Shown here one piece after another: positions 1 to 64,000 of a stretch of 64,000 bases of DNA. The notes under the pieces were generated by a model, which had not been told where the DNA came from, ran no database searches, and saw only the letters and a program-made list of their open reading frames with translations. This DNA is from Candidatus Kaiserbacteria bacterium (lineage in GTDB: Bacteria > Patescibacteriota > Minisyncoccia > Phycocordibacterales > UBA918): contig CP064968.1 of NCBI GenBank assembly GCA_016699245.1, positions 379,331-443,330 on the forward strand. Direction: 5' to 3'. The translations under genes were made by a program, and so were the position numbers. Each line of letters begins with the position of its first letter. Positions within the stretch are counted from its first letter, which is position 1.

Positions 1-404
1 ATTCTAGTTCGTATCTCCCCTATCTTTTTTTCAGTAATAGCACCCGGCACTTCAAAAAATGCCTCATCGATTGAATACATTTCAATAGCACCACATTCTG
101 CTCTCAATGCACTCATCACTCGAGCAGAAATGTCTCGGTACAAATTGAAGTTTGATGAAAAAAGAGTAATCTTCTCTTTTTTGCATTGTTCCTTTATTTG
201 AAAAACTGGGACACCCATTGAAATGCCCATATCCTTTACTTCCTGCGAGCGCGCCACAATACAGCCGTCATTTGAAGACAGCACCGCCACCGGCTTCCCC
301 ACCAAATCCGGCCGAAAAAGCCGCTCACAAGAAACAAAAAAATTATTGCAATCCATCAACCCAAACATGCTACCCAGTATACCAAACCTCTATCACATCT
401 CATT

Positions 405-485
405 ATTGCCGACATCGTAAGTCGGCCAATCTAATCACAAGCGCGAGCAATATGTGCACATGGCCGACTTACGATGTCGGCAATA
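405..485. repeat. REP pair: two inverted copies of a REP hairpin (gccgac-N7-gtcggc, loop ttacgat/atcgtaa) upstream of the RAYT gene
   Basis: ttgccgacatcgtaagtcggcc at 408-427 and its reverse complement ggccgacttacgatgtcggcaa at 462-483; same unit recurs at 644, 1178, 1228, 8316 and 8349. Confidence 0.75.
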
Positions 486-504
486 TTTGATATTGTTAAT
501 TAAT

Positions 505-1170
505 ATGGATCTCTATCATGCTCTCAATAGAGGTGTCGATAAAAGGATTATTTTTCTTGATACTCAAGATTATGCGCGTTTTGTGCATGATATGTACGAG
601 TTCAATTCAACTCTCCCTGCAAATCACACTCGTTACAGCCAAATTGCCGACTTACGATGTCGGCAATTAGACGAAAGGCTTGTTCAGATTCATGGGTGGT
701 GTCTTATGCCTAATCACTATCACCTGCTCTTGAGTGAGTGCATAGAAGGTGGTATTTCACTATTTCTTCGAAAACTTAACGTGGGATACGCAAAATATTT
801 TAATGAACGATATAATCGTATCGGGACTTTATTCCAAGGCCGCACAAAAAAGATTTTAATTGACTCAGATGCTCATTTTCTTCATATTCTTAATTACATT
901 CATTTCAATCCACTCGACATGCAGGAAGGCACATCTGATTGGAGAATGAAAAAAATAGATAATGTCGATGCTGCAATAACGTATCTAAAATCATATCGCT
1001 GGAGTAGTTACCTCGACTACTGGGGTATTAAAAACTTCCCTTCGATTCTCACCACCTCATTATTCCAAGGTGTTTTCAATAATAACTACACGAGCCATGC
1101 AGAAAAATATCTTCGCAGTATATCCTTAGAAACAGATATTCAATCAATCAGACACCTTACATTTGAATAA
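505..1170 (+). CDS. REP-associated tyrosine transposase (RAYT; IS200/TnpA-like HUH enzyme)
   Basis: HUH motif LMPNHYHLLL. IS200-like C-terminal block NRIGTLFQGR...YIHFNP. Flanked on both sides by REP hairpin pairs. ATG at 505 chosen because the upstream part of the ORF is only the translation of a REP. Confidence 0.75.
   Translation: MDLYHALNRGVDKRIIFLDTQDYARFVHDMYEFNSTLPANHTRYSQIADLRCRQLDERLVQIHGWCLMPNHYHLLLSECIEGGISLFLRKLNVGYAKYFNERYNRIGTLFQGRTKKILIDSDAHFLHILNYIHFNPLDMQEGTSDWRMKKIDNVDAAITYLKSYRWSSYLDYWGIKNFPSILTTSLFQGVFNNNYTSHAEKYLRSISLETDIQSIRHLTFE
644..666. repeat. REP copy embedded in-frame inside the RAYT coding sequence
   Basis: ttgccgacttacgatgtcggcaa is translated as IADLRCRQ within the ORF. 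Same hairpin as the extragenic REPs. Confidence 0.6.
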
Positions 1171-1177
1171 AATTGTA

Positions 1178-1252
1178 TGGTCGACTTACGATGTCGACCA
1201 TACAAAAGCAATGAATAAATAGTAACTATGGTCGACATCGTAAGTCGACCAT
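1178..1252. repeat. REP pair (variant gtcgac-N7-gtcgac stems) downstream of RAYT
   Basis: tggtcgacttacgatgtcgacca at 1178-1200 and atggtcgacatcgtaagtcgaccat at 1228-1252 in inverted orientation. Confidence 0.7.
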
Positions 1253-1262
1253 GATGGAGTGA

Positions 1263-1721
1263 TTAAGAAATAAATTGGCGGACACTGCCTACTACTACGC
1301 CCCACACGAAGCAATCGTCGTGACCTTGGACAGTGATGGGCTGATAGGCTTCATTTTCTGAGATAAGTTCGTGCGTGTCGCCACGGGAGCGAAGGCGTTT
1401 TACCACCAGTTCCCCATACACCGCTGCCACCACAATAAGCCCATCCTTTGGGGTAATGGATCTATCTATCACAAGCACGTCACCCGAAAATATCCCCGCG
1501 CCTATCATTGAATCCCCTTCCACACGCACAAAAAAGGTCGATGCGGGGTGTCGCACGACTAAATCATTGATATCAAGCACCTTTTCAATCTGATCATCGC
1601 CCGGTGAAGGGAAGCCGGCCTGAGGACGGGAACTATACATAGAAAATTGCGCATCAGAAGATGCTACGCCACCGAGCACCTCTCCAGTGGCCTCGCGACT
1701 CTCGGATTTTTGATTTTGCAT
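1263..1721 (-). CDS. S24 family peptidase, UmuD/LexA C-terminal-domain-like (no HTH)
   Basis: VEGDSMIGAGIFSGDVLVIDRS...GELVVKRL matches the LexA/UmuD self-cleaving Ser-Lys dyad domain; no N-terminal DNA-binding domain. Confidence 0.6.
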   Translation of the reverse strand: MQNQKSESREATGEVLGGVASSDAQFSMYSSRPQAGFPSPGDDQIEKVLDINDLVVRHPASTFFVRVEGDSMIGAGIFSGDVLVIDRSITPKDGLIVVAAVYGELVVKRLRSRGDTHELISENEAYQPITVQGHDDCFVWGVVVGSVRQFIS

Positions 1722-2932
1722 TACACTATTGTAACACCCGTGAGGAGAGTATGTACTTCAAAGAGAAGTGCCATAACAGCAATAAGTCCGCTGGCATAGA
1801 CAATTTGGATTGGGTTTTGGCGACGCCACTCAATCACGATAGAAAGCATAAGTGCCAGAAACACAATGAGCGCAAGTGCGCCATACACCACCTGAAGCCA
1901 TTCACTGGGCTGGGTCATAAACTTTTCAAACAAAGAAGGGCTACTTGTATCAACTGAAGAAGGTGTATTGGGGTCGATGGTTGCCGGTACACCCTCACGT
2001 GAAGTAGTGGCAAGGTCGGTATACATCACCGTAGTACCATCATACGTGTATGAGGCAATCGTGGTGGAAGTACTCTCTTCCGCTTCAGTAATGGTGGTAG
2101 ATGCTTCAGGAGTAGTGTTTTCCATTACCAAAGTGCTCGATGCAGGGATTGCTGCCACCTCAATAGGCTGCGTTGCGGGCACCACCTTTATAGGAGGCGT
2201 GTTGGACGTTTCACCAAGAATATCAGTTTTAGGTGCTGGTGCTGGTGTCGGTGAAATGGCCTGTGCCACCACAGGCGGTGGAGCCACCACAGCGCTTGGC
2301 GTGCCAAAGAGTTGCACTACGAAAACTGTAGGCTCTCCCTCATAGGTACCTTTTGCAGTACCCACACCAATCTCATTGAAATTACCGTTCATAATATTGG
2401 CACGATGTGTCGGCGAATTCATCCATGCATCTACCACATCAGAAGAGTCAGTAAAATGCACTGCAAGATTTTCTCCCGCATGAATGAAATTGTATGACAC
2501 TTTATCAAACCAAAACCAAGGAGAGACTCCTGTGGGACTATAGTGTGCAAAATACCCATTCTTTGCCATGTCCTGCGCTTTGAGTTCTGCAGCGGCATCC
2601 AGTACATCACTGCGTGAAAGTCGTGAAAGAGAGTCTCCGCCACGTTCTTCATTAGTCAGATCAACTATCACTGCAGGAAGAATAGTAGAGACCATCCAGT
2701 CAGAACCAATCCAGACGAGCGCCTGAATATTTGCAATCGCAAACGAAAGAAGCACGAGCACAAGCATGATGCCCATCGATGCACGCTCAAGAAAGTCTGG
2801 CTTAAAATCATTTTTCTCATGCGGAATGAAATAATTTTTGAGATAGTCTTTTAACATTAATTTTATTATTTGCTCTTCACAGGTAAATATAACAAATTCC
2901 CTTCTCGAGCGTATATACTGTATTATAAGCAA
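1721..2932 (-). CDS. CAP (SCP/PR-1) domain-containing membrane protein with Thr/Pro-rich linker
   Basis: GYFAHYSPTG...HAGENLA...VDAWMNSPTHRANIM..NFNEIGVG is the CAP domain signature. N- and C-terminal hydrophobic segments present; start codon uncertain. Confidence 0.55.
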   Translation of the reverse strand: MLIIQYIRSRREFVIFTCEEQIIKLMLKDYLKNYFIPHEKNDFKPDFLERASMGIMLVLVLLSFAIANIQALVWIGSDWMVSTILPAVIVDLTNEERGGDSLSRLSRSDVLDAAAELKAQDMAKNGYFAHYSPTGVSPWFWFDKVSYNFIHAGENLAVHFTDSSDVVDAWMNSPTHRANIMNGNFNEIGVGTAKGTYEGEPTVFVVQLFGTPSAVVAPPPVVAQAISPTPAPAPKTDILGETSNTPPIKVVPATQPIEVAAIPASSTLVMENTTPEASTTITEAEESTSTTIASYTYDGTTVMYTDLATTSREGVPATIDPNTPSSVDTSSPSLFEKFMTQPSEWLQVVYGALALIVFLALMLSIVIEWRRQNPIQIVYASGLIAVMALLFEVHTLLTGVTIV

Positions 2933-2993
2933 ACCTTTTCGGGAGTGCTTTTGTATTAGCAGTGTTTTTTAGTTTTAACATAATAATTTTCTC

Positions 2994-3407
2994 ATGATGA
3001 AATATATTTATACAGCAATGATTACGCTTCTCCTTGTGGGAGCAGTCGTAGTACCCGGTGCGCAGGCAGCCACCACGTCAAACGAAGCGATGCTTGAACA
3101 AATCAAGGTACTCATGGCAAAGGTAGAGGAATTGCAAAAACAACTCTCTACTATCCGTGGCGAAGTAAAAAGTCTTATAAAAGATGGCCTCGAAGAGGGA
3201 ATGACTGACACAGACATCACAAAACTCCAAGAACTCCTTGCAACAGATCCAACAATTTACCCAGAGGGAAGGAAGACTGGCTATTTTGGCCCACTCACAA
3301 AGGAGGCTGTAATGCGTTTCCAAACACGTCATGGCCTTGAGGTCACTGGAAAAGTGAACGGTGAGACACGCGATATGCTTGAAGAGTATCTCCGTGAGGG
3401 GATTTAA
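2994..3407 (+). CDS. secreted coiled-coil protein with C-terminal peptidoglycan-binding domain (PG_binding_1-like)
   Basis: Signal peptide MMKYIYTAMITLLLVGAVVVPGAQA; TGYFGPLTKEAVMRFQTRHGLEVTGKVNGETRDML resembles a PG-binding repeat. Confidence 0.55.
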   Translation: MMKYIYTAMITLLLVGAVVVPGAQAATTSNEAMLEQIKVLMAKVEELQKQLSTIRGEVKSLIKDGLEEGMTDTDITKLQELLATDPTIYPEGRKTGYFGPLTKEAVMRFQTRHGLEVTGKVNGETRDMLEEYLREGI

Positions 3408-3510
3408 TGGCAAAGTACCAGAGGGACTTCTTAAGGCTCCCGGTATTGCAAAAAAGGTAGAAGATCGCTTCAATCTCCGTTGCGACAAGCACGAGGGAAG
3501 CGGTAAGGGA

Positions 3511-4101
3511 ATGGGTCCACTTTGCAAAAAGTGGAAGATGGAACACGGAGATGATGATCGTGATGACGATGTAGAGGACGAGGACGAAATGGATGATGAA
3601 GATGAAGACGAAATGGATGATGAAGATGAAGATGGTGAAGAATTTGATGTTGAAGTTGAAATAGAAGACGGTGAAACTACTGTAGAATTCACATTTGATG
3701 GTGAAGACTACGAGGTAACCGTAGATTCTACTGAACTTGATGAGGTTCTCGATACTGTCGCAGACGTTATTGACGATGGTGATGACGCAAGCGACCTCGA
3801 CGATGACCTTTCTGATGCTATTGAAGCAGAACTTGAAGATGCAGAAGACGACAGCGCAGAGAGTGACGCAGAAAAGGCTATCGAAGATGCGGGTGACGCG
3901 ATAGACGACGCTCGTGAAGCATCCGATGATGCAGACAACGAAGAAGCGGGAGACAAGGTAGATGACGCTGAAGATGTGCTTGAAGAAGCACTTGCTGCAC
4001 TTGAAGATGAAGACTATGAGGAAGCAAAGGACCTCGCAGAAGAAGCAGAAGAACTTGCTGATGATGCAATGGACATCCTTGACGATGAAGAGACTCTATA
4101 A
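3511..4101 (+). CDS. extremely acidic (Asp/Glu-rich) protein; start uncertain, may be fused to the upstream PG-binding gene by a frameshift
   Basis: Long D/E runs (DDDRDDDVEDEDEMDDEDEDEMDDEDEDGEE...). ORF frame opens at 3361 overlapping the upstream gene without an obvious RBS. Followed by a strong terminator. Confidence 0.45.
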   Translation: MGPLCKKWKMEHGDDDRDDDVEDEDEMDDEDEDEMDDEDEDGEEFDVEVEIEDGETTVEFTFDGEDYEVTVDSTELDEVLDTVADVIDDGDDASDLDDDLSDAIEAELEDAEDDSAESDAEKAIEDAGDAIDDAREASDDADNEEAGDKVDDAEDVLEEALAALEDEDYEEAKDLAEEAEELADDAMDILDDEETL

Positions 4102-4121
4102 TTTATTAACAGCGAGACACG

Positions 4122-4146
4122 AAAAAACCGCGAAGGCGGTTTTTTC
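4122..4146 (+). terminator. rho-independent terminator
   Basis: aaaaaaccgcgaaggcggttttttcgtg: GC stem plus T-run. Confidence 0.8.
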
Positions 4147-4182
4147 GTGTCAGTCATGTATAATACTTCTATAATCCTTTTC

Positions 4183-4694
4183 ATCATGACTCACACTATT
4201 TCATTCGTACGTATTGGTTTTTTAGGAGCACTTCTTGCACTCATCTTTATAGCAACGCCTATTCACGCATACTTCACCACTGCACAAAGCGCAGAAGCAC
4301 TGACTGGAGGTGTGCTTTTTACCATCGATTACTCTTTTGGCATGGCAAAGCATGATGTCTACCTTCCGTTCTTTGCACAAAATCAAAGTTTTGCGCCAAG
4401 TACGAGTACCGTTTCATACACCATCCTCGATGAAAATGATAAGGAAGTGAAAGGAAAGTTCTCTGCAATAGTTTTGAGCAATGCAACTCTCGGTACTAAT
4501 GGTATGTATAAAGTAAAGAAAGGTGGTGCGAAAAATTTACACTTGCAGTAGTATTTGTTCCAGAAACGGTGAATCCTGAAAAAACCTATCGTCTTCAAGT
4601 CACCAATCTCCCATTTAACTTCAACAACACACAGCAACTTCAACTCAATCCTTCAGAACTCAAGTACTACACGACAAAATCTATTGCGCTTTAA
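4183..4694 (+). pseudogene. secreted hypothetical protein, reading frame broken at an A5 run (4531-4535); continues in the -1 frame to 4694
   Basis: Frame 1 ends ...KKGGAKNLHLQ* at 4551, but frame 0 reads on without Met as ...FTLAVVFVPETVNPEKTYRLQVTNLPFNFNNTQQLQLNPSELKYYTTKSIAL* and ends just before a terminator. Confidence 0.45.
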
Positions 4695-4709
4695 AAGTAC
4701 GGTGGGAAT

Positions 4710-4748
4710 CCCCTGCAAAACCTTCGGTTTTGCAGGGGATTTATATTT
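4710..4748 (+). terminator. rho-independent terminator
   Basis: cccctgcaaaaccttcggttttgcagggg followed by atttatattt. Confidence 0.8.
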
Positions 4749-4773
4749 ACTATTCTCTATTCTCTTTTTTCTA

Positions 4774-6037
4774 TTATCTATTATCTATTATTTTGCACAC
4801 GCTATTCCCTGCCACAAATCCTGTTGTCCAACAAAGTTGGAGTGAGAATCCCCCTGAAGGGCGTGATACATCGAGCATATCGCCAACCAGGTACACGCTC
4901 GGATGCTTTTTAGATTGCATCGTACGTGTGTCTATCTCGCGCAAATCAACGCCACCATCAGAAACAATCGCCCAATCAAGTCCTTTAGTACCCGTGATGG
5001 TAAGCGGCATAGCCTTCATGCGCTCTATAAGCGCGTGACGCACCTCCCGGGTGACGCTGTGAGACTTTTGTACCTTTTGCTCTTCTGGAAACATCTCAAG
5101 CACTGCCTCAACAATTGCTTTTGACATCAGTTCGCTAAGTGCGTTTTCCAAAGTTTTATTAGAATGAGCTTGAAGAAGCGTAGTAACGCGTGTACGCAAT
5201 GCACCCACATCTTCATGTGGAAAAAGATCGATAGTTGCCATCACAGGACCAGTCGCAAGAAGCACCTTCACTTCCCGCGCAGTATTCAAAATAAGAGGTC
5301 CCGAAACACCAAAGTGCGTACAGAGTATGTTGCCTTCACGACGCACTTTTCTTGTACCAGAACGAAAAGTAATGGAGACATCGGTAAGTGTCGTGCCCGA
5401 AAGTTCCTTTATCCACGTTTCCTTCGCTACAAGTGGTACGAGATCTGGATTAGGTACTGCCACCGTGTGTCCGAGAGTCTCGAGCCACGGCATAGCATCG
5501 CCCGTAGAACCCGTCTCGGGACGTGAGGTGCCACCACTTGCAATAATGTATGACTGTGCAGAAAGTATGCCATTATCGGTAAGTACACCCACGACAACAC
5601 CCTCACGCATGTGTATTGAGCGCACAGGAGTCTCTGTGCGTATCTCTACACCCACTTCACGTACATACGCTTCCATCACTCGTGTCACATCACTCGCTTT
5701 CTCCGTATGAGGGAATGCGCGCTTTCTGTCTTCCACAATAAAGGGCAATCCACGTTTCAGGAAAAAGTCCACAGTATCCTGTGCTCCAAATTGTGAAAAT
5801 GGTGAAAAGAGGAAGGGTGCCGCATCGCCGTAGTGCGTGAGGAGCGTGCGAATATCAAACTCTACATTAGCAATATTGCAGCGACCACCGCCCGTGATTG
5901 AGAGTTTATTGCCCACCGTCGCATTCTTTCTAAAAGAAGCACACGAAAACCACGTGATGCAGCTTTCCCTGCCGCCATCATACCCGCAGGCCCTGCGCCC
6001 ACCACAATCACGTCCCATGTGTCATTGTTTGACATAA
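4774..6037 (-). pseudogene. NAD(P)/FAD-dependent oxidoreductase of the HI0933/YhiN (aminoacetone oxidase-like) family, frameshifted near 5934-5937
   Basis: N-terminus MSNNDTWDVIVVGAGPAGMMAAGKAASRGFRVLLLE from ATG at 6037 is in one frame. The rest (KNATVGNKLSITGGGRCNIAN...) is in another. A single missing A in ttagaaaga versus expected ttagaaaaga would restore VLLLEKNATVG. Confidence 0.7.
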
Positions 6038-6067
6038 CGGCGAAATAATAGCATAATCAACGTTCAA

Positions 6068-6790
6068 ATGAAAGAGAACGAGTTTCCAATGCGCCTTAAC
6101 AAGTTTTTGGCCGTCAAAGGGTTTGCCACACGCCGTGGCGCCGATACGCTTATTGAAAAGAAGCAGGTTTTTGTGAATGGTAAAATGGCTGTGCTAGGCC
6201 AGAAAGTTGCAGAGACCGACCGTGTGGAAATAAAGAACCACAAGCCGGTAGAGCACCGCTACGTACTCTACTACAAACCACGTGGAATTATTACCCACTC
6301 TCCAGCTCAAGGTGAAACTGATATTGCCTCAGACATTCTCACGCGTCACGGACTTACCGGACTCTTCCCTGTTGGCCGCCTCGACAAAGATTCCGAGGGG
6401 CTCATGGTACTCACTGACGACGGACGCATTACTGAACGCATACTCAATCCCGAAAAGAACCACGAGCGTGAATATGAGATAACAGTTGATAAACGTGTGA
6501 CACAGACATTTCTCAATGGTATGAGTAAGGGCGTGCGTATTGAAGGCTATATGACAAAACCGGCGCGCGCAGAGCGCGCGCCCCACTCTGAATACGTGTT
6601 CACCATCACCCTCACCGAAGGAAAGAAGCACCAGGTACGGCGCATGTGTGCAGCGCTTGGATACCAAGTCACTCAGTTAAAACGCACACGTATGCTTCAC
6701 TTTACTCTCAAGGCGCTCAAGCCTGGTGCAGTGTATGCTCTCAGAGCAAAAGAGATTCATTTCCTAAATGAATCTCTTGGCCTTCACTAG
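6068..6790 (+). CDS. rRNA pseudouridine synthase (RsuA/RluB family, S4 domain plus catalytic domain)
   Basis: S4-like N-terminus MRLNKFLAVKGFATRRGADTLIEKKQVFVNG; catalytic motif GRLDKDSEGLMVLTDDG; possible alternative start at 6089. Confidence 0.8.
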   Translation: MKENEFPMRLNKFLAVKGFATRRGADTLIEKKQVFVNGKMAVLGQKVAETDRVEIKNHKPVEHRYVLYYKPRGIITHSPAQGETDIASDILTRHGLTGLFPVGRLDKDSEGLMVLTDDGRITERILNPEKNHEREYEITVDKRVTQTFLNGMSKGVRIEGYMTKPARAERAPHSEYVFTITLTEGKKHQVRRMCAALGYQVTQLKRTRMLHFTLKALKPGAVYALRAKEIHFLNESLGLH

Positions 6791-7323
6791 GCTTCCTTTT
6801 TTGTAGTTTTCTTTGTGCGCGCTGACTTTACCACAAGTGCTTTTTCTGGCTCAAGACACATTTCGTGCTGATAGTCGTCACTGACATGTTTTATGGTGCC
6901 ATAAAAATAGAGATATGTGATGAGATTGGCAAGTGCAAAGCCTGCAAAGAGCATGTTTGCCTCAATCGAGTATTTTGTAGAATTAAAGACTATCTCGATA
7001 GTGGGCGCGATAATCGCAATTTCGATGAGGTATTTAAGGCTCACATGGCGCTTTTGCGCATAAGAGACAAGAATTTTGTATGCCTTCACGAGCACGATAG
7101 TAAATGCAATAGTATGGAGCAAATCAAGCTCGAGGAGGTTGCGCTCAGGTGCCGAAAGGATAGTGTGTATTGAGCCAGAGATATCCATGAAGCCAGCCAC
7201 CACCGTCATAATCCCTGTCACGAGCGAGGTAATCATATAAAAGACAAGCGTGAGTGCTACAAAGTATACATATCCTGAGACGATAAAATTCATCACCTCC
7301 GCAACAAGACTTTCACGTTTCAT
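6787..7323 (-). CDS. multi-pass membrane protein (PsiE-like?), function unknown
   Basis: Four or more hydrophobic helices; no recognisable catalytic motif. Confidence 0.4.
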   Translation of the reverse strand: MKRESLVAEVMNFIVSGYVYFVALTLVFYMITSLVTGIMTVVAGFMDISGSIHTILSAPERNLLELDLLHTIAFTIVLVKAYKILVSYAQKRHVSLKYLIEIAIIAPTIEIVFNSTKYSIEANMLFAGFALANLITYLYFYGTIKHVSDDYQHEMCLEPEKALVVKSARTKKTTKKEA

Positions 7324-7380
7324 AGTAACTCTATTTAAACACATGAGTGCATAAAAAAGTGCGACTTGTACACAATATAT

Positions 7381-7412
7381 AAAAACCGCGTGCCTATGGC
7401 ACGCGGTTTTAA
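7381..7412. terminator. bidirectional rho-independent terminator
   Basis: aaaaaccgcgtgcctatggcacgcggtttt with A-run before and T-run after; sits between two converging/tandem minus-strand genes. Confidence 0.75.
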
Positions 7413-7423
7413 TATTTGGTTGC

Positions 7424-7627
7424 TTATGCGAGCTTTACGTTCACAGCAGCAGGTCCCTTGTCTCCATCCTCAACATCGTATGAGACGGTATCACCCTCCT
7501 TAAGAGAGTCATACTGAAGTCCATCTACGAGTGATCGAGCGTGGAAGAAAAGATCCTTATCACCTCCCTCATCAGGAGTAATGAAACCAAATCCTCGGTC
7601 AGTAAGACGAGCGATTTTTCCCTTCAT
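7424..7627 (-). CDS. cold-shock protein (CspA family)
   Basis: MKGKIARLTDRGFGFITPDEGGDKDLFFHARSL...GDTVSYDVEDGDKGPAAVNVKLA: RNP1/RNP2 motifs of CSD. Confidence 0.9.
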   Translation of the reverse strand: MKGKIARLTDRGFGFITPDEGGDKDLFFHARSLVDGLQYDSLKEGDTVSYDVEDGDKGPAAVNVKLA

Positions 7628-7871
7628 TTGATTGAAATACTTCTTATCTTTTTAATCAAAACCGTTGTGCTACTGATCCGACTACCTCAGGCCTGTGTTT
7701 TGTTAATAACAATGCTACCATGTATCCAACTATTGTCTATAGCCCATAGTTTATCTATGTCTTGACAACTACTAAAAAGAGTGTACTATTTTAATTAATT
7801 AGTTGTCTTTTATGGCTCATTTTGGCGCCATTCGTACTTTTGAAGGTTTTTAGAGACAGTACTCAATACCT

Positions 7872-8258
7872 ATGTTTTCACATATCCACAGCCCTATTAT
7901 TCTTGTCGTGCTTTTCGTGGTTTTACTGTTTCCTGTACAAAGTGCCTCAGCCGAGGAGACATTCACCATGGGTACTTTTTACCAGACTGCGTCATTTAGA
8001 TGGAACAATGACAACTGGCTTCTCTACTCACAGCCTCGAGTACACACCTTCACCATGCGCGATGATGGCAGTGCATTTGGTCTAACGGAAACAGGTATTC
8101 CTTTTGTGCAATATAATATCGAAAACACTCTCGGCATGCGCATTCAACGCTTTGAAATAGAGGACCACTATCACTACGTCATTGGAGGTGAAGTGGTATA
8201 CACCATCAAAGACTTTTCTGCAGAACTCGCTCAAGCCTACGAAGCCCGTCCTGTTTAG
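7872..8258 (+). CDS. secreted hypothetical protein
   Basis: Signal peptide IILVVLFVVLLFPVQSASA; no known domain recognised. Confidence 0.45.
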   Translation: MFSHIHSPIILVVLFVVLLFPVQSASAEETFTMGTFYQTASFRWNNDNWLLYSQPRVHTFTMRDDGSAFGLTETGIPFVQYNIENTLGMRIQRFEIEDHYHYVIGGEVVYTIKDFSAELAQAYEARPV

Positions 8259-8310
8259 AAAAACAGCCGTCCCCCTACAAGGCTAGCTGTTTTCAGTCAT
8301 TCCCTAATTC

Positions 8311-8372
8311 ATTATTGCCGACATCGTAAGTCGGCAATAAATATAAACGGCCGACTTACGATGTCGGCCGTT
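8311..8372. repeat. REP pair, same family as those flanking the RAYT gene
   Basis: cattattgccgacatcgtaagtcggcaa at 8311-8338 (identical to 401-427, flank included) and ggccgacttacgatgtcggccg at 8349-8370. Confidence 0.75.
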
Positions 8373-8380
8373 TATTATTT

Positions 8381-8926
8381 TTATTGTGCTGATTCCATGA
8401 GGTAGGCGAGCATGGTGTCTGCATCACTTACTGCAAATGGGTCTGATCCGAAGTTATCTGACTTCCCTTCCTCGCTGAAGACTTTCTTAATCTCGCCATT
8501 ATCAACAAACATACTGTATCTCCATGAGCGGTTACCAAAGCCAAGATCTTCCTTTTTTACCAACATCCCCATCTTTTCGGTAAACTCAGTATTCCCATCA
8601 GGAATAAACTGTACGTTCTTTACCCCCTGTGCGCGACCCCACTCGTACATGACAAATGGATCATTCACGCTGAGGCAATACACCGCATCGACGCCGAGTG
8701 CCTTAAGTTCTTCAAACTTCGCTTCGTATCCAGGAAGGTGTGTTGACGAGCAGGTAGGTGTGTATGCGCCAGGAAGCGCGAAAACAATCACTTTCTTTCC
8801 CATAAAAATCTCATCGGTACTGAGTGTTCCCCATTCTGCATCAATAGCAGAACAAACGCCGGTCGCTACTTCATGCGGTACGCGAATCTTAAAGGTTACC
8901 TGTGGTACCTGTGTTGGTGTTTCCAT
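8381..8926 (-). CDS. peroxiredoxin (Prx5-like redoxin)
   Basis: KKVIVFALPGAYTPTCSSTHLPGYEAKFEELKALGVD: PGAxTPxC peroxidatic cysteine motif. Confidence 0.85.
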   Translation of the reverse strand: METPTQVPQVTFKIRVPHEVATGVCSAIDAEWGTLSTDEIFMGKKVIVFALPGAYTPTCSSTHLPGYEAKFEELKALGVDAVYCLSVNDPFVMYEWGRAQGVKNVQFIPDGNTEFTEKMGMLVKKEDLGFGNRSWRYSMFVDNGEIKKVFSEEGKSDNFGSDPFAVSDADTMLAYLMESAQ

Positions 8927-8990
8927 AATAATATATATTAACTAAAAATAGTGAACACACAGTATACTCCACTTTTTTTATGTATGAAAA

Positions 8991-9297
8991 TTATTGTATG
9001 GTATGGCTGTATAGTTTCTCCGTAATGAGTGCTACACATCGCTTTGGATCTTCGTGGAAAAAGTCCACAAGGTCGGGTTCATCTTTAAAGAGTTTCTGGA
9101 GACATCTCCATACGCTTGAGTCCACACACCTCCGCCTTGTTCAAATCTTCATTGAATTCTTTTGGATACTTTGCGAGATATCTCTTGATAAGTAACAATT
9201 GAATTGTATTTGACTCTTCAAGAGTAAGGTGCGGATATTCACCCATAGACCCTGGAATTGTTTTCGCTTCTGGTACTCCTTCAGGTGAATGTTTCAT
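8991..9297 (-). pseudogene. hypothetical protein with apparent homopolymer frameshift near 9083-9090 (cttt/aaa run)
   Basis: ORF ...LKRMEMSPETL* stops at 9085. The next frame reads on as KDEPDLVDFFHEDPKRCVALITEKLYSHTIQ* to 8991. Removing one T from cttt would fuse them. Confidence 0.35.
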
Positions 9298-9308
9298 ATA
9301 GTATTATT

Positions 9309-10094
9309 TTATACTGTAAACGGAGCGGCTTCAACCATCATAAAGAGGGGAAATTCCTTCCTCGAAGCATTTTCTGCTTTCGCGCGTGGCCCTGGCTCAC
9401 TTACCCTATGTGATATCCATTCTTCAAGACGCACAATAGCAAACCCTGCCCCACGGAGCACCTTCATGTATTCCTGCAGTGAGCGATGGAATGAGTACGT
9501 GAGCGAGCGCTTTCCGCCTTTCCCGGGATGCATATCAATAGTTACTTTCTTGCCCGAGAGATATGCATCAATCCTACGGTACTGCGTGTGCGTAGCCTCA
9601 TCATAGCCCCACGCACTTGCCTGCGGCACACGGATAATGGGATGGTTGAGCACAAAGACGAATCGCCCACCTTTTTTAAGCGTACGCGCCACTTCTTTCA
9701 TGACGACATCAAGTTTGTCCATGTTTTGCAGAGTAAGGACTGCAAGTACCACATCCTGCGATGCAGGTTTTACCCAGGAGAGATCCTGTGCCGGCGACAC
9801 GTGGTACGCTATGTCGCCCCCCTGTTCTTTTCCAATCGTAATAAGCTCCGAAGAAATATCACACGCAGTCACCTCTGCACCCTCCTGCGCAAGTGCGCGC
9901 GCAAAAAACCCCTCCCCGCATCCAATCTCGAGCACCGTAAGTCCCTTCTTTGGAAGAATGACACGAATCAAATTCGGCAAAATCACCTTTGCATGATACG
10001 TGTCCTGCCCCTCAAGGTGGTCGCTATACCACGAAGCCTCCTTTCCCCATGAGGTAGAGGATTTCCCTTCTTTTTTTTGTGGTCGTATAGACAT
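9309..10094 (-). CDS. class I SAM-dependent methyltransferase
   Basis: Motif I VLEIGCGEGFFARALA and acidic residue after beta-2 (ACDIS). Confidence 0.75.
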   Translation of the reverse strand: MSIRPQKKEGKSSTSWGKEASWYSDHLEGQDTYHAKVILPNLIRVILPKKGLTVLEIGCGEGFFARALAQEGAEVTACDISSELITIGKEQGGDIAYHVSPAQDLSWVKPASQDVVLAVLTLQNMDKLDVVMKEVARTLKKGGRFVFVLNHPIIRVPQASAWGYDEATHTQYRRIDAYLSGKKVTIDMHPGKGGKRSLTYSFHRSLQEYMKVLRGAGFAIVRLEEWISHRVSEPGPRAKAENASRKEFPLFMMVEAAPFTV

Positions 10095-10221
10095 ATCTTT
10101 GAGACTACCATTATACAGGAGTCATTTTCAAGCATTCACCTTGTATCACTTTCCCCATTGCCCTTTCTTTGAATTTTGGCACAATGAGATATGTGCTGTG
10201 TAACACGCACAATTATTTCAT

Positions 10222-10431
10222 ATGCGAGAACAATTTGAACAGAAAAAGTCGCCAGAACAACAAGTGGCTGAGACTATTTCTCTTGTAGAAGGAGAACTTG
10301 CAGACGGACCTCTGTATTCTAAAGAGCACCGAGATGATTTACTCGCCATGCTCGTCACTGCACTCACTATTACAAGTGATGCGAGAGCAAGAGCAAAAAT
10401 AAACGAACTCATGGATGAAGTGATGAATTAA
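10222..10431 (+). CDS. small hypothetical protein
   Basis: 69 aa ORF, helical-looking, no known motif. Confidence 0.3.
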   Translation: MREQFEQKKSPEQQVAETISLVEGELADGPLYSKEHRDDLLAMLVTALTITSDARARAKINELMDEVMN

Positions 10432-10546
10432 CCCCTTCCTAAGATTCACATCTGGACAATCCGCCATCCCCTATGTCATTATAGGTGCCGGCGCGCTCCG
10501 CGCGCGTCAGGATCATACAGCACAAATCAGAACGAAGTAATAATTT

Positions 10547-10617
10547 TGGGGTATCGTCTAATGGTAGGACATCAGGTTTTGGTCCTGAGTATCGAGGTTC
10601 GAGTCCTTGTACCCCAG
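10547..10617 (+). tRNA. tRNA-Gln (anticodon TTG)
   Basis: tggggtatcg...anticodon loop ttTTGgt...T-arm cgaggttcgagtccttg...acceptor tacccca + discriminator g. 5' end identical in pattern to E. coli tRNA-Gln (UGGGGUAUCG). Confidence 0.85.
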
Positions 10618-11143
10618 CTTGTTAACAAAAAGTCCCGCAAGGGATTTTTTGTGTTACAAGCTGGAGGTAAGCACAGTGTGGGACACTGTGCGTCAAGGAC
10701 TCGAAAACCTTCTCGTGATATTATTCGAGTGAAGCGAAGAATAATATCCGAAAGGTGTACTGAATTCGTAGAATTCGAGTCCTTGTACCCCAGCTTGTTA
10801 ACAAAAAGTCCCGCAAGGGATTTTTTGTGTTACAAGCTGGAGGTAAGCACAGTGTGGGACACTGTGCGTCAAGGACTCGAAAACCTTCTCGTGATATTAT
10901 TCGAGTGAAGCGAAGAATAATATCCGAAAGGTGTACTGAATTCGTAGAATTCGAGTCCTTGTACCCCAGCTTGTTAACAAAAAGTCCCGCAAGGGATTTT
11001 TTGTGTTACAAGCTGGAGGTAAGCACAGTGTGGGACACTGTGCGTCAAGGACGAGAAGACCTTGCCTGCTATTTTGTGACGTAAGGAAACAAAATAGCGA
11101 CAAGGTGTACTGAAGTCGTAAACTTCGAGTCCTTATACCCAAC
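10598..11143 (+). repeat. tandem array of 176 bp units (three copies, third diverged), each beginning with the last 20 nt of tRNA-Gln (ttcgagtccttgtaccccag)
   Basis: Copies of the tRNA 3' end at 10598, 10774, 10950 and degenerate at 11124. Units 1 and 2 are near-identical. Unit 3 replaces the inner hairpin with a different but equally perfect hairpin. Each unit has a terminator-like hairpin aaaaagtcccgcaagggatttttt and a segment caaggactcgaa complementary to the tRNA T-arm. Confidence 0.85.
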
Positions 11144-11176
11144 TCGCCACATTTAGTAATTAGGTGTAATATTAAT

Positions 11177-11503
11177 TTGTATATGGCATCACTCAACACA
11201 CACCGAAGCGGTAGTGTTCGAAGTATCATTTTTCGAGAGAAAGATGAGTGGTTTGGTGTTGCTCTCGAATTTAACATTGTTGAGGTAGGAGATTCACCAG
11301 AGGAGGTGATGATGCTTCTTGATGAGGCAATAAAAGGGTACGTTGAGTCAGCCCAAAAGGCGAAACTTTCTGTTCGGACTTTAAATCAAAAATCTGATCC
11401 TGTATATGAAAAACTGTGGGAGTCTCAGTCAAAACCACACAGAAAAACAGGAAAGCAAATTTATCGAGTCTCCTCTCAACCAATTTCCGCACTTGTTTCA
11501 TAA
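11177..11503 (+). CDS. hicB: HicB-family antitoxin (type II TA)
   Basis: SIIFREKDEWFGVALEFNIVEVGDSPEEVMMLLDEAIKGYVES matches the HicB N-terminal (UPF0150-like) fold. Immediately precedes the hicA-like gene. Confidence 0.6.
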   Translation: MYMASLNTHRSGSVRSIIFREKDEWFGVALEFNIVEVGDSPEEVMMLLDEAIKGYVESAQKAKLSVRTLNQKSDPVYEKLWESQSKPHRKTGKQIYRVSSQPISALVS

Positions 11504-11505
11504 AT

Positions 11506-11739
11506 ATGCCTCGCGGTTTCAACAACTGGAGTGCGGCACAAGTCATGAAGTTTTTGAAACGTCATTCTTTTACGCATTCCCACACACGGGGCAGCCATTT
11601 TTATTATGTAGCCAAAGTGAATGGTATTGATAGACAAGTATGTGTACCCGTACACGCTGGTGATAGTATCCACCCAAAAACCATGAAATCGATTATCCTC
11701 CAATCAGGCATTTCTGAAAACGAGTGGAAGAATAACTAA
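11506..11739 (+). CDS. hicA: HicA-family mRNA interferase toxin
   Basis: MPRGFNNWSAAQVMKFLKRHSFTHSHTRGSHFYYV...VPVHAGDSIHPKTMKSIILQSGI fits the HicA/YcfA consensus. ATG at 11506 lies 2 nt after the hicB stop. Confidence 0.65.
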   Translation: MPRGFNNWSAAQVMKFLKRHSFTHSHTRGSHFYYVAKVNGIDRQVCVPVHAGDSIHPKTMKSIILQSGISENEWKNN

Positions 11740-11742
11740 GTA

Positions 11743-11780
11743 GAATCCCTAGAGACGTTGGACTTGAAGAATCCCTAGGA
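11743..11780. repeat. two copies of a short motif gaatccctag(a/g)gacgttg / gaatccctagga (CCTAGGGACGTT family)
   Basis: Same motif recurs at 14923-14940 and four times in tandem at 15050-15101. Confidence 0.6.
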
Positions 11781-11862
11781 TCTCCCTCATTCCCTCCATA
11801 GGCAAGGCCTATGTATACCCTATTCAGTAGTACAAAGTCTGAGGAGTGTATAATACAAATAT

Positions 11863-12579
11863 ATGGAATCACATTCAGAGTCAACACCACCACAAGAACA
11901 AGGGCTTGGAGAATCACAATTGGAAAATGGTGTGGGGGAAGAGAATCTATCTGAGCAGCACGAGGAGACAATTTCTAAAGAAGAAATGGGGGAAATAATA
12001 GTCGAAATCAAAAAGACATACGAGGGAGTGGTGAATGAAATACTTGATGACGGAGACCCTCTTAAAGAGAAAATATTAGAATATTTTGTAAACAGGGCTG
12101 ATGTTGACGATGAATACACATATATTCTCTCAAATCTTTCTGATACAGAGAAAAAGCAATATCCAGACAGTCTCCGTAATTCTCTTAGTGACTCAGGAGC
12201 TTTTATAAATAAAATGGAGCGCTATTTTAGTACTCAAGCAATACATGAGAGTGAAAAGCAACTAAAAGAACAGCCGAGGACCGCGACTCCCGAAGAGTAT
12301 GAAATCGGTGCATATGCTGACTTCCTTGAACCACAGGTAAAAGACGCTGTCTTTGCTTTACAGAGTAAAGGGTACAAAACGTTTCAGTCGGGCTATAGTG
12401 AAAAGGACCCAAAAAATCAGTTTATTGATTTTTATAATGCAGACGTGCTGATTCCTGGTGATGTAGTAGAAGTGTTACGTTCAAAGGGACTTGAGGTGCT
12501 TGTAGAAAATTTTGATGACCGCACGACAGTTACACTTCATCCGACAGACACGAAGAGTATTATTCGTCAGGATGAATGA
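11863..12579 (+). CDS. hypothetical protein with acidic N-terminus
   Basis: 238 aa ORF. Upstream palindrome cataggc-aag-gcctatg at 11797-11813; no known domain. Confidence 0.45.
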   Translation: MESHSESTPPQEQGLGESQLENGVGEENLSEQHEETISKEEMGEIIVEIKKTYEGVVNEILDDGDPLKEKILEYFVNRADVDDEYTYILSNLSDTEKKQYPDSLRNSLSDSGAFINKMERYFSTQAIHESEKQLKEQPRTATPEEYEIGAYADFLEPQVKDAVFALQSKGYKTFQSGYSEKDPKNQFIDFYNADVLIPGDVVEVLRSKGLEVLVENFDDRTTVTLHPTDTKSIIRQDE

Positions 12580-12724
12580 AAAAGAATCTTAGATGATTTT
12601 TCCGACCAACTTCCAGAAGCAAGCACCGCGCTTGTACAAAATATTGACGAACCAGCCCTGCATCGCAACTTTAGAAAAGTCCAAGATCTTATGAAAAATA
12701 TAAAACAAGGGCCGATGTAATAAT

Positions 12725-12755
12725 AAAAAAGCCGTCCAGTTGTAAGCTGGACGGC
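12725..12755 (-). terminator. rho-independent terminator for the minus-strand small gene
   Basis: On minus strand gccgtccagcttacaactggacggc followed by tttttt. Confidence 0.7.
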
Positions 12756-12851
12756 AGTATTTCACTTCGAGTATTCTTCTTTGAGATTCTAGACATGAAG
12801 AATGGCTTAGCCTGAATCTTCTTCTGCATCGTCGAATGGCACGATGTTTTA

Positions 12852-13049
12852 TTAACCAGTTGTTGAGGTGGCGGATTCTGCCTGCCGTGACATCTCATCA
12901 ATTATTTGCTTGCAACCTGAGCAATTGATGTTCTCGCGGTCAGAGACCCGAGTCCACACGTGCCCAGCAGGCCAAAAAGCAGGAGCATCAGTGGAAAATC
13001 CACACAACGGCTGTCCGTGTGAAAGAGCGTGAACGATTTTGGAACTCAT
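12852..13049 (-). CDS. small Cys/His-containing hypothetical protein (65 aa)
   Basis: ORF ends upstream of a clean minus-strand terminator; contains HGQPLCGF...CSGCKQ. Confidence 0.4.
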   Translation of the reverse strand: MSSKIVHALSHGQPLCGFSTDAPAFWPAGHVWTRVSDRENINCSGCKQIIDEMSRQAESATSTTG

Positions 13050-13226
13050 AAACTTCTCCTAGTTGTGATTTAAGGGGTCAATCACCATAATATAGATTTA
13101 GCATCTTGTCAATTAATGCTGTTCAAGAATTTAATATTCTGTCCTTGCTTCCCTGCTGTAATTCACTACTGGGTGACTCTTATGGAAAGAAGTAATCAAA
13201 TTATGGTTCGACGCACAGTTTTTGAT

Positions 13227-13859
13227 TCAAATTAACTCAATGACTTCTTTAAGATGGTGAATTTGCTTCCATGCAAGAGGCTTGAGTTTTTCATAATTTC
13301 CAATCAGTATCCCCTTCTCTGTTTTCTCAAAAATTTCTATGTCGTTCCTGCTATCACCCACATGGATGGTCTCTTCTGCGTTCACTCCGTATTCACTACA
13401 CACTCGTTCAAAAATTATACGTTTTGCAAGACCGTCTTTCTTTTCATTTTTAATTGTTTCAAAATTCCCCTCCGCGTCAAAAATAATTTCAGATGTGGTA
13501 TACACGAAGTCGGCTCCGACTTGTTCATTAAAGCTTTCAGCAATCTGTTTCATCGTCCCTGAGAGAATAATCGTAGTATGTCCCCTTTCTCTGCACGTAT
13601 TGATTACTTCCTTTGTTTCTGGACGAGGAATAATTGTTTTAATAAATTCCTGCACCCTTTTAGACGTACATTGGTTCTTCTCTTTGAGTATCTTTACAAT
13701 AATACTGTCCCATTCACTATAGGTAATGATTTCGCGGTTATACCAATCCATTAAAGTCTTATCTTCAGAAGGTGACATACCGAAGTACAAATTGAATTCA
13801 TACCAACTATTACCCTCAATAAGCGTGCCATCAAGGTCAAAGAAAATAAGTTTTTTCAT
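13227..13859 (-). CDS. HAD-superfamily hydrolase (phosphoserine-phosphatase-like subfamily IB)
   Basis: Motif I FFDLDGTL from ATG at 13859; motif III/IV ...K...HVGDSRND. Confidence 0.75.
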   Translation of the reverse strand: MKKLIFFDLDGTLIEGNSWYEFNLYFGMSPSEDKTLMDWYNREIITYSEWDSIIVKILKEKNQCTSKRVQEFIKTIIPRPETKEVINTCRERGHTTIILSGTMKQIAESFNEQVGADFVYTTSEIIFDAEGNFETIKNEKKDGLAKRIIFERVCSEYGVNAEETIHVGDSRNDIEIFEKTEKGILIGNYEKLKPLAWKQIHHLKEVIELI

Positions 13860-13887
13860 GTGTGAGTATCCTAGCATGATTTTCTGT

Positions 13888-13910
13888 CTCCATAGGTCTG
13901 ACCTATGGAG
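13888..13910. promoter_or_regulatory. perfect 11 bp inverted repeat ctccataggtc-t-gacctatggag in the promoter region of the HAD gene (candidate operator)
   Basis: Located about 30 bp upstream of the HAD start; related palindrome cataggc-N3-gcctatg at 11797-11813. Confidence 0.4.
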
Positions 13911-14016
13911 AAAAAACTTGATTTTGGTGACTTTCTGTAGCATAGTAGCAACGGCACTGCAATGATGCAACGCCCTTGATCTTTCCACAACTTGGTACTC
14001 CTGAAAGGAACACCTC

Positions 14017-14847
14017 ATGAAGCGCTATTATGACGATTTTACCTTCTCCCCAGCACAAGCGGCACATGCCAGCAGTGTTGTACTCAACCTCATCGTAAAC
14101 CGCCGGTTCTTTCTCCATCCACAGGAAAATGGCCACGGCCTTGACCCAGTCATATTTCGTAAGGAAATCGCGCTCGACGCGGCGCATCGCTTGTCCCACA
14201 TCAATGCACGCAATACAGCAGTGGGAATAATCAAATCTGCTGAAGAACTATTGGGCATCATACCACCAGATCTCAGTGATAATCGACAACTGGTGGTATA
14301 CAATCGGTATGGGGGTGGTTTCGATATCTGTCGGGTCTACCCTCTCTCTGTTTTTAGTGCGGTCGCACCACGAACTATTGAGGACCTCGTAGAGGACGTA
14401 TTTGTATCATTGCTTCAGAATCAAAATATTGATGATATCCCTCCACGAACCCAGCGTAAAAAAAGAGAAATCGCCGCAGTGGTGGCAACAAGAATATGGT
14501 CGGAATTTATGATGCTCGACCTCTTTAATCCTTTAAACGAACGCAGTGTAGTAATGATGGGAGCGAAAGTACCATGTTCGTACAGTGCTCATCTATCCAA
14601 TGATTTTACTGGCGACATTGTTCCAGAAATGCAGGATACTTCGTTCGCCCTGGGGTATTTGTTCTGGAAGTTCTCACAAAAGACTCGCGTCGTCGATCAC
14701 GGCTATGTAGTCTTTAGTACTTCCATAGAGTCCCATGTTAGGGTCCGTCACTGGAAAGAGACGTCCGAGTATGGTGGTAAGCCTTTCATCACATACAGGG
14801 CTACCAACGGTTACAGTGCCCCAGTTCTATTTGTAACTGCACTATAG
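14017..14847 (+). CDS. hypothetical protein
   Basis: 276 aa ORF ending at a terminator; no known motifs; start uncertain. Confidence 0.45.
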   Translation: MKRYYDDFTFSPAQAAHASSVVLNLIVNRRFFLHPQENGHGLDPVIFRKEIALDAAHRLSHINARNTAVGIIKSAEELLGIIPPDLSDNRQLVVYNRYGGGFDICRVYPLSVFSAVAPRTIEDLVEDVFVSLLQNQNIDDIPPRTQRKKREIAAVVATRIWSEFMMLDLFNPLNERSVVMMGAKVPCSYSAHLSNDFTGDIVPEMQDTSFALGYLFWKFSQKTRVVDHGYVVFSTSIESHVRVRHWKETSEYGGKPFITYRATNGYSAPVLFVTAL

Positions 14848-14873
14848 CCACACCCCGCACTACTTTGAAGCGC

Positions 14874-14908
14874 CCCGCTTCCGAACTTGGCTGCGGGGTG
14901 TTTTTTAT
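14874..14908 (+). terminator. rho-independent terminator carrying a repeated about 32 nt core (gcttccgaacttggc.gcggggtgttttttatt)
   Basis: ccccgc...gcgggg stem plus tttttt; same core at 17054-17086. Confidence 0.7.
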
Positions 14909-14922
14909 TCTGGAATTCTGTT

Positions 14923-14940
14923 GAATCCCTAGGGACGTTG
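14923..14940. repeat. CCTAGGGACGTT-family motif copy (gaatccctagggacgttg)
   Basis: Identical to the core of the 11743 and 15050 copies. Confidence 0.6.
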
Positions 14941-15049
14941 CAAAGTACGTATAACCTGAACTCTCATTTATTCTCGATAAAAGGTATAATTTTTTTTATG
15001 CTTGAAAAAATACCAGAACCAAAACCAGAGATGTCTCTAGAGGAACTAT

Positions 15050-15101
15050 AAATCCCTAGGGTTCCCCTAGGGACGTTCCTAGGGACGTTCTAGGGACGTC
15101 C
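15050..15101. repeat. four tandem copies of the CCTAGGGACGTT-family motif immediately downstream of glmS
   Basis: aaatccctagggttcccctagggacgttcctagggacgttctagggacgtcc. Confidence 0.7.
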
Positions 15102-15105
15102 ATAT

Positions 15106-16920
15106 TTACTCCACCGTTACTGACTTCGCGAGGTTACGTGGACGGTCTACGTTCAGTCCGCGTGCAACACCAACATAGTACGCAAAAAGTTGAAGTGGTA
15201 TTACCGAGAGAATCGGTTGCACAATCGGATGCACTTTGGGGATGAATATCACGTCATCAACAAGTTCCCCAATACGCGTATCGCCTTCTGTCGCGATTGC
15301 AATCACTGGCGCATTTCGTGCTTTCACTTCTTCAATATTTGAAACCATCTTTTCATAGACTGCATCTTGGGGGACAATCGCCATTACCGGAAAGTCACTA
15401 TCGAGCATTGCGATAGGGCCATGCTTCAATTCTCCACCCGCATATGCTTCTGCATGAAGATAGGTAACCTCTTTAAGTTTCAGTGAACCCTCATACGCTA
15501 CAGGGGCATGCATATGACGACCGATGTACATCATATCGCGATATGATGCGTACCGCTCAGCAACCTTTTGTATTACAGGTGCAGTATCCAAAATCTTTTG
15601 TGCATATGTAGAAACTGACGCAAGTGCCTGTGCTATCTCGATTCCCTTTTCTTGTGTGAGACCGCGCTCACGTCCAATAAGTAGTGTGAGAAGAACGAAA
15701 CTTACTACCTGTGAAATGAATGCCTTAGTGGAAGCAATACTCACTTCCGGACCTGCATGATTGTACATTCCAGCATCCGTTTCTCGTGCAATAGTAGAAC
15801 CAACCACATTCACCATACCAATAGTAATGAGACCGAGTTCTTTTCCTTTTCGTACCGATGCAAGAGTGTCTGCTGTTTCGCCTGATTGTGTGACGGCGAG
15901 CAATGCGGCGTTCTTTTGTGGAAGTATTGAACGATATCGAAATTCACTTCCCAACTCTACATCCACAGGAATACCCACATATTCCTCAAACATATATTTT
16001 CCCACCTGTCCTGCATAGAAAGCAGAACCACACCCTACCACCATAAGTCTTTCAATCTGAGTAAGTTTCGGGAGCACATACTCGAGACCGCCGAGTTTTA
16101 CTTTCCCCTTATCAGTAATGAGTCGGCCACGAATCGTATTCTCGATCGTTTCTGGAATATCCATAATTTCCTTAAGTAAAAAGTGTTCATATCCTTTCTT
16201 CTGTAATGACTCAACATCCCACTCAATCTTAACGGGTACTTTTGTCATTGTTTGTCCATGGAGTGTTGTGACTTCATATGCGTCCTTTGTAATCACCGCG
16301 AGTTCCCCATCGTCTAGGTAAATTACATCCTTAGTATGAGTTAAAAGCGCTGATGCGTCTGATGATACAAAATTCCCGTCGTCACCAATGCCGAGTACGA
16401 TAGGACTTCCCATCCGAGCAACCACAATAGTATTTGGGTCGTGTTCGCTCAGTACTGCAATACCATAGGTACCACGCACCAAACTGAGTGCAAGGCGTAC
16501 CGCTACACGAATGTCGTTCTGATCAAAGGTACCAATCAGTTTTGCAAGCACCTCAGTATCAGTGTCTGAAGAAAAAGTAACACCACGTGCAACAAGGCCC
16601 TCCTTGAGTTCACGGAAGTTCTCAATGATTCCATTGTGGACAATCCATATAGAACCACTTCTATCTGTGTGGGGATGGGCATTAGATTCGGTGGGCGCTC
16701 CGTGTGTTGCCCATCGCGTATGTGCTATACCAGATGTACCAGGGATAGTCCCCGTAATTTTCCTAGCGAGATTGTCTATAGGGCCTACTGCTTTCAGTAC
16801 ACCATATCCTGGAATAAAAATACCTGATGAATCATACCCGCGATATTCAAGCATACGAAGTCCTTCAATAAGAATAGGCTCAACGGTTCGTGTTCCAACG
16901 TATCCAAAGATGCCACACAT
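15106..16920 (-). CDS. glmS: glutamine--fructose-6-phosphate aminotransferase
   Basis: N-terminal MCGIFGYVG nucleophile Cys; two SIS domains; C-terminal ...KSVTVE. Confidence 0.95.
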   Translation of the reverse strand: MCGIFGYVGTRTVEPILIEGLRMLEYRGYDSSGIFIPGYGVLKAVGPIDNLARKITGTIPGTSGIAHTRWATHGAPTESNAHPHTDRSGSIWIVHNGIIENFRELKEGLVARGVTFSSDTDTEVLAKLIGTFDQNDIRVAVRLALSLVRGTYGIAVLSEHDPNTIVVARMGSPIVLGIGDDGNFVSSDASALLTHTKDVIYLDDGELAVITKDAYEVTTLHGQTMTKVPVKIEWDVESLQKKGYEHFLLKEIMDIPETIENTIRGRLITDKGKVKLGGLEYVLPKLTQIERLMVVGCGSAFYAGQVGKYMFEEYVGIPVDVELGSEFRYRSILPQKNAALLAVTQSGETADTLASVRKGKELGLITIGMVNVVGSTIARETDAGMYNHAGPEVSIASTKAFISQVVSFVLLTLLIGRERGLTQEKGIEIAQALASVSTYAQKILDTAPVIQKVAERYASYRDMMYIGRHMHAPVAYEGSLKLKEVTYLHAEAYAGGELKHGPIAMLDSDFPVMAIVPQDAVYEKMVSNIEEVKARNAPVIAIATEGDTRIGELVDDVIFIPKVHPIVQPILSVIPLQLFAYYVGVARGLNVDRPRNLAKSVTVE

Positions 16921-17053
16921 TGCCTATTATAATATCGAAGATAGACAAATAGTTACGAGTGTATAATCTTGGCTCGAAGGAAAAACGGAGACAACCACCA
17001 TTATTCGATCTTTAAATTAAATGGTGACTGCAATCTTTTCCATTGAAGACCTT

Positions 17054-17086
17054 GCTTCCGAACTTGGCAGCGGGGTGTTTTTTATT
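17054..17086. repeat. second copy of the about 32 nt terminator-like core gcttccgaacttggcagcggggtgttttttatt, here without the 5' half of the stem
   Basis: Near-identical to 14876-14908. Not positioned after any annotated plus-strand gene, so possibly the end of a small transcript. Confidence 0.5.
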
Positions 17087-17221
17087 TTTGTGTAATCTAC
17101 TTTTATGGTAGTTACGGGAGATGACTATTATTAATGAGTGAAATTCAGTCAATCATTCAACTTCTTGTTTTTCGTAGACATTCAAGCGTGAAAAACTCTA
17201 GGAAAATGTTATAATTGGAAT

Positions 17222-17770
17222 ATGAAAACCATTGACGAACAGAGCAAGGAGCGAGCAATTAAACTCTTTGAGAGCCAAGAACAGGCTATGTTCGAGGTGG
17301 GTACTACACGAGGTTTACAGCAGATACACGAATATCTTTTTAAAGGGCTGTATGATTTTGCGGGAAAGATTCGCACAAAAGATATAAGTAAGGGTGGATT
17401 TCGGTTTGCGTCTTGTCTGTATCTTGCCGATAGCCTTAAGGCAATTGATTCACTTAAAGAGCAGACATTCGAAGATATTGTCACTAAATATGTGGAAATG
17501 AATGTTGCTCATCCCTTCATGGAAGGCAATGGTCGGAGTCAGCGCATTTGGCTTGATTTGATTTTAAAGAAAAATTTGTGTCAATGCATTTATTGGCAAA
17601 AGATAGATAAGATGGACTATTTAAACGCCATGGAACGCAGTCCCGTAAACGCACTCGAAATCAGAGAACTTTTACGTAGCGCACTTACTTCAAAAGTGGA
17701 TGATCGTGACGTCTTCATGAAGGGTATCGAACAATCGTACTATTACGAAGAGCCCGATTTCTACAAATAA
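17222..17770 (+). CDS. Fic family protein (AMPylase-like)
   Basis: Fic motif [12 protein letters not shown] (HPFx[DE]GNGR). Confidence 0.85.
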
Positions 17771-17891
17771 AAAAGTTTTCGTAATATTAGTAGAGGGTGC
17801 TATTCACTGTTCCCATATCTCTCTAACTTACAGAAAAACAACCGCGTGAACGGTTGTTTTTTCTATGTATTTTAAATAGATTATTTTAGGA

Positions 17892-18440
17892 CTACTTGAG
17901 TGACTGCCAGTACATCTGTTCCTTGAGGAGTTTGATGACCTCATATAAGAGATCTTTAATCGTGGTAGTAATTTGGTTTATGCGGTCGGTCTTGTTGAAT
18001 TCGACAATTTCACCGGTTATTTTTTTATCTTTGAGCATGTCCTTAATCTCGGGGAGTAAGTCACTATTCATCTCAAGACGTTGGGTGACTTGGTACGTGC
18101 CCGTATGATCGCGAGTCGCGATATAGACACCTTCAGTGTTGTCACCTTTCGGTCCATTGTTACAAAGGTACCCCCAGGTTTCATCTTTCTGATGGTATGC
18201 CATTAATTTACCTTCCACATAGCCTTGATAGGCGGTAACGACGGAGAGTGCTTCAGCAGTATATGTGGTGGCCTCGATTGTGCTATTGGTTTTCGCTGCA
18301 AAAATCACCGTTTCATCATTACCCACAACGCTACTGATATACATGTCGGTAGGGAGACAACTGAGAGCCTGTGCAGGGCTAGAGGTAATAGTAAATACAA
18401 CAAGAACGAGTGCAGGGATGATATATAAGCCTTTTTTCAT
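17892..18440 (-). CDS. secreted hypothetical protein
   Basis: Signal peptide MKKGLYIIPALVLVVFTITSSPAQA. Confidence 0.45.
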   Translation of the reverse strand: MKKGLYIIPALVLVVFTITSSPAQALSCLPTDMYISSVVGNDETVIFAAKTNSTIEATTYTAEALSVVTAYQGYVEGKLMAYHQKDETWGYLCNNGPKGDNTEGVYIATRDHTGTYQVTQRLEMNSDLLPEIKDMLKDKKITGEIVEFNKTDRINQITTTIKDLLYEVIKLLKEQMYWQSLK

Positions 18441-18550
18441 ATGAATATGTATACGCGGTTAATTAAGTATATAGACGATTTACCCTCCTTTGTCTTACGT
18501 TCTTCCATAAAGCCACATTTCGTTAGAGTGTGACTGACTGGAGACATATT

Positions 18551-19192
18551 ATGAGATATCTAAAATCAATATATACTTACTCTATAATGCAAAATCAGGA
18601 AACGGAGTATTCGATAGAAGATTTAGAAAAGTTTATGAAGCTTCTTCATGACGTTGAGCGGGTTAAGCGTGTAGCGAGACGGCCCGACGAAAAGGAAGTG
18701 ACCAATACTGCCGAACACACATTTGAGTTGACCCTCCTCTGTTGGTACATCGTCTCTGTGCAAAAATTAGACCTCAATCTTGAAAAGGTCTTACAGTATG
18801 CCCTCGCGCACGATCTTATAGAAGCCTATGCCGGCGATACCCCTATTCATGATGAAGAAGCCAAGAAGACGAAAGTTGCGAGAGAAGCCGCAGCACTTAT
18901 ACAGATAGAACAAGAGTTTCCAGAATTCGGTGATTTACTCGCTACCATTCATGAATATGAACGACGAGACAATCCTGAGTCTCGATTCGTGTATGCTGCA
19001 GATAAATTGGTTGACCCTTTGAGTATGAGCATGGAAACGACTCAATCTATTTGGAAGGATTACAACGTTTCTTGGGATACAATCATAAAAAATAAAACAG
19101 ACAAAATTGCGTTTTCAGACGTTATTCAGAAATACTGGAATCAATTGATTAAAAAACTTGAGTCAAGAAAAAGTTTTTTCTTTGATGCGTAG
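18551..19192 (+). CDS. HD-domain phosphohydrolase (YfbR-like 5'-deoxynucleotidase family)
   Basis: NTAEHTFEL...HDLIEAYAGDTP metal-binding HD motif; ATG at 18551 has GGAGA 7 nt upstream. Confidence 0.7.
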   Translation: MRYLKSIYTYSIMQNQETEYSIEDLEKFMKLLHDVERVKRVARRPDEKEVTNTAEHTFELTLLCWYIVSVQKLDLNLEKVLQYALAHDLIEAYAGDTPIHDEEAKKTKVAREAAALIQIEQEFPEFGDLLATIHEYERRDNPESRFVYAADKLVDPLSMSMETTQSIWKDYNVSWDTIIKNKTDKIAFSDVIQKYWNQLIKKLESRKSFFFDA

Positions 19193-19418
19193 GGAAACGG
19201 TGAGCAAAGATGTAGACAGATTGCATTCTTTTCGCAAAAAATAAAAAGCCCATGGAAGTGTCCCATGAGCGTTGGTGTTATTGAAGCGAGTACCGTTTCA
19301 TAAACAATGCGTAATTCAACTACAAAATGATAAGGGATGTTAAAGACATCTAAACATACTCAATCATCTCATGATAAAAGAACTGTATTAAAACGCTTGT
19401 CCTTGGCCGAGCGTAAAA

Positions 19419-19613
19419 TTACTTCCGATAATCAGTACTTGTATTACCGTTCTGGTCAGTGTGAACGACTGCGATGAGTTCCTTGAAACCCATCCCCAGA
19501 GAACCTGAGTGATTTTCATGAACATACGCATGAGACGATCCATCTGGATGAGTGTTTATATCGACTTGACCAACAAGTTTCCCGTTATCGTAATGCTTCT
19601 GAGTGCTTGTCAT
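19419..19613 (-). CDS. small hypothetical protein (64 aa)
   Basis: Good RBS aaaggaag upstream of ATG on the minus strand. Confidence 0.4.
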   Translation of the reverse strand: MTSTQKHYDNGKLVGQVDINTHPDGSSHAYVHENHSGSLGMGFKELIAVVHTDQNGNTSTDYRK

Positions 19614-19898
19614 GGCAACTTCCTTTCAAAATCTCTCACTGTGTTGATTCACAAACGAAACCATTAAACACATATGAGAACTACGATTATACAACATATA
19701 CATCCGCATAGCAACCAATTATCTACCCCACCGATTTCTGCATTTCTCTGGTAATTGCTCACAATAATATTCTAAACGTAATTCATTTGGTGTTTAGTGG
19801 TCTCAATCTCTCCTGAAATGCGTGGTCTTATTTCCAGCACGCTTTCATTATCCTCATGTATTTGAAAAATACATTATTCAATATTCTATAATGTGCTT

Positions 19899-20450
19899 AT
19901 GAAAAAAATATCTGCAGACGATAAAAAACTCATAAAGGGACTAGGCGCGGAAGTAAAAGTACTCCAAGAAGAGTTGGTTCGCGCATATAAACTCGAGGGA
20001 AAGGATGACTACATTGCAGTAAAGATACAAAAGAAACAAGCACATGCAGAAAGAATCAAAATAGACGATGCAACAGATAAAGTGATAGCAAAGTTTTACC
20101 TTGAAATAGACATTACCGCAAAGCAAGCAAATGTGTTTATTCCCCTTTCTATTGCTTCAGGAAAAAAGACCGCTGGTTTTATGTATCAGATTGAGGGCAC
20201 CGCTCCAGGCACAATTGCTACTGCAAATGTACGGGTGCGCGGTGCGGGTATCACACAAGTGACCGTGGGCACCTTGCTCTACGCAAAGATTCCTGGAGGG
20301 ACAACAGCATCATTTCAGATTCATACTGAGGTACGCGGTATATTTGGCAAATCATACAAAATTGTCTTCACACGTTTAAATTACAAATTAAGTATCACTG
20401 ACGCACGTTACCAGCAATATCTGAAAGAAATACACTCAGAGAGTATATAG
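19899..20450 (+). CDS. hypothetical protein
   Basis: 184 aa ORF; no known motifs. Confidence 0.45.
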   Translation: MKKISADDKKLIKGLGAEVKVLQEELVRAYKLEGKDDYIAVKIQKKQAHAERIKIDDATDKVIAKFYLEIDITAKQANVFIPLSIASGKKTAGFMYQIEGTAPGTIATANVRVRGAGITQVTVGTLLYAKIPGGTTASFQIHTEVRGIFGKSYKIVFTRLNYKLSITDARYQQYLKEIHSESI

Positions 20451-20592
20451 CGTCTTTTCTATTTTATTACATCCCGAGGTTGCCACTAGGGGTTTGTTTG
20501 CCGTTCCCTACAGGGACATTCATTTCCCCACACCTAAATCTGGTAATACTTTTGTTATTTACACGGCAGGTTAATAAGAAGGCATTTTATCC

Positions 20593-20865
20593 GTGTATTT
20601 AAAATATAATTCTATGGCTGATACAATTATTTCGAACATTCCAGGCACAAATGACGACGCGAGTAGTGGGTGGATAGTGGCACTGGTCATTATTTTTGCA
20701 ATTATTATTGGGAGTACAGTTTTGTATCAAAGAGGTTTCTTTGCTACAGAAACCGGAAGCACCACCAACATTAATGTAACAGTTCCCGACCCGGTAAAAC
20801 CAGTGACACCAGTTGCAGACCCCGTGAAGCCAATCACCACACCAACGACTCAAGTTACCGAATAA
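20593..20865 (+). CDS. small membrane protein with Pro/Val/Thr-rich tail
   Basis: One TM helix WIVALVIIFAIIIGSTVLY; followed by a terminator. Confidence 0.4.
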   Translation: MYLKYNSMADTIISNIPGTNDDASSGWIVALVIIFAIIIGSTVLYQRGFFATETGSTTNINVTVPDPVKPVTPVADPVKPITTPTTQVTE

Positions 20866-20908
20866 TCTAGGACAAGAAAATGCGTATGTGTTTCCTCGGT
20901 GGACATAC

Positions 20909-20940
20909 AAAAAAGAAGCAGGGTAGCTGCTTCTTTTTTG
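20909..20940. terminator. bidirectional rho-independent terminator
   Basis: aaaaaagaagcagggtagctgcttctttttt. Confidence 0.8.
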
Positions 20941-20967
20941 CGGATCTGCTTTTCATCTGCACGTACA

Positions 20968-21138
20968 TTATTCAGACTTGTTTTCTTCATGTTCTTTTGC
21001 GATTTTGGTATGCTCTTCTGCTGCCCTCTCATGTGTTTCGGCAGCATTCTGATGATCTTCTTCTGCTTGCTTCTCAGTGTTTTTCACCGTTTCATCTGCT
21101 TCTTTTGCGTCAACATCTTTTGTATCTATATCTGACAT
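20968..21138 (-). CDS. small acidic protein with His/Glu-rich A-E-x-H repeats (56 aa; not in the >=60 aa ORF track)
   Basis: MSDIDTKDVDAKEADETVKNTEKQAEEDHQNAAETHERAAEEHTKIAKEHEENKSE on the minus strand. The plus-strand ORFs here run through the terminator and are spurious. Confidence 0.35.
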   Translation of the reverse strand: MSDIDTKDVDAKEADETVKNTEKQAEEDHQNAAETHERAAEEHTKIAKEHEENKSE

Positions 21139-21482
21139 AATATTTTAAATTAGTGATGAATATGCGCATCGACCCGTCTCAGAGTGAGCCGTTTTAATCA
21201 GAAGTAAATTACAACAATGCAGATCAGATATTCTACGTTTAGCTATATAGATATCATGAGATACTCAACTTGACCGTGTGGAAGATTTGTAATAGGAGCA
21301 CATCATGCACGGCATGTATGCATACACCTCCAAATCAACATCTGAAAATACAGGTGCAGTCCAAGTACATCGGGTATTGCAATGCTGAAGAAAATCTATG
21401 AAGCACAATCTTTGGGATAGGTCTGAGCAAAACATCTCAGCAAAGACTAGAGAGTACACATGTAATAAACTAATCACAAAAT

Positions 21483-21821
21483 ATGATAAGCGAATCAAGT
21501 CGCCCACTGTATAGAGGGGCGCAAATAGTGTGGTACGCCTTCTCAGTGGTTGAAGGGCTCCTCATAATCCGGTTTATACTGAAACTGCTCAACGCAAATC
21601 CAGAAGCGCTCTTTACCAGTCTCATATATTCATTGTCGAATATATTTGTACTGCCCTTTCTGGCTGTGTTTAAAAATATGAGAGTAGAAACGAGCGTGTT
21701 TGAATGGACAACATTGCTCGCAATGCTCGTATATTGGATTCTCACGGTTGCCTTGATTCGATTATTCATTATGAGTAAATCAGTTTCTTCAATGGAAGCA
21801 GACCAAAAGTTAGTCGAGTAG
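21483..21821 (+). CDS. YggT-like small membrane protein
   Basis: Two or three TM helices with basic loops; weak resemblance to the YggT/Ycf19 family. Confidence 0.35.
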   Translation: MISESSRPLYRGAQIVWYAFSVVEGLLIIRFILKLLNANPEALFTSLIYSLSNIFVLPFLAVFKNMRVETSVFEWTTLLAMLVYWILTVALIRLFIMSKSVSSMEADQKLVE

Positions 21822-21875
21822 AGCAACACAAGTGACGGATCAAAAAAATAATTATTATTTTTAGAAAAAATTTAT

Positions 21876-22127
21876 ATGGAAATTATATTATGGGTGATAC
21901 TCGGAGCAGTTGCAGGATGGATTGGATCATTGATTATGAATACTGACGGACAACAAGGAGTCATGCTTAATATTGTTGTCGGTATTATTGGTGCAGTTCT
22001 TGGTGGCTACATAATGAATTTTTTTGGTGCAGGTGGCGTCACAGGATTTAATTTGTACAGCCTCTTAGTTGCCGTTGTTGGTGCAGTGGCCTTACTCGCT
22101 ATTGTTAAACTGGTACGAGCAAGTTAA
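21876..22127 (+). CDS. GlsB/YeaQ/YmgE family stress-response membrane protein
   Basis: ILGAVAGWIGSLIM...NIVVGIIGAVLGGYI family signature. Confidence 0.8.
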   Translation: MEIILWVILGAVAGWIGSLIMNTDGQQGVMLNIVVGIIGAVLGGYIMNFFGAGGVTGFNLYSLLVAVVGAVALLAIVKLVRAS

Positions 22128-22140
22128 ATGAATACACGTA

Positions 22141-22175
22141 AAACACCGTGACCATTGGTCACGGTGTTTTGTTTT
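22141..22175 (+). terminator. rho-independent terminator
   Basis: aaacaccgtgaccattggtcacggtgttttgttttt. Confidence 0.8.
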
Positions 22176-22223
22176 TCCGAGTAATGATTTGCTATACTTC
22201 TACAATACAATCACAATCTGCAT

Positions 22224-22472
22224 ATGGAATCAAAGTCTATTCAAAAGAATAATCCCCTCCACGGCATTACGCTTAAAACCGTCGTCGAAGAACTCGTATC
22301 TCACTATGGCTTTGAGACACTGAGTCAAAAAATTAAAATCAAATGCTTTACAGAGAAACCAAGTGTAAATTCAAGTCTCACGTTCCTTCGTAAGACCCCC
22401 TGGGCACGAGAAAAAGTGGAAAAGTACTACATCTGGACATTTTTCAAACGTGACGGCACACGGAAGGACTAG
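22224..22472 (+). CDS. DUF2132/VF530 family protein
   Basis: [33 protein letters not shown]...[18 protein letters not shown] is the conserved VF530 block. Confidence 0.7.
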
Positions 22473-22647
22473 CACGAGCATATGAAGATAGTTTGATGCG
22501 TACATTCTTTATTTTTATTACCCCCACAGTGTGAAGGTATATACCCCCTACTCATACCCTGTAATAATCACCTTTCCACAACGGCTTCTATTATAGACCG
22601 ATACTTAACATTGGTGGTTTTGTCACATTATTGAACGTATATTTATC

Positions 22648-23424
22648 ATGGAAAACAAGAAAAAAATTTTAGGAGCTATTGTTGTACTGGGAATATGTCT
22701 AATTATGGTTATTGTTGGTGTACTGTATACGAAGTCCCGCAACATTAATGAACCAACCAATGAAGTTTCTTATATTCAAGAAGTTAAACAGGAAAAACCT
22801 GTTGATATTGCGCTCGACTTCTATAACAAATGGCTTGATGCAGTTGTGTCCACTACGACAACCCCATATGCAACCGGCCTTGCGAGTGAAAAAATTCTGA
22901 GCGATGAACTACGTGCTGTGCTTATAGCAAGCGAACGTCGTTTAAATACAGAAATTGACCCTATCCTCTGCCAAACCACCACTCCTATGCGCGCAACAGG
23001 ACGAGTAGTATCTACAGGAGAGAATGAAGCCCGCATACTGATTATGGCAAAAGAAAAAGAACTCACTGCTCAATCCGTATTTACGCTAAAACGTATCGGT
23101 GACGGATGGTTCATTGATAGCGTCGCGTGTACTCCAGGCGAATTTGCCCCACTTCGAGAATTTAGTTTTGAAAAGGAAGGATATCTTCTCAAAAACCTCC
23201 CCGCCCCATTCGACCCACAAAATTGGCACATAGTCTTTATTGAAGATGGTGAGGAGGGACACGTGGTACCACTTTTCTTTGATACTAAGACTGTATGTCG
23301 TACCACCCCGAAAACTGACGCACCCTGTGTCCCTGACCAATTCATGAGTGGTACAAAGATTCATGTATACAGCCAGATGACCGAGCGTGGTGCTGAGGTG
23401 AAACGACTTGAATTTATTGAGTAA
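22648..23424 (+). CDS. membrane-anchored hypothetical protein
   Basis: N-terminal TM helix ILGAIVVLGICLIMVIVGVLY; no known domain. Confidence 0.45.
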   Translation: MENKKKILGAIVVLGICLIMVIVGVLYTKSRNINEPTNEVSYIQEVKQEKPVDIALDFYNKWLDAVVSTTTTPYATGLASEKILSDELRAVLIASERRLNTEIDPILCQTTTPMRATGRVVSTGENEARILIMAKEKELTAQSVFTLKRIGDGWFIDSVACTPGEFAPLREFSFEKEGYLLKNLPAPFDPQNWHIVFIEDGEEGHVVPLFFDTKTVCRTTPKTDAPCVPDQFMSGTKIHVYSQMTERGAEVKRLEFIE

Positions 23425-23473
23425 TAGTCAAAGCACACAGCGTTGTTAACAATATCATTAAGAACACACATAT

Positions 23474-23722
23474 ATGAGTATTTTATTATGGATTCTCTTC
23501 GGGGGTCTTGTGGGGTGGATTGCATCATTAATCATGGGTACTGATGGACAACAAGGAATTATTCTCAACATCGTTGTGGGTATTATTGGCTCCAGTATTG
23601 GTGGCTATATTATGCATGCGCTCGGCAAAGGTGGAGTGGGCGGGTTCACGGTTCGCAGTTTCGCTGTAGGGGTTATCGGTGCAGTAGTACTCATCGCCAT
23701 CTTTCAATTCATTCGCGGATAA
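23474..23722 (+). CDS. GlsB/YeaQ/YmgE family membrane protein (paralog of 21876)
   Basis: LFGGLVGWIASLIMGTDGQQGIILNIVVGIIGSSIGGYIM. Confidence 0.8.
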   Translation: MSILLWILFGGLVGWIASLIMGTDGQQGIILNIVVGIIGSSIGGYIMHALGKGGVGGFTVRSFAVGVIGAVVLIAIFQFIRG

Positions 23723-23725
23723 CAT

Positions 23726-24133
23726 ATGAAAAATATCATCACACAGATTTTTGTCACACTCGGCGCACTATTTCTTGTACTTCTGTGTATCAGTGTATAT
23801 TTCTTTATCGCTGATCCACTTAATATTAAGCCACTTATCTTTGGTGATGTGTCATCAGAGGCAAATGGAGCGAAGCAGGAAGCCCCTGCACAAGAAAGTA
23901 CCGACACGACCACAGAAGGAACACAACAGTCTACTGGCTTTACTCTCTCCGAGGCACAGAAGTCGGCGCTGACCTCTCTCGGCATCGACCCCGCCGCAGT
24001 TCCTTCAACAATTAGCGCTACGCAAGAGGCGTGTTTTGTAGAGGCACTCGGTGCTTCACGGGTATCAGAAATCAAAGCGGGTGCCGTACCAAATGCGATT
24101 GAACTCCTCAAAGCTAAGCCATGTATTAAGTAG
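23726..24133 (+). CDS. membrane-anchored hypothetical protein
   Basis: N-terminal TM helix then Thr/Gln-rich segment. Confidence 0.4.
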   Translation: MKNIITQIFVTLGALFLVLLCISVYFFIADPLNIKPLIFGDVSSEANGAKQEAPAQESTDTTTEGTQQSTGFTLSEAQKSALTSLGIDPAAVPSTISATQEACFVEALGASRVSEIKAGAVPNAIELLKAKPCIK

Positions 24134-24251
24134 GAGGAATAAAGTGTATCCCACAATGCCACATGTATCACATGTCGCTATGCGCAAATGATTATTTCTC
24201 TATACAGGTTTGCTGTATACTTACACTACATTACTTAATATATTAAATCAT

Positions 24252-24527
24252 ATGCATCAAGGAAATTGGGTGTGCAGTGGGTGTGGAGGAGCAATCACCG
24301 AGTTACCATTTGAACCACGAAACACCACGGGGCTTTTGTGTCGGGATTGCCATCAAAACAAAAAAGGTGATAGCCCACGTCCGCAAAAACAGGAGGGTGA
24401 GCGACCACGTTTTTCGGGCGATTGGAAGTGTAGTGGCTGCGATACTGCAATTACATCCCTACCCTTTGAACCACGCGATACGTCCAATCTAAAGTGTATC
24501 GACTGTTTCAAAAAGTCAAAATCGTAA
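24252..24527 (+). CDS. small protein with two tandem C4 zinc ribbons (CxxC-x17-CxxC, DksA/TraR-like spacing)
   Basis: WVCSGCGGAITELPFEPRNTTGLLCRDC and WKCSGCDTAITSLPFEPRDTSNLKCIDC; start codon uncertain (TTG at 24210 or ATG at 24252). Confidence 0.5.
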   Translation: MHQGNWVCSGCGGAITELPFEPRNTTGLLCRDCHQNKKGDSPRPQKQEGERPRFSGDWKCSGCDTAITSLPFEPRDTSNLKCIDCFKKSKS

Positions 24528-24549
24528 TTTAGGAGTATTCATTGAATCA

Positions 24550-24597
24550 AAAAAACAGACTGCCTAGGGATACATCCCTAGGCAGTCTGTTTTTTAT
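24550..24597. terminator. bidirectional rho-independent terminator
   Basis: aaaaacagactgcctagggatacatccctaggcagtctgtttttt. Confidence 0.85.
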
Positions 24598-24972
24598 TTA
24601 GGCCCTCATCGCCATGCGAACTTGATTCACAACCTCTTTGGGAGTCAGATTTGCTTTAATGATATATTCTTCACTTCCCTGTTCAACTGCGTGCACAATA
24701 TTTTCTGGATCAGTCATATTGGTAAGGTACACCACATTTGCATGTTTGCCCCATGCATCTCTGCGAATAATGCTCATCGCCTCATGACCATTCATAACAG
24801 GCATCATAATATCCATAAGAATTGCATTTGGGTGATGCAGGAGAGCGAGCTTCACTCCCTCGCTTCCATCTTCTGCAGTGAGTACCTTGATTCCCGCAAG
24901 TGTAAAGGCATCTGAATACATTCCTCGAATATTTTTGTCATCCTCGACAATAAGTACGGTTGGTTTTTCCAT
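24598..24972 (-). CDS. single-domain response regulator (CheY-like receiver)
   Basis: VLIVEDD...phospho-acceptor Asp in ILMDIMMP...K at KANL; no output domain; no adjacent histidine kinase. Confidence 0.85.
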   Translation of the reverse strand: MEKPTVLIVEDDKNIRGMYSDAFTLAGIKVLTAEDGSEGVKLALLHHPNAILMDIMMPVMNGHEAMSIIRRDAWGKHANVVYLTNMTDPENIVHAVEQGSEEYIIKANLTPKEVVNQVRMAMRA

Positions 24973-25171
24973 GTGGTACTAGCGTATCACATTTTATTCA
25001 GAATATTTAGTACGCTCCGTGATGTATCTTCAAATTACACTATGTATTCATGGATTTTTTTCCCAATATCGCACTCAATCTTACTTCTACTCATACTGAT
25101 AGTTTACGCGCAGAAAGAAACACCGCTCGCGATAAATTGCCATAATAATATTTTCGTGTTATAGTTTTCAA

Positions 25172-25813
25172 ATGAATAACTTTAAAGGAGTTGACGGGAA
25201 GAAACGAGGGAACGATTTTGGCGGTAAGGCACGATTTGGAGACAAGCGCGGAAGTAGTTTTGGTGGTGGAGAACGACGAAGAAGTGGTGGCGTGGGTGGC
25301 GGTGACAGAGGTGGACGTGAACGCTCATCTGAACTTTTTGCGGCAACCTGTAGTGCATGCAAGAAGTCTTGTGAAGTCCCCTTCCGTCCGAGTGGTGACA
25401 AGCCTGTATTTTGCAGCGCGTGTTTCAATATGAAAAGTCGCGACGAAGAACGTGGCAATACACCGCGTGAATATGGGAATCGCAGCGATGCGCGGCCACA
25501 CAAATCTGCTTCATACGAAAAGCCATATCAAGAACATCGACCATCATACGAGGCCGCTCCGCAGGTAGCAAAGAATACTGATTTAATTGACATGAAGCGC
25601 CAACTCACGACTATCGAATCACGACTTAACCGCATCCTCGACCTCTTAAACCCACCCACACCGCCTACAAAGCCAGCACATGTGGCTAAGGCAGCCCATA
25701 TAAGCGATGATGATGACGCACCAATTAAGAAAGTCCGAAAACCAAAGACGGTAAAAGGCAAGATTCCAGCGAAAAAGAAGACTGCGAAAAAAACGACCAG
25801 GAAGAAAGCGTAG
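25172..25813 (+). CDS. Gly/Arg-rich protein with one C4 zinc ribbon and a Lys-rich basic tail (putative nucleic-acid binder)
   Basis: RGG-like N-terminus; CSACKKSCEVPFRPSGDKPVFCSAC (same CxxC-x17-CxxC/PFxP pattern as 24252 ORF); C-terminal KKVRKPKTVKGKIPAKKKTAKKTTRKKA. Confidence 0.5.
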   Translation: MNNFKGVDGKKRGNDFGGKARFGDKRGSSFGGGERRRSGGVGGGDRGGRERSSELFAATCSACKKSCEVPFRPSGDKPVFCSACFNMKSRDEERGNTPREYGNRSDARPHKSASYEKPYQEHRPSYEAAPQVAKNTDLIDMKRQLTTIESRLNRILDLLNPPTPPTKPAHVAKAAHISDDDDAPIKKVRKPKTVKGKIPAKKKTAKKTTRKKA

Positions 25814-25825
25814 TAATACAAACCA

Positions 25826-25858
25826 AAACCCCCGTATTTTTGCGGGGGTTTTGTTTTG
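25826..25858 (+). terminator. rho-independent terminator
   Basis: aaaacccccgtatttttgcgggggttttgttttg. Confidence 0.85.
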
Positions 25859-25925
25859 TATAACTACCTCGGTACTCTAATTATGTAGGATTTCGAAAAT
25901 TATTTGAGTGTTATCGTTCAAAACC

Positions 25926-25960
25926 ATGATTAACAAGAGGCCTCTCACAAGGGAGGCCTC
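25926..25960 (+). terminator. second rho-independent terminator about 70 nt after the first; may end a short transcript
   Basis: agaggcctctcacaagggaggcctcttttttc. Confidence 0.6.
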
Positions 25961-26150
25961 TTTTTTCTTATTTTCAGTTGACCCTGCGGCCGCATACCTG
26001 ATGAATAGCTACGCCTTCAAGCATATGCTCGTTTGTCTCACTGAGTAACTAGCCCTCACTGGGTAGAAAGAACTATGCGTAGAATGTAAGTATAGATCAC
26101 CAGGAGAACATGTGCTAGTAATGTGCATTATATAGGCGTACTATGGGTAG

Positions 26151-26726
26151 ATGCATAAAAACATCAGTATAGGAGTACTCGTTATCGCTCTCATCGGCTT
26201 TTTCATTTGGTCAAACACAAGTATTGCGCCCACAGAGGACGTGTCTACGTCGAAAGAAAAAGCAGACGATACAACTTCACACGTTAAAAATGAGCCTAAA
26301 GCAACCGCTTCTCAAACTCCATCTACACCTTCAGCAAAAGCTGATGCAGCTCACACACTCGTCCTCGCACACACAGGACTCACCAAAGTTTCAAGTGATG
26401 TGTTTACCAAAACAGACCTTCTCACGCTCGACCTCTCAAACAACAATCTCACGGGGTCACTCCCTGCGGAAGTACGTCTCCTCACTTCGCTCCGCACACT
26501 CAACCTGAGTTACAACAAATTCACCGGTGTTCCTGCGGAAATAGGGCAACTGAAAGACCTTGAGTATCTCGACCTTGCACATAATGAACTCACGGGACTT
26601 CCCCATGAATTAGGTAATTTATCAAACCTCAAAGAACTTATCCTCACTGGCAACAATTACTCACAGGCTGATTTGGATGTTATACAAAAATCACTTCCTT
26701 CAACTACAAAAATAATTACTGAATAG
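26151..26726 (+). CDS. membrane-anchored leucine-rich-repeat (LRR) protein
   Basis: LTLDLSNNNLTGSLPAEVRLLTSLRTLNLSYNKFTGVPAEIGQLKDLEYLDLAHNELTGLPHELGNLSNLKEL: five or six LxxLxLxxN repeats. Confidence 0.75.
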   Translation: MHKNISIGVLVIALIGFFIWSNTSIAPTEDVSTSKEKADDTTSHVKNEPKATASQTPSTPSAKADAAHTLVLAHTGLTKVSSDVFTKTDLLTLDLSNNNLTGSLPAEVRLLTSLRTLNLSYNKFTGVPAEIGQLKDLEYLDLAHNELTGLPHELGNLSNLKELILTGNNYSQADLDVIQKSLPSTTKIITE

Positions 26727-26764
26727 CACACAAAGTGCTCTATCCCGTACGGTATACTGATGAT

Positions 26765-27286
26765 ATGAAAGAAATCAATGCACATGCGTTCAAAGAAGCA
26801 CTCGAAAACGAAAAACGTAATGATGCAGTCGATTTTATTAATGTTTGTACTTCAGCTGAGTTCAAAGAAAAGTATATTGAAGGAGTGCGCAGTGTCCCTC
26901 TTGATACTCTTCAGAATCACCTCCCTGAATTTAAAGATAAAAAAACTATCTACATTCACTGTCGAAGTGGAGCACGTGCTCGTCATGCAATCGACATTCT
27001 CGAGAATCTGGGTGTAGGAGCAGAACTCATCAACCTAGAGGGCGGTATCCTAGCTTGGGAGAAAGCAGGTTTCCCTACAAAGGTATTTACACATCGGCTC
27101 CCAATCATGCGACAAATGCTCCTCACTGCAGGACTTTTGGTGACACTCGGAGTCATTCTCGCACTCACCGTAAATCCAAAGTTTGTATTTCTCGCGCTTG
27201 TAGTTGGATGCGGACAAATGTTTGCCGGTATCACCGGCTGGTGCGGACTTTCACACCTTCTCGAGAAAATGCCCTGGAATAAATAG
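26765..27286 (+). CDS. rhodanese-domain protein fused to C-terminal DUF2892/YgaP-like transmembrane domain
   Basis: Active-site loop HCRSGARA; C-terminal two TM helices with GITGWCGL. Confidence 0.7.
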   Translation: MKEINAHAFKEALENEKRNDAVDFINVCTSAEFKEKYIEGVRSVPLDTLQNHLPEFKDKKTIYIHCRSGARARHAIDILENLGVGAELINLEGGILAWEKAGFPTKVFTHRLPIMRQMLLTAGLLVTLGVILALTVNPKFVFLALVVGCGQMFAGITGWCGLSHLLEKMPWNK

Positions 27287-27462
27287 AGTCTATCTACTAA
27301 CCCCATCTACTTCGTGGTTTTCGTCCTTCTAACATTCACCGTATAATAAAATACGACTCATGTTTTCACTCCTCGACGCCTCGTATCTGAGGTCATTGAA
27401 CAGACTCTAAAATTACAAGAAATCACTAATAACCTACGCACGCAGGACTTTTTTGTACGTAG

Positions 27463-29916
27463 TTACTTCTGTGCAAAATCTGATGCAGAAAATTCAATTA
27501 TATCACCGGGTTTTAATCCTCCTTCGAGGATTTTGAAGGCAACGCGCTCTTCGATTAAATCTTGAATCGCGCGACGCATGGGGCGGGCGCCAAACTCAGG
27601 GTCATAGCCTTCTTTCATGAGCACATTGAGGAGCACGTCATTCACGACGAGGGTAAATCCTTGCTCACTGATGCGCTTTTGCAAATCGACTAGCATCATT
27701 TCTGCAATAGAGCGCTGCTCACCTTCATTAAGCACCTCAAAGAGCACTATAGCGTCGAAGCGGTTGAGTAATTCGGGTTTATAGGTGCGCCTCTCGATAA
27801 TGGCATCGATGATTGCATCTTTTTCATCATCCGGATGCTTTCCTTCTTTTACATAGTTCCAAATAAGGTCACTCCCCGCATTTGAGGTGGCAATAATAAT
27901 CGTGTTCCGTGCATTTATTTTATCACCTCGTGCATCAGTAAAGACTCCTTCATCAAACACTTGAAGGAAGAGGTCATGTACCGCCACCGAAGACTTTTCA
28001 AATTCATCAAGAAGAAGCACACAGTATGGGTGTTCGCGAAGTGCAGAGGGAAGCATACCGACAGCATCAACGGTACCCAAAAGGCGGGTGAGACTATTTT
28101 CATCACTAAACTCCGACATATCGAAGCGCACCATGTTACGTTCATCACCAAAAAATGTGTGTGCAAGCGCTTTCGCGGTTTCGGTCTTCCCAACTCCTGT
28201 TGAGCCAAGGAAAAGGAATGTGCCTATGGGCTTTTCTTTGCTCTGAATACCCGCACGCGCACGACGCATCGCACTTGCAATCACACTGATGGCACGCTCC
28301 TGCCCCACTACGCGCTTATGGAGCACATCCTCGAGATGCATAAGTATGTCGCGCTCACCAGTGCTCACGGGGCCTACTGGGATACCCGTTTTCTGACTTA
28401 CACAAAGATCAACAAAATCAGGGTCGATAATGACTTTTTTGTCTTGTCCCGCGCTTGCTGCCACTTCCGCAAGGAGACTCACGGCTTTGTCGGGCATCAC
28501 TCCTTCAATGATGTACTGATCAGCACTTTCTGCGATGCGCTCTAGTGCTGGGTAGGTGAAGTACACATGGTGCTTGTGTTCTTGTATCCACGAAGCCTCC
28601 TCGAGCACTCGCACGGTGCTTGTATTATCCGGCACCTCAATAAGAATTGGCTCAAAATACTGAAGTAACTGTTGATTGGTTTCGAGTGATACATGATAAC
28701 TACGTGGATCTACCGTCCCCACTATTTGTACATTAGAGGAAGTAAGGAATCTGCCCAAAAGATCGGCTGCATTCGCCTCGAGCGCAGACACACTCGAAAG
28801 AAATGAACTGAAATTTTCAATCACCATAATGATGTTGCCCGCGCGCTCTGCCTGAATCATAAGTTTCAAGAATGCTGCTTCAAACTCTCCCTTAGTACTA
28901 TATGAAGCAACAAACACATCAGTATCAAAGACCTCAATACGCTTCGCAGTGAGTGATGCAATAGAATGTCCTTCGCGCATGCGTCGTCCCAACTCAATGA
29001 GGATGTCCATTTTCCCTACCCCTGGTTCACCTATGAGCATCACATTAGCAGACTTGGAGCGCGTGAGCGTTGTCTCAATTTTTTCAATCACTTCATTCGC
29101 ATAGGCAGTATTGCCGAGAAAAACAGAAAACGCTGATGACGTATTGATGTCCCTTTGATATCGCTTCAAACTCATTGCAATGCCATACGAGAACTCACGA
29201 CCAATACCTGTTACGGTGCCCAGATTGTCACGACTCCACCAACGATTCTTTCGTTTATACTCCGCACGGACACGCCACACCCATTCATTCGCACCTTTAA
29301 AAAGGGATGGGGTAACTGCATGCTTAAAGAGAAATGTCTTAAAAGCAGTGTCTTTTTCTAAAAGAAACTCACCCACGTCCTGAAGGGAAATGAACTTCCC
29401 TCTCTGTATGGTGAGTGTATCAGCCGGAAGTTTTGGTCTATCTCCTTGTAGGAAAGTTTGCACTGCTTCAGAATCCACTCCCGAGCGAATCATAATCTCG
29501 TGTCCATAAGTCGACATTAAAAATCCCTGCGTGAGGTCGTGCTCATAGGAGAGACACACCGCTGCAGTTTCAAGAGTGATACCTTCTCCATCAACCAAGT
29601 CCTCCCCATACACCGTACTTAATCCTCTGAAGTACAATGTGTTATAGAAAAAGGTACACAGAACAAGCACTCCATAAAAACTTGCTATGATACAAAACAT
29701 TCCCACTAAATACCGTGCATCCCCACTAAAACTACTCATTGTAAAGGACTGGTGTACAAAAAAGTCACGGAGTACGAATCCCACAATGGCGATGCCGAGG
29801 AGCGACAAGATTGCTGATAAAAACTTTAACACAAATGAACGCGACTTCTTCGAAAGAAACACATCAAGTGAGATTGCAGGTGTGTACCGACGTATTTCTG
29901 AAGAAAGTGTACTCAT
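27463..29916 (-). CDS. ClpA/ClpC-like two-domain AAA+ ATPase with N-terminal two-TM membrane anchor replacing the Clp-N domain; D1 Walker B degenerate
   Basis: D1 Walker A LIGEPGVGKMD but VIENF in place of DE. D2 Walker A GSTGVGKTETAKALA, Walker B LLLDEFEKS, sensor ATSNAG, ClpB-D2-small GARPMRRAIQ. N-terminal 90 aa hydrophobic. Confidence 0.7.
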   Translation of the reverse strand: MSTLSSEIRRYTPAISLDVFLSKKSRSFVLKFLSAILSLLGIAIVGFVLRDFFVHQSFTMSSFSGDARYLVGMFCIIASFYGVLVLCTFFYNTLYFRGLSTVYGEDLVDGEGITLETAAVCLSYEHDLTQGFLMSTYGHEIMIRSGVDSEAVQTFLQGDRPKLPADTLTIQRGKFISLQDVGEFLLEKDTAFKTFLFKHAVTPSLFKGANEWVWRVRAEYKRKNRWWSRDNLGTVTGIGREFSYGIAMSLKRYQRDINTSSAFSVFLGNTAYANEVIEKIETTLTRSKSANVMLIGEPGVGKMDILIELGRRMREGHSIASLTAKRIEVFDTDVFVASYSTKGEFEAAFLKLMIQAERAGNIIMVIENFSSFLSSVSALEANAADLLGRFLTSSNVQIVGTVDPRSYHVSLETNQQLLQYFEPILIEVPDNTSTVRVLEEASWIQEHKHHVYFTYPALERIAESADQYIIEGVMPDKAVSLLAEVAASAGQDKKVIIDPDFVDLCVSQKTGIPVGPVSTGERDILMHLEDVLHKRVVGQERAISVIASAMRRARAGIQSKEKPIGTFLFLGSTGVGKTETAKALAHTFFGDERNMVRFDMSEFSDENSLTRLLGTVDAVGMLPSALREHPYCVLLLDEFEKSSVAVHDLFLQVFDEGVFTDARGDKINARNTIIIATSNAGSDLIWNYVKEGKHPDDEKDAIIDAIIERRTYKPELLNRFDAIVLFEVLNEGEQRSIAEMMLVDLQKRISEQGFTLVVNDVLLNVLMKEGYDPEFGARPMRRAIQDLIEERVAFKILEGGLKPGDIIEFSASDFAQK

Positions 29917-30296
29917 GCAAGTAATGCTATGCCATAGAAAAAACTATATGCGAGAAGAAACGGCGCGAGAATCCAAAACGCGAATACAGTTCCGAGCGCT
30001 ACTACCCCTAAGCACAGTGTAATAAGACCGACAAAAATAATGACGAGGCGTACAAAAGCACCGAAGACACGTGACATGGTATTCATAATAAACGCTTCCA
30101 TGAACGCTTCAATACTCCTTGGTCTTCCGTCATCCGTCATGCGCTTCCATGGGGAAAAAAGTGTACGAAGTAAGAGTGGGATAGAAAAATAGTGAGTAAT
30201 GAACCACATAAAATTAAACCACACAGAAAGTACATCAATAAAGCCTCGTGTGTAGTACCACAATCCGAAATCTATAATGAACATCGCACTACCCAT
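29913..30296 (-). CDS. small multi-pass membrane protein translationally coupled (atga overlap) to the ClpA-like gene
   Basis: Three or four TM helices; no motif. Confidence 0.45.
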   Translation of the reverse strand: MGSAMFIIDFGLWYYTRGFIDVLSVWFNFMWFITHYFSIPLLLRTLFSPWKRMTDDGRPRSIEAFMEAFIMNTMSRVFGAFVRLVIIFVGLITLCLGVVALGTVFAFWILAPFLLAYSFFYGIALLA

Positions 30297-30351
30297 ATAG
30301 TACTAGTATAGCCTATACCACACGTATAGAGTCGCATCTATAAACAGATTG

Positions 30352-31005
30352 TTATACCGAGGTATTTTTTGGTGTTTTGAAGAACTTTTTTTTATAGATA
30401 AAATATACACACCCAAGTACGATAAGCCCGAGTACACCATACTGCACAAATGATTCAATATGAGTCGATTGCGTAATAAATGTACTCAGTGCCTCGGTAC
30501 CAACATATCCCGCATAGAGATAAAGCCCGTCGCGAATAAGTGTTCCTAAAAACGCCGATACCACAAAAATACGCACCGGGACTTTGAGTACCCCACCACC
30601 CACAGACACCAGTGAACTCGGCATAATTGGTAATGCACGGAAAAGAGTGAGCGTCCAATATGCGCGGAATCCTGTACCAATTTTTGCGCTCAACCGCTCT
30701 ATGTCATGTGGAGTAATTTCAAAAAATTTTCCAAAATGGCGCAACACAAAATCTTCAGCATGGTACGCCACGCCATACACAACGAGTGCTCCAAAGGTTT
30801 TCCCTACCGCACCAATACATACGAGGAATAAAAGTCCTATGTAGCCATACGATTGGACAGACGCAGCCGAGCCTGCGAGCACCATCACGGTGGGTGAAGG
30901 AATAGGTGCAACGATTTCCTCTACAATCGACGCAATAAGCACAAACCACTCGAGCGGTAATGTGTGCACAAGCGAAAGAAGTGATGTTTCAATAGTGTGG
31001 AGCAT
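30352..31005 (-). CDS. DedA/VTT-domain membrane protein
   Basis: Typical DedA topology and G-rich re-entrant loop region (VSVGGGVLKVPVRIFVVSAFLGTLIRD). Confidence 0.6.
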   Translation of the reverse strand: MLHTIETSLLSLVHTLPLEWFVLIASIVEEIVAPIPSPTVMVLAGSAASVQSYGYIGLLFLVCIGAVGKTFGALVVYGVAYHAEDFVLRHFGKFFEITPHDIERLSAKIGTGFRAYWTLTLFRALPIMPSSLVSVGGGVLKVPVRIFVVSAFLGTLIRDGLYLYAGYVGTEALSTFITQSTHIESFVQYGVLGLIVLGCVYFIYKKKFFKTPKNTSV

Positions 31006-31010
31006 ATCAT

Positions 31011-32087
31011 TTATTTTCCTCGGCCATAATATTCTTTGAGTGATGCTACGTGTTCCTCGTATGTCACACTACAATGGAAACCACCTTTCTTGTCATGAAA
31101 ATAGTACATACATTCGGTTTCGATTGGATTGAGTGCCGCTGTGATAGCCTCAAGTGATGCGTTTGCGATAGGTGTCGGAGGGAGTCCCTCATTTTTATAG
31201 GTGTTATATGCTGATGACAAATATTTATCATCGGGGACAACTCGCGGCCACCACGGCTGATTAGCCTTACTCCCCTTTGCATATTGCAGTGTCGCATCAA
31301 TCTGTAGACGCATATCGGTAAAAAGTCTATTCCAAATGACTCCAGAGATATGGCGCATATCATCAAAGTCACGTGCTTCACGTTCAAGAAGGGATGCAAT
31401 AGTAAGAGCATCTGAAAGTGGTACGACTTCTTCAATATCTTGAGGGTACCGCTTGAGAACCTCAGTATTAAAACGTTCGAGCACAAGAGCCGCAACCTCT
31501 CCCGGTAACGCGTCCTTGCTCACTGTGTAGGCACCAGGAAACAATTTACCCTCTTCGAGTACCGGTGCAGTAGTTTCAATTAGTGCCAGAAACTCTTTTT
31601 TTTCTACCGCATCCCACTTCAAAATCTTTCCAAAGTGCTCGGCAACTTGCTCCTTGCGCTCACCTGACTCTACCACCAAAATTCGACTGGAAAGAGATGC
31701 AAGATTTTGATACCACCCCATCAAAGCGAGTTTTCCGAGTGCACGAGTAAACCAGTACGGATTCAGGCTCAGTACTTGGTCTGTAGGCGCAATATGCTCT
31801 CCTATAAAATTTGCAAGAGCAGGATCCTCGCTGATTTCTTTTTCCACAGGATTTACACTTACTGGAAAGGACTCGAGTGTTTCTTCAATGACGGCAGCTG
31901 ATTCAGGAGTAATTTGTGTCACCTCGATAGAAGATGATGGTGCCGCTATGTGCCTACTCTCAAATACAAAAAATGTCAGTGCAGAAGCGCCAAGTATAAA
32001 AAGTGATACTCCAACATAAAGTATTGGCCGGAGCGCGCGCGAAAAAAGTGTGCGTGTGGGTGCTACTTTTCTCGGCCGCAATTTCAT
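31011..32087 (-). CDS. mltG: endolytic murein transglycosylase MltG (YceG family)
   Basis: N-terminal TM anchor plus YceG core with GLPPTPIANASLEAI motif. Confidence 0.8.
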   Translation of the reverse strand: MKLRPRKVAPTRTLFSRALRPILYVGVSLFILGASALTFFVFESRHIAAPSSSIEVTQITPESAAVIEETLESFPVSVNPVEKEISEDPALANFIGEHIAPTDQVLSLNPYWFTRALGKLALMGWYQNLASLSSRILVVESGERKEQVAEHFGKILKWDAVEKKEFLALIETTAPVLEEGKLFPGAYTVSKDALPGEVAALVLERFNTEVLKRYPQDIEEVVPLSDALTIASLLEREARDFDDMRHISGVIWNRLFTDMRLQIDATLQYAKGSKANQPWWPRVVPDDKYLSSAYNTYKNEGLPPTPIANASLEAITAALNPIETECMYYFHDKKGGFHCSVTYEEHVASLKEYYGRGK

Positions 32088-32095
32088 GACAATTA

Positions 32096-32725
32096 TTATA
32101 CCTCATACACGACGCTCCATACACAGGAATTTTTATTCGTTCTACCCATACACTCTACATGAATTACATCAGTGTTCTTCATCTGCTTGATATGCAGTAT
32201 GGTCAGTATGAGACTTTTGAGATCATACATCTTGTTTTGACACATATACGATATCATCATGTTTATAAAAATAGTATGGGAAACTACTATGACTGAAGCA
32301 TGTGTAGGGGTGAGTGATTCAAGATACGTGAGCGCTCGCGTTGCGCGCATTTTTATGTCCGAAAAATTTTCAGCGTCCTCGAAATGCCAAGAAGGACGAT
32401 TTCGCATGAGCGTAGATAAAAACACGTACACGAGTGTCTTCGGATGAAAATGGGACTTACCAAAAAGTGATGAGGGTCGAGACACCTCATAGAAAAAATC
32501 ACTCACTTCTGGTGTGAGCCCAACACACTCACCAATCACTCGGGCAGTCTCACGTGCGCGTGTATACTCGCTTGAAATAAGTAGATCTGGATTAACACTG
32601 CGCAGTGATTCACCCACGGAAAGCGCTTGGTCATATCCTTTTGGCGAAAGGCTTGTGCCCGGGGATTGGTGGACGTGAAGGTCATTCAATACCGTGGATC
32701 CGTGTCGTACGAAGTAAATATGCAT
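32096..32725 (-). CDS. histidine phosphatase family protein (phosphoglycerate-mutase-like)
   Basis: N-terminal FVRHGST (RHG motif) and downstream H in SHT. Confidence 0.65.
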   Translation of the reverse strand: MHIYFVRHGSTVLNDLHVHQSPGTSLSPKGYDQALSVGESLRSVNPDLLISSEYTRARETARVIGECVGLTPEVSDFFYEVSRPSSLFGKSHFHPKTLVYVFLSTLMRNRPSWHFEDAENFSDIKMRATRALTYLESLTPTHASVIVVSHTIFINMMISYMCQNKMYDLKSLILTILHIKQMKNTDVIHVECMGRTNKNSCVWSVVYEV

Positions 32726-32728
32726 AAT

Positions 32729-33763
32729 CTATGAACAATGCTCAATAAGCGCAAGTTCCAGAGGAAGTTGCGGGATGGCACTCTTTCCTACTGACTCACT
32801 TGCGGACAAAAGCCTTAGTACGAGCGCTGAATTAATAGTGGTGACTGCATCTTTTGCTGCAGCACGAAGCGCTGCCGCATCCTCAACACTGTACTGTACC
32901 AAAAAAGAATCAGCATCCTTTGGATTAAAGCGTACTAAAAGCACTGTCCGTACGCGCTCTAAGAGAAGACGCATAAAAAGCTTCATATCAAAGCGTCCCA
33001 CATCGGCGCGCGCAAGTGCCTCGAGTCCTGCTTCAAGATTTTTTGTCGCAAAAGCTGCAAATACTTCTTGGAGTAAAATATTTTTAGGTGCACCAACAAT
33101 AGCTGCGACTTCGTCTGCGGTCAGTACCGCATCTCCCGAAGCCATTATCACCTTTTGAGTAATGCCCAGTGCGTCACGGAATGAGCCATCCGCTGCAAGT
33201 GCCACAACATCTGCCGCATGTGCATCAAGTGTAAATTTTTCTTTTTGCGCTACTGCCATCACCGTGTCACGCAACTCTTCACGAGTTGGTGCATGAAACT
33301 CAAACACTTGGCACCGTGAGGTAATCGTATCAAGCAGTTTATCGCGCTCAGTAGTAGCAAGTATAAAAATCACATGTGCAGGAGGTTCTTCGAGTGTTTT
33401 CAAAAGTGCATTAAATGCTTCTTTGGTGAGCATATGTACTTCATCAATGATATACACCTTGTAGGGGGACTCAAAGGGAGATGTATGTACTGCTTCCTTG
33501 AGTTCTCGTATATCGTCGATACCACGATTTGAGGCTGCATCGATTTCATAGATATCCACGTCGTGAGCACCCACTGCATGTGCGAAAATGCGTGCCACGG
33601 TCGTCTTTCCGGTACCGCGTGACCCCGTAAAAAGGAGCGCGTGAGGAATCATCTTTTTAGCAAGCGCGCCTTGTAATACCCTAATGATGTGGTCTTGATT
33701 GCGTACCTCTTCGAAGGTACTGGGGCGGTATTTGCGATAGAGCGCAAGTGAAATATCGGTCAT
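32729..33763 (-). CDS. dnaX: DNA polymerase III gamma/tau subunit (short form, domains I-III only)
   Basis: Walker A GSRGTGKTT, DEVH box IIDEVHMLT, sensor SRC motif TSRCQ. Confidence 0.85.
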   Translation of the reverse strand: MTDISLALYRKYRPSTFEEVRNQDHIIRVLQGALAKKMIPHALLFTGSRGTGKTTVARIFAHAVGAHDVDIYEIDAASNRGIDDIRELKEAVHTSPFESPYKVYIIDEVHMLTKEAFNALLKTLEEPPAHVIFILATTERDKLLDTITSRCQVFEFHAPTREELRDTVMAVAQKEKFTLDAHAADVVALAADGSFRDALGITQKVIMASGDAVLTADEVAAIVGAPKNILLQEVFAAFATKNLEAGLEALARADVGRFDMKLFMRLLLERVRTVLLVRFNPKDADSFLVQYSVEDAAALRAAAKDAVTTINSALVLRLLSASESVGKSAIPQLPLELALIEHCS

Positions 33764-34674
33764 TCTGCCATTATATCAGATGCGACGGCAAACTTCGCAC
33801 CTTGCGTTCTGAGTATTTCAATATCGTGAATTAAATCAGTACTTCCTAATAGAACGACACCAACATCCTTTCCATCCTCCCCCTCAAAGGCACCCACAAA
33901 TGTACGTCCTGCTTCGTCGGTAAAACCGTGTTTTCCTCCCTTATATGCATCTATCTTGATTGCAGGATTGTTATTCATATACCCATCCCGAAGGGCAATG
34001 TAGATTGGGAGACGAGTAATATCAAGAATATGTGGCTTGTTTTTCGCTAAGTAGGCATAAAAAATTGCTAAGTCACGTACGCTTGAAATATCACGTGGAC
34101 TGAGGCCCGAAGGTTCCACAATATGAGTATGTGAAAGTGCCAATGTTTCTGTAACTGAGTGTATCTGTGTCTCAAACTCAGATCCCATATAGCGAGAGAT
34201 TGCGACTGCAGCGTCATTTGATGATTCAATCAGAAGTGGGAAAAGGAGTGTGTACGGTGTCACCATCTCACCATAGGTAAGTTTCCCCGAACGACCATAC
34301 GTGGCGACATCGGTAGCAGTGATGGTAAATGCATCATCTTTTTTATCACTCTCCATGACTACATATGCAGTAAAGAGTTTTGAGACGGAGGCAATAGGAC
34401 GCTCGGTGTCGAGATTTTCTCCCGTGATGACTATGCCCGTTTTGGGGTCGAAGACACCCCACGTATCCGTCGTGAGTGGCTGTGTGAGCGTAGTAATCAC
34501 AGGAGCACTTTCAACCACTTGTTCCGTCTGCGTCGGGAGGAGCAAAAACAAAAAAACGCCAACCACCGAAGCCACAAAGGCAGTGAGCGCTCCATAAAAA
34601 ATCACAACATCAAAAAAAGAAGTACCGCGTGTTCGCATACCTATAGCATACCGTGTATCCCGATAAAAATACAA
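33760..34674 (-). CDS. D-alanyl-D-alanine carboxypeptidase (S11, PBP5-like)
   Basis: SxxK SVSKLFT, SxN SSN, KTG-like KGGK motifs; N-terminal TM/signal anchor. Confidence 0.75.
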   Translation of the reverse strand: MYFYRDTRYAIGMRTRGTSFFDVVIFYGALTAFVASVVGVFLFLLLPTQTEQVVESAPVITTLTQPLTTDTWGVFDPKTGIVITGENLDTERPIASVSKLFTAYVVMESDKKDDAFTITATDVATYGRSGKLTYGEMVTPYTLLFPLLIESSNDAAVAISRYMGSEFETQIHSVTETLALSHTHIVEPSGLSPRDISSVRDLAIFYAYLAKNKPHILDITRLPIYIALRDGYMNNNPAIKIDAYKGGKHGFTDEAGRTFVGAFEGEDGKDVGVVLLGSTDLIHDIEILRTQGAKFAVASDIMAE

Positions 34675-34728
34675 AACGTATCCCCCGCTCGGGGGATACG
34701 TTTTGTATTAAGGGAAAGTCTTACCCTT

Positions 34729-35211
34729 TTATGCGGCCTTCTTAGGAGCAGTTTTCGATGCGGCTTTTGTTGCAGTCTTTGGTGTAGCCTTCTTAGCAGG
34801 CTTTGCTACTACTTTTTTAGCAGGTGCTTTAACTGTTGGTGCTTTCGCTGCCACTAGTTTTTTGAGTGCCTTGCTTGACTGAAGTTTCCCCCAATGCTCT
34901 TGCATTTCCTTTTGAAAATCCTTTACTTCACCAGCGGTTGCGCTCTTTACCGTGCCGTACGCCTTACACGCAGTCTCTACAAGTGCCTTATATTCGTTTT
35001 CAGTAATTGACTCAGCCTTTTCGAGAGTCTCAAGTACTTCTCCTTTTGCCTTAAGCATCCATCCTTTTACTTTCTTTCGATTTTGCGTTGCTTTTTTACT
35101 TCCGTACAAAAAATATGCACCTGCCGCAGTCACCGCAGCGGCAGTCAGACCAAAACCGATACCAACCTTTTGAGCATTACTTAAATCGCTTGTAGATTTT
35201 TTTTGTGCCAT
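34729..35211 (-). CDS. hypothetical protein with histone-H1-like Lys/Ala-rich C-terminal tail
   Basis: AAKAPTVKAPAKKVVAKPAKKATPKTATKAASKTAPKKAA. Confidence 0.45.
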   Translation of the reverse strand: MAQKKSTSDLSNAQKVGIGFGLTAAAVTAAGAYFLYGSKKATQNRKKVKGWMLKAKGEVLETLEKAESITENEYKALVETACKAYGTVKSATAGEVKDFQKEMQEHWGKLQSSKALKKLVAAKAPTVKAPAKKVVAKPAKKATPKTATKAASKTAPKKAA

Positions 35212-35215
35212 AGTA

Positions 35216-35533
35216 TTATGCTTCGTCTCTTATTTTTAACTCACTTCGTTTACTTGTTCGTTCACGCGCAGTGCGTGTACCTGCTCGTCTTCCGGAGCCG
35301 GTCAGTATTGCAAATACGCGTGCAAAAAAACCTTCTTGGGTGAAAAAATCGCTCACCTGATGTATGTCTTCTACAATGGTTTCAGTTCCTTCTTCAATGC
35401 GAAGCATAATGCGACGCAATGACTTGAGGACCTTGATGGCATGAAACAATGCCACACATAAAATCGCCGAACTTACGATAACGGCAATACCAGTGATAAA
35501 GAAGAAAATATTGGCGTGTAATATCTCACTCAT
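35216..35533 (-). CDS. small membrane protein
   Basis: Single N-terminal TM helix, basic C-terminus. Confidence 0.4.
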   Translation of the reverse strand: MSEILHANIFFFITGIAVIVSSAILCVALFHAIKVLKSLRRIMLRIEEGTETIVEDIHQVSDFFTQEGFFARVFAILTGSGRRAGTRTARERTSKRSELKIRDEA

Positions 35534-35553
35534 TATTCTTAGTATATCAGACT

Positions 35554-36597
35554 TTAATCATTACTCACCCTAGTATCAAAAAACCTGTTTACAACCTGAG
35601 CAACTTCAGTGCTGTTGTGCGTCTTCATGAGTGATGCACGGAGTTCTTTTGCCCCATCAAATTCGTGCACGTATGCCTTATAATGCTTTTTCATAAGTGC
35701 AAAGTTTTTATGGGACAGTATCTCTTCAAAAAGACGCGTATGCTCGAGAAGTGCTTCGAGTTTTTCCTTAATGGAAATCTGTGAGTAGTTGATATCGGGA
35801 TGAAAAAACCATGGGTTCCCAAAAATAGCCCGTCCAAACATGACTCCGTCTGCACTTGTTGCGGCGACTTTTGATTCGGCGTCCGCAAGTGACGTCACGT
35901 CACCATTTCCCAAAATAAGTGTCCGCTCATTTTGGGGAATTGCATTCTGGACTTCATCCCGAATTAACACCGCACGTGCCACATGCTCCCACCGCGCAGG
36001 CACTTTTGACATTTCCTTTCGCGTACGCGCATGTACCGTGATGACATCAGGAAATGCTTCGAGAAGTGCAGGTAACCACGTCTCAATTTCATTTGTATTG
36101 TAGCCAATACGTGTCTTCACAGATATTGCGAGCCCTGGTGCTCCTCGTTTAGCGGCACGAATAACCTCTCGTGCAACCACAGGATTCTTAATCATCGCTG
36201 AGCCACAGCCTTGGCGCTCAATCGTTTTGTCGGGACATCCCATATTGATATCAATTCCATCAAAGCCAAGTTCTGCACAGAGTCGCGCAGCCCTCTCCAT
36301 GTACTCTGGATGTGATGAGAAGAGTTGTGCCACAATAGGGCGTTCTTCCTCACCATAGAGTAAGTCGGCCATAAGCATCGCCTTCCCTGCTTCTGTTGCG
36401 CGCATGAGGCCATCTGCCGATACAAACTCCGTCCACATGACATCGGGCCCACCCATGGTGCCGTTTTTACGAGTATGTCGAGAATACTTTGCAATCATGC
36501 GACGAAAGGAGGCGTCAGTGACGTTTGCCATTGGGGCCAATACCATGAGTGGTTTGGGCAGTGTGTGCCAGAAAGACATAGAATCAAGTGATACCAC
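35554..36597 (-). CDS. tRNA-dihydrouridine synthase (Dus family)
   Basis: APMANVTD...GFDGIDINMGCP...catalytic Cys region of Dus TIM barrel. Confidence 0.8.
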   Translation of the reverse strand: MVSLDSMSFWHTLPKPLMVLAPMANVTDASFRRMIAKYSRHTRKNGTMGGPDVMWTEFVSADGLMRATEAGKAMLMADLLYGEEERPIVAQLFSSHPEYMERAARLCAELGFDGIDINMGCPDKTIERQGCGSAMIKNPVVAREVIRAAKRGAPGLAISVKTRIGYNTNEIETWLPALLEAFPDVITVHARTRKEMSKVPARWEHVARAVLIRDEVQNAIPQNERTLILGNGDVTSLADAESKVAATSADGVMFGRAIFGNPWFFHPDINYSQISIKEKLEALLEHTRLFEEILSHKNFALMKKHYKAYVHEFDGAKELRASLMKTHNSTEVAQVVNRFFDTRVSND

Positions 36598-36605
36598 GTT
36601 TCTCC

Positions 36606-37481
36606 TTATTCTGGAAGTGTCGCTGACACATCCACTGTAGTCGTACTCTCCTCAGCAATTTTTTCGTTTACAAACACCTTATTTTCAAACCGCACGTCAA
36701 TATATTTAAAATTGCCGGGTTCAATGTGTTTAAATTCATCTGAAGCGAGTACGGAGGTGAGATTATCAAAGGCAACATTGAGGTCTTTTTTTCCAGTCAC
36801 AAATATCGCACCCCCACCATTGATACTAAACTCAATATCACCATTCTTCTTATGGAGCACCGATGCAATGCGAAGATTCAGTTGCTCAGATACACGCTTC
36901 ATGAATACTTCAATTTCAGAAAGTGATTTTTCTATATGCATATCACCCACATGGAGTTCATCGACACCCTCAAGTATATGCCGTGGGAGTGCACCACCCT
37001 GCATGGTGGGAGCGAGAGCAAACGCGTACCCTCCTTCAGTTACAAAGTAACATGGCGAGGTACTTGCACTATAGCCACACCATAAGGCGTACGGTACATA
37101 CTCTTTAAAGGATACATTGAGAGTATGTCTATCTGTCCTTTCGAGCACTACATCGTGTATACGTGGATTCTTTAAAAGCACTTCACTCACACGCTCTTTT
37201 GGATAGAGATACGTAAATTGTTTGGGGACAATGAGGAAATATGCTCCTTGAAGTTCAGTGCGTACGTGTGTCCGTATTTCTTCATGAGAAATAGTCTCAC
37301 CTCCAGACACCGTAACATCGGTAATAGTAAAGAAAGGAAGTCGTGTGACATACCACACTAGTCCGAGTACTGCTCCTATAGCAAAAAGTCGCAACACCCC
37401 ACGCATAATCTGCCACACAAAGCTGTGCTGTGTATCACGTCGCCCGCGTACGCGGACTGTTGTTTCGGGTCGTGGTGCCAC
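36606..37481 (-). CDS. FtsQ/DivIB-like cell division protein (POTRA domain, single TM)
   Basis: TM anchor LRLFAIGAVLGLVWYV followed by POTRA-like FFTITDVTVSGGETISHEEI; position next to cell-wall genes. Confidence 0.5.
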   Translation of the reverse strand: MAPRPETTVRVRGRRDTQHSFVWQIMRGVLRLFAIGAVLGLVWYVTRLPFFTITDVTVSGGETISHEEIRTHVRTELQGAYFLIVPKQFTYLYPKERVSEVLLKNPRIHDVVLERTDRHTLNVSFKEYVPYALWCGYSASTSPCYFVTEGGYAFALAPTMQGGALPRHILEGVDELHVGDMHIEKSLSEIEVFMKRVSEQLNLRIASVLHKKNGDIEFSINGGGAIFVTGKKDLNVAFDNLTSVLASDEFKHIEPGNFKYIDVRFENKVFVNEKIAEESTTTVDVSATLPE

Positions 37482-37486
37482 GCTTT

Positions 37487-38749
37487 CTATTGTAGTACAT
37501 CCGCACCAAAATACGGAGCAAGTACGGGTGGGATGGTTACCGTACCATCTTCTCGTTGAAAGTTTTCAATGAGTGACACGAGAATGCGGGGTGTGGGAAT
37601 AGCAGTACAATTGAGTGAATGTGCGTACCGCATCTTTCCTTCTTCATCACGATAGCGGATATTAAAACGACGTGTCTGGAAGTCATGGAAGTACGAAGCA
37701 GAACTAATTTCGCGGTACGTCTCTTCCCCAGGGACCCAGAGTTCAATGTCGTACTTCTTTACCTGCCCCTGTCCCAAGTCACCCCCACAATTCACCACGG
37801 TGCGATACGGAATCCCTAATGACTCAATAAATTGTTCTGTGTTTTCATTGAGCCACTCATGCCATTTCACTGACTCTGCATGGTTTGCCTCACAGATAAT
37901 CACTTGCTCGAGTTTGAAAAATTCATGTACGCGAATGAGTCCCTTGGTATCTTTCCCATGACTCCCCGCCTCGCGACGGAAACAGGGTGAGAACGAAAGC
38001 CACTTAATAGGAAGCTCCGAGCGCTCAAGTACATCATCAGCGTAATAGCCCATCGTAGAGACTTCTGCAGTACCAATGAGATAATCTTCATCCTGCGTCT
38101 TATAGACATCCTCCGCATCATTCGGGAGATGGCCGGTACCGTAGAGATTACTCTTCCGCACAATCGCAGGCACAATGAGTGGGTCGAAGCCTCGCTTCAA
38201 GAAAAAGTCCTGTGCGTAATTCCAAATCGCCCATGAAAGACGTGCACCACCCTTTTGGAGATAGTACCCACGGAATCCATGCACTTTGGTGCCACGCTCA
38301 AAATCCACAATCTTGAGCGCGGTCATGATGTCGACATGACTCTTTGGCGCGAAAGGAAATATGGTTTTTTCTCCCCATGTTTTGATTTCCCTGTTTTCTG
38401 AATCATCTTTTCCATCGGGGACCGACATATCGGGAATGTTGGGGACCTGGAGCATCAGTTCCTGCCACTTCTGCATTACTCCGCGCAACTCCTCTTCTTC
38501 TTTCTGAATATCATCTTTGAGAATTTTCATCTCGGCGATACGTACCGAACGCACTGCTTCATCAGTGATGGTAGCCACCTCGCGTGAGACATTGTTTTGC
38601 TCAGCCTTTTTAGCCTCCATGGAGACAAGGAGTTGCTTGCGCTTGTCGTCAAGGGCAACAAGTCCATCAAGGTCTACGGACATACGCTTCTTTTCCACAG
38701 CCATTTTTATAAGGTCGAGGTTCTCCCTAATGAATTTAATATCTAACAT
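37487..38749 (-). CDS. serS: serine--tRNA ligase
   Basis: N-terminal coiled-coil arm MLDIKFIRENLD... and class II core motifs (FRREAGSHGKDTKGLIRVHEF). Confidence 0.95.
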   Translation of the reverse strand: MLDIKFIRENLDLIKMAVEKKRMSVDLDGLVALDDKRKQLLVSMEAKKAEQNNVSREVATITDEAVRSVRIAEMKILKDDIQKEEEELRGVMQKWQELMLQVPNIPDMSVPDGKDDSENREIKTWGEKTIFPFAPKSHVDIMTALKIVDFERGTKVHGFRGYYLQKGGARLSWAIWNYAQDFFLKRGFDPLIVPAIVRKSNLYGTGHLPNDAEDVYKTQDEDYLIGTAEVSTMGYYADDVLERSELPIKWLSFSPCFRREAGSHGKDTKGLIRVHEFFKLEQVIICEANHAESVKWHEWLNENTEQFIESLGIPYRTVVNCGGDLGQGQVKKYDIELWVPGEETYREISSASYFHDFQTRRFNIRYRDEEGKMRYAHSLNCTAIPTPRILVSLIENFQREDGTVTIPPVLAPYFGADVLQ

Positions 38750-38827
38750 ATAGTACGAATTAACCTGTGGATTATACCGTATTTAAAGAGACATGCGAAT
38801 ATACAGGGTGGTACACTCTATATACAT

Positions 38828-39685
38828 ATGGATTTTCCTATTCGAACGGTATCTGTAGAGATAGAACTTCGTCGGCTCATTGAAATCCCTGAGCCTCCTG
38901 TGGAAGTGACAGTACGTGGGGAGTTGCCACCACATAACATGAAGTGCTTTGCAGTAGTTGGCTCACGCGACTACACAAACTATGGGAAACAAGTGGTGGA
39001 GTATCTCATCGGTGGGCTTCGCGGATACCCCGTGTCGATTATCTCGGGACTTGCGCTTGGCATCGACGCGCTTGCTCACAAAGCCGCCATGAGTAATAAT
39101 CTCTACACTCTCGCCGTTCCCGGCTCGGGTATTGCCGACTCGGTCATGTATCCGCGTACCAACAGAGGTCTTGCTCGTGAAATACTCACCCATGGTGGTG
39201 GTCTACTCAGTGAATTCGAACCCACCTTTATGGCTACCCCGTGGTCATTCCCGAAGCGCAATCGCATTATGGTAGGACTTTCACACGCAGTACTTCTCAT
39301 TGAGGCCGGAGAGAAATCGGGAACACTTATCACCGCCCGCCTCACTGCCGACTACAACCGTGACCTCCTTGCAGTACCCGGAAATATTTTTTCCGAAAAC
39401 AGCAAGGGCGTCCATCAATTTCTCAAACTCGGCGCAACACCCGTCACGTCACCTGAAGACATTTTAATAGCACTCAACATCGAAGAGAAATCGAGCGTAC
39501 CCGCCTCACTCACACTCTTCACTGAAGAAGAACTTTCTGTCCTCACTCTTCTCACTGAACCCAAGGACCAAGATGCACTTATTCGTACACTCCCCTACCC
39601 CCACGAACAAACCCTCACCCTCCTCATGAAAATGGAACTGAGTGGCTACATCACTGAGCAAAACGGAGTATTTTATAAAATCTAG
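38828..39685 (+). CDS. dprA: DNA processing protein DprA (SMF family)
   Basis: Rossmann-like core GLALGIDALAHKAA...LAVPGSGI...SGTLITARLTADYNRDLLAVPG. Confidence 0.85.
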   Translation: MDFPIRTVSVEIELRRLIEIPEPPVEVTVRGELPPHNMKCFAVVGSRDYTNYGKQVVEYLIGGLRGYPVSIISGLALGIDALAHKAAMSNNLYTLAVPGSGIADSVMYPRTNRGLAREILTHGGGLLSEFEPTFMATPWSFPKRNRIMVGLSHAVLLIEAGEKSGTLITARLTADYNRDLLAVPGNIFSENSKGVHQFLKLGATPVTSPEDILIALNIEEKSSVPASLTLFTEEELSVLTLLTEPKDQDALIRTLPYPHEQTLTLLMKMELSGYITEQNGVFYKI

Positions 39686-39747
39686 TGCTTGCATTGCAAT
39701 CTACTTCTAGTGGAGTAGACTTATGACTGCTGAAACTGTATGTTCAT

Positions 39748-40041
39748 TTGGAAAAGGAGAGAGAAGTGAAGGTGACTGAGATTAAAACGGATGGTGAAAA
39801 TTTCTTGTTGCGTGTCCGACGTGGACCACGCACCCATATCCCACACGAACCAGAGGCTGTAGAAGTTTTATGTGCAAATTCAATATCTGAAATAATCACG
39901 AAACTTAAAATATCAGCAAAAGTAACGGTAAATGGATTTCAAGGTATACACATTCAGATTGAAACGACTGACCGTCCCTCATTGAAAAAAATCCGAAAAC
40001 TCGAAGCGGAAATCAATGAATTACCACCAGTCATACTCTGA
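39748..40041 (+). CDS. hypothetical protein
   Basis: 97 aa ORF followed by terminator at 40099-40126. Confidence 0.4.
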   Translation: MEKEREVKVTEIKTDGENFLLRVRRGPRTHIPHEPEAVEVLCANSISEIITKLKISAKVTVNGFQGIHIQIETTDRPSLKKIRKLEAEINELPPVIL

Positions 40042-40098
40042 ACTGGTGAACAAAAACGAAATTCGCGAGGAATAAAAATTCACGTTGGATTAAGTAGC

Positions 40099-40126
40099 TT
40101 GGTCAATCGACCAGGCTTTTTTATTA
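40099..40126 (+). terminator. rho-independent terminator
   Basis: gcttggtcaatcgaccaggctttttt (8 bp stem with one G-U). Confidence 0.65.
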
Positions 40127-40135
40127 TGAAAAATA

Positions 40136-40165
40136 GAAAAAGGCAGACCGGGGTCTGCCTTTTGG
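40136..40165 (-). terminator. terminator for the minus-strand structured RNA
   Basis: On minus strand aaaaggcagaccccggtctgccttttt. Confidence 0.6.
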
Positions 40166-40185
40166 ATTGATTTTCGTGGTGAGGA

Positions 40186-40508
40186 ACCTCCTTCCTAAAG
40201 AACTTGTCGCCGTTTGATGTGGGCGACGATTGGTTAGGGCTGGTGGGGCGGCGAGCGATTCTCGCCACCCCGGGGTTAGCGGGGGAGGATTCCCCCGCAG
40301 GCGCGGCCTTGCCGGAGCGGGTGTACTTCACGCGCGAGCGGCGAGAGGCCAAACAAGTTGCCCGAGAACCGCCCTTGTTGAACAAGAGGCGATTTCGGGG
40401 TGTTACGCCATTGATGCTACCGGTTAGACAATGCTAGCCGATAGTATCCCTGGCCGGCGGCCGGCCCTGGATCAATTATTGCCGTTGGCGCCGTTGTCGA
40501 AGGAAATG
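40186..40508 (-). ncRNA. rnpB: GC-rich structured RNA, candidate reduced RNase P RNA (alternatives: tmRNA or other ncRNA)
   Basis: About 62% GC in a roughly 45% GC genome and no credible ORF. Read on the minus strand it contains CACCCGCUCCGGCAAGGCC...GGGGG resembling RNase P CR-IV (ACNCCACCCGGAGCAAGGCC..AGGGG). AGGGCGGUUCUCGGGCAAC sits at the spacing of AGGGUGCGGUAAGAGCGCACC. GGCGUAACACCCCGAAAUCGCC is GGUAAC-GCC..GAAAC-like. Canonical GGAAAGUCCGGGC of P4 is not evident. Confidence 0.4.
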
Positions 40509-40859
40509 GTCATCAGGTCATCGGTTTTCAAAATATTCGCAAAAGCGGTTTTGATCCTCAAGGTGCAGCTCCTTTCGTAATCACGTCCACATGAACGTCC
40601 CAATATGGTAGCACACCTCAAAATATTGTCAATAGCACCTTTTAATCATATTTTCCGCGACTTTTGTCCTTTTACATTAAGAACGTATGTATTAATCCGC
40701 ATATTTTCCTTTGTAACTCAAAAGACACTTCAATTCCTCATATATAGAGTTTTCTGGCTATAAAGTTGCATATAATAGTATTTTTTGAAGGGTCTAGTGG
40801 GTATTGCATACAAAGTTACCATTTGACAGTATTCCCGTTCCCTAGTATGTATTGAGGTC

Positions 40860-43220
40860 ATGAGTAAAACACTTGTTATCGTAGAATCACCTGCAAAAGC
40901 GAAAACTATTGAGAAATATCTCGGTGATGGATACACCGTGCGTGCATCCGTGGGCCATGTGCGCGACCTCCCCAAAAGCAGTACTGATGCCATAGATATC
41001 GAGGGTGGCTTCGTGCCAAAATATATTCAGTCCGCAGGTAAGGAAAAAGTAATCAGTGAACTGAGGAAGGAAGCGGCGAAGGCAAACAAGGTTCTCCTCG
41101 CAACTGACCCCGACCGCGAGGGTGAAGCAATAGCGTGGCATGTGGCTGAACTTATTAAGGACCAAACCAAGAAGCCGAAGCGTGTTGTCTTTCATGAAAT
41201 TACAGAGCCAGCAGTGAAGGAGGCACTCCTCCATCCGCGCGACATTGATATGCACCTTAAAGAAGCGCAGGAAGCACGGCGTGTTCTCGACCGTCTTGTA
41301 GGGTACGACCTCTCGGGACTCATTTGGAAAAAAGTACGGTACGGACTTTCTGCGGGGCGCGTACAGTCCCCCGCTCTCCGCATCATTATGGAGCGTGAGC
41401 GTCTCATCCGTGCCTTTGTGCCTGAAGCATACTTTGTGCTTACCGCACACACAAAGACTCCAAGCAAAACTCCGCTCCCACTTACCTGTGTTATTGAACC
41501 AAAAGTAAAAGAGGAAGCAGATTCTATAGTGTCTATCGGAAGTGCGCATCCATGGGTAGTGAAAAACATCACCACCTCAGAGCAAAAGCGCGTCCCCCGC
41601 CCTCCCTTCACCACCTCTACGCTTCAGCAGGTGGCTTCAACGCGTCTTGGCTTTTCACCATCGCGCACCATGGGAGCCGCGCAGAAACTCTATGAGGCCG
41701 GCTTCATTACCTATATGCGTACCGACTCTACCAACATGAGTGATATTGCACAAAAGCAAATCATCGCGCTCGTGGCAAAAGAATTTGGAAAAGAATACGT
41801 TGCACCGCGTACGTACAAGACAAAAAGTAAGTCAGCGCAGGAAGCCCATGAGGCGGTGCGCCCAAGCAACTTTGCTAAGCGAGTTGCGGGGAGCACTGAC
41901 GACCAAAAGAAACTATACACTCTCATTTGGGAGCGTGCTGTTGCATCACAAATGAGTGACGCGCAAATAGAGCGCACGAAGGTCACGGGAAATATCACCG
42001 ACTCATCAGAAAGTATCCCAGACTTTGCTACCACAGGCTCGCGCGTACTCTTCCCCGGATGGCTCACCGTTGATACCCGTGCCCGTGGAGAAGATGTGGA
42101 GGTACCACTTCTTAAAGTTGGTGACAGTCTCACGCTCACGATACTCGAGAGTGAGGGTAAGGAGACACAGCCGCCCAGCCGATACACCGAAGCAGGACTC
42201 ATTAAAGAACTTGAAAAACGAGGTATCGGCCGCCCTTCGACGTACGCATCTATTATGAAGACGATTATTGATCGTGGGTATGTGCTAAAGGAAGGACGCA
42301 CGCTTCTCCCTACCGACACGGGTGACCTTGTCTCTTCATTTCTCGAAGAACACTTTACCGAATACATCGGTGATGATTTCACGAGTGAAATGGAAGACAA
42401 ACTCGACGAAATAGCCCTCGGCACCCGCGGCTATACCGAAACCCTCAGTGCCTTTTACAAGCCGTTCCATAAGAAAGTGCTCTCGAAAGAAGATATTGAA
42501 AAAATCACCAACCTCGGCCCAGGACCAAAAGAGTTCCCTTGCCCGCTTTGTAACAAAGAAATGGTTATCAAGCTTGGCCGTGGTGGCAAATTCCTTTCGT
42601 GCGCTACCTACCCTGCCTGTGATGGCGCGCGCATGATTGATGGTTCACTTATTAAAAACGACGAGCCGTTGGGTATCAACCCTGAGACGGGAGAAGAAAT
42701 ATATCTCTTGAATGGACGCTTTGGCCCTTACGTACAAGTTGGCAAAACTCCTGAGAAGGTTAAGGGCAAGAAGGCCATTGCTCCGAAGCGCGCAAGTCTT
42801 CCAAAAGGAAAAGCACTTGCAGAGGTCACTCTTGCTGACGCTCTCCACTACCTTATACTTCCCCGTACATTGGGTACCCACCCCGACACAGAAGAACCTA
42901 TTATCGCAAACACAGGGCGCTTCGGACCATACATCGGTCACGTTGGTGACTTCCGATCACTCAAGAATCCTGACACACCATACGAAGTCACTTTTAACCG
43001 TGCACTTGAAATTCTAAAGGAACCAAAGAAGACGCGTACGGGTGAAAAACTCCTCAAAGAAGTGGGCGTACACCCAAAAACCAAAAAAATGATTAAGGTT
43101 TTCGAATCAAAATCAGGCCGCTATCTCACCCGAGGATTCGCGCGTATCTGGCTCCCCGACAACACCAATATAGATACCTTCAGTCTAGACGACGCTATAG
43201 CACTTCTCGCTAAAAAATAG
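40860..43220 (+). CDS. topA: DNA topoisomerase I
   Basis: TOPRIM MSKTLVIVESPAKAKTIEKYLG, active-site Tyr region GFITYMRTDS, C-terminal zinc ribbons CPLCNKEM...C..C; candidate sigma70 promoter ttgaca-17-tatgta at 40815-40843. Confidence 0.95.
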   Translation: MSKTLVIVESPAKAKTIEKYLGDGYTVRASVGHVRDLPKSSTDAIDIEGGFVPKYIQSAGKEKVISELRKEAAKANKVLLATDPDREGEAIAWHVAELIKDQTKKPKRVVFHEITEPAVKEALLHPRDIDMHLKEAQEARRVLDRLVGYDLSGLIWKKVRYGLSAGRVQSPALRIIMERERLIRAFVPEAYFVLTAHTKTPSKTPLPLTCVIEPKVKEEADSIVSIGSAHPWVVKNITTSEQKRVPRPPFTTSTLQQVASTRLGFSPSRTMGAAQKLYEAGFITYMRTDSTNMSDIAQKQIIALVAKEFGKEYVAPRTYKTKSKSAQEAHEAVRPSNFAKRVAGSTDDQKKLYTLIWERAVASQMSDAQIERTKVTGNITDSSESIPDFATTGSRVLFPGWLTVDTRARGEDVEVPLLKVGDSLTLTILESEGKETQPPSRYTEAGLIKELEKRGIGRPSTYASIMKTIIDRGYVLKEGRTLLPTDTGDLVSSFLEEHFTEYIGDDFTSEMEDKLDEIALGTRGYTETLSAFYKPFHKKVLSKEDIEKITNLGPGPKEFPCPLCNKEMVIKLGRGGKFLSCATYPACDGARMIDGSLIKNDEPLGINPETGEEIYLLNGRFGPYVQVGKTPEKVKGKKAIAPKRASLPKGKALAEVTLADALHYLILPRTLGTHPDTEEPIIANTGRFGPYIGHVGDFRSLKNPDTPYEVTFNRALEILKEPKKTRTGEKLLKEVGVHPKTKKMIKVFESKSGRYLTRGFARIWLPDNTNIDTFSLDDAIALLAKK

Positions 43221-43272
43221 TAGTTCCTGCTTGCTCTGTTGCTCTCCGAGGAACAGAGTGTACTATAAGAGT

Positions 43273-44847
43273 ATGGCTACTCTCATCACTGCGCAGGAAA
43301 TTATTGATGTACTTACCATTACCTCTCCCGATGATGTAGCGCTTATTCGTCGTGCATACGACTATGCTGCAAAGGCACATGAAGGGCGCACACGCTATTC
43401 GGGGGATTCGTATCTCACACACCTTGCTTCGGTAGCAAAAATGCTTGCCGAAATAGGTATGGGTGCACCCACGGTTGCTGCAGGCCTTCTTCACGACAGT
43501 ATCGAGGATACAAACGTTACCCCTGAAGAACTGAAGGCCGAATTTGGCGAAGAAATCTTTTTTCTCGTGCAGGGTGTCACCAAACTTGGCTCCGTACGCT
43601 ACTACGGGAGCGACCGTCACAATGAAAGTCTTCGCAAACTTTTTGTTGCCACGAGTCAAGACATACGTGTCCTCATCATCAAGTTGCTCGACCGTCTCCA
43701 CAACATGCAGACCTTGCAGTATGTACCGCAAGAAAAGCAATTGCGTATTGCACGTGAGACTTTGGAAATTTATGTTCCCGTCACTCACCGCCTCGGTATG
43801 GGACGCATTCGTAAAGAACTCGAGGACCTCGCGTTTCCCTATGTATATCCCGAAGAACACAAGCGTGTCCTTGACGTTACCAAACACATCGCAAAGAGCA
43901 GTGAAGTCGATTTAGAACGTGCGCGCAAAGCACTCCAGAAGCGTCTCGCCGAAAGTGGCATACGTGATTTTCATACATCATTTCGTTCAAAAGGTCTCTA
44001 TAGCCTTTTCCAAAAATTAAAGCGTCGTGAATGGGATATGGACCGTGTATACGACTATCTTGCTATTCGTGTGGTGGTCCCCACTATTGAAGAGTGTTAT
44101 CAGGTTCTGGGTATTGTCCATGAAGTCTGGCGTCCGCTTCCACAGCGCGTAAAGGATTATATTGCGTTCCCGAAGCCAAATGGTTATAAGTCACTTCACA
44201 CCACTGTCATCACCCCCAACCGCACTATTGTCGAAGTGCAAATTCGCACCGAAGCAATGCATCGTGAAGCAGAATACGGTATCGCCTCACACATCATTTA
44301 CAAAAATCGCCAATTGGGGCAAAAGGAGTCTGGTGGTACCGCTGCATGGTTTGCATCACTTGTTCCCGCTCTCTTTAAGCCATTTATATGGAAAAGTAAG
44401 GCGGCGCCTGATGCACAAAAAGAAGTATTGACTGACAAGGATCATAAACTCAAGATCCCAAGGTGGATTCAGGAAATTGCCGACACTCACAAGACAAGCG
44501 ATAGCGAACGCGAGTTTTTTGATGGTCACCGTGATGACTTTTTCTCGTATCGAATCTTCGTCTTCACACCCGAAGGTGATGTGATTGACTTACCCGTAGG
44601 TGCGTCTCCAATAGACTTTGCGTACGCCATTCATTCCGATATTGGCGACCATGTTGCGGGAGCAAAAGTTAACAACAAATTAACCGAACTCAGTACGGAA
44701 CTTAATAATGGAGACATCGTTGAAATAATCACCGGCAAAGCAAACAAGCCCACGCGTAAGTGGCTCAATTATTCAAAAACATCGCTTGCTCGTCGCAAGA
44801 TACGCGCAGCACTTGCCGAACAAAACCCTATAGTGAAAAGTTCTTGA
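43273..44847 (+). CDS. RelA/SpoT-family (p)ppGpp synthetase/hydrolase, short form ending after the TGS domain
   Basis: HD hydrolase motif HDSIEDT, synthetase domain RVVVPTIEECY...YKSLHTTV, TGS FVFTPEGDVIDLPVGASPIDFAYAIHSDIG; no ACT/helical C-terminus. Confidence 0.85.
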   Translation: MATLITAQEIIDVLTITSPDDVALIRRAYDYAAKAHEGRTRYSGDSYLTHLASVAKMLAEIGMGAPTVAAGLLHDSIEDTNVTPEELKAEFGEEIFFLVQGVTKLGSVRYYGSDRHNESLRKLFVATSQDIRVLIIKLLDRLHNMQTLQYVPQEKQLRIARETLEIYVPVTHRLGMGRIRKELEDLAFPYVYPEEHKRVLDVTKHIAKSSEVDLERARKALQKRLAESGIRDFHTSFRSKGLYSLFQKLKRREWDMDRVYDYLAIRVVVPTIEECYQVLGIVHEVWRPLPQRVKDYIAFPKPNGYKSLHTTVITPNRTIVEVQIRTEAMHREAEYGIASHIIYKNRQLGQKESGGTAAWFASLVPALFKPFIWKSKAAPDAQKEVLTDKDHKLKIPRWIQEIADTHKTSDSEREFFDGHRDDFFSYRIFVFTPEGDVIDLPVGASPIDFAYAIHSDIGDHVAGAKVNNKLTELSTELNNGDIVEIITGKANKPTRKWLNYSKTSLARRKIRAALAEQNPIVKSS

Positions 44848-46216
44848 TTGCGTAGAGGTCGGTGTCGTCAACCACTGGTTCAGGCTGAACTGGTGTTTGC
44901 ACCACCTCAGGTTCTGCTACAGGCTCGGGTGTTGGTGTAGGAGCAATATCCGCCGTCACTATGGGTGCTGGGGCAACTACGGAAGGAGTGGGTGTATATG
45001 CTCTATACTCGGGCACTCTCGGTGTCACTTCTTCAGGTACGTGAGATGTTACTGGAGCAGGTGCATATGAAGAGTATGTTGGAGTTGGAATCGGAGTTGA
45101 TGCGACTACAGGCATATCTTGTGCTTCCGATACCTTTTCAAGTACTTCTTCCACTACACCGAAGTCGCCCTGCTCTGCCTGTAATTCTTCTGCATGGAGC
45201 ACCGCTTCGCTTGTCTCTGGAGTTTCGATTGAGTCATATCGAGTAAAGACATCCTCCTCATACGTAGGGGATGCGGGCATATCGGCACGCTCCAGAGGCT
45301 CTGCAATATGCGGAATTGTGGCTGCAAGCGGTGTCGCACTTTCAATGTGTGCAAGCATCTTCGTTGCGGTACCACCGTACACATTGGTTTCGGCTTTATG
45401 AATCACCTCGAGAAGCTTACGTAAATCATCCGATGCAAAATAGTCGATGGTGAGTTTGCCACCAAAGTCGGTCTTCTGAATCTGTACCCGCGTTCCAAAA
45501 GTCTCAGTGAACTGTTTTTCAATTTCAATAAGTTCCGGGTCTGAGTCCTGCCAGTTTTTCTTTCGTACTTTTTCAGTCGCAATCTTGCGAGAAATACGCT
45601 CTACCTCGCGCACCGAAAGTTTCTTTATAAGAATCTCACGGAAGACCACATCCTGCTCTGTGGGACGATCATTGAGCATGAGGAGTGTACGTGCGTGACC
45701 ATCAGAGATATCACCTTGACGAAGCGCACCAAGGATAGTCTCGGGAAGCATAAGGAGACGAATAGAGTTGGCAACATACTCGCGACTCCGTCCCACCTTT
45801 TTTGCCACCAGCATGTGGGAGAGACCAAACTGCTCTGAGAGTTGCTTAAAGGCGAGTGCTCGGTCTACCGCGTTTAAATCTTCACGTTGGAGGTTTTCAA
45901 TAATCGCCAACTCAAGTTTCATGAGTTGTGATTCTTCGCCAGTGCGAATAATCACCGGAACCTGTGAAAGTCCTGCAAGTTTAGAGGCACGCAAACGACG
46001 CTCTCCGGCAATGAGTTCATATTCAGTGGTAAATGCTCCATCTTCACCTATAATCTCGTGTCGTGTCACGACGAGGGGTTGCAGTACCCCGTACATACGA
46101 ATAGACTCCGACAGTTCTTGCAACTTTGCCTGATCAAATTCACGCCGTGGTTGAAACGGATTGGGGACAACTTTTTCTACCTCGATCCAAAAAATCGAAT
46201 TACTTTCGTACGCCAT
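44828..46216 (-). CDS. parB: ParB/Spo0J-like partition protein with about 170 aa low-complexity Pro/Thr/Val/Glu-rich C-terminal extension
   Basis: ParB box GERRLRASKLAG and HTH region SQEELAKKVGRSREYVANSIRLL-like (QLSEQFGLSHMLVAKKVGRSREYVANSIRLL); no parA neighbour. Confidence 0.75.
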   Translation of the reverse strand: MAYESNSIFWIEVEKVVPNPFQPRREFDQAKLQELSESIRMYGVLQPLVVTRHEIIGEDGAFTTEYELIAGERRLRASKLAGLSQVPVIIRTGEESQLMKLELAIIENLQREDLNAVDRALAFKQLSEQFGLSHMLVAKKVGRSREYVANSIRLLMLPETILGALRQGDISDGHARTLLMLNDRPTEQDVVFREILIKKLSVREVERISRKIATEKVRKKNWQDSDPELIEIEKQFTETFGTRVQIQKTDFGGKLTIDYFASDDLRKLLEVIHKAETNVYGGTATKMLAHIESATPLAATIPHIAEPLERADMPASPTYEEDVFTRYDSIETPETSEAVLHAEELQAEQGDFGVVEEVLEKVSEAQDMPVVASTPIPTPTYSSYAPAPVTSHVPEEVTPRVPEYRAYTPTPSVVAPAPIVTADIAPTPTPEPVAEPEVVQTPVQPEPVVDDTDLYAIKNFSL

Positions 46217-46295
46217 GGTGGATATTGTATCATATTGATTATTTCCATCACTGTGTATAATTTGATACACTCATTGGGCACCTATTAGGGCACAT

Positions 46296-46352
46296 GCCGG
46301 GATGGCGGAATTGGTATACGCGCACGACTCAAAATCGTGTATCGCAAGGCTG
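46296..46352 (+). other. partial tRNA-Leu-like 5' fragment (acceptor 5' strand, D-arm, anticodon arm CAA, start of variable arm) with no matching 3' half
   Basis: gccgggatggcggaattggtatacgcgcacgactcaaaatcgtgtatcgcaaggct is about 80% identical to the 5' part of the intact tRNA-Leu 230 bp downstream. Its acceptor stem differs (gccggga vs gctggag), so it is not a split/intron-containing gene. Confidence 0.6.
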
Positions 46353-46378
46353 AAATAATTTGGGAAATTATTTCAGGA

Positions 46379-46497
46379 GGTTGTAAGCAAAGCTTTCTGA
46401 CTGCTCGCGCTCGAAAATAGAAATAATTTTCTATTTTGCTCGCTTGTTTGTCAGTCGATAGTTTCGACTAAAAGGAGAAAGTATCATACAACCTGAA
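46379..46497 (+). repeat. structured element shared with the tRNA-Tyr locus (ggttgtaagcaaagctttctga...tcagtcgatagttt...tcatacaacctgaac)
   Basis: Outer stem ggttgta/tacaacc and mid stem ctgac/gtcag. Inner 10 bp hairpin differs in sequence from the 55661-55786 copy but is perfect in both (compensatory changes). Confidence 0.65.
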
Positions 46498-46582
46498 CCG
46501 CGCCTGTGAGGCGTTCAGAGAACGATAAGGCGGGAGGGTTAACACCTCTATCATAGAAAATTACAAATTTCAGAAATAGTGT

Positions 46583-46663
46583 GCTGGAGTGGTGGAATGG
46601 TATACACGTGCGACTCAAAATCGCATGCCGCAAGGCTTGAGGGTTCAAGTCCCTCCTCCAGCA
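46583..46663 (+). tRNA. tRNA-Leu (anticodon CAA)
   Basis: Acceptor gctggag/ctccagc, anticodon stem tgcga/tcgca with loop ctCAAaa, long variable arm, T-arm gagggttcaagtccctc. Confidence 0.85.
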
Positions 46664-46692
46664 CAGTGTTTCGGAAATCTCTTTATTAAAAC

Positions 46693-46720
46693 AAAAAACC
46701 CGTCGTGAAGCACGGGTTTT
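46693..46720. terminator. bidirectional rho-independent terminator
   Basis: aaaaaacccgtcgtgaagcacgggtttt. Confidence 0.7.
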
Positions 46721-46736
46721 CGTGTTGCGACGGGTT

Positions 46737-47345
46737 TCACCTCCTCATGAGCATATTGAACGTTTGTGCGGACTTCCGTTCCGTAAGCCACGTGCCCACT
46801 GACTCGTTGCCAACTGCAATTTCAATCTTGGTAGCCCAGTCGAAGCGGGGTTTCATGAGGCTGAACAAGTGATAGCCCAGCAATGAAATGTCAAACTTGT
46901 TCTCTTCCATATCATTAGGTTCCCCAAGGACAAAATATGCTTGATATTCACCACTCTGATATTGAGGCATGAGAAAGGTCTCCCAATGAACTGGTAAACG
47001 GACTTTTTTTGGTGTAACGAACTTATTTTCCCCTTGCACGCGATGAACCACTTCAGGGACTTCTTCAATGTCACAGCCCGAAAGGCGTCCCACCGAGACC
47101 CAATACACAGTCTTTGTTTCCATCTCAGAACCACGCGCAAAACTGTGGTTACCGTTAGAAACCCTCGTAAGAAATTCATGATACTTGAGGATGAGATGAC
47201 CACTGAATCCTTCCATGGCTGGTACTAAAACCTGCAACATCAACCTCCTTCGTAAGTCTTCCATGAGATCCTCATCACGTCCTTCTGCAGAATTCCACAC
47301 TTGTTTCAAGACAGCCACTTCTGGACTATTTCCTGTAATAATCAC
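46737..47345 (-). CDS. hypothetical protein
   Basis: 202 aa ORF with GGAGGTGA RBS upstream of a GTG start; no known domain. Confidence 0.5.
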   Translation of the reverse strand: MIITGNSPEVAVLKQVWNSAEGRDEDLMEDLRRRLMLQVLVPAMEGFSGHLILKYHEFLTRVSNGNHSFARGSEMETKTVYWVSVGRLSGCDIEEVPEVVHRVQGENKFVTPKKVRLPVHWETFLMPQYQSGEYQAYFVLGEPNDMEENKFDISLLGYHLFSLMKPRFDWATKIEIAVGNESVGTWLTERKSAQTFNMLMRR

Positions 47346-47481
47346 GATTCACCTCCACATATTTAATTTAAAGGACCCACAAGACTGCTTCCATTTGAAA
47401 CCATACGCCTTCTATGCATAAATGCAAATGTGACTTTGCATGCGCTTTGAATATATTGATAATTTGTAATATAATGGTCAA

Positions 47482-47709
47482 ATGAAAAATATTATTCAAT
47501 TTCAAATCACAGAAGAAGATGGATACTATATTGCCGAAGGTGTAAATGTCGCGATTGTGACAGACGCTCCTACGCTTGACGAACTTGCTAAAAATATTAA
47601 AGACGCCGTTGCGCTTTACTTTGAAAATGAGGACTATTCGACTCTTGGATTTGGGAGCGCTCCGTCGGTACTCGCCAACTTTGAAATTTCTGCACTGACG
47701 TATGCCTAA
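47482..47709 (+). CDS. hicB: HicB-family antitoxin
   Basis: DGYYIAEGVNVAIVTDAPTLDELAKNIKDAVALYFE. Confidence 0.7.
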   Translation: MKNIIQFQITEEDGYYIAEGVNVAIVTDAPTLDELAKNIKDAVALYFENEDYSTLGFGSAPSVLANFEISALTYA

Positions 47710-47944
47710 ACTAAAACGTCTTTCTCAAAAGGATGTTATTTCTATTCTCTTGACTCAAGGTTTTGAGTTGTCTGGACAAACGGGAAGTCATATTAAATTA
47801 AAGCGTTTTTCCGCATATGGTACAGAAGTGCTTATAGTCCCAAATCATAAGGAAATTAAACTGGGTACGCTCAAAAAAATATTCAATCAGGCGAGTAGAT
47901 ACATTCCGCAAGACATACTGAGGAAGGAATTTTATTCCGAATAA
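47702..47944 (+). CDS. hicA: HicA-family toxin
   Basis: MPKLKRLSQKDVISILLTQGFELSGQTGSHIKLKR...LIVPNHKEIKLGTLKKIFNQAS; overlaps hicB by 8 nt. Confidence 0.75.
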   Translation: MPKLKRLSQKDVISILLTQGFELSGQTGSHIKLKRFSAYGTEVLIVPNHKEIKLGTLKKIFNQASRYIPQDILRKEFYSE

Positions 47945-47951
47945 TTTAGCA

Positions 47952-48845
47952 ATGAAAAAACATAAGGCCATAGTTATCGTAGGCCCTACAGCATCGGGAA
48001 AGACTTCCCTTTCTATAGAACTTGCCAAAAAATTTGGTGGCGAGGTTGTTTCTGCTGATTCAAGGCAGGTATATACGGGACTCGATATTGGTACGGGAAA
48101 AGTGACACAGGAAGAAATGCAGGGTATTCCTCACCATCTCCTCGATGTCGCACAGCCAAACGAGGTGTACACCGCCCACGACTACGTCCGCGACGGCCGA
48201 AGAGCAATGAGTGACGTCCTTTCACGGGGAAAATTACCCATTATTGTTGGAGGTACCTTTTTCTATGTAGACGCACTTCTTGGCGATGTCTCAACACCAG
48301 AAGTTTCACCAAACCCCGAATTACGTACTGAACTCGAGAAACTCCCAACTGAAGAACTTTTTTTAAAACTTCAGAAACAGGACACAGCACGAGCCCTCAC
48401 TATTGATCAGAATAATAGAAGAAGACTCATACGAGCGATTGAAATTGCTTCGGCTATTGAAGTAGTACCGAAGACTCAGGCTGTGGAGTTGTATAATCCT
48501 CTTAAAATTGGCATTAGTATCGAAAAGGAGGAATTGGTCAAAAATATACACACACGCCTCATAGAGCGATTAGATAGGGGAATGATTGATGAGGTTGTCG
48601 CTCTCCACAAGAATGGTCTTTCGTATGAGCGAATGACCGAGCTCGGCATTGAGTATGAGTACATTGCAAAATATCTTCAAAATATCATTACAGAAAATGA
48701 GATGTGTGCCCTTATAGAAACAAAAAGTTGGCAATATGCAAAACGACAAATGACCTGGCTCAAGAGAGATGAAGATATACAATGGTTTGAAAGAGAAGAA
48801 TCTGAGAAAATCGAGGAAATGGTGAAAGCATTCCTAAATACCTAA
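47952..48845 (+). CDS. miaA: tRNA dimethylallyltransferase
   Basis: P-loop IVIVGPTASGKTSLSIELAK, SADSRQVYTGLDIGTGK, IIVGGTFFY. Confidence 0.95.
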   Translation: MKKHKAIVIVGPTASGKTSLSIELAKKFGGEVVSADSRQVYTGLDIGTGKVTQEEMQGIPHHLLDVAQPNEVYTAHDYVRDGRRAMSDVLSRGKLPIIVGGTFFYVDALLGDVSTPEVSPNPELRTELEKLPTEELFLKLQKQDTARALTIDQNNRRRLIRAIEIASAIEVVPKTQAVELYNPLKIGISIEKEELVKNIHTRLIERLDRGMIDEVVALHKNGLSYERMTELGIEYEYIAKYLQNIITENEMCALIETKSWQYAKRQMTWLKRDEDIQWFEREESEKIEEMVKAFLNT

Positions 48846-48977
48846 CCACCAACTACATCAAATTGTATCAAGGCGTCGCCTTGATACAATGGTCACTACA
48901 CCACAAGGTTTTGAAACGTTTTTGTTTTGATTCTATATCAGGTATGGGATAATAGGTGTCACTACGCATTATTTCAT

Positions 48978-50459
48978 ATGTACAGCACCTTAAAACAATA
49001 CTTTGGCTACGACGAATTTCGACCGTTGCAAAAAGATATAATTGAAAAAGTAATGGACAAACAGGACTGTGTCGTCCTTATGCCAACTGGTGGTGGGAAA
49101 TCGCTCTGTTTCCAACTACCCGCCTTGCTGCAACCGGGCACCACCATTGTCATTTCCCCACTCATCTCACTCATGAAAGATCAGGTGGATGCACTCACGG
49201 GGAACGGCATACCCGCAGCATTTATTAATAGTTCCCTCCGTCAAGATGAAATCAGCGGAGTAATAGAGAAGGTAAAAAATGGGTCACTTAAAATTTTGTA
49301 CATAACACCAGAACGACTCGCACTTCCCCATTTTGAAGCACTCTTACACACACTGCCAGTGAGCCTATTCGCTATTGATGAAGCGCACTGTATCTCTGAG
49401 TGGGGCCACGACTTTAGACCAGACTATCGTAACCTCAAATCACTTCGACAAAAATTTCCTTCTATTCCCATCATTGCTCTTACCGCTACTGCAACGGAAA
49501 AAGTCCGTGCAGATATCGTGAGCCAACTTGCGCTCCCCTCACCGCACATTTTCACTTCAAGCTTTAATCGGCAAAACTTGAGTTATGAAGTGTTACCAAA
49601 AAAAGATTCCTTCTCCACTATTCTTTCTCTTGTGTCTCTATATAAGGGTGAAAGCATTATCATCTACTGCTTCTCTCGAAAGGACACTGAAACGGTTGCA
49701 GAGAAATTAAATAAGCAAGGATATAAAGCAAGTACGTATCACGCAGGTCTGAGTGCTGATACCCGCAGAGACAACCAGGAGCGCTTTATTCGTGACGATA
49801 TCCAAATCATGGTGGCTACCATTGCCTTTGGCATGGGAATAGACAAACCCGATGTACGATTAGTCATTCATCATAGTCTCCCCAAATCAATAGAAGGATA
49901 CTATCAAGAGACAGGTCGCGCAGGGCGAGACGGCCTCCCTGCACGTTGCGTACTCTTGTTTTCTCTTGCTGATAAATTCAAACATGACTTTTTTAACAAC
50001 AGAATCGCAGACCCAGTGGAAAAACAACAGGTACAGTACAATCTCGAACAATCAGTACAATATGGAAAACTAACGGGATGCCGTCGAAAGTTTTTGCTTA
50101 AATATTTTAATGAAGAGTACACAAAGCAAAACTGCGGAAACTGTGACTACTGTATTTCTCCCACTCCACTCATAATTCAAAAAACTAAGAAGGTGGTGCC
50201 GAAGTCAGTTGTGTCAGTAGTTAAAAATGCGAGTTATGACGTCTCATTATTTGAAGCACTACGTCAAGTGAGAACAAGCGAAGCAGCACGACTTCGCGTT
50301 CCTCCGTACATTGTCTTTGGCGACAAAGCACTTCATGAAATGGCTCTTCATAAACCAAAAACGAATGAAGCGTTCCTCAGCATCAGTGGTGTGGGTGAGA
50401 AGAAGTTGTCTCAGTTTGGAGAGATTTTTATGAATGCGATTCGGGGGTATGAGGGGTGA
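48978..50459 (+). CDS. recQ: ATP-dependent DNA helicase RecQ (helicase + RQC + HRDC)
   Basis: Motif I MPTGGGKSLCFQLPA, DEAH-box FAIDEAHCISEWGHDFRPDY, HRDC-like LFEALRQVRTSEAARLRVPPYIVFGDKALHEMA; ATG at 48978 preferred. Confidence 0.9.
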   Translation: MYSTLKQYFGYDEFRPLQKDIIEKVMDKQDCVVLMPTGGGKSLCFQLPALLQPGTTIVISPLISLMKDQVDALTGNGIPAAFINSSLRQDEISGVIEKVKNGSLKILYITPERLALPHFEALLHTLPVSLFAIDEAHCISEWGHDFRPDYRNLKSLRQKFPSIPIIALTATATEKVRADIVSQLALPSPHIFTSSFNRQNLSYEVLPKKDSFSTILSLVSLYKGESIIIYCFSRKDTETVAEKLNKQGYKASTYHAGLSADTRRDNQERFIRDDIQIMVATIAFGMGIDKPDVRLVIHHSLPKSIEGYYQETGRAGRDGLPARCVLLFSLADKFKHDFFNNRIADPVEKQQVQYNLEQSVQYGKLTGCRRKFLLKYFNEEYTKQNCGNCDYCISPTPLIIQKTKKVVPKSVVSVVKNASYDVSLFEALRQVRTSEAARLRVPPYIVFGDKALHEMALHKPKTNEAFLSISGVGEKKLSQFGEIFMNAIRGYEG

Positions 50460-50480
50460 GGGATGTAGTGAGGTGAGGAA

Positions 50481-50963
50481 TTGGTACACAAAAGAACAGA
50501 CACTTTAATTAATAAAAATTTGTGGTATAGTTGTGGAAATAAGATGAATTATCTCTTACCTCAGATTGAAGGAGTGATAGCTAAAATAAGTAAGTCTAGT
50601 GCATTGTATCCTTTATTGATTGGGCTTGTTTTTGCCGTCGCAGTTGTATGCATTGTTTTTACTCTTTCGGAAAATTCATGGTTAAGATTTTTTTCACTAC
50701 TGTTTCCAACGATAGTGCTTATCATGATTGTGCGGAGTTATGAACATTTTGCCAAGAATAATCCAGACATGCTCAGGTCAGAAACTCATGTTATACAAAA
50801 ACAAGCTTTGTCTCTTATTGGAGATGAAACACATACCCTTGGTACAAAAGCGACACACGTTTTGGCCATTTTGAATCCAAACAAGCCTATCGTAGATGAG
50901 GATTTACTTGAATTATCCCCAATTTCAGAAGTTCAATTGAGTGAACCCATAAAATTAGTATGA
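50481..50963 (+). CDS. membrane hypothetical protein
   Basis: Two TM helices; no motif. Confidence 0.4.
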   Translation: MVHKRTDTLINKNLWYSCGNKMNYLLPQIEGVIAKISKSSALYPLLIGLVFAVAVVCIVFTLSENSWLRFFSLLFPTIVLIMIVRSYEHFAKNNPDMLRSETHVIQKQALSLIGDETHTLGTKATHVLAILNPNKPIVDEDLLELSPISEVQLSEPIKLV

Positions 50964-51235
50964 ATGTCTATCTTATTGCCACAAACAGTAACCCCCCCTT
51001 CAATCTGACAAAGTTCCATAATTTTGTTACGATTAATTTATACCCCACACATGTTTCAGCATGGTGGCACTATCTCAGTGGGTCAGTATATATGGTAAAG
51101 ACGAATTTAAACGTAAACCAATTAAATCAATTAGTAAAACAGCACATGGGTGCTTTACATTACATGGTTATAAAAGTTGATCCGTTAGATGCTCAGGGAT
51201 GGTTACCTAAAGAAGGATGGGATTGGCTAAAGTAA
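50960..51235 (+). CDS. hypothetical protein, translationally coupled to the previous ORF (atga overlap)
   Basis: 91 aa ORF. Confidence 0.35.
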   Translation: MNVYLIATNSNPPFNLTKFHNFVTINLYPTHVSAWWHYLSGSVYMVKTNLNVNQLNQLVKQHMGALHYMVIKVDPLDAQGWLPKEGWDWLK

Positions 51236-51253
51236 ATCTTCTCAAATGTTATT

Positions 51254-51562
51254 TTAGACATTCGAAAGTATTTTTGATATTGTAAACCCAAAAAATAAAC
51301 TTGACGTTAGGGCTATAATTATACCTGCAAAAAATAATCCTATCCCAAAACCAAAACCGAATTTGATTCCAGAACCGACTCCAAGAGATACGTTATTGTA
51401 TTCCTCAGGTATGGTGTACACACTCTCTCCCTTTGCTTGAGCATTTTGCAAGTCTGCAACCACTTCTTTCTCCACCTTCTTGAGATTTTTAACAAAGTAA
51501 TCAATCAGTGCTACGACAATTAGCACTACTGCGGTTAGTACGAGTATTATAAAGGAATCCAT
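51254..51562 (-). CDS. small membrane protein with Gly-rich C-terminal TM region
   Basis: Two TM helices; GIKFGFGFGIGLFFAG. Confidence 0.4.
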   Translation of the reverse strand: MDSFIILVLTAVVLIVVALIDYFVKNLKKVEKEVVADLQNAQAKGESVYTIPEEYNNVSLGVGSGIKFGFGFGIGLFFAGIIIALTSSLFFGFTISKILSNV

Positions 51563-51699
51563 ATACGCTAACTATAGTATGTAGAACTGTAGTTAGCAAC
51601 TTATTGCCATGTATGTAATGAGTTCAAGAATTCTAATACAATTTAACAAAAGAGTGCATGAAGAACTCCTCAAACGCGTTATATCACTGGAGCATCTTA

Positions 51700-52530
51700 T
51701 TTACATGGACCTATTCTCTGTAAATGCTCGTTTTGCGGTCACGAGTTGCTAATTATTTTAGTTCGCTTCGCTTCTAAAATAATAAGCACCTTCATAAATT
51801 CTTTTATGTAAAAGAATTTATGAAGGGCTCAGAAAATATAATCGCTACGCTTATTATTTTCTGGCCACCCCAGCTCGCTGTTCATCACTTTTTGAAAGTG
51901 ACTCACAACGCTCGTGAAATAGTTTCCCAAACTATTTCACCCCGTCGAGCACGTACGTGACGCAGGTCACCTCTTTGCGGTCACGATAAAATTATCTCCC
52001 AGAAAATTTTATCTAAGTCTTTTCAAAGAAAAGTCTAAGCACTCTCGACCCCGACTCACTCGCCTAGCGGCATCGTTCCGTCTCCCGCAAAGGACCGCAA
52101 GCAAAGCAGTTTGCTTGCTACACAAAAGAACAGACACTTTCGTGTCTGTTCTTTTGTGTTCCTTTGCGGGCCCACGAGGGCTCGAAACTTACAGTTTCAG
52201 TACCCCTTTAGGATACTTTTCTTCATTTCATTCGAAAAGATATCTCTAAAGGGCTTCAAATCCTGATCGCACAGTGCCCCGCACTGTGCTTGGGCCCGCC
52301 CAGATATACAAAAAGCTGTCTTATGACAGCTTTTTGTATATCTGGGCGGGCCCACGAGGATTTGAACATTACATGTTCAGTACCCGTTGTGGCTATTTTA
52401 TTTCTTCGCTCTGCGAATCATAAAATAGCACGCAACGGCTTCGAGCCCGTGCTCCTGTTTGCATTCGCAAACAGATGCGCTTCGTGGGCCCGCCATATTA
52501 AAACACCTCATCAAATGAGGTGTTTTAATA
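51700..52530. repeat. non-coding hairpin array: series of perfect 8-30 bp-arm palindromes, including three units carrying copies of the tRNA-Trp 3' end (gcgggcccacgagg...) in both orientations
   Basis: Perfect palindromes at about 51793-51830, 51886-51910, 52105-52160, 52293-52356 (arms include tgggcccgcc) and 52484-52544 (arms = tRNA-Trp 3' end plus terminator). Direct copies of the tRNA 3' segment at 52166-52186 and 52346-52366. Confidence 0.8.
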
Positions 52531-52604
52531 TGGCGGGCCCACGAGGGCTCGAACCTCGGTCGCTGGTTTTGGAGACCAGAATTCTACCACTGAAATATAG
52601 GCCC
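52531..52604 (-). tRNA. tRNA-Trp (anticodon CCA), CCA end encoded
   Basis: gggcctatatttcagtggtagaattctggtctCCAaaaccagcgaccgaggttcgagccctcgtgggcccgcca. Confidence 0.85.
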
Positions 52605-52658
52605 AGGACTCCTATAGTACGGGAAATACGCATTGGGGTCAACGATTATATGAAGAAT

Positions 52659-53114
52659 TTAATAACCTTGGCTAGCCTTCCTTTTTATTATTATCTCCCG
52701 TGCAACTAACTCAGGAACACCAACAGAGACAAGATTTTCTACACTCCAAACGACCGCGGCTTCTGGGATAACTGTCCAACCTTTTTCTGCCGTATACACA
52801 AAAACTGATTCTCCTGCAGAATATCCATCATCCCATTCTTGTAAGGCATAATTTGAAACAATGATGGTATATCCAAGAGTGATTGGGAGTGGTGTCACGA
52901 CTTGCTTTTCAAACGCACTTTTTATCGCTACACGCTTCGTTTGTTCTTCTTGATTGATTGGCGTTTCTGTTGTTCCTGTAGTAGATGATGCTACGGGGAA
53001 AGTTGAGACACTACCATTTGGGGGTTTTGGGAGTTCGTTTGGTGACAGGACCCATAAAGAATAACCTAATCCAATAACTCCGAGAAGCCCAACTAGTATG
53101 ATTATCTTATTCAT
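52659..53114 (-). CDS. secreted hypothetical protein
   Basis: Signal peptide MNKIIILVGLLGVIGLGYSLWVLS. Confidence 0.45.
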   Translation of the reverse strand: MNKIIILVGLLGVIGLGYSLWVLSPNELPKPPNGSVSTFPVASSTTGTTETPINQEEQTKRVAIKSAFEKQVVTPLPITLGYTIIVSNYALQEWDDGYSAGESVFVYTAEKGWTVIPEAAVVWSVENLVSVGVPELVAREIIIKRKASQGY

Positions 53115-53126
53115 AGATTGAAGTTA

Positions 53127-54005
53127 TTAAATTTTATTTATGCTATAGATTCTTCCAGGTCCCGCTTTATAGGATGGGCTAAAACTTGAATCACTTACCC
53201 AAGAAAATGTTTTATTCGATGAACTGTTTGAAATTGTTTTTGTACATCCTGCATTCATGCAAATGCCCGTATGAGATCGTGAACCGTCAGTCACAATAAC
53301 AATATCCCCAGCTTTCGCAGCTGATTGATCAACCAATGTTCCCCTACCTCCTGCAAGTGCTTGCTCCATTGACTTCACACTATTACCATCAATGGGACTT
53401 ATGCCTGCATCTTCTAGTACTTTGTTTACAGCCCATGCGCATGCAAGTGAGCCACCACCAGGACCTCCTGCCGTTGAAAAACCTTGTGCCCCGAGTGCAG
53501 CAGCAGCAATTGATCCTGCACTTCCTCCACCCGGATTCGTCATACCACCCGGACCTGTATTTGTCGTAGCACCACCACTTGGTCCTGTCATCGTGGCGGT
53601 CATCGTTGGATTATCTACACACTGTACTGTACCCCACACCTCAATACCTTTGCCATCACTCATGACGGTCATAAGTATCGTGTTCACAATAAGCCATGCA
53701 CCGAGGAGGATGAAGAAACCTATGATAGAGTTCGACATCATTTCTTTTCCTTCTGAGACTTTTCCAGTGTTCCCTGCGGACATCACCATTTTCATGCCAC
53801 CAAAGGCGAACATGAGGGCAACGATAGTTGCAGATGCGCCTATAAACCAAGTCATCAATCCCTGCCCCATAGCAACAAAGTCACAGACGCGACACATTGG
53901 TTCGGGAGGACCACCACCACAGGGGACTAGGCCTGCAGCGTACGTGACAGAGGCGGTGAGAAGGAAGAGGCTTGTGATGAATAGTATGCGTTGGTTGGTG
54001 GTCAT
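53127..54005 (-). CDS. secreted two-TM pilin-like N-terminal module fused to a C-terminal CHAP/NlpC-P60-like cysteine peptidase/amidase domain
   Basis: Signal peptide plus two hydrophobic helices (VirB2/TrbC-like topology). C-terminus has nucleophile Cys in SLACAWAVN and downstream GDIVIV...SHTGIC His. N-terminal 160 aa about 97% identical to the 54605 paralog. Confidence 0.55.
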   Translation of the reverse strand: MTTNQRILFITSLFLLTASVTYAAGLVPCGGGPPEPMCRVCDFVAMGQGLMTWFIGASATIVALMFAFGGMKMVMSAGNTGKVSEGKEMMSNSIIGFFILLGAWLIVNTILMTVMSDGKGIEVWGTVQCVDNPTMTATMTGPSGGATTNTGPGGMTNPGGGSAGSIAAAALGAQGFSTAGGPGGGSLACAWAVNKVLEDAGISPIDGNSVKSMEQALAGGRGTLVDQSAAKAGDIVIVTDGSRSHTGICMNAGCTKTISNSSSNKTFSWVSDSSFSPSYKAGPGRIYSINKI

Positions 54006-54021
54006 AAAATAAAATTAGACA

Positions 54022-54597
54022 TTATAATGGAACACTACCCGGACAAAAACTAAATCGTAAATCCTGACTTGTGTAAAACTGATTAATAAAATACGGAACG
54101 CTCACCATATAGTCAATCTGGCACAACTGCTCCTCACTGAGTCCAAGATGGGTAAGCAAATATTGCTCAGCACCAGTGCGGGCTTTGCTTATTGGTTCTG
54201 AAGTAAGTGAAATATTGAAGTACTGTGTTTGTGCAACGTACATAATGGTAAAAGGAGGGTATGTTTCTACGAAAGAGCCATCAAGTGGAAAGTGTTCACC
54301 TAAGTGGTAATATCCCTCATTTTGAGGGTCTGCCACGGTGTCTGGGTCACTCATAAAATTACGCACCGAGAGAGTAGCACCCGATGTTGTATTGAGTGTG
54401 AGCAACGTATTACTACTACCCGTATTTGTAGAGGACGTGCCATCTGGATTTTGTGAGGCGTTTGTTCCGCTACTCGGAAACTCTGTTCCTTGATTTTCAG
54501 ACGGAGTATCCACTGCATTATTTGAAATGTAAAACCAAAAACCAAACCCCCCAAGGAGTAGTAATACAATGACGATAATGATGCTTTTATTATTCAT
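54022..54597 (-). CDS. membrane-anchored/secreted hypothetical protein
   Basis: N-terminal TM IIIVIVLLLLGGFGFWFYI then Ser/Thr/Asn-rich region; start chosen at MNNKSIII. Confidence 0.45.
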   Translation of the reverse strand: MNNKSIIIVIVLLLLGGFGFWFYISNNAVDTPSENQGTEFPSSGTNASQNPDGTSSTNTGSSNTLLTLNTTSGATLSVRNFMSDPDTVADPQNEGYYHLGEHFPLDGSFVETYPPFTIMYVAQTQYFNISLTSEPISKARTGAEQYLLTHLGLSEEQLCQIDYMVSVPYFINQFYTSQDLRFSFCPGSVPL

Positions 54598-54604
54598 ATA
54601 CAAT

Positions 54605-55441
54605 TTATGGTCCATACTTTGTAATACACGCTTGAGCTTTTGCATTACAATTGGCACAGGTCCAACTACTATATCCGCTCTGTGACACCAGCTTTTTTGC
54701 TACCTCAGCGTTGCACGATGCATTGGTACAAGACGAAAAACTACTGCAACTCGTGCCTTTTGCAGCACTTTCCCAAGTTGATTTAATGACTTGAAATGTG
54801 CCACATGCACTACCGCTTTTATTTTGCGCTGTAGGATTACCAGAACTCTCTGTCATCGCGATACACGACATGACATTTGCTTGTGAAGGAGTAAAGCCTG
54901 CGGCTGTAAGCGCATTCACACTGCACGCCGGATTAAGGCTCCCACACTGTATACCACTTCCTCCCCCCGGATTCGTCATACCACCCGGACCTGTATTTGT
55001 CGTAGCACCACCACTTGGCCCCGTCATCGTGGCGGTCATCGTAGGATTATCAACACACTGTACCGTACCCCACACCTCAACACCTTTACCATCACTCATG
55101 ACGGTCATAAGTATCGTATTCACAATAAGCCATGCACCGAGGAGGATGAAGAAACCTATGATAGAGTTCGACATCATTTCTTTTCCTTCTGAGACTTTTC
55201 CAGTGTTCCCTGCGGACATCACCATCTTCATACCCCCAAAGGCGAACATGAGGGCAACGATACTTGCAGACGCACCAATAAACCAAGTCATCAATCCCTG
55301 CCCCATAGCAACAAAGTCACAGACGCGACACATTGATTCGGGAGGACCACCACCACAGGGGACAAGCCCTGCAGCGTACGTGACAGAGGCGGTGAGAAGG
55401 AAGAGTGCTGTGGTGAATAGTATGCGGTGGTTGGTGGTCAT
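54605..55441 (-). CDS. paralog of 53127: same pilin-like N-terminal module fused to a C-terminal lytic-transglycosylase (SLT)-like domain
   Basis: CIAMTESSGNPTAQNKSGSACGTFQV resembles the SLT catalytic E-S...GLMQ block; several Cys pairs; N-terminal 160 aa near-identical to 53127 gene. Confidence 0.55.
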   Translation of the reverse strand: MTTNHRILFTTALFLLTASVTYAAGLVPCGGGPPESMCRVCDFVAMGQGLMTWFIGASASIVALMFAFGGMKMVMSAGNTGKVSEGKEMMSNSIIGFFILLGAWLIVNTILMTVMSDGKGVEVWGTVQCVDNPTMTATMTGPSGGATTNTGPGGMTNPGGGSGIQCGSLNPACSVNALTAAGFTPSQANVMSCIAMTESSGNPTAQNKSGSACGTFQVIKSTWESAAKGTSCSSFSSCTNASCNAEVAKKLVSQSGYSSWTCANCNAKAQACITKYGP

Positions 55442-55544
55442 GCTCCCTATATCGTACCATAGTACATTCAGGTACTTTTACTTATAAGTGAATTATGGTA
55501 CTTTAGAGCCTGTCCTCCTTACGGAGACAAATAATTACATATAT

Positions 55545-55561
55545 GCGTCGGTGGTGGAGTG
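55545..55561 (+). other. duplicate of the first 17-20 nt of tRNA-Tyr (atgcgtcggtggtggagtg) about 310 bp upstream of the intact gene
   Basis: Identical to 55854-55872 including 2 nt of 5' flank. Confidence 0.6.
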
Positions 55562-55660
55562 AGAAATGGGTGAGAAGCGAGTTTACGCAGCTTCGCAAGA
55601 CCTTGAGCAGTTTCTGCGAAAGGTGTACAGCAACTGTAAGTCGGGACCCATTTCGCAAGA

Positions 55661-55786
55661 GGTTGTAAGCAAAAGCTTTCTGATTGCACTCGTGTCATGT
55701 ATGAAAGTGAACTTTCATACTGTACACTCGTTTATCAGTCGATAGTTTACGAGTGAAGCGAGATAAACTATCATACAACCTGAACA
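55661..55786 (+). repeat. second copy of the structured element seen upstream of tRNA-Leu; contains the conserved-loop hairpin gatagtttacGAGTGAAGCGAGataaactatc
   Basis: Shares ggttgtaagcaaa(a)gctttctga..tcagtcgatagttt..tcatacaacctgaac with 46379-46497. Hairpin loop matches the loop of the tRNA-Gln repeat hairpin (ttattcGAGTGAAGCGAAGaataa). Confidence 0.65.
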
Positions 55787-55855
55787 GTCCCTGTAAAGGA
55801 GTCAATCACAACAGACTATTAAGTTATAGAGGTCTGAAAAGAACAATACAATCAT

Positions 55856-55938
55856 GCGTCGGTGGTGGAGTGGTCAATCACAACAGACTGTAAATCTGTC
55901 GACTTCGGTCTTCGCTGGTTCGAATCCAGCCCGGCGCA
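55856..55938 (+). tRNA. tRNA-Tyr (anticodon GTA) with long variable arm
   Basis: Acceptor gcgtcgg/ccggcgc (one G-U), anticodon stem acaga/tctgt with loop ctGTAaa, variable arm gacttcggtc, T-arm gctggttcgaatccagc. Confidence 0.85.
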
Positions 55939-55973
55939 CAAACCAAACATACATAACACGTAAGCGTTACGTA

Positions 55974-57002
55974 TCAAATTCCAATACTTGCTATTCTGTA
56001 TTCGATTAATTCATTTTCTTCTCTCCCATCATCAGCGTATGGTTTGTATACACCGTATTTTAATGAATTGCCATCCACCCACTCCATATTAGGATAGGCC
56101 CCACCATATCCAAACTCGCTTTGATGGAGACTCTCATTGGTATTTATTTTTACCACTTGAATCACTGCTCCAAATTCATAATCGTATATCTCGATAGTTG
56201 TTTCATCTGCTAACCGCGCAACTAATTTATTTGACGGAGACAATCTGTCACCACCATACGGATCAAAACCGAAATCAACGTCTTCAAAAGCCAAACTATT
56301 TCCATCAAATCGCAAAACTGAGCAACAATTTGAACCACCAAATAGTCCCTCAGATGTAAAATAAACCGAATTTGTGTCCACAGAGGAAAATAGTTTTACA
56401 ATATATCGACTGCGTCCATAATTAATATTTCGGAACTCAACCGAAAGATTTTTCTTAATATTAAGTTTATTATTCTCAAAGATATAACAAATGACAACTA
56501 CATCCTCAATTAAACACTCATGCTCAGACATAATCGAACCATTTGATAAAACTGTTTGAGTTAGTAGGTCAGTATCTATAAGAATTTCAGTAGATATACC
56601 ATCCTTGAAATTAGTGGGTAATTTTGAAACATAACTGACCGTTTCACTAGATTTCTCGTCTGCAGTTGATGTCTCCGGTGATCTTTGTTCCTCATTAATC
56701 TTCTCATCTTCTGTGAAAGTCAAAATGTCCTCAGTTATTATCGGATCACCTATAGGCGGAGTTCCTGATGAGATAGATTGGTCAGGAATTGGCATATTTC
56801 CAAAGTCAACGAGATCAGGTCTCCATATAGAATCATCCTCTTGCTGCACAATATCCTCTGTCTCCTTAATTATTAACGAATCAATATACAGATAAGTAGC
56901 TGCAATTACAGACACACCAATAATCGATAGACCGATGAGTGCAAAAATTCGAACAGAATTAAAAGAACCATTCTTGGTTATCTCTATGTTTTGTTGATCC
57001 AT
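55974..57002 (-). CDS. membrane-anchored hypothetical protein with acidic linker
   Basis: TM helix IFALIGLSIIGVSVIAATYLY; start at MDQQNIEI preferred because a terminator abuts the upstream Met. Confidence 0.45.
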   Translation of the reverse strand: MDQQNIEITKNGSFNSVRIFALIGLSIIGVSVIAATYLYIDSLIIKETEDIVQQEDDSIWRPDLVDFGNMPIPDQSISSGTPPIGDPIITEDILTFTEDEKINEEQRSPETSTADEKSSETVSYVSKLPTNFKDGISTEILIDTDLLTQTVLSNGSIMSEHECLIEDVVVICYIFENNKLNIKKNLSVEFRNINYGRSRYIVKLFSSVDTNSVYFTSEGLFGGSNCCSVLRFDGNSLAFEDVDFGFDPYGGDRLSPSNKLVARLADETTIEIYDYEFGAVIQVVKINTNESLHQSEFGYGGAYPNMEWVDGNSLKYGVYKPYADDGREENELIEYRIASIGI

Positions 57003-57061
57003 ATCACAAAAGCATAGCACACGCAGTTCGAACCATCTCCAACTCTGCGCACACAAACAAA

Positions 57062-57083
57062 AAAGACCTTGCGGTCTTTTTTT
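57062..57083. terminator. bidirectional rho-independent terminator
   Basis: aaaagaccttgcggtcttttttt. Confidence 0.75.
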
Positions 57084-57455
57084 GGTGGGTGCCTAGGGGC
57101 TATGTGCTATAGTTGTAATCGTTTCTGTCAGCCTGAGGTCTGTACACTTTGTACATATAGTACAATTCTTCCCGAAAGTCATCTGTGAGTGGAGTAATTT
57201 TAATAGGTGTTTGGTTTTGGACCTTTGTTTCTTCATCATGGTTTTTGTATATCATACAATTACAACGATATTTCTAACCTATAAATCTACTGTGTATGTA
57301 AAGAGCCGTAGTTCACTCCTTTTCATTACAAAATAATTATAAAAACAGCACGCTTCCTCCATGGTGGGATATACAGGTGAAATGACGTATCTCAAAGCGA
57401 ATAATAATTGCTGGTATTGTGCCACATCAACATAACAAAATGGTACACTAGAAGA

Positions 57456-58139
57456 ATGAATGATGCAGATATAATTTTAAAACTTGAGAACATAGGTAAG
57501 ACATTTACTACACCGAGTGGTCCGCTCCTGATTTTGGAGAACGTATCATGCACGGTGCGGAAAGGTGAAAAAGTGGCAATTATTGGTCCGTCAGGCTCGG
57601 GCAAGTCCACATTGTTATCATGTATCGGATTGCTCGATAGTCCAACTGACGGCAGTATCGAAATCGCAGGGACGAGAATACATATGCTCACAGAGAACGA
57701 GCAGGCATTATTTCGCAATACACATATTGGATTTATTTTTCAATCGTTTGAACTGATTTCACCGTTTACCGTCAAAGAAAATATTGTGGCACCGCTTGAA
57801 ATCGGTAATCGAGAGATATCTCAAACAGCAGTATCCCATTTAATTGATGATCTTGGTCTAACAGAGCGAAGAGATGCGCTACCACTCACGCTTTCCGGCG
57901 GTGAGAAGCAACGCGTCGCAATCGGACGAGCACTGATGAATACACCCACACTTATACTGGCAGATGAGCCAACAGGAAGCCTTGACCGCGCAACCGGTGA
58001 AAAAGTTTTGTCGATGCTCCTGAGTGCAGTTTCAAAAATTGGTACGACACTACTTATCATCACCCATGATGAATCAATCGCAGAACGCATGGACCGCGTA
58101 TTTGAATTAAAAGATAGAACACTGCATGAACGGAAGTAA
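57456..58139 (+). CDS. ABC transporter ATP-binding protein (YbbA/LolD/MacB-type)
   Basis: Walker A GPSGSGKST, signature LSGGEKQRVAIGRAL, Walker B ILADEPTGSLD. Confidence 0.9.
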   Translation: MNDADIILKLENIGKTFTTPSGPLLILENVSCTVRKGEKVAIIGPSGSGKSTLLSCIGLLDSPTDGSIEIAGTRIHMLTENEQALFRNTHIGFIFQSFELISPFTVKENIVAPLEIGNREISQTAVSHLIDDLGLTERRDALPLTLSGGEKQRVAIGRALMNTPTLILADEPTGSLDRATGEKVLSMLLSAVSKIGTTLLIITHDESIAERMDRVFELKDRTLHERK

Positions 58140-60606
58140 ACTCATCTTTTCATATAGTACCCGTATTGTTCGGCGTGAGTGGCGGCGGTTTATTTTGCCA
58201 TTTCTTTCCTTAGCAATCACAAGTATCGTATTAATTCTTATTCTGCTCCTCACTGGAGCAAGTGCAGATTTACTATCCGAGCAAGCACGAGAACTACAGG
58301 GAGGCGATGTGGTTATTGAAAGCACGTCACCTATCAATGGTGAAGAACTTTTACAGACTGCGGGTGTCGAAACAACAAAGGTATCCGAGCAAATCACTTT
58401 TTCAGGCACACTACAGAGCAACACTGCCACCGCACCCTTTACCATCAATCTCGTAGACACGAATTTTCCCTTATATGGTGAAATCGTATTGCGTGACACT
58501 ATCTTTAGCCAAGTAGCAGACGGGGAGATTTTCATTGATGAAAATGGGCTTGACCGCCTTAACGTACAACCTGGTGACGTCGTTTCTTTTGGCGAGGTGT
58601 CGCTTGTGGTAAGAGACGTGGTCATCACTGAGCCCACCTCGCTATTCGGAGGATTCCAATTTCTCCCTAAAGTATTTATGAGTCAGGCCAGTTTTGAGAA
58701 GGCTGCTATTGATCCTCAACTATTACGCGCTGAATACATATATGCAGTCATAGCCCCAAACCTCACCCCCACCACTATCGATGCCTTGAGAGCGCTTGAA
58801 GACGCCAATCCTGTGCTTGATATTGATATCGCAGGACAGGACCAACGAGGGTTGCAATTTGGATTAGCAACGGTGTCTGACTTTCTTATAATTGCCGTCC
58901 TTATCACTGCTATTCTCGCTGCCGTGAATGTGTATGCCAGCGTGTTATACCTCGTCACCATTGAACGAAAGAGCCTCGCGGTACTACTGTCTCTTGGCCT
59001 TAGAAAAAATAGACTTGTCTCTATACTCGGTGCCGCACTGGGGTACGTTGTACTTCTTGCTAATATCATTGGTATTGGCCTCGGCACGTTCATATTTACA
59101 CAGGTACAAAAATTTGTTTCAGAAAAATACCTCGTAGATCTGCCGACCCCTGATGTACTCTTTTATAGCAGTGTCACCGTCATGCTGATTGTATTAATTA
59201 CAGCGATGTCCTTTCTACCAGCCGTCTATAGAATACTCTCTTTGAGTCCTAAGCAAATCCTCATTGGCGCTGGTGTAATCACTACCAAACGAAGTTCCAT
59301 AGGGTCAATTGCTCTAATCACTATCTCTACCCTCACCCCACTCATTGCCTTAGCATCCTTCCTTCTGCAAAGTATCTTCCAAGGAATCGTTGCCATTAGC
59401 GCAATGGCACTTGCGTACATTATTATCGCTGCGCTGTATACAGTCACCTTAAATCGTCTATATGCAATACGGGCGCGTACCAACTTCTTTTTACGTAGCA
59501 TTCTCAGTCAAAAGTATGCAGACGGTCTCTTTGGTATCATATCGTTTACATCACTCTTTGTCGCACTCACTTCCCTATGCACACTAGCACTCCTTCAGGT
59601 CTCACTCGAACGCTTTTTAATTAATGATCTGAGTGGCACCGTCCCCTCTACCTATGTACTCGACATCCAACCATCACAAAAGGAACAGATTGTATCTGCG
59701 TTTCCTGAATTAGAATTGTTTTCTAATATTCGTGCACGCATTATTGCAATCGATGGACTCATGATCCAAGAAGAAATTGAAGCAGGCAATACCGATGTCT
59801 CGGGTGAATTAGGGAGAGAGTTTAACCTTACCGCTCGACCGGAACTCCTTCCGAGTGAGACAGTGACGCAGGGGGTGTGGTCAAATGGTGCCCCAGGAGA
59901 AATCTCCGTGGATGCAGATTTTGCGGAGCAAGCAAATATCTCACTTGGCTCACGGATAACGTTTTTTATTCAAGGGTTCGAAATCTCTGGTACCGTGACG
60001 AGCCTACGCAGTACCGACTCACGTTCCGGGCTTCCCTTTTTCTATTTTGTCCTCTCGCCTGAGGATATTGGTCAATTCCCCAGTATTTATTTTGGATACT
60101 CGTACTATGAACCCGAAAAACAAGCAGAGCTCGGGCGTTTTTTAGCAACAAATGCCCCCAATGTTTCAATACTTGAAACACAATCAATAGGCCCCTTACT
60201 CCTTCGGATAGTGAGTACTCTTCTCGTGCTTGTGCTCATCGTCACCATTCCCCCACTCTCTATTGCGACACTCCTCATCGCAATGTTGGTAGTATCCTCA
60301 TACTCGACACGGAGGCGGGAGGGGGCTCGGTTTCGTGCACTTGGTCTCAGCAAAAATATTTCTTTCCTTCAGTACATTTTAGAGACTCTTTCCATCACAC
60401 TTGTGGCCTCATTCCTTGCATATGGTATTGGTATTCTCGTAACAGCGATCATGAGTACGACCTTCTTGAAACTTGATTCTATTGTCCTGTTTGATGCCGA
60501 AATCATTATAGGTTTATGCTTCATTATTTTCTTCATAGTGGGGATTGCATTATACTTATACAAAACGGATACAATGCAGTTGCGTGAATTATTATCGTAT
60601 GAATAG
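58126..60606 (+). CDS. FtsX-like ABC permease with duplicated FtsX domains (YbbP-type, about 10 TM)
   Basis: 826 aa; two blocks of 4 TM helices each preceded by large periplasmic domains; overlaps ATPase gene. Confidence 0.8.
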   Translation: MNGSKLIFSYSTRIVRREWRRFILPFLSLAITSIVLILILLLTGASADLLSEQARELQGGDVVIESTSPINGEELLQTAGVETTKVSEQITFSGTLQSNTATAPFTINLVDTNFPLYGEIVLRDTIFSQVADGEIFIDENGLDRLNVQPGDVVSFGEVSLVVRDVVITEPTSLFGGFQFLPKVFMSQASFEKAAIDPQLLRAEYIYAVIAPNLTPTTIDALRALEDANPVLDIDIAGQDQRGLQFGLATVSDFLIIAVLITAILAAVNVYASVLYLVTIERKSLAVLLSLGLRKNRLVSILGAALGYVVLLANIIGIGLGTFIFTQVQKFVSEKYLVDLPTPDVLFYSSVTVMLIVLITAMSFLPAVYRILSLSPKQILIGAGVITTKRSSIGSIALITISTLTPLIALASFLLQSIFQGIVAISAMALAYIIIAALYTVTLNRLYAIRARTNFFLRSILSQKYADGLFGIISFTSLFVALTSLCTLALLQVSLERFLINDLSGTVPSTYVLDIQPSQKEQIVSAFPELELFSNIRARIIAIDGLMIQEEIEAGNTDVSGELGREFNLTARPELLPSETVTQGVWSNGAPGEISVDADFAEQANISLGSRITFFIQGFEISGTVTSLRSTDSRSGLPFFYFVLSPEDIGQFPSIYFGYSYYEPEKQAELGRFLATNAPNVSILETQSIGPLLLRIVSTLLVLVLIVTIPPLSIATLLIAMLVVSSYSTRRREGARFRALGLSKNISFLQYILETLSITLVASFLAYGIGILVTAIMSTTFLKLDSIVLFDAEIIIGLCFIIFFIVGIALYLYKTDTMQLRELLSYE

Positions 60607-61294
60607 ACTGTTTATATACACGAGCATAGCAGTACTTCTCCTTGGTGTATCGGGATGGTGGTTTTTTATGCATAGTACTTCTGTCCCAATACAAGATACT
60701 TTGGAGCCTCGAGCAGTACCAGAGAATACCCGTACCATTATCGCTTTTGGCGATAGTCTCACTGCAGGGTACGGAGTATTACAAAGAGAGGCATACCCTG
60801 CACAACTCGAAGAAGCACTCCAAGAAGCAGGATACGCAGTACGCATTATCAATGCGGGCGTAAGTGGTGAGACCACGCGAGGTAATGTGGAGCGCGTGAA
60901 TTTTATTCGCTCTCAAGACCCTGATATTATCATCATTGGTATTGGAGGGAACGACGCACTCCGCTCGTTACCTATTGAAGAAACAGAAAAGAATATTCGA
61001 GAGACCATACAAATACTAGGAAGTGGTGAAAACCCTCCCCAGTTACTATTATTACAAATGAAGGCACCACTCAACGCAGGGACTTTGTATAAAGCACAAT
61101 TTGATACCCTCTATGTGACAATTGCGAATGACGAGAATATCCCTTTGGTACCTTTCATAGTTGAAGATATATTTCTAGACCCTACGAATAAGATTTCTGA
61201 TGGCATTCACTACAACAAAATCGGCTATCAAAAAGTAGTGCTTCAATATATACTCCCTCAAATAAAAGAGGTGCTTGACACACCTAACCTATAA
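60599..61294 (+). CDS. SGNH/GDSL hydrolase (TesA-like arylesterase/lysophospholipase)
   Basis: Block I AFGDSLTAG, block III GGNDAL, block V DGIHYN; ATG at 60599 overlaps permease stop. Confidence 0.8.
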   Translation: MNRLFIYTSIAVLLLGVSGWWFFMHSTSVPIQDTLEPRAVPENTRTIIAFGDSLTAGYGVLQREAYPAQLEEALQEAGYAVRIINAGVSGETTRGNVERVNFIRSQDPDIIIIGIGGNDALRSLPIEETEKNIRETIQILGSGENPPQLLLLQMKAPLNAGTLYKAQFDTLYVTIANDENIPLVPFIVEDIFLDPTNKISDGIHYNKIGYQKVVLQYILPQIKEVLDTPNL

Positions 61295-61380
61295 AGAACT
61301 CTGCTTCAAGCGAGAGCACTCGATAAAGGGGACAGTTCGCAGCCACCATTTCTCGGTCTGCCAACCCCATTTTCCTCATT

Positions 61381-61650
61381 CTACTTATACACATCTTTTC
61401 TATGCTTGATACTTAAGATGGTCAGTATTGTAATATTCCCATTTTCATCAATAGTAAAAATAGCTCGATAATCACCAATCCGATACCGGTATTTACCTGA
61501 CAATGTACCTTGCAGTGCTTTGGCACGGACGAGCGGGTCATCCTGTAAAACATTATCGGCAATCTTTAGGACGATACGTTTTGAAAGTGCAGGACTGAGT
61601 TTTTTTAACTGACGTAAAGCATCATCAGAATAAATAATCGTCACGTGCAT
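61381..61650 (-). CDS. RelE/ParE-family toxin
   Basis: GKYRYRIGDYRAIFTIDENGNITILTILSIKHRKDVY. Confidence 0.75.
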   Translation of the reverse strand: MHVTIIYSDDALRQLKKLSPALSKRIVLKIADNVLQDDPLVRAKALQGTLSGKYRYRIGDYRAIFTIDENGNITILTILSIKHRKDVYK

Positions 61651-61653
61651 AGA

Positions 61654-61902
61654 TTACGCAATACCTAAAACCTTCATCACTTCTTCATGTGTATGATAGT
61701 TACCTCGAGCAACATCTGCCTCGGCTTTCGCTATATCTGCGACAAATGAATCAAGATATTCATCCTCGGCAAATGCCTTAATCTCGAATAAAGGTTTGTT
61801 TCGATTCATCACTATATACCGAGTATCACTCTTTTGAGCACGCTTAGCATAATCAGAGATGTTTTGACGAAAGTCTTTCACTCCAATAAATTTAGTATTC
61901 AT
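61654..61902 (-). CDS. Phd/YefM-family antitoxin
   Basis: MNTKFIGVKDFRQNISDYAKRAQ...RYIVMNRNKPLFEI; start at MNTKF so the upstream palindrome lies in the promoter. Confidence 0.7.
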   Translation of the reverse strand: MNTKFIGVKDFRQNISDYAKRAQKSDTRYIVMNRNKPLFEIKAFAEDEYLDSFVADIAKAEADVARGNYHTHEEVMKVLGIA

Positions 61903-61904
61903 GA

Positions 61905-61936
61905 CAGAAGTGTACACTTTGGTGTACACTTCTGTC
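61905..61936. promoter_or_regulatory. perfect palindrome agaagtgtacac-tttg-gtgtacacttct immediately upstream of the phd/relE operon (candidate autoregulatory operator)
   Basis: 12 bp arms; each arm contains the self-complementary gtgtacac. Confidence 0.5.
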
Positions 61937-62114
61937 AATCACCTATTCAGAGATAAGGTGTTTGCATGTTTCAACCGCTTTATTTTCCTTCCGAGATGGA
62001 GAAATGGGAACACTTGCTGTGAATTTAAGGACAACTGTTGACTTTGTTTAATTGTTGGAGTTTACTTCTTCCATCTTGCCTACATCGGCATGTGTTCTTC
62101 AAAGAGAGGTAGTC

Positions 62115-62501
62115 ATGCGACAAGTTACAATGGAGGATCTGGGGACGATTCGATTCACTTCAGTTCCCCTTGGCGGAGTGCCTTCGTGGGTCCGTGAGGA
62201 GTGGGTCGGGCTCGAAGTACCATGCCTGTTTTCCCACGATGGTGTACCACTAAACAAAGGTGACATTGTACGTGATTTGGGAACAGGCCTCGAAATCCCA
62301 GACTTCCCCGGCTACATCGTGCTCCAATCTCAGGCAATCAATGCCTTGGAACAGAAGTCACCCGAAGCAGCAGAGTATTGGATGGACCGAGGTTTTCCAG
62401 AGCACCCGTATGCACAATTTCTCTTCGACCTGCATTGTGCTGAGGTTGTGAAGCCCGTCATGACGCGCAAGGAGTTTTGGCAACGTTTCAGCGACGCGTA
62501 A
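62115..62501 (+). CDS. hypothetical protein
   Basis: ATG at 62115 with AGAGAGG RBS 5 nt upstream; no known motifs. Confidence 0.5.
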   Translation: MRQVTMEDLGTIRFTSVPLGGVPSWVREEWVGLEVPCLFSHDGVPLNKGDIVRDLGTGLEIPDFPGYIVLQSQAINALEQKSPEAAEYWMDRGFPEHPYAQFLFDLHCAEVVKPVMTRKEFWQRFSDA

Positions 62502-62673
62502 ATCCTTCCAATCGCCCGATGAAGCCGTTCGGCTTTGTCGGGCGGTTTCTTTTTATACTAAAGCCAAAGATTCGAACCACCTCAGGCTTAGCGTACTTAA
62601 AAATAGTATATATACAAAACAAAAGCTCACCGTGAATCGACACGTCCGTCAAATATCTCACATATGAAAAAAC

Positions 62674-63486
62674 TTGAGTCTTTCTGCTTCAGTTTTGCAA
62701 AAAGGTTGCAATTTTGTAAAAAATGGGTACAGTTTGACATTATTTTGCTATATGGCATTTTTACAAGAATTCTTCTCGACACTATTGAATCCACGTGGTC
62801 AAATACACACTCATGCTACATATGTAGAAAGAGTATATTGTCCGTATTCTCTTTGTGAAAAAGAGTTATTGTCAGTACCACAGAGAAGTAAAAAATGCCC
62901 TTTTTGCCATGAACAAATTATGGTGAGGACACATCCGTATACAAAAGAAAAGAGTATTTATACGGAGGAACAAGCAAACGTATTTGATGGCGATCTTAAA
63001 AACTACAAGCATTTCAGATATTTCTTGGAGTCCATGAAGCAGTTTTTAGACGTTAATGATATTTCGCTGCTTGAGCTGTACCGTGAACACCAATCGATTC
63101 TTCGCGCGCGAAACACAAATGAACCCCTCTGTAAGGAGGTGGTCATGAACATTTCAAATTACCTAATTGCAATATATCCGAATGTCGGAGTATCAATACA
63201 CTTTCAACATGCAATTTTTTTGTTTGAATCGGGGGAAAGGTACCATCACATACAAAGAAATGGTTTCATGCTCCAATTACAAGAATTCAAACGTCGTGGG
63301 TACCAAAAAGTACACATCACCACGCATCAAGAAAAATCATGTGCCAAATGTGTAGCCCTCGATAAAAAAGTACTTACCATTGACCAAGCAATGACAAAAC
63401 AATTACTGCCCTGCACTAAATGCACCTTCGCTTTCAAAAAGGAAGGCCCTGCAGGATGGTGCAGGTGCTCATATACCGCTGTGTAA
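62674..63486 (+). CDS. Cys-rich hypothetical protein (putative zinc-ribbon motifs CPYSLC...CPFC and CAKC...CTKC)
   Basis: 270 aa ORF; start uncertain (62674 or 62752); an overlapping 64 aa ORF in another frame at 62664 is probably spurious. Confidence 0.45.
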   Translation: MSLSASVLQKGCNFVKNGYSLTLFCYMAFLQEFFSTLLNPRGQIHTHATYVERVYCPYSLCEKELLSVPQRSKKCPFCHEQIMVRTHPYTKEKSIYTEEQANVFDGDLKNYKHFRYFLESMKQFLDVNDISLLELYREHQSILRARNTNEPLCKEVVMNISNYLIAIYPNVGVSIHFQHAIFLFESGERYHHIQRNGFMLQLQEFKRRGYQKVHITTHQEKSCAKCVALDKKVLTIDQAMTKQLLPCTKCTFAFKKEGPAGWCRCSYTAV

Positions 63487-63505
63487 TAAGCCCTCCACAT
63501 CTACA

Positions 63506-64000
63506 CTATTCGCTATAGTGAGCAAATAACGCAGTGACGCCAGCGAGATTCTTCTCCCATTCGATAGTCTCATGGGTCTTGAGTTCAACGGTTATTGCAG
63601 GGACCCCAATAGACGCAAGCCACCCTTCCACATCTCCCGTGATTGCATATGCACTAAAGGAATCGACCGCTGGATACTCGGCTGCTTTTGCATATATATC
63701 CATAAGAGTACGAGTCTCGGAAAGAATACCCTCGGTGCACTCAGAAGCATATACTGCATTGGACTGACTGTGCCAAAAGATACCAGCAGCGGGTTTATAT
63801 TTAAGCACAAAGTCACGGATAGCGGATGCTTCGGGTTCGGAAAAGGGTGCAGTACCGGCACTCACAATGCTATTTCTCCACGTACTCTCTGGCTTCCACT
63901 TGCAATCAAAATTCCGATTGAGGTCGACGTCATGGGCATTGAAACGCCCCTTCCCCGCACCTCCTGTACTAAGCGGCACATCAGCACCTTCAAACCGCCC
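63506..64000 (-). CDS. M14-family zinc carboxypeptidase, 5'-partial (runs off the window end)
   Basis: NRNFD and downstream motifs typical of M14/gamma-D-glutamyl-DAP carboxypeptidases. Reading frame is open to position 64000, so the GTG shown in the ORF track is internal. Confidence 0.6.
   Translation of the reverse strand, partial: GRFEGADVPLSTGGAGKGRFNAHDVDLNRNFDCKWKPESTWRNSIVSAGTAPFSEPEASAIRDFVLKYKPAAGIFWHSQSNAVYASECTEGILSETRTLMDIYAKAAEYPAVDSFSAYAITGDVEGWLASIGVPAITVELKTHETIEWEKNLAGVTALFAHYSE

Follow-up and report, generated by a model that had tools for sequence, protein, structure and literature searches.

The 64,000-nucleotide stretch of Candidatus Kaiserbacteria DNA analysed here (the window) contains three open reading frames, A, B and C, at the coordinates given below, in which the receiver gene B lies between the two zinc-finger genes A and C. 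A and C are two independent monocistronic genes that share nothing but a Zn(Cys)4 treble-clef finger of the PF23477/TIGR04272 family, and they fall into different orthologous families, each of which is widely distributed in Patescibacteria. These small proteins are probably nucleic-acid binders, and a nucleic-acid-binding or chaperone role would be the most plausible reading for both. As a whole, the explanation that A and C are polyanion- or nucleic-acid-related finger proteins and B an unrelated neighbour has, in our estimate, an even chance of being correct. The genes and their fingers are the following:

24252 to 24527, plus strand: gene A, 91 aa, QQR65314.1, 'hypothetical protein IPH92_01895', PF23477/TIGR04272
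24273 to 24350, plus strand: finger 1 of A, CxxC-x18-CxxC, CSGCGGAITELPFEPRNTTGLLCRDC
24429 to 24506, plus strand: finger 2 of A, CxxC-x18-CxxC, CSGCDTAITSLPFEPRDTSNLKCIDC
24598 to 24972, minus strand: gene B, stand-alone receiver of 124 aa, PF00072; part of the locus, not of the zinc-finger family
25172 to 25813, plus strand: gene C, 213 aa, QQR65316.1, 'hypothetical protein IPH92_01905', with a Gly/Arg-rich N-terminal tail, finger, coiled-coil helix and Lys-rich tail
25349 to 25423, plus strand: finger of C, CxxC-x17-CxxC, CSACKKSCEVPFRPSGDKPVFCSAC

The preliminary description proposed that A and C share a C4 finger, with two tandem ribbons in A and one in C. All three ribbons are present, and both proteins match the two models of the family above the curated cut-offs. 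In the Pfam profile search, A reached 56.3 bits (E = 2.5e-15) and C 52.2 bits (E = 4.9e-14) against PF23477 (cut-off 27 bits), which is named zf_Tbcl_2, 'probable treble clef zinc finger'. In the NCBIfam search, the corresponding scores against TIGR04272 (cxxc_cxxc_Mbark, 'CxxC-x17-CxxC domain-containing protein'; cut-off 36 bits) were 57.4 bits (E = 8.5e-16) and 49.8 bits (E = 2e-13). The motif had also been called unusual, which does not hold, since this curated family comprises at least 6120 clusters at 50% identity; homologues of both A and C already carry the label 'CxxC-x17-CxxC domain' at JGI. The proposed CxxC-x17-CxxC spacing is correct for C, while both fingers of A have x18, and the inner spacing, previously given as four and six residues, is in fact five to six ahead of [VL]PFxP and seven behind it. 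No further motif of this kind occurs in any of the six frames of the window. A and C have in common the four cysteines, the PFxP core and a predicted hairpin plus helix, whereas the A fingers lack, besides the x17 spacing, a fifth cysteine typical of the C-type. All finger cysteines are invariant in the alignments of both families. Structure modelling by AlphaFold2 (AF2), likewise proposed earlier, predicts a treble-clef-like fold for the fingers of both proteins, namely a zinc knuckle and beta-hairpin followed by a helix that begins at the second CxxC (pLDDT 71-88 over the finger blocks). Each finger would fold round one zinc ion as a beta-hairpin followed by a short helix.

The wider family reveals little about function. 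The 149 best representatives all have 85-340 aa and two to five fingers, and no function-revealing fused domain was found among them, only cross-matches to other Cys-rich models (KDM6_GATAL in 4, LIM in 10). A cross-match to the CapR homology domain (9/149) was judged after look-up to be an artefact of the cysteine pattern. In the literature collection searched, PF23477, TIGR04272 and the model names were found in no paper, and the domain is treated only in a study of Methanosarcina mazei (PMC12704099). In that study, zinc binding of family members was shown by ICP-MS, members were purified via a heparin column, oxidised cysteine forms were observed in top-down proteomics, and one member carries the UniProt label RNA polymerase subunit. 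The M. mazei proteins A00184 and A01980 possess the same named domain and a basic C-terminus, and their N-terminus, MAFNDRNF..., resembles MNNFK... of C; they differ from C in being shorter than 100 aa, with one finger and neither the coiled-coil helix nor the Lys-rich tail. Eight paralogues of this type exist in M. mazei (PMC12704099). In addition, a Methanosarcinales locus (L076) encodes a 90-aa protein with an RGG region and a finger that shares 50% identity with residues 6-85 of C. The ribbons match a family that is catalogued, not a well-characterised one with a known unrelated function.

For A, the ATG at 24252 was taken as the start codon instead of the upstream TTG at 24210, because the homologues of 88-96 aa begin with MHQGNW. 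The orthologous family yielded 816 matches of this length at 65-83% identity. The AF2 model (pLDDT 77) consists of two independent beta-hairpin-plus-helix modules (E2-7, E14-18, H31-37 and E54-59, E66-70, H83-90) connected by a disordered linker. Neither finger is basic (pI 6.7 and 7.9). RanBP2-type fingers begin with GDWKC, as does finger 2 of A, and the RanBP2-type match in the PDB profile search is weak. A is the slowest-evolving protein of its gene block (89-91% identity, compared with 72% for the ClpB-like protein and 58% for C), and its stronger conservation than that of the adjoining ClpB-like chaperone suggests a core partner. Elsewhere, A usually lies downstream of prfB-ftsE-ftsX-pyrG; among 42 sampled A loci, counted against no background, pyrG was found upstream in 19, ftsX in 18 and ftsE in 17. 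The two fingers of A are near-neutral, extremely conserved and flexibly linked, and the protein would more likely act as a bivalent adaptor that recognises one particular conserved surface, RNA or protein, within the core machinery.

C is built differently, and its regions outside the finger are located as follows:

25172 to 25336, plus strand: N-terminal RGG/FGG-like disordered region, residues 1-55
25565 to 25651, plus strand: conserved amphipathic helix, residues 132-160, KRQLxxIESRLNRILDLL
25652 to 25810, plus strand: Lys-rich, histone-H1-like disordered tail, residues 161-213

The Gly/Arg-rich N-terminus and the Lys-rich tail noted earlier are borne out by composition, with 17 Gly and 14 Lys+Arg in residues 1-55 and 17 Lys+Arg among the 53 residues of 161-213. 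M1, N3, F4, F16 and F22 are near-invariant in the N-terminal tail. The finger contains C60, C63, C81 and C84 together with C67, the extra, fifth invariant cysteine of the C-type, and the conserved basic residues K65, R72 and K77; its predicted elements are E56-59, E66-69 and H82-96 (AF2; pLDDT 76-88 over residues 51-90). The absence of a coiled coil, as previously stated, is correct for A, which has no long helix, but not for C, where a helix is confidently predicted over residues 132-159 (pLDDT block means 78/96/90 over 131-160) with heptad positions L138, M141, L145, I148, L152, I155 and L159. This helix, which matches GCN4-type coiled coils weakly in profile searches (E 0.08-1), is presumed from the model to be an oligomerisation coiled coil. 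The architecture is conserved across the 233 matches of the C family, which are about 200 aa long.

Combined, these features suggest how C might work. The basic residues K65, R72 and K77 of the finger are flanked by the Gly/Arg/Phe-rich N-terminal tail and the Lys-rich C-terminal tail, and these tails would provide non-specific affinity for polyanions. If the heptad helix 132-159 oligomerises C, the oligomer would display several fingers and tails and could thereby engage nucleic acid multivalently, as binder, chaperone or compactor. We infer that C is an oligomeric nucleic-acid binder with RNA somewhat favoured over DNA. This leaning rests on the RGG-like N-terminal tail, whose conservation reaches from archaea (Methanosarcinales, DPANN) as far as Omnitrophota, while the charge of the C-terminal tail flips to acidic in the DPANN homologues, and on neighbouring genes for RNA and translation functions. 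Among 80 C loci, these neighbours encode ABC-F proteins (14), Csp (5), YihA/YsxC (5, four of them at position +1), CshA-like DEAD-box proteins (4), EpmA (4) and a beta-CASP RNase (3), with at least one of them at 29 of the 80 loci (raw counts, with no genome-wide background and uncorrected for shared ancestry). RNA or a ribosome-associated site is favoured as the substrate of C, at somewhat less than an even chance, and nucleoid DNA is less probable.

The latter substrate belongs to the competing explanation that survives best, which we regard as possible but unlikely: C, and perhaps A, would be a nucleoid-associated, histone-like DNA-binding protein that, once oligomerised through the coiled coil, binds and compacts DNA with its finger and its H1-like Lys/Ala tail, much as MucR/Ros or H-NS-like silencers or Hc1/Hc2 do. 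Lys/Ala-rich tails in bacteria are known mostly from DNA-binding proteins, which counts against RNA, and the tail of C resembles the bacterial H1-like Lys-rich tails of Hc1/Hc2, HupB and AlgP, with AKK-type repeats that are very pronounced in L071 and similar relatives. One of the 149 relatives matches the HC2 model PF07382, which did not match C itself in the Pfam search. The purification of M. mazei members over heparin (PMC12704099) and the gene for a VF530 DNA-binding protein in the same conserved block also fit DNA binding. However, the tails are acidic in DPANN and many homologues have none, so the Lys-rich tail does not belong to the conserved functional core. In addition, RGG-type tails are typical of RNA binders, and the conserved neighbours are genes of RNA and translation functions, not of DNA metabolism.

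The finger itself has also been compared with DNA-binding fingers. Its C4 spacing is that of the GATA DNA-binding finger, and with CxxC-x17/18-CxxC and the hairpin-plus-helix class both proteins resemble the eukaryotic GATA- and LIM-type treble-clef fingers. In the PDB, the best sequence matches were MED-1, a GATA factor (E = 0.02), and FHL2 and TRIP6, both LIM proteins (E 0.02-0.05), none of them significant, and profile searches with A, C and the finger alone returned only marginal GATA, LIM, eL43 and PRDM9 matches (E ≥ 0.012). Against a GATA relationship, the W-R-R and basic-tail signature is missing from A and C, and the Pfam GATA (PF00320) and LIM models remained below threshold for both. 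An hhalign probability of 36% for GATA homology, obtained against GATA finger sequences entered by hand, was rejected as evidence. An assignment to aS21, the archaeal zinc protein reported in the M. acetivorans ribosome (PMC12605026), was likewise discarded, as ribosomal-chain matches in the PDB profile searches were limited to weak ones with eL43 and eS26. PADLOC and PHROGs gave no match for A or C that would indicate a defence or phage origin. In its layout, with a small C4 finger between a low-complexity Gly/Arg tail and a basic one, C is analogous to the eukaryotic RGG-zinc-finger RNA-binding proteins of the FUS/EWS/TAF15 type. The fingers are of another type with another spacing, and neither here nor for the H1-like tails did homology emerge, leaving a resemblance only.

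Very little probability can be given to a stress-protection role in which the zinc centre acts as a switch for redox state or zinc availability, or as a chaperone-type finger as in Hsp33 or DnaJ. The extra invariant C67 of the C-type fingers, the oxidised cysteine forms of the M. mazei members (PMC12704099) and the nearby genes for a ClpB-like AAA+ protein and a rhodanese are consistent with such a role, but no search revealed similarity to the Hsp33 or DnaJ zinc domains, the linkage to the ClpB-like and rhodanese genes is clade-specific, and the RGG and Lys-rich tails and the coiled coil would be left unexplained.

A slightly smaller probability, again very low, falls to fingers of DksA/TraR or YacG type that would modulate the secondary channel of RNA polymerase or gyrase. 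The DksA finger has the spacing CxxC-x17-CxxC, and C, but not A, shares both this spacing and the C4 ligands with DksA/TraR (PF01258); the strong conservation of A would fit a conserved protein partner, and UniProt lists one M. mazei member as an RNA polymerase subunit (PMC12704099). The profile comparison raised by the preliminary description was nevertheless negative, with no match to PF01258 or PF03884 at E ≤ 1. The DksA/TraR-type N-terminal coiled-coil hairpin ahead of the finger, with its acidic tip, is absent from the AF2 models of A and C, and the single 28-residue helix of C lies C-terminal to the finger. Structural scores, including Foldseek against the YacG structure 4tma_J (E = 5.6, probability 0.06), all fall into the noise typical of small treble-clef fingers.

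The independence of the three genes, which separates our preferred reading from a regulatory grouping, was assessed from the receiver, the transcription signals and gene order. B is a single-domain receiver on the opposite strand without a kinase, as described before: it matches PF00072 (E = 3.5e-20, 72.6 bits), and the window contains neither a second receiver nor a detectable histidine kinase ORF (HisKA/HATPase_c). Nor does a histidine kinase adjoin the B orthologues in the related loci L081-86, L096, L098 and L099. The phospho-acceptor pocket is complete in the translation (D11, D12, D54, T84 and K106), and the protein agrees in full (100% identity) with the NCBI entry 'response regulator [Candidatus Kaiserbacteria bacterium]'. 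B is a canonical, phosphorylatable stand-alone response regulator, which would signal from a kinase encoded elsewhere and have no specific relation to A or C. An identity as CheY proper was rejected (NCBIfam CheY_Halo 49.9 bits, cut-off 200), and no che genes were found among the neighbours examined in the window, L081-86 and the distant B loci.

Around these genes, the following signals and remnant were located:

24550 to 24595, bidirectional: intrinsic terminator between the convergent A and B, 21-bp stem with A-run and T-run flanks
25050 to 25135, plus strand: ydjM remnant with an internal deletion of about 420 bp and a 1-nt frameshift (alignment with L081 and L084)
25137 to 25165, plus strand: candidate sigma-70-like promoter of C with extended -10, TTGCCA-17-TGtTATAGT (consensus match only)
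25824 to 25853, plus strand: intrinsic terminator after C

The terminator between A and B has a folding energy of -35.9 kcal/mol (z = -8.0 against shuffled sequences), and an Rfam search of 21000-27500 returned only sub-threshold matches on the terminator hairpins. The candidate promoter of C is conserved in sequence in L081 and L084 and ends 6 nt ahead of the ATG, suggesting that the C mRNA is possibly leaderless. With their convergent or divergent orientation and own terminators, A, B and C are separate transcription units. In relatives, an intact ydjM (PF04307; 168-174 aa, 145 aa in L096) lies between B and C, and the two adjoin in the window because this gene has been reduced to a remnant.

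Synteny of the three genes was found in close relatives only, where the flanking genes are equally conserved. The block VF530-A-B-ydjM-C-rhodanese-ClpB-like is conserved in a narrow clade, and the order A-B-(ydjM)-C occurs in four species-level lineages (the window, L081-83, L084-86 and L096), with A, B and C kept together with their flanking genes in L081-86 and L096. L095 retains the block in part, without A, and in L094 and L087/88 the linkage is gone. Of 80 species-level C loci, none has a receiver within 2 kb and only 2 have a second finger ORF; the 42 A loci include 2 with a receiver and 3 with another finger ORF; and no finger gene lies near either of the two distant B orthologues (67-69% identity). 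Since VF530, rhodanese and ClpB-like genes are conserved in the same loci, the adjacency of A, B and C is explained by general synteny: no co-occurrence of a three-gene module beyond it was found, and wherever the order persists, the flanking genes persist too. B lies between A and C solely through a gene-order block inherited within one Kaiserbacteria-level clade.

The idea that A, B and C work together in regulation, with the phosphorylated receiver acting on the two zinc-finger proteins or being under their control, draws on the adjacency in the window, the order retained in four lineages and the conservation within the clade (B 81-91%, A 89-91%), but it is largely refuted by the comparative data and is the least probable of all, given that the partners are missing at 80/80 C, 40/42 A and 2/2 distant B loci, that the genes are convergent or divergent with own terminators, and that the unrelated membrane-protein gene ydjM normally parts B from C. 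A functional link between the receiver and A or C is not supported, although a clade-specific one may exist given the persistence of the block in at least four species-level lineages.

In summary, A and C are further members of an already catalogued domain family, and in this respect the finding is ordinary. The family itself is of interest, as it comprises thousands of clusters, is very widespread in Patescibacteria and DPANN and is abundant in Methanosarcina proteomes. A broader and rather doubtful proposal is that the PF23477/TIGR04272 proteins represent a prokaryotic counterpart of the eukaryotic RGG-zinc-finger RNA-binding proteins, namely an abundant and multivalent core factor, associated with RNA or the ribosome, that is common to reduced-genome lineages (Patescibacteria and DPANN archaea), Methanosarcina, Omnitrophota and Planctomycetes. 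The C-type would then oligomerise via its coiled coil, possibly in RNP assemblies, and the A-type would serve the translation or cell-division gene set as its dedicated adaptor, because A usually ends the prfB-ftsE-ftsX-pyrG string. Patescibacteria and DPANN possess few regulators and many core proteins without annotation, and naming the partner of A would annotate a recurrent 'hypothetical protein' across a large share of microbial dark matter.

The three open reading frames of the preliminary description were all found as described. They are listed below with the elements around them, where finger denotes the C4 zinc ribbon CxxC...[VL]PFxP...CxxC.

Genes A, B and C, their fingers and flanking elements
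24252–24527, plus strand: gene A, two-finger protein of 91 aa; GenBank "hypothetical protein" QQR65314.1 (IPH92_01895) by exact-sequence look-up
24273–24350 and 24429–24506, plus strand: fingers of A (six-frame motif scan)
24598–24972, minus strand: gene B, stand-alone receiver of 124 aa, matching a "response regulator" entry of this Candidatus Kaiserbacteria bacterium at 100% identity
about 25050–25135, within 24973–25171: ydjM remnant, with only both gene ends left
25137–25172 stretch, plus strand: promoter-like site of C, extended −10 (TTGCCA-17-TGtTATAGT), ending 6 nt before the ATG
25172–25813, plus strand: gene C, one-finger protein of 213 aa; GenBank "hypothetical protein" QQR65316.1 (IPH92_01905) by exact-sequence look-up
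25349–25423, plus strand: finger of C (six-frame motif scan)
25824–25853: terminator of C, past the end of the gene

The window contains exactly three fingers, two in A and one in C. The initial observation holds overall and needs only small corrections: the Cys pairs are separated by x18 in both fingers of A and by x17 in that of C, and C contains a predicted coiled coil. A fifth cysteine, C67, is invariant among C-type fingers. An upstream TTG at 24210 was rejected as the start of A, since all 816 homologues found (816/816) are about 90 aa long and begin with MHQGNW; the 213-aa "homologue" annotated in one relative results from an ORF called too long.

The motif had been called unusual, but both proteins pass the curated thresholds in Pfam as well as in NCBIfam. 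Against Pfam PF23477 (zf_Tbcl_2, "probable treble clef zinc finger"), A reaches E = 2.5e-15 and C 4.9e-14; against NCBIfam TIGR04272 (cxxc_cxxc_Mbark, "CxxC-x17-CxxC domain-containing protein"), the values are 8.5e-16 and 2e-13, respectively. By these profile matches, A and C are new members of an already known domain family, and homologues of each already carry the NCBIfam name in JGI. Kinship with DksA or YacG found no support, as neither zf-dskA_traR nor YacG, nor GATA, matched A or C in Pfam at E ≤ 1. Searching 1.84 billion representatives with a finger-only profile (E ≤ 1e-3) retrieved at least 6120 clusters, defined at 50% identity. The best 150 of these are all 85–340 aa long with 2–5 fingers each, and show no second recognisable domain, only cross-matches to other Cys-rich models. 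The only paper found treating the domain concerns small proteins of Methanosarcina mazei, in which eight paralogues were seen in proteomics with highest confidence; A00184 and A01980 were purified, with a heparin column among the steps, and their zinc binding was demonstrated by ICP-MS (PMC12704099). Zinc binding is known for these homologues.

A and C fall into two families rather than one. The A family is extremely conserved, with 33 of 91 columns invariant, and the fingers of A are near-neutral (pI 6.7 and 7.9). A is also the slowest-evolving gene of its block (window compared with L081, L084 and L096), being 89–91% identical where the ClpB-like gene is at 72%, rhodanese at 64% and C at 58%. 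The C family (233 matches) conserves a whole architecture: a Gly/Arg/Phe-rich N-terminus (MNNFK..FGGKPKFGG..), the finger, a low-complexity linker, a helix and a Lys-rich tail. The 80 species-level loci show this plan throughout Patescibacteria, the number of fingers being one or two. Methanosarcinales have RGG and finger with nothing else; DPANN forms (L048, L050, L053) have RGG, finger and helix, with an acidic Asp/Glu tail replacing the Lys tail; of the Omnitrophota and Planctomycetes forms, some carry a coiled-coil-type helix on the N-terminal side of the finger (L063, L074, L075), and others are minimal proteins of 54–65 aa. These variants indicate that the invariant core of C is the Gly/Arg tail plus finger, the Lys tail being a Patescibacterial addition.

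AlphaFold2 models built with family alignments predict each finger as a β-hairpin followed by a short helix beginning at the second CxxC. A (mean pLDDT 77) is predicted as two independent modules with a disordered linker between them. The model of C (mean pLDDT 60) is ordered only in the finger (residues 56–96; block means 76–88 over residues 51–90) and in a helix at 132–159 (residues 131–160, in blocks averaging 78, 96 and 90), with 55 N-terminal and 45 C-terminal residues disordered. Within the C family, only one other element is better conserved than this helix (consensus KRQLxxIESRLNRILDLLNPP). Its a/d heptad is regular (L138, M141, L145, I148, L152, I155, L159) and its profile weakly matches GCN4-type coiled coils, so that the earlier statement of "no coiled coil" is incorrect for C. 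Solved structures gave no significant fold or sequence match (PDB profile searches, E ≥ 0.012); the top non-significant hits were GATA MED-1, LIM and eL43, and profile–profile comparison with GATA fingers reached a probability of 36%.

B matches PF00072 (E = 3.5e-20) and retains all five catalytic positions (D11, D12, D54, T84, K106), and should therefore be phosphorylatable. It was rightly described as an orphan, being the only receiver in the 64-kb window, where no kinase-like ORF is detectable; its signal would come from a kinase encoded elsewhere. NCBIfam comparison does not support the name CheY in the chemotaxis sense.

A, B and C form three independent transcription units, with a bidirectional terminator (−35.9 kcal/mol, z = −8) where the convergent genes A and B meet. 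The promoter-like site of C, conserved in L081 and L084 within the 3′ end of ydjM, ends so close to the ATG as to suggest a leaderless mRNA. Close relatives carry an intact ydjM inner-membrane-protein gene between B and C (L081 4517–5041, L084, L085); the window has lost some 420 bp of it between a pair of short CATGGA(T/C)AT repeats and also shows a 1-nt frameshift. About 80 nt past the terminator of C lies a second strong terminator-like hairpin (25935–25962). The interval 25854–25962 holds no convincing ORF, its Rfam matches are all sub-threshold, and it may represent either a small RNA or a remnant.

The order VF530-A-B-ydjM-C, with the downstream rhodanese and ClpB-like genes, persists in relatives showing 83%, 65% and 58% identity in C, but is lost elsewhere. 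At similar divergence, L095 has no A, with VF530 and B retained 2 kb ahead of C, L094 lacks VF530/B and A near C, and at 49% C identity no trace of the order is left. A receiver within 2 kb was found at none of the 80 species-level C loci, and a second finger ORF at two of them; of 42 A loci, all 6 kb or longer, two have a receiver nearby and three another finger ORF. Orthologues of B (67–69% identity) have neither a finger gene nor a kinase alongside. A and C are independent of the receiver, and the proposed regulatory grouping is unsupported; its distribution marks it as local gene order passed on by descent rather than as a conserved module. In this genome only, a three-gene insertion (22648–24133) parts VF530 from A; it includes one of two paralogous 82–83-aa transglycosylase-associated (GlsB/YeaQ-type) membrane proteins (21876–22127 and 23474–23722, the latter in the insertion).

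Elsewhere in the window, tandem minus-strand paralogues (53127–54005 and 54605–55441) share near-identical N-termini matching T4SS_pilin; the fusion partner is a CHAP domain in one and an SLT/lysozyme-like domain in the other. Two type II toxin–antitoxin pairs, DUF1902(HicB-like)/HicA and Phd/ParE, lie at 47482–47944 and 61381–61938, a Fic/DOC-family protein at 17222–17770, and, in this reduced genome, a long RelA/SpoT homologue (HD_4 + RelA_SpoT + TGS) at 43231–44847.

Outside the clade of the window, A usually ends a same-strand string prfB-ftsE-ftsX-pyrG-A (L089, L093, L102 and 16 further metagenome loci); upstream of A, the 42 loci show pyrG in 19 (11 directly adjacent), ftsX in 18, ftsE in 17 and prfB in 10. 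C has no single partner, and RNA and translation genes, confirmed with NCBIfam, recur within four genes: an ABC-F ATPase in 14 of the 80 loci, a cold-shock protein in five, the ribosome-biogenesis GTPase YihA/YsxC in five (four directly downstream), a CshA-like DEAD-box helicase in four, EpmA in four and a beta-CASP RNase in three. At least one occurs in 29/80, raw counts that, lacking a genome-wide background, are suggestive only.

A nucleic-acid role for these proteins is plausible. C may be an oligomeric, multivalent binder, whose coiled coil would gather several basic fingers (conserved K65, R72 and K77), Gly/Arg N-tails and Lys tails. RNA or ribosome-associated substrates are tentatively favoured, on the RGG-like conserved core, the non-conserved charge of the tail and the recurrent translation and RNA neighbours. 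Binding of nucleoid DNA, suggested by the H1-like tail of C, is the main rival and is judged somewhat less likely. A, whose two fingers are neutral and almost invariant, would more likely be a bivalent adaptor for a specific conserved partner. The interest resides in the PF23477/TIGR04272 family rather than in this locus.

What the first reader, a model, noticed from the sequence alone, without database searches (positions are those of the whole stretch)
46296..46663. tRNA-Leu(CAA) preceded by a partial tRNA-Leu-like 5' half and a structured element shared with the tRNA-Tyr locus
At 46296-46352 there is a 57 nt segment with acceptor 5' strand, D-arm and a CAA anticodon arm, about 80% identical to the intact tRNA-Leu 230 bp downstream. 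It has no 3' half, and its acceptor stem differs, so it is not a split or intron-containing gene.
Between them lies an about 120 nt element also found upstream of tRNA-Tyr. Its outer stem (ggttgta/tacaacc) and mid stem (ctgac/gtcag versus ctgat/atcag, a compensatory pair change) are conserved. Its central 10 bp hairpin is entirely different in sequence but perfect in both copies.
A partial tRNA copy plus an element with covariation looks like an integration scar with a functional att or structured RNA part.
Basis: seen in the sequence. Interest (0 to 1): 0.65.

Follow-up and report, generated by a model that had tools for sequence, protein, structure and literature searches.

The report
Nested hairpin modules splitting tRNA genes
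A dead copy of a leucine tRNA gene, split by a small folded non-coding insert, sits in front of a working replacement copy, and the insert belongs to a large family of nested hairpin modules, absent from Rfam, that pile up at tRNA genes in these tiny-genome (CPR) bacteria.

Summary
The window comes from a Candidatus Kaiserbacteria (CPR) genome.

- **The fragment.** 46296-46352 is the 5' part (positions 1-57) of the locus's original tRNA-Leu(CAA). It sits behind the native promoter and matches the working tRNA-Leu of close relatives at 53-54 of 57 bases. It is split by a 174-nt insert. A weak T-arm remnant follows at 46527-46549, so a trace of the 3' half is probably left.
- **The shared element.** It is composite: a "class 1" scaffold (stems P1, P3, and P4 with a G-U-A loop) carrying a second module (P2) nested inside.
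- **The family.** A covariance model built only from relatives finds 47 copies at E below 1e-4 in 907 kb. Pairing is 87% against 59% in shuffles, and 23 of 24 pairs change on both sides. 36 of 47 copies lie within 400 nt of a tRNA gene.
- **Reach.** All four tRNA genes in the window carry such units, and so do 46 of 138 tRNA genes in related contigs.
- **Turnover.** Units come and go between otherwise identical strains, nest inside one another, and usually sit in the loop of a larger hairpin.
- **Known families.** No Rfam family matches. No integrase, TnpB or reverse transcriptase gene was found in the window.

The best reading is a family of non-autonomous insertion modules that target hairpin loops. 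The mobilising enzyme is unknown.

The parts
46252..46261 (+). Native tRNA-Leu promoter-like box TGTGTATAAT, now in front of the dead copy
   Evidence: The same TGTATAATTTGATACACTCA block lies about 31 nt upstream of the working tRNA-Leu in relative L017. Its function as a promoter is inferred.
46296..46352 (+). Pseudo-tRNA-Leu(CAA), positions 1-57: acceptor 5' strand, D arm, anticodon arm and most of the variable arm
   Evidence: It matches the working tRNA-Leu of close relatives at 53-54 of 57 bases, while the first 56 bases of the window's intact gene match them at only about 45 of 56.
46350..46376 (+). Hairpin module CTGAAATAATTTGGGAAATTATTTCAG with a TGGGA-type loop, overlapping the end of the fragment
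   Evidence: The same kind of hairpin precedes class-1 scaffolds in L053, L028, L095 and L017.
46379..46513 (+). Class-1 scaffold. P1 is 46379-46385 with 46487-46493. P3 is 46457-46464 with 46478-46485. The linker TGAAC follows. P4 is 46501-46513, here with a GTG loop.
   Evidence: With P2 removed it aligns to relatives' scaffolds at 55 of 65 (L028b) and 53 of 65 (L085), more than 10 sd above shuffles. The intact copy gets only a 13.9-bit partial hit from covariance model R1.
46386..46454 (+). P2 module nested in the scaffold: small AAGC/GCTT hairpin, stem CTGAC/GTCAG, and the apical 10-bp hairpin
   Evidence: The same module stands alone in the D loop of pseudo-tRNA-Trp in L017/L027, L045 and L051.
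46527..46549 (+). Probable remainder of the pseudo-tRNA-Leu: AAGGC plus a degenerate T arm. AAGGC is repeated on both sides of the insert.
   Evidence: Weak local match to tRNA positions 50-63, plus direct reading of the sequence.
46583..46664 (+). Intact tRNA-Leu(CAA), a different allele type from the dead copy
   Evidence: It is 82 of 82 identical to the tRNA-Leu of L037, whose ParB is only 54% identical to the window's. The flanks are unrelated.
55545..55561 (+). Pseudo-tRNA-Tyr positions 1-17, with 9 nt of duplicated upstream flank starting at 55536
55597..55646 (+). Miniature class-1 scaffold nested in the loop of hairpin GAAATGGG/ACCCATTTC (55564-55571 with 55646-55654)
   Evidence: R1 hit of 33.9 bits, E 1.5e-5. 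The flanking complement GAAATGGGT has P about 0.005.
55661..55802 (+). Class-1 scaffold of the Tyr locus with nested P2 (55668-55738), then P3, P1 3' strand and P4 (AGTCCCTGTAAAGGAGT)
   Evidence: R1 gives a 22.3-bit partial hit. With P2 removed it is 57 of 60 identical to the orthologous element of L017.
55801..55817 (+). Pseudo-tRNA-Tyr positions 18-34, which resume directly after the insert
55856..55939 (+). Intact tRNA-Tyr(GTA)
10619..11143 (+). Three tandem units downstream of tRNA-Gln. Each has a terminator hairpin, an inverted copy of the tRNA 3' end, a class-1 scaffold, and tRNA positions 54 to the 3' end. The first two units are 100% identical.
   Evidence: R1 hits of 69-71 bits.
51950..52530 (-). 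Two class-1 units and one class-2 unit downstream of tRNA-Trp, each ending in a tRNA-Trp 3' piece
   Evidence: R1 hits of 78.8 and 71.1 bits.

Best explanation
**What it is.** The region is a tRNA-Leu locus hit by small, non-coding, hairpin-rich insertion modules. 46296-46352 plus 46527-46549 is the locus's original tRNA-Leu gene, now dead. A 174-nt composite insert splits it in the variable-arm region. The insert is a TGGGA-loop hairpin plus a class-1 scaffold, which itself carries a nested P2 module. A second, intact tRNA-Leu of a different allele type lies 33 nt further on and does the work. The tRNA-Tyr locus has the same build, with its insert in the D loop.

**The family.** The modules are abundant in Kaiserbacteria and related Paceibacteria. 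They lie almost always beside tRNA genes and on the tRNA strand. They come in at least three scaffold classes.

**How it works: shown.**
- Units are gained or lost between otherwise identical strains.
- Units are duplicated in tandem.
- Units are nested in each other.
- The same composite sits at two different tRNA loci in this genome.
- More than half of the copies sit between perfectly complementary flanks, that is, in the loop of a larger hairpin such as a tRNA arm, a terminator or another module.

**How it works: inferred.**
- The modules are non-autonomous DNA elements, moved in trans by an enzyme that works on folded single-stranded DNA and inserts into hairpin loops.
- Insertion in an essential tRNA gene survives only because an intact tRNA, or the displaced tRNA part, comes with the element or is duplicated with it.
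- Homologous recombination between the repeated tRNA pieces then amplifies or deletes units.
- The native promoter now stands before the dead copy. The whole 310-nt stretch is therefore probably transcribed as a long 5' leader of pre-tRNA-Leu and removed by RNase P.
For: **Orthology of the dead copy.**
- The conserved ParB-promoter-tRNA-Leu arrangement in L017 and L013-16 has no upstream copy.
- The fragment matches relatives' working genes at 53-54 of 57. The intact gene's 5' part matches at about 45 of 56.

**A real family.**
- Alignment A4 holds 26 copies from relatives. 87% of cells pair against 59% in shuffles. 23 of 24 pairs change on both sides. Slid controls give 36-48%.
- Model R1 finds 54 hits in 907 kb, against one weak hit in 167 kb of unrelated loci.
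- With P2 removed, the Leu and Tyr elements align at 55 of 65 and 57 of 60 to relatives' scaffolds.

**Link to tRNA genes.**
- 36 of 47 hits lie within 400 nt of a tRNA gene, where 12% of the sequence lies. 34 of those 36 are on the tRNA strand.
- 46 of 138 tRNA genes have an exact partial duplicate of at least 12 nt within 600 nt.
- All four tRNA genes of the window have one.

**Turnover.**
- L061 and L067 are identical across about 110 flanking columns but differ by a clean 154-nt unit. L063 has the unit in tandem.
- The first two Gln units are 100% identical.

**Nesting and hairpin loops.**
- P2 sits inside class 1. A mini-scaffold sits inside a hairpin loop. In L037 a tRNA sits inside the P3 loop of a scaffold that sits in a pseudo-tRNA T loop.
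- 23 of 42 copies have perfect flanking complements of at least 8 nt, against a null mean of 5.4.
- Two copies lie inside terminator-like hairpins away from any tRNA.

**A DNA-level flavour.** Of 593 paired cells, 497 are Watson-Crick, 19 are G.U and 13 are A.C.
Against: - No mobilising enzyme is identified. About 50 ORFs of the window show no integrase, TnpB/IscB or reverse transcriptase.
- The one transposase-like gene is a RAYT-type Y1 enzyme. It has its own, different REP hairpins.
- No terminal inverted repeats or regular target duplications define element ends, so the ends are not sharply defined.
- The strict same-strand orientation with tRNA genes, and the likely co-transcription, would also fit a functional RNA.
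- Loss of units by recombination between repeats is as compatible with the indel data as gain.
- The identity of the intact tRNA-Leu to that of L037 stops at the tRNA borders, so transfer together with the element is not shown.
- The intact Leu element gets only a weak partial hit from the family model (13.9 bits). Its membership rests on removing P2 by hand.
Confidence: 0.55

Rival explanations
1. **Functional structured RNA.** The scaffold is a cis-acting part of the pre-tRNA leader or trailer, or a small RNA made with the tRNA. It would act in processing, stability or regulation of tRNA expression in these reduced genomes.
For: - Covariation is strong in three stems.
- 34 of 36 tRNA-adjacent copies are on the tRNA strand.
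- The native promoter stands upstream of the dead copy, so the element is probably transcribed.
- A few positions are invariant: A-C-N-G in the linker and the G-U-A loop.
Against: - Copy number varies between identical strains, and tandem copies are 100% identical.
- Close relatives lack it at the same tRNA.
- Only 3% of pairs are G.U, and A.C is nearly as frequent.
- Copies sit in dead tRNA copies, behind terminators, and in non-tRNA terminator loops.
- No Rfam family matches.
Confidence: 0.17
2. **Guide-RNA-like unit.** Each scaffold is followed by 12-24 nt identical to the neighbouring tRNA, as in TnpB omega RNAs or the homing guide of type V-K CRISPR transposons. The RNA would direct a trans-encoded nuclease or recombinase to tRNA genes.
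For: - Every class-1 and class-2 scaffold is followed directly by a tRNA-sense piece, whatever the tRNA.
- The junction position depends on scaffold class. Class 1 joins mostly at position 54, class 2 at position 57 or at the 3' end.
Against: - No nuclease gene lies next to any copy or anywhere in the window.
- The tRNA piece has no fixed length. It simply continues as the rest of a dead tRNA (L017 Tyr, L028, L037).
- The guide would match the intact tRNA next door, which means self-targeting.
- Rfam's IS605-orfB and HEARO models give no hit.
Confidence: 0.06
3. **Folded single-strand recombination site.** The downstream units are tiny cassettes that a tRNA-specific tyrosine recombinase inserts at the tRNA T loop. 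It would recognise a folded single-stranded hairpin made of the tRNA 3' piece and its inverted copy. This is how CTX phage uses XerCD at dif, and how integron cassettes use attC.
For: - Units are built as S-T-A-C. S is the tRNA 3' piece, T the terminator hairpin, A the inverted copy of S including CCA or the trailer, and C the scaffold.
- A co-varies with the S in front of it even when S has drifted from the tRNA (window Trp unit 2).
- Arrays show the most diverged unit farthest from the tRNA.
- Gene-sized cargo lies between units in L056.
Against: - No recombinase was found.
- The upstream (Leu/Tyr) type has no inverted copy.
- Palindrome growth by template switching could make the same inverted copies.
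Confidence: 0.1
4. **Passive by-product.** Tandem tRNA duplicates decay, and hairpins grow and shuffle through replication template switching and unequal recombination. There would be no dedicated mobility and no function.
For: - Stems are perfect and almost purely Watson-Crick.
- Apical hairpins are perfect but unrelated in sequence.
- Indels are bounded by direct repeats.
Against: - Homologous scaffolds with conserved unpaired bases occur at different tRNA types, in different genera, and at non-tRNA sites.
- The same P2-in-class-1 composite sits at both Leu and Tyr, while the orthologous Tyr element of L017 lacks P2 and its Leu site lacks the element.
Confidence: 0.1

Closest known systems
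Integrase-borne integrative elements at tRNA genes (prophages, genomic islands, tycheposons, and their gene-less cis-mobilisable remnants)
   Same: The element is flanked by a direct repeat of part of the tRNA. An intact tRNA is kept. Tandem arrays build up at the same tRNA. Cargo genes are sometimes present (L056).
   Different: The units are 0.1-0.3 kb with no integrase. They have a conserved folded core. Insertions also occur on the 5' side, in D, variable and T loops, in terminator loops and inside other units. Downstream units carry an inverted copy of the tRNA piece.
REP/REPIN elements with RAYT transposases, and hairpin-only derivatives of IS200/IS605 (PATEs)
   Same: They are small, non-coding, hairpin-based and multi-copy, and would be moved in trans on single-stranded DNA. 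A RAYT-like gene with flanking REPs is present in the window (505-1170).
   Different: That gene's REPs (GCCGAC-ATCGTAA-GTCGGC) are unrelated to the tRNA modules and are not at tRNA genes. REPINs are not known, to my knowledge, to split tRNA genes or to carry tRNA pieces.
Intervening sequences (IVS) in hairpin loops of bacterial 23S rRNA
   Same: They are extra stem-loops of 100-200 nt, sporadically present, sitting in the loop of an existing helix and closed by complementary flanks.
   Different: IVS lie in a working rRNA and are cut out by RNase III. Here the host tRNA copy is dead and a second copy works. No rRNA gene lies in the window, so a shared origin could not be tested.
[quoted passage not shown]
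   Same: Same phylum. Both are structured insertions in tRNA loops.
   Different: No group I core is detectable (no Rfam hit at E up to 10). The flanking tRNA halves do not make a complete tRNA. The reported introns sit at 35/36 in the anticodon loop and self-splice.
TnpB omega RNA and the type V-K CRISPR-transposon homing guide for tRNA genes
   Same: A folded scaffold is followed by a stretch identical to the adjacent tRNA gene.
   Different: No associated protein gene is present. The tRNA stretch is of variable length and continues as a dead tRNA. No Rfam match to the known scaffolds.

Membership tests
Functional tRNA gene (for 46296-46352) | Complete cloverleaf with a paired acceptor stem, detected by ARAGORN, with an Rfam tRNA score of at least 29 bits | tested here: not met
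   ARAGORN does not call it. Rfam gives 21.7 bits, below 29. No acceptor 3' strand is present.
Group I intron in a tRNA gene | Group I catalytic core (Rfam RF00028) | tested here: not met
   No hit at E up to 10 in either locus.
Group I intron in a tRNA gene | Two exons that join into a complete tRNA | tested here: not met
   The Leu copy lacks its acceptor 3' strand. The Tyr copy stops at position 34.
Integrase-type integrative element at a tRNA gene | Direct repeat of part of the tRNA on both sides of the element, with an intact tRNA retained | tested here: met
Integrase-type integrative element at a tRNA gene | Integrase gene within or beside the element | tested here: not met
   The 174-nt and 238-nt inserts hold no gene. 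No recombinase family was found in about 50 ORFs of the window.
MITE | Terminal inverted repeats shared by all copies, plus a fixed-length target-site duplication | tested here: inconclusive
   Flanking complements are common (23 of 42), but they are host hairpin arms that differ from site to site. A 5-nt AAGGC repeat flanks the Leu insert. No common termini are seen.
REP/REPIN of the window's RAYT-like gene | The same hairpin sequence as the REPs that flank the RAYT gene | tested here: not met
   The seven REP copies lie at 408-1249 and 8317-8368 only. None is at a tRNA locus, and the sequence is unrelated.
TnpB/IscB omega RNA | Adjacent tnpB or iscB gene and a match to known scaffold models | tested here: not met
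   No such gene. No Rfam hit.
TnpB/IscB omega RNA | Scaffold followed by a guide of fixed length that matches flanking DNA | tested here: inconclusive
   A tRNA-identical stretch always follows the scaffold, but its length runs from 12 to over 24 nt and it continues as a dead tRNA.
rRNA-type intervening sequence | Insertion in the loop of an existing helix, closed by complementary flanks | tested here: met
   23 of 42 copies have perfect flanking complements of at least 8 nt, against a null mean of 5.4.
rRNA-type intervening sequence | Excision from the transcript by RNase III, leaving a working host RNA | not testable with these tools
   Needs transcript mapping.
Class-1 tRNA-associated scaffold (family defined here, model R1) | P1 enclosing P3, then linker (G/A)UAC(N)G or UGAAC, then a 5-6 bp P4 with a G-U-A loop | tested here: met
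   Both elements show all parts by eye. With P2 removed they align to relatives' scaffolds at 55 of 65 and 57 of 60. The intact copies get only partial R1 hits because of the nested P2: Tyr 22.3 bits, Leu 13.9 bits. The Leu copy has GUG instead of GUA in the loop.

The most novel reading that the evidence does not exclude
The modules would be a self-propagating system specialised on tRNA genes. A folded single strand, or its RNA, carrying a copy of the tRNA piece and its inverted partner, directs insertion into the conserved T or D loop of the matching tRNA gene. The same event delivers a replacement tRNA or tRNA part, so that resident tRNA genes are overwritten allele by allele. The enzyme would be a new or repurposed recombinase or HUH nuclease encoded elsewhere in the genome. 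This would be a new kind of mobile element that spreads by replacing an essential gene with its own copy.
Probability: 0.15. Interest if true: 0.85.

Novelty: new variant of a known kind. Interest (0 to 1): 0.62.

Why it matters
- **Genome economy.** These bacteria have genomes of about 1 Mb and are thought to shed everything dispensable. Even so, a third of the sampled tRNA genes carry stacks of these modules.
- **A new class of small element.** If the modules move by landing in hairpin loops and bringing or duplicating a tRNA copy, they are a compact and previously overlooked class of mobile DNA. They would also be a route for turnover and horizontal replacement of tRNA genes.
- **Annotation.** tRNA fragments and long structured leaders will mislead tRNA and ncRNA callers in CPR genomes. 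The partial tRNA repeats also mimic prophage att sites.
- **Origin of inserts in other RNAs.** The family offers a tractable case for asking how extra helices arise in the loops of structured RNAs, as with rRNA intervening sequences.

Tried and rejected
- **Phage origin.** A megablast of 5 kb around the locus against phage records gave nothing. Gene content (topoisomerase I, RelA/SpoT, ParB, MiaA, RecQ, type IV pilin-like genes) and a 100% ParB match place the window in a Kaiserbacteria genome.
- **Pattern scans of viral contigs.** One gave no hit. The other gave nine chance hits, all without tRNA genes; the two inspected lie in apparently protein-coding sequence.
- **Source contig.** Exact look-up of the window's ParB returned "not on record", so the rest of the 1.05-Mb source genome could not be surveyed.
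- **Small protein in the Tyr element.** There is a 59-aa ORF at 55566-55745. An indel shifts the frame in the Leu copy, so I rejected a coding role.
- **Hammerhead, K-turn or box C/D, T-box, retroviral-type primer-binding site, retron.**
  - I considered these from motifs seen by eye, such as CUGA, tandem GA, and TGG-starting complements of the tRNA 3' end.
  - I dropped them because the core motifs are absent and Rfam gives no hit.
  - In the Gln units the complement also extends into the 3' trailer rather than CCA.
- **RAYT as the mobilising enzyme.** Its REPs are a separate family, so the link is left open, not adopted.
- **Literature.** Five searches found group I introns in Patescibacteria tRNA genes (PMC13011429) but no description of these modules. 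A paper on gene exchange in Patescibacteria does not mention tRNA.
- **Transfer of the Leu cassette from an L037-like donor.** The identity ends at the tRNA borders.
Full report
**Where the window comes from.** The genes around the finding are topoisomerase I, RelA/SpoT, ParB, MiaA, RecQ and type IV pilin-like proteins. The ParB protein is 100% identical to one annotated in a Candidatus Kaiserbacteria genome on a 1.05-Mb contig. This is a small-genome CPR bacterium, not a phage. A megablast of the locus against phage records finds nothing.

**Checking the observation.** ARAGORN and Rfam call four tRNA genes:

| tRNA | Coordinates | Strand |
|---|---|---|
| Gln | 10547-10618 | + |
| Leu(CAA) | 46583-46664 | + |
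| Trp | 52531-52604 | - |
| Tyr | 55856-55939 | + |

- The segment 46296-46352 is indeed the 5' part of a tRNA-Leu. A 40-nt block is 83% identical to the intact gene 286 nt downstream, and a local alignment covers tRNA positions 4-55.
- It is not a working tRNA. It scores 21.7 bits against Rfam's 29-bit threshold.
- The element shared with the tRNA-Tyr locus is real. Three blocks of 14-17 nt are identical in the two copies and occur nowhere else in the window.

I add two corrections.
1. After the insert the dead tRNA-Leu appears to resume with AAGGC and a degenerate T arm at 46527-46549. This is a weak match.
2. The Tyr locus has its own tRNA-Tyr pieces. Positions 1-17, with 9 nt of upstream flank, lie at 55536-55561. 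Positions 18-34 lie at 55801-55817, immediately either side of a 238-nt insert.

**The dead copy is the original gene.**
- In the relative L017 (ParB 75% identical) the same ParB-promoter-tRNA-Leu-terminator arrangement holds a single tRNA-Leu, with no upstream copy and no insert. The same is true of L013-L016.
- The promoter-like box TGTGTATAAT and the bases after it are conserved. In the window they stand before the dead copy (46252-46261), not before the intact gene.
- The 57-nt fragment matches the working tRNA-Leu(CAA) genes of close relatives at 53-54 of 57 positions. The 5' part of the window's intact gene matches them at only about 45 of 56.
- The intact gene is a different allele type. 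It is 82 of 82 identical to the tRNA-Leu of L037, whose ParB is only 54% identical to the window's, but the similarity stops at the tRNA borders.
- I conclude that the resident gene was split and a second tRNA-Leu took over. Where that second copy came from is not settled.

**The element belongs to a much larger family.** All four tRNA genes in the window have partial copies of themselves nearby.
- Downstream of tRNA-Gln lie three tandem 176-nt units, the first two 100% identical.
- Downstream of tRNA-Trp lie two units of about 180 nt and a third of another kind.
- Each downstream unit reads, in order:
  1. tRNA positions 54 to the 3' end;
  2. a terminator hairpin;
  3. an inverted copy of that tRNA piece, interrupted by a small hairpin;
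  4. a folded scaffold;
  5. the tRNA piece again.
- The scaffold in these units has the same build as the Leu/Tyr element. Stem P1 encloses hairpin P3, which has a purine-rich loop. A short linker follows, (G/A)UAC(N)G or UGAAC. Then comes a 5-6 bp hairpin P4 with a G-U-A loop.

**Comparative data.** I fetched 80 syntenic contigs from metagenomes using an alignment of ParB relatives.
- In these contigs plus six loci fetched earlier and the window, 46 of 138 tRNA genes have an exact partial duplicate of at least 12 nt within 600 nt. About one would be expected by chance (my estimate). 32 are downstream, 10 upstream and 4 on both sides.
- I built an alignment of 26 scaffolds taken only from relatives. 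It gives 87% paired cells against 59% in column shuffles. 23 of 24 pairs change on both sides. Partners slid by 1-3 columns give 36-48%.
- The covariance model R1 built from it finds 54 hits in 907 kb, 47 of them at E below 1e-4. It finds one weak hit in 167 kb of unrelated loci.
- In the window R1 recovers the three Gln units, the two Trp units and a miniature scaffold at 55597-55646. It also recovers the P3-P4 part of the Tyr element.
- The Leu element gets only a 13.9-bit partial hit, because a 69-nt module (P2) interrupts it.
- With P2 removed, the Leu and Tyr elements align to relatives' scaffolds at 55 of 65 and 57 of 60 identical positions, more than ten standard deviations above shuffles.
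- The Tyr element is the ortholog of one in L017 that lacks P2.

**The shared 120-nt element is therefore composite.** P2 contains the mid stem and the apical hairpin that is perfect but different in the two copies. It is a separate module.
- In L017/L027, L045 and L051 it stands alone in the D loop of a dead tRNA-Trp copy.
- Its apical hairpin keeps pairing through changes on both sides in 9 of 12 pairs across five copies.
- A second scaffold class ("class 2"..GCCGGAG..CGAGGCGGGGTCG..hairpin..GTGACC) fills the same slot in many downstream units, including one after the Trp units in the window.

**Where the modules sit.**
- 36 of 47 model hits lie within 400 nt of a tRNA gene, where only 12% of the sequence lies. 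34 of those 36 are on the tRNA strand.
- 23 of 42 copies are flanked by perfectly complementary stretches of at least 8 nt, against a null mean of 5.4. They occupy the loop of a larger hairpin. That hairpin can be a tRNA T arm or D arm, the tRNA 3' piece and its inverted copy, a terminator, or another module.
- Two copies, in L095 and L067, lie inside terminator-like hairpins far from any tRNA or other Rfam RNA.
- Nesting is common. P2 sits in class 1. The mini-scaffold at 55597-55646 sits in the loop of hairpin GAAATGGG/ACCCATTTC.
- In L037 an intact tRNA-Leu sits in the P3 loop of a scaffold, and its leader and trailer extend the acceptor stem by 8 bp. That scaffold sits in the T loop of a dead tRNA-Leu whose 3' end follows.
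- In L028 a single dead tRNA-Leu carries three separate inserts.

**Turnover.**
- L061 and L067 are identical over about 110 flanking columns downstream of tRNA-Leu. They differ by one clean 154-nt unit bounded by a 12-nt repeat. L063 has the unit in tandem.
- The window holds the same P2-in-class-1 composite at two different tRNA loci, Leu and Tyr. The orthologous Tyr element of L017 has no P2, and L017's Leu site has no such element upstream on the tRNA strand.
- These facts show gain, loss and copying between loci. They do not show the mechanism.

**RNA or DNA?**
- The stems are almost pure Watson-Crick. Of 593 cells, 497 are Watson-Crick, 19 are G.U and 13 are A.C. A structure selected in RNA usually shows many more G.U than A.C exceptions.
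- This pattern, the perfect but unrelated apical hairpins, and the G-N-A loops on short G-C-closed stems all point towards DNA hairpins or very young copies. The bearing of G-N-A loops on DNA hairpins is from my own knowledge.
- On the other hand, the same-strand rule and the position behind the native promoter mean the Leu element is very likely transcribed as part of a roughly 310-nt leader of pre-tRNA-Leu. That is inference.
- No Rfam family matches, even at E up to 10.

**Who moves them?** Pfam scans of about 50 ORFs of the window find no integrase, TnpB/IscB or reverse transcriptase.
- The only transposase-like gene is at 505-1170. It is a Y1 (IS200-like) protein that scores best as a REP-associated tyrosine transposase. 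Pfam gives 26.8 bits, above its cut-off. NCBIfam gives 38 bits, below its cut-off.
- Over 4000 relatives at E up to 1e-10 are on record. The named ones among the best 120 are Kaiserbacteria, Uhrbacteria, Parcubacteria and Paceibacterota.
- It is flanked by its own REP hairpins, GCCGAC-ATCGTAA-GTCGGC. There are seven copies in the window, none at a tRNA locus.
- It shows that single-strand hairpin transposition chemistry exists in this genome. Nothing ties it to the tRNA modules.

**Most likely explanation.**
- *What is there.* The finding is the original tRNA-Leu gene, split by a composite member of a family of non-autonomous hairpin modules, with a replacement tRNA-Leu next to it.
- *How I think it works.* The modules insert into loops of DNA hairpins through a trans-acting enzyme. 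An insertion in a tRNA gene survives because a whole tRNA (L037) or the displaced tRNA part (the downstream units) comes with the module or is duplicated with it. Recombination between the repeated tRNA pieces then expands and contracts the arrays.
- *What is shown and what is inferred.* The orthology of the dead copy, the family, the tRNA association, the hairpin-loop position, the nesting and the turnover are shown. The single-strand mechanism, the enzyme and the delivery of the tRNA are inferred.
- *Rivals.* They are a functional leader or trailer RNA, a guide-RNA-like unit, an attC/CTX-like folded recombination site, and a passive product of palindrome growth. Each is listed with its evidence in the Rival explanations section.

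**Comparison with known systems.**
- The partial tRNA repeats and arrays resemble integrase-borne elements at tRNA genes. The size, the absence of an integrase and the loop targeting do not.
- The hairpin nature resembles REPINs and IS200/IS605 miniatures, but the window's REPs are a different family.
- The position in hairpin loops resembles rRNA intervening sequences.
- Group I introns, which are common in tRNA genes of this phylum (PMC13011429), are excluded by the lack of a core and of complete exons.
- I found no description of these modules in the searchable literature. That does not prove there is none.

Noticed in passing
window 403-1252 and 8317-8368: A RAYT-like Y1 transposase gene (505-1170) is flanked by inverted REP hairpins GCCGAC/GTCGAC-ATCGTAA-GTCGGC/GTCGAC, with one REP inside the gene. 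A REP doublet lies at 8317-8368. Over 4000 relatives of the protein at E up to 1e-10 are on record. The named ones are Kaiserbacteria, Uhrbacteria, Parcubacteria and Paceibacterota.
   Followed up: partly
window 10619-11143: Three tandem 176-nt units lie downstream of tRNA-Gln, each ending in tRNA-Gln positions 52-72. The first two are 100% identical. The third is 73% identical and carries a decayed tRNA piece.
   Followed up: yes
window 51950-52530 (- strand): Two class-1 units and one class-2 unit lie downstream of tRNA-Trp. The inverted copy in unit 2 matches the drifted tRNA piece of unit 1 (TTCAAATCC / GGATTTGAA), not the tRNA itself.
   Followed up: partly
window 11186-11400: The ORF just after the tRNA-Gln array (MASLNTHRSGSVRSIIFREKDEWFGVALEFNIVEV...) looks to me like a HicB-type antitoxin. 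A HicA toxin gene lies near tRNA-Leu in L017.
   Followed up: no
L037 2300-2600 (- strand): An intact tRNA-Leu, identical to the window's, is nested in the P3 loop of a class-1 scaffold. That scaffold sits in the T loop of a dead tRNA-Leu. Leader and trailer extend the acceptor stem by 8 bp.
   Followed up: partly
L056 2100-3650: An ORF with motifs I read as NYN (LabA-like) nuclease (2363-3052; no family search run) lies between class-1 units of the tRNA-Trp array, on the opposite strand. The arrays can therefore hold gene-sized cargo.
   Followed up: no
L013-L016, about 5144-5725: A free-standing LAGLIDADG homing endonuclease gene lies directly downstream of tRNA-Leu in relatives that lack the modules at this tRNA.
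   Followed up: no
L008 60-445 (Thermotaleaceae, Firmicutes; a chance hit of the pattern scan): Two 147-nt tandem units, each starting with tRNA-Phe positions 1-27 and its promoter-proximal flank, lie upstream of an intact tRNA-Phe. This has the same layout as the upstream type here, but outside CPR and with an unrelated spacer.
   Followed up: no
L017 5925-5974 (+ strand): A miniature class-1 scaffold (34 bits) lies in the ParB-tRNA-Leu spacer on the ParB strand, opposite to the tRNA. It is one of only two tRNA-adjacent copies in the opposite orientation.
   Followed up: no
window 53127-55441: Two adjacent genes combine a type IV secretion pilin-like N-terminal domain with a cell-wall hydrolase domain (CHAP, or lysozyme-like SLT).
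   Followed up: no

Follow-up and report, generated by a model that had tools for sequence, protein, structure and literature searches.

Why should the DNA that follows an intact tRNA-Trp gene be built of long, perfect palindromes that contain the end of the tRNA itself? The question is raised by a locus in the 64,000-nucleotide stretch of Candidatus Kaiserbacteria DNA analysed here (the window), for which a preliminary description, made from the letters alone, had proposed a non-coding hairpin array whose palindromes contain copies of the tRNA 3' end. Both proposals are borne out. The ORFs of the region are of 42-52 aa and none is credible, nor is a 139-aa plus-strand ORF that runs antisense through tRNA-Trp, and a repeat search finds perfect 30-nt arms in two palindromes, at 52482-52511/52515-52544, with the tRNA 3' end TCGTGGGCCCGCC inside the arms, and at 52291-52320/52325-52354, with TGGGCCCGCC inside the arms. 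Direct copies of the tRNA 3' segment lie where they had been reported: one, 96% identical to that in the tRNA, at 52166-52189 and the other at 52346-52369. A perfect inverted repeat of 30 nt could not have arisen by chance in 1.6 kb. The single-strand fold of 52160-52604, which palindrome 1 dominates, has a z of -24 relative to shuffled sequence.

The 1 kb stretch 3' of tRNA-Trp consists of four stacked small structured DNA modules that belong to two families (Table 1): two modules are of type 1 and one is of type 2, the fourth being a decayed remnant that resembles type 2. The module plan comprises a direct copy (X) of the tRNA, running from the T-loop to the discriminator base, a terminator-like hairpin (H, in whose place cargo genes are rarely found), an inverted copy of X (X') that is interrupted by a hairpin, P2, and a conserved structured core. 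Modules are of ~180-240 bp and lack an ORF. The long palindromes are X-H-X', that is, the junction of tRNA-end copy, hairpin and inverted copy, and are not the repeating unit; the conserved element is a ~135-nt structured core that adjoins the palindrome junction. That the core is what repeats, that the distal hairpins are of type 2 and that the phenomenon is phylum-wide rather than local had all escaped the preliminary description.

Table 1. Positions of the modules and associated features at the two tRNA loci of the window.
Feature	Position	Strand	Basis
tRNA-Gln(ttg) (10547-10618), then three type-1 modules	10547-11145	+	CM R1, repeats
tRNA-Gln module cores	10661-10795, 10837-10971, 11013-11145	+	CM R1
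tRNA-Trp(cca), intact	52531-52604	-	ARAGORN; Rfam tRNA, 60.2 bits
X1, last 23 nt of tRNA-Trp, the segment copied in the array, TTCGAGCCCTCGTGGGCCCGCCA	52531-52553	-	sequence
Palindrome 1: X1, hairpin H1 (52495-52530) and X'a of module A	52482-52544	.	repeat search
Module A, type-1 core	52345-52497	-	CM R1, 104 bits, E 1.7e-19
Palindrome 2: tail X2, hairpin H2 and X'a of module B	52291-52354	.	repeat search
Module B, type-1 core	52165-52299	-	CM R1, 139.6 bits, E 9e-27
Hairpin H3, perfect 18-nt arms 52120-52137/52142-52159	52120-52159	.	repeat search
Module C, type-2 core	51963-52116	-	CM R2, 79.9 bits (sequence itself in seed)
Module D, degenerate expanded type-2-like remnant	51732-51962	-	repeat search, motif scan
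Leader of downstream 102-aa membrane-protein gene (51254-51562)	51563-51731	-	

In module A (fold z -9.5), X' is GGCGGGCCCACGA, followed by P2 and GGGCTCGAA, after which come P4, the junction GGGTACTGAA, P5, whose loop is GTA, and X2, the copy that forms the tail, TTCAAATCCTCGTGGGCCCGCC. Module B has CACAGTGCGGGGCACTGTG as its P2, with a conserved loop of the TGGGA/CGGGG type, and ends in the tail X3, TTCGAGCCCTCGTGGGCCCGC; the two type-1 tails match the tRNA at 86% and 95%. H3 lies between the tail of module B and module C, and an outer 17-nt inverted repeat around it (88%; 52084-52100/52154-52170) pairs the drifted tail CCCGCAAAGGA with X' of module C. The latter module contains P2 (AGCAAGCAAACTGCTTTGCTTGC), X' (GGTCCTTTGCGGG), a GACGGAA-hairpin-GAGTCGGGGTCGAGAG segment and two hairpins, and ends in TCGTGACC and a drifted tail, GCAAAG; the same chain of motifs is present at four other loci (L024, L057, L083 and L091). 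Module D retains GAGCTGGGGTGG, several hairpins, a hairpin tipped by GAAGCGAAGCGAAC, and TCGTGACC followed by GCAAAA, a direct repeat of the module C end at 51974-51986, while CM R2 gives only a weak partial match to it (51741-51793, E 0.08). Its hairpins lie at 51914-51940 (perfect 12-nt arms, 51914-51925/51929-51940), at about 51885-51901 and at 51789-51826 (perfect 18-nt arms, 51789-51806/51809-51826). Hairpins had been described here before and do exist, but some of the positions given were off by 2-15 nt: the one placed at 51886-51910 is really a hairpin with 7-nt arms at about 51885-51901, and the one placed at 51930-51956 is really that at 51914-51940, with small palindromes around 51950-51970. 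The leader beyond module D is not recognisable as part of any module and carries a promoter-like site (51599 to 51571).

The two type-1 modules at tRNA-Trp are homologous to three units 3' of tRNA-Gln; the parallel between the two arrays had been suspected, and a single covariance model, CM R1, matches both. CM R1 identifies exactly five units in the window, three at tRNA-Gln, which score 142-143 bits, and two at tRNA-Trp. Units are present at two of the four tRNAs of the window. At tRNA-Gln the first two repeats are identical; in the third, P4 differs and the tail has decayed. The three tails match the tRNA at 100%, 100% and 81%. These five units constitute the seed of CM R1, and the family was validated by 149 independent matches elsewhere.

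Both families were defined in this analysis, type 1 by CM R1 and type 2 by CM R2. The type-1 model reads, in order, X'a, P2, X'b, GAAGMC, P4, GKGTACTGAA, P5 with a GTA loop, and a TTCRAR tail; its core is formed by P4, the GKGTACTGAA junction (GTACTGAA) and P5 with its GTA triloop. Both window units at tRNA-Trp fit the full-length model, and a second criterion for type 1, a tail that corresponds to the T-loop-to-discriminator segment of a same-strand tRNA directly upstream, is fulfilled as well. The type-2 core is GACGGAG-hairpin-GAGYCGGGGTCG-hairpin-GTGACC, and the type-2 model, which comprises GACGGAG-hairpin-GAGYCGGGGTCGMG-hairpin-YYGTGACC, then the tail, with covarying helices, is satisfied by 51963-52116, a member of the seed. 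CM R1 detected 123 + 26 type-1 units (120 Patescibacteria loci) and CM R2 gave 39 matches in Patescibacteria loci. Both families are widespread in genomes of this phylum and lie nearly always directly downstream of a tRNA. The preliminary description would have been refuted by a lack of conservation in related genomes; the structure is instead conserved, with strong covariation. In CM R1, 93.6% of helix cells are paired, compared with 62.6% in shuffles, and the covariation score of 0.645 (0.157 shuffled) was reached by 0 of 500 shuffles, slid controls giving 0.05-0.10; for CM R2 the values are 92.3% versus 65.9% paired, and 0.62 versus 0.19.

The covarying helices also bear on the strand that folds. 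A conserved U.G is found in type-1 P5 (95/122) and a conserved G.U in type 2 (27/35), and the excess of G.U over A.C (166 versus 71) favours folding of the sense strand. Triloops of the GNA/GGG type dominate the loops, and the GCGNAGC mini-hairpin is observed 20 times against 3.7 expected; GNA/GGG triloops and GCGNAGC mini-hairpins are hallmarks of stable DNA hairpins. When the window and three other loci were searched with Rfam 15 at gathering and permissive thresholds, only tRNA was found above gathering; below threshold there were only spurious miRNA-like hairpin matches, and rtT RNA (RF00391) was not matched. No description of either family was found in the literature searched, and both are apparently undescribed.

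The relationship of the units to tRNA genes is close. Among 135 pattern-defined units, 83 have a same-strand tRNA that ends 96-187 nt upstream (median 138), in 40 of these 83 the tail is 100% identical to the T-loop-to-3'-end of that tRNA, and the units, which have been seen with 18 tRNA identities, are always in the same orientation as their tRNA. An intact tRNA with a displaced 3' fragment is the usual sign by which elements integrated in tRNA genes are recognised (PMC4383910). Occupancy is patchy, and the tRNAs that carry units vary among species. A canonical terminator-like hairpin separates tRNA and core in most loci, and most occurrences are minimal (~140 nt) and without cargo; a few modules bound small islands with defence genes between the tRNA and a distal core, exemplified by a Shedu SduA gene (L091) and by SMODS plus SLATT (L078). 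Downstream genes are co-oriented in 66 cases and opposite in 30, which we judged, without a test, to be ordinary gene co-orientation.

The inverted copy tracks the copy of X upstream of it rather than the tail of the module that carries it. In module A, X' is the perfect antisense of X1 of the tRNA, and not of the module's own tail, and X'b of module B (AGGATTTGAA) is antisense to X2, the upstream copy. Gapped scores of X' against both copies of X are distorted by the inserted P2 and by query lengths that differ, and the two parts were therefore compared separately: across loci X' is nearer to the upstream X, the functioning tRNA end, than to its own tail by 18 to 5 in the T-loop part and by 13 to 4 in the acceptor part. 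This is the pattern predicted for joint movement of X, H, X' and core, with crossover at the 5' edge of X. Distal copies are decayed, as in the third tRNA-Gln unit, modules C and D and many other loci. Some array repeats are 100% identical (tRNA-Gln units 1 and 2, and L027) and near-identical internal hairpins occur at different tRNAs of one genome (tRNA-Gln and module B in the window, L044, L085 and, at 98%, L078). Related species carry units at the same tRNA, and these units are better conserved than the sequence on either side: a tRNA-plus-unit block is 96.7% identical between L064 and L107, with flanks at 70-82%, and the unit shared by L031 and L094 is 90% identical, with flanks at 75-88%. 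The tRNA T-stem, X' and tail co-vary three ways, which looks like host-function selection or concerted evolution and not like a passive scar. Some tails share a recurrent insertion in the T-loop copy, of 2 nt (AY) or of a 14-nt hairpin.

The explanation that we prefer, with a probability of roughly 45%, is that the modules are non-autonomous integrative cassettes that fold as single strands and insert at the T-loop, regenerating the tRNA and pushing older copies outward; their mobility is inferred. On a single strand, probably of ssDNA (again an inference), X would pair with X' and rebuild a duplex image of the tRNA gene 3' end next to the multi-helix junction that the core forms. Strands would then be exchanged at the 5' edge of the T-loop, the inferred position of crossover, by a recombinase that is encoded elsewhere and has not been identified, and whose existence is deduced rather than observed. 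The incoming X would become the new tRNA 3' end, H would bring a terminator and the old 3' end would move downstream as the tail. Serial insertion would generate arrays in which the oldest and most decayed modules lie farthest from the tRNA. In favour of cassettes are the family structure, the tRNA linkage, the tracking by X', the distal decay, the recent spread, the cargo and the sense-strand folding. The preliminary description had raised a recombination substrate resembling attC or an IS end, which is the mechanism preferred here too, and there is precedent in the attC sites of integrons for folded single-strand recombination sites that are conserved in structure and not in sequence (PMC5027507, PMC4792948).

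It should be emphasized, however, that there is no direct evidence of either the enzyme or the movement. Clustering all-against-all of the 1,628 ORFs that neighbour the 120 loci revealed only housekeeping families and no linked recombinase, and a check limited to regular expressions found no tyrosine-recombinase motifs in the window ORFs. The window encodes just one enzyme of single-stranded DNA, a RAYT-like Y1_Tnp protein; we rejected RAYT as the mobilising enzyme, as it has its own, different REP-like hairpins and Y1_Tnp homologues lie near units in 1 of 120 loci. Neither excised circles, nor empty sites, nor differences in presence between strains were found by exact-protein look-ups, which returned nothing or a 1.4-kb contig ending in the array, or by a metagenome scan, in which the upstream 151-aa protein had no relatives. 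With respect to an autonomous carrier, or a phage or plasmid attP origin, the single scan match on viral contigs was rejected by the CM, leaving no module copies there. Also against cassettes, retargeting to 18 tRNAs requires X and X' both to change, for which no mechanism has been shown; simple displacement does not explain the AY and 14-nt tail variants; and there remain the conservation of orthologous units beyond their flanks and the co-variation of T-stem, X' and tail.

It could be argued that these last observations reflect a structured non-coding RNA, or a functional 3' trailer, read through from the tRNA promoter, the main rival explanation, which we consider unlikely although by no means negligible. 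X' and tail would close such an RNA into a mimic of the acceptor/T helix, which might serve as a processing entry site, a decoy for acceptor-stem factors or a tail-masked antisense regulator of its own tRNA. Strong covariation, sense-strand folding with G.U over A.C, and the invariable orientation of the units fit this proposal, as do conservation that beats that of flanking genes, the co-variation of T-stem, X' and tail, and the location of P2 exactly where a tRNA body leaves the acceptor/T-stem stack. There is precedent in the 178-bp repeats of E. coli tyrT, which yield rtT RNA. No internal promoter is predicted, and thus the tRNA promoter is the only candidate for transcription of the core; a read-through transcript, however, would fold X-H-X' and sequester the 3' half of the tRNA, destroying the cloverleaf, which argues against simple co-transcription, and in most loci a terminator-like hairpin stands between tRNA and core. 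The pairing of X' includes the discriminator base, so that the free 3' end found in tRNA mimics is absent, and X' fits the upstream tRNA better than its own tail. Occupancy is patchy (two of the four window tRNAs, and different tRNAs in different species); arrays, decayed distal copies and kilobase cargo between tRNA and core would not be expected of such an RNA; triloops, not GNRA or UNCG tetraloops, make up most of the loops; and there is no Rfam match.

A bolder interpretation, which we regard as distinctly doubtful, is that X' acts as a guide: as antisense it would pick a tRNA 3' end by pairing, enabling one core family to retarget to at least 18 tRNAs and to ferry defence cassettes, in bacteria whose DNA uptake is single-stranded. 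Under the same heading falls a cis 'anti-tRNA' RNA, restrained by the tail, that could unfold and so silence its own tRNA. Guided insertion of this kind would extend the logic of the IS608 guide or of bridge RNA.

The perfection of the palindromes might be explained without site-specific integration. A host-domesticated or selfish repeat of the REP/BIME or MITE type, serving at tRNA gene ends as a bidirectional terminator of unusual stability or as a structural element of the DNA, could be kept perfect by template-switching in nested quasi-palindromes. We find this improbable. In many loci X-H-X' is indeed one continuous quasi-palindrome, co-variation of X, X' and tail is the expected product of template-switch correction, identical tandem repeats can arise by slippage or unequal exchange, and the same genome has a RAYT-like gene accompanied by REP-like hairpins. 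Left unexplained, however, are two separate families of multi-helix cores with invariant single-stranded motifs, the exclusive linkage to tRNAs, the 20-nt copy that runs exactly from T-loop to tRNA 3' end, and the cargo, and the hairpins cognate to RAYT have a different sequence. The criteria for a MITE are not met, the inverted repeats X and X' differing for every tRNA.

The classical island signature, an intact tRNA with a displaced direct 3' fragment (PMC4383910), and the cargo of some loci are also what would be left by integrase-encoding islands or prophages that entered tRNA genes and were later deleted, the units being their attR arms and the cores functionless. That the modules are such passive scars is very improbable: an integrase adjoins 0 of the 120 loci, viral contigs carry no copies, most occurrences are cargo-free and of ~140 nt, and scars would hold neither a compensatory structure phylum-wide nor a tRNA-matched inverted copy. 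Misassembly from chimeric or fold-back reads, against which the preliminary description had cautioned, is excluded as a general explanation, for although the sole independent short-read contig with the downstream gene (L122) stops at the 51789-51826 hairpin and some public arrays contain N-runs, X-H-X'-core recurs in more than 100 independent assemblies, megabase contigs and the complete chromosome OZ246398.1 among them, with sequences that differ and changes that compensate one another.

Several other identities were rejected. The units are not an oversized tRNA, a pseudogene or an intron-containing tRNA, as the upstream tRNA is intact, they have no D arm or anticodon arm, and X'a complements the 3' strand (GGGCCCA) perfectly and does not copy the 5' strand of the tRNA (GGGCCUA). 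TTCGAA is not a 6-bp target-site duplication: at non-palindromic T-loops X'b is true antisense (ACTTGAA for TTCAAGT) and hence not a duplicated target. Hammerhead, twister, pistol and hatchet ribozyme cores were not matched by eye, and no self-cleaving ribozyme was matched in Rfam. TIGR-Tas arrays (PMC12045711) were judged unrelated, their units reportedly being of ~36 nt and without tRNA linkage. Group I introns are common in Patescibacteria tRNAs, where they are located in the anticodon loop (PMC13011429). Here the tRNA is intact upstream and Intron_gpI (RF00028) gives no match.

If the modules are what they seem, two new phylum-wide families of structured elements, absent from Rfam 15, are now described by covariance models that can be rebuilt by anyone. 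Patescibacteria comprise a large share of bacterial diversity, have tiny genomes with few recognised mobile elements, and exchange genes by routes that are poorly understood. If the modules are indeed integrative cassettes, small defence and toxin-antitoxin islands could be stockpiled at tRNA genes in this phylum without a linked integrase, and if the inverted copy is a targeting guide they would constitute a natural, compact and retargetable device for site-specific insertion. In these genomes, tandem repeats and perfect palindromes next to tRNAs are real, break short-read assemblies and confuse tools that look for islands or tRNA fragments.

How, then, do the modules compare with known systems? 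In E. coli tyrT the tRNA is followed by tandem repeats of ~180 bp, each ending in a copy of the tRNA 3' terminus. The modules resemble this arrangement and rtT RNA (RF00391) in both respects, but match it in neither sequence nor structure, and tyrT is a single locus without an inverted copy or a long palindrome. With islands that target tRNA genes the modules share a regenerated tRNA and a displaced 3' fragment in direct repeat, and the Islander criterion of an intact tDNA with a displaced direct fragment is met (PMC4383910). In so far as the accessible part of the source allows the comparison (bioRxiv 10.1101/2020.12.28.424599), islands, tycheposons and non-autonomous CIME-like derivatives are also alike in identity that starts in the T-loop, tandem accretion and defence cargo. 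In contrast to islands, modules are of ~180 bp, lack an integrase, and carry the att core in inverted copy together with a folded core conserved across the phylum, and one module family serves at least 18 tRNA identities. The Islander criterion of an encoded integrase is not met, the modules being of 180-240 bp with no ORF and with no integrase-like family near the loci.

REP/BIME elements with their RAYT, and palindrome-associated elements derived from IS200/IS605, are likewise small hairpin repeats that lie between genes and act as single strands. The RAYT in the window (454-1170) is flanked by CGACTTACGATGTCG hairpins, of which the window has 7 copies, none of them within a tRNA array, and the REP criterion is not met: its cognate hairpin, GCCGAC-TTACGAT-GTCGGC, is unrelated to the modules. 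These have about five times its length, a multi-helix core and a strict linkage to tRNAs. In IS608, guide bases inside the element pair with the target beside it. The pairing of X' with X bears a resemblance to this, and no more than that, although it involves ~20 nt compared with 4. In CTXphi-type IMEX two inverted att-like segments ~90-110 nt apart anneal in ssDNA to give a folded, single-stranded attP(+) on which the XerCD of the host acts; these elements encode no recombinase and typically form tandem arrays. The modules are similar in having inverted segments that could anneal to form the site, no recombinase of their own and tandem arrays, but target a tRNA gene rather than dif and are free of phage genes. 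That the modules make use of a host recombinase is purely conjectural.

The criterion for an integron, an adjoining intI and attI, is not met (regular expressions on window ORFs; 120 loci): no intI lies beside the modules, and their fixed site is a tRNA gene and not attI. Nor is the attC criterion of R''/R' (RYYYAAC/GTTRRRY) met. The module junction is N|TTCRAR, compared with G|TTRRRY in attC, and reads NNN|TTCRAR with C, T, G or A before TT; the inverted repeat is of ~20 nt and tRNA-specific; the cores, GKGTACTGAA with its GTA loop or GAGYCGGGGTCG with GTGACC, have no attC counterpart; and most units carry only a hairpin. In other respects the modules are like integron cassettes, which form arrays at a single fixed site, the newest unit lying proximally, have in each unit an inverted half that matches the start of its own cassette, and exist in ORF-less and cargo-bearing forms side by side, with toxin-antitoxin and defence cargo (PMC5027507, PMC4792948). 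As in attC, an imperfect inverted repeat folds as a single strand with bulges or extrahelical bases, and the integron criterion that the single-strand fold be conserved over sequence is met by the modules.

Only short ORFs and one implausible antisense ORF overlap the region downstream of tRNA-Trp (that is, at lower coordinates), which is occupied by a real, non-random array. The preliminary description had placed perfect palindromes and copies of the tRNA 3' end here, and a repeat search recovered both; its hairpins hold in substance, although a few of their coordinates were several bases off. On the tRNA strand one plan of ~180 bp is repeated: X, H, X', core and the next X. X (TTCGAGCCCTCGTGGGCCCGCC(A)) spans the first T-loop base to the 3' end of tRNA-Trp; H is a perfect hairpin that differs between repeats; X' is X in reverse complement, with a hairpin, P2, inserted exactly where its acceptor (X'a) and T (X'b) parts meet; and the core is a structured segment preceding the next X copy, here termed the tail. 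Because this plan recurs, each long perfect palindrome is X-H-X'. Such continuous quasi-palindromes occur in many genomes, and in most loci the H spacers are canonical A-tract/GC-stem/T-tract hairpins. The locus runs from tRNA-Trp through two type-1 modules (A and B), a type-2 module (C) and a decayed type-2-like module (D) to the leader of a 102-aa membrane-protein gene.

Coordinates of the tRNA-linked modules and other features of the window
Feature	Position	Strand	Source
tRNA-Trp(cca)	52531-52604	minus	ARAGORN + Rfam
Perfect inverted repeat, 30-nt arms	52482-52544		repeat search
Perfect inverted repeat, 30-nt arms	52291-52354		repeat search
Perfect inverted repeat, 18-nt arms	52120-52159		repeat search
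Perfect inverted repeat, 18-nt arms	51789-51826		repeat search
Perfect inverted repeat, 12-nt arms	51914-51940		repeat search
Direct copies of tRNA-Trp 3' segment	52166 and 52346		repeat search
Proximal type-1 cores	52345-52497, 52165-52299		
Module C	51963-52116		
Module D	51732-51962		
Three post-tRNA-Gln units	10661-11145		
HicA toxin gene with overlapping upstream 108-aa ORF	11177-11739		Pfam PF07927 (HicA)
Y1_Tnp ORF (238 aa)	454-1170		Pfam
REP-like hairpins around Y1_Tnp ORF	403-1255		
Further inverted pair of REP-like hairpins	8319-8366		
Element upstream of tRNA-Leu and tRNA-Tyr	46448-46498, 55735-55785		
Secreted/membrane protein genes	53127-54005, 54605-55441	minus	

The X' of module A is the perfect antisense of tRNA-Trp's own X (TTCGAGCCC...); the tail of this module reads TTCAAATCC... 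The X' of module B (…AGGATTTGAA) is antisense to the module A tail upstream and not to its own tail. At loci whose copies differ by 1-4 bases the upstream copy was the better fit over the downstream one for both the T part (18 to 5) and the acceptor part (13 to 4) of X'. As X' fits the upstream X, X, H, X' and the core therefore behave as one module. The X-H-X' palindromes are the maintained feature, and the downstream tail is the displaced older 3' end. When tRNA-Trp through module B was folded as a single strand, X-H-X' hairpins dominated and the cloverleaf was lost.

The parallel previously drawn with the array after tRNA-Gln(ttg) was borne out, as the two proximal tRNA-Trp cores align with the three Gln units. 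The type-1 core comprises P2, with a loop that is frequently TGGGA/CGGGG; a GAAGMC junction; P4, a long AT-rich hairpin; a GKGTACTGAA motif; and P5, a short hairpin with an invariant GTA triloop, whose 3' strand continues into the TTC of the next X. All of the cores fold much better than shuffled sequence (z -4.6 to -9.5). When one genome per GTDB species was scanned with the motif of the P5 region, at least 120 loci were identified, nearly all of those listed being from Patescibacteria (Saccharibacteria, Paceibacteria, Zambryski-, Taylor-, Nomura- and Kaiserbacteria among them). Three non-Patescibacteria matches and the sole viral-contig match were rejected by covariance model. R1, the model built for type-1 cores, recognized 123 + 26 units among the loci listed and exactly five in the window. 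In the 123-sequence alignment paired cells reached 93.6% (62.6% in shuffles), double changes were present in 6/6 helices, and the covariation score was 0.645, compared with 0.157 for shuffles and 0.05-0.10 for slid partners.

Module C displays a motif chain that differs from the type-1 core, GACGGAG-hairpin-GAGYCGGGGTCGMG-hairpin-YYGTGACC and then the tail, which is common to post-tRNA elements in other genomes. The corresponding model, R2, identified 39 units in 100 loci. Of their alignment cells 92.3% were paired (65.9% in shuffles), covariation scored 0.62 versus 0.19, and 27/35 sequences kept a G.U pair within the GGTCG/TGACC helix. The X'a-P2-X'b front end is common to both types. Module D, the most distal 230 bp, retains only fragments (GAGCTGGGGT and TCGTGACC+GCAAA) and additional hairpins, and its match to R2 is weak (E 0.08). 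In L129 (6609-6852; also in L127) a type-2 module lies after tRNA-Gly(ccc), where the sequence is GC-rich (64% over the matched region); its P2 is identical to that of module B (AGCACAGTGCGGGGCACTGTGCG), which may reflect common ancestry or front-end transfer between module types and hosts.

A same-strand tRNA ends 96-187 nt (median 138) upstream of the T-loop copy in 83/135 pattern-defined units; 18 tRNA identities are represented, and in 40 of the 83 the 20-nt tail is identical to the upstream tRNA. Several seemingly tRNA-less loci without an ARAGORN call (L010, L012, L047, L070) have a tRNA-Asn-like 3' end upstream, probably from tRNA genes that carry group I introns; intron-interrupted tRNA genes missed by annotation tools are reported in Patescibacteria (PMC13011429). 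No Rfam 15 family matches the modules, and no description of them was found in the literature searched. The modules form two families of structured elements linked to tRNA 3' ends, both Patescibacteria-wide and, as far as these sources show, undescribed.

The best-supported model is that the modules are non-autonomous integrative cassettes, to which we assign a probability of about 0.45, the mechanism being inferred. A single strand would fold to form the attachment site, X'-X recreating the end of the tRNA gene as a duplex image beside the junction of the core. A crossover at the T-loop's 5' edge would make the module's X the new tRNA end and H its terminator, and the old end would be pushed downstream. 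In favour of mobility are identical array members (Gln units 1 and 2, L027), near-identical internal hairpins in units at different tRNAs of the same genome (window Gln and module B, L044, L085, L078), decayed distal copies, and some loci where kilobases of cargo separate the tRNA from a distal core that has kept a tail matching that tRNA. Cargo at L091 includes Shedu SduA, and a HicA toxin gene lies directly 3' of the last tRNA-Gln module; the overlapping upstream 108-aa ORF, without a Pfam match, might encode its partner antitoxin. At L078 two type-1 cores (1285-1418 and 7082-7212), 98% identical with the tRNA-Ser-specific X' included and with a compensatory change in P5, bracket a 5.7-kb island containing SMODS/AGS_C and SLATT_4 genes. 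The two units differ in their tails, the distal one being that of another tRNA (TTCGACTCCTGTCCCATCCACCA), which suggests that two tRNAs recombined with each other at the T-loop. A single-strand form of the tRNA strand is supported by conserved U.G and G.U pairs (G.U versus A.C, 166 to 71), by the predominance of GNA/GGG-type triloops and by enriched GCGNAGC mini-hairpins (20 versus 3.7 expected), these loops and mini-hairpins being typical of stable DNA hairpins. No recombinase linked to the modules was found near the 120 loci listed, by clustering of neighbouring ORFs, or in the window, by a simple motif check, and look-ups for polymorphism between strains yielded no data.

Tails also vary recurrently. 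At many loci an insertion follows the sixth T-loop base, either 2 nt (AY; e.g. L009, L033, L048, L101) or a 14-nt covarying mini-hairpin (AAGCGTACTCGCGG or AAATGTACTCATGG; e.g. L010, L012, L050, L064, L068), and such tails could not act as a tRNA 3' end. At three unrelated loci (L042, L076, L085) the tail, once past its copy of the T-stem, gives way to YCTTACAG, which is complementary to CTGTAAG of the P5 loop region. In two pairs of related species (L064 1513-1754/L107 3485-3726; L068 314-626/L086 904-1207) the flanking genes are otherwise collinear, but the segment comprising tRNA-Tyr and its module is inverted with respect to them.

It could be argued that the modules are instead a tRNA-linked structured RNA, co-transcribed with the tRNA. 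This main rival, which we regard as possible but less likely than the cassette model, is supported by their orientation, their conservation and the three-way co-variation of tRNA T-stem, X'b and tail (CCTTC, CCAAC, CCTAC). Terminators, however, intervene between tRNA and core, the alternative fold destroys the tRNA, occupancy is patchy, and both arrays and cargo exist. A structural repeat of the REP kind, preserved through template switching, is doubtful. Passive island scars are less plausible still. The concerted changes argue against a simple selfish scar, as do same-tRNA units of related species that outconserve their flanks (L064/L107 block, 96.7% versus 70-82%; L031/L094 unit, 90% versus 75-88%). 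An assembly artefact can be practically dismissed.

Other features of the window were recorded. An IS200/RAYT-like Y1_Tnp ORF (HYH motif) is flanked in both orientations by REP-like hairpins (G[CT]CGAC-TTACGAT-GTCG[GA]C), one of which interrupts it in frame, a classic REP-RAYT arrangement whose sequence bears no relation to that of the tRNA modules. The two window tRNAs without downstream modules, tRNA-Leu and tRNA-Tyr, share an element ~85-100 nt upstream (TCAGTCGATAGTTT, hairpin, TATCATACAACCTGAAC) that includes an identical 17-mer. Two neighbouring genes encode secreted/membrane proteins with nearly identical first ~165 residues and different C-termini, which looks like recent tandem duplication and domain swapping.

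The modules, which we favour as integrative cassettes, failed the membership tests for integron cassettes, CTXphi-type sites and tRNA-targeting islands in each case. Although they have neither intI nor the GTTRRRY core, they resemble integron attC cassettes (PMC5027507, PMC4792948); although without a dif site, they resemble the folded attP sites of the CTXphi type; and, while lacking an integrase, they resemble tRNA-targeting islands (PMC4383910).
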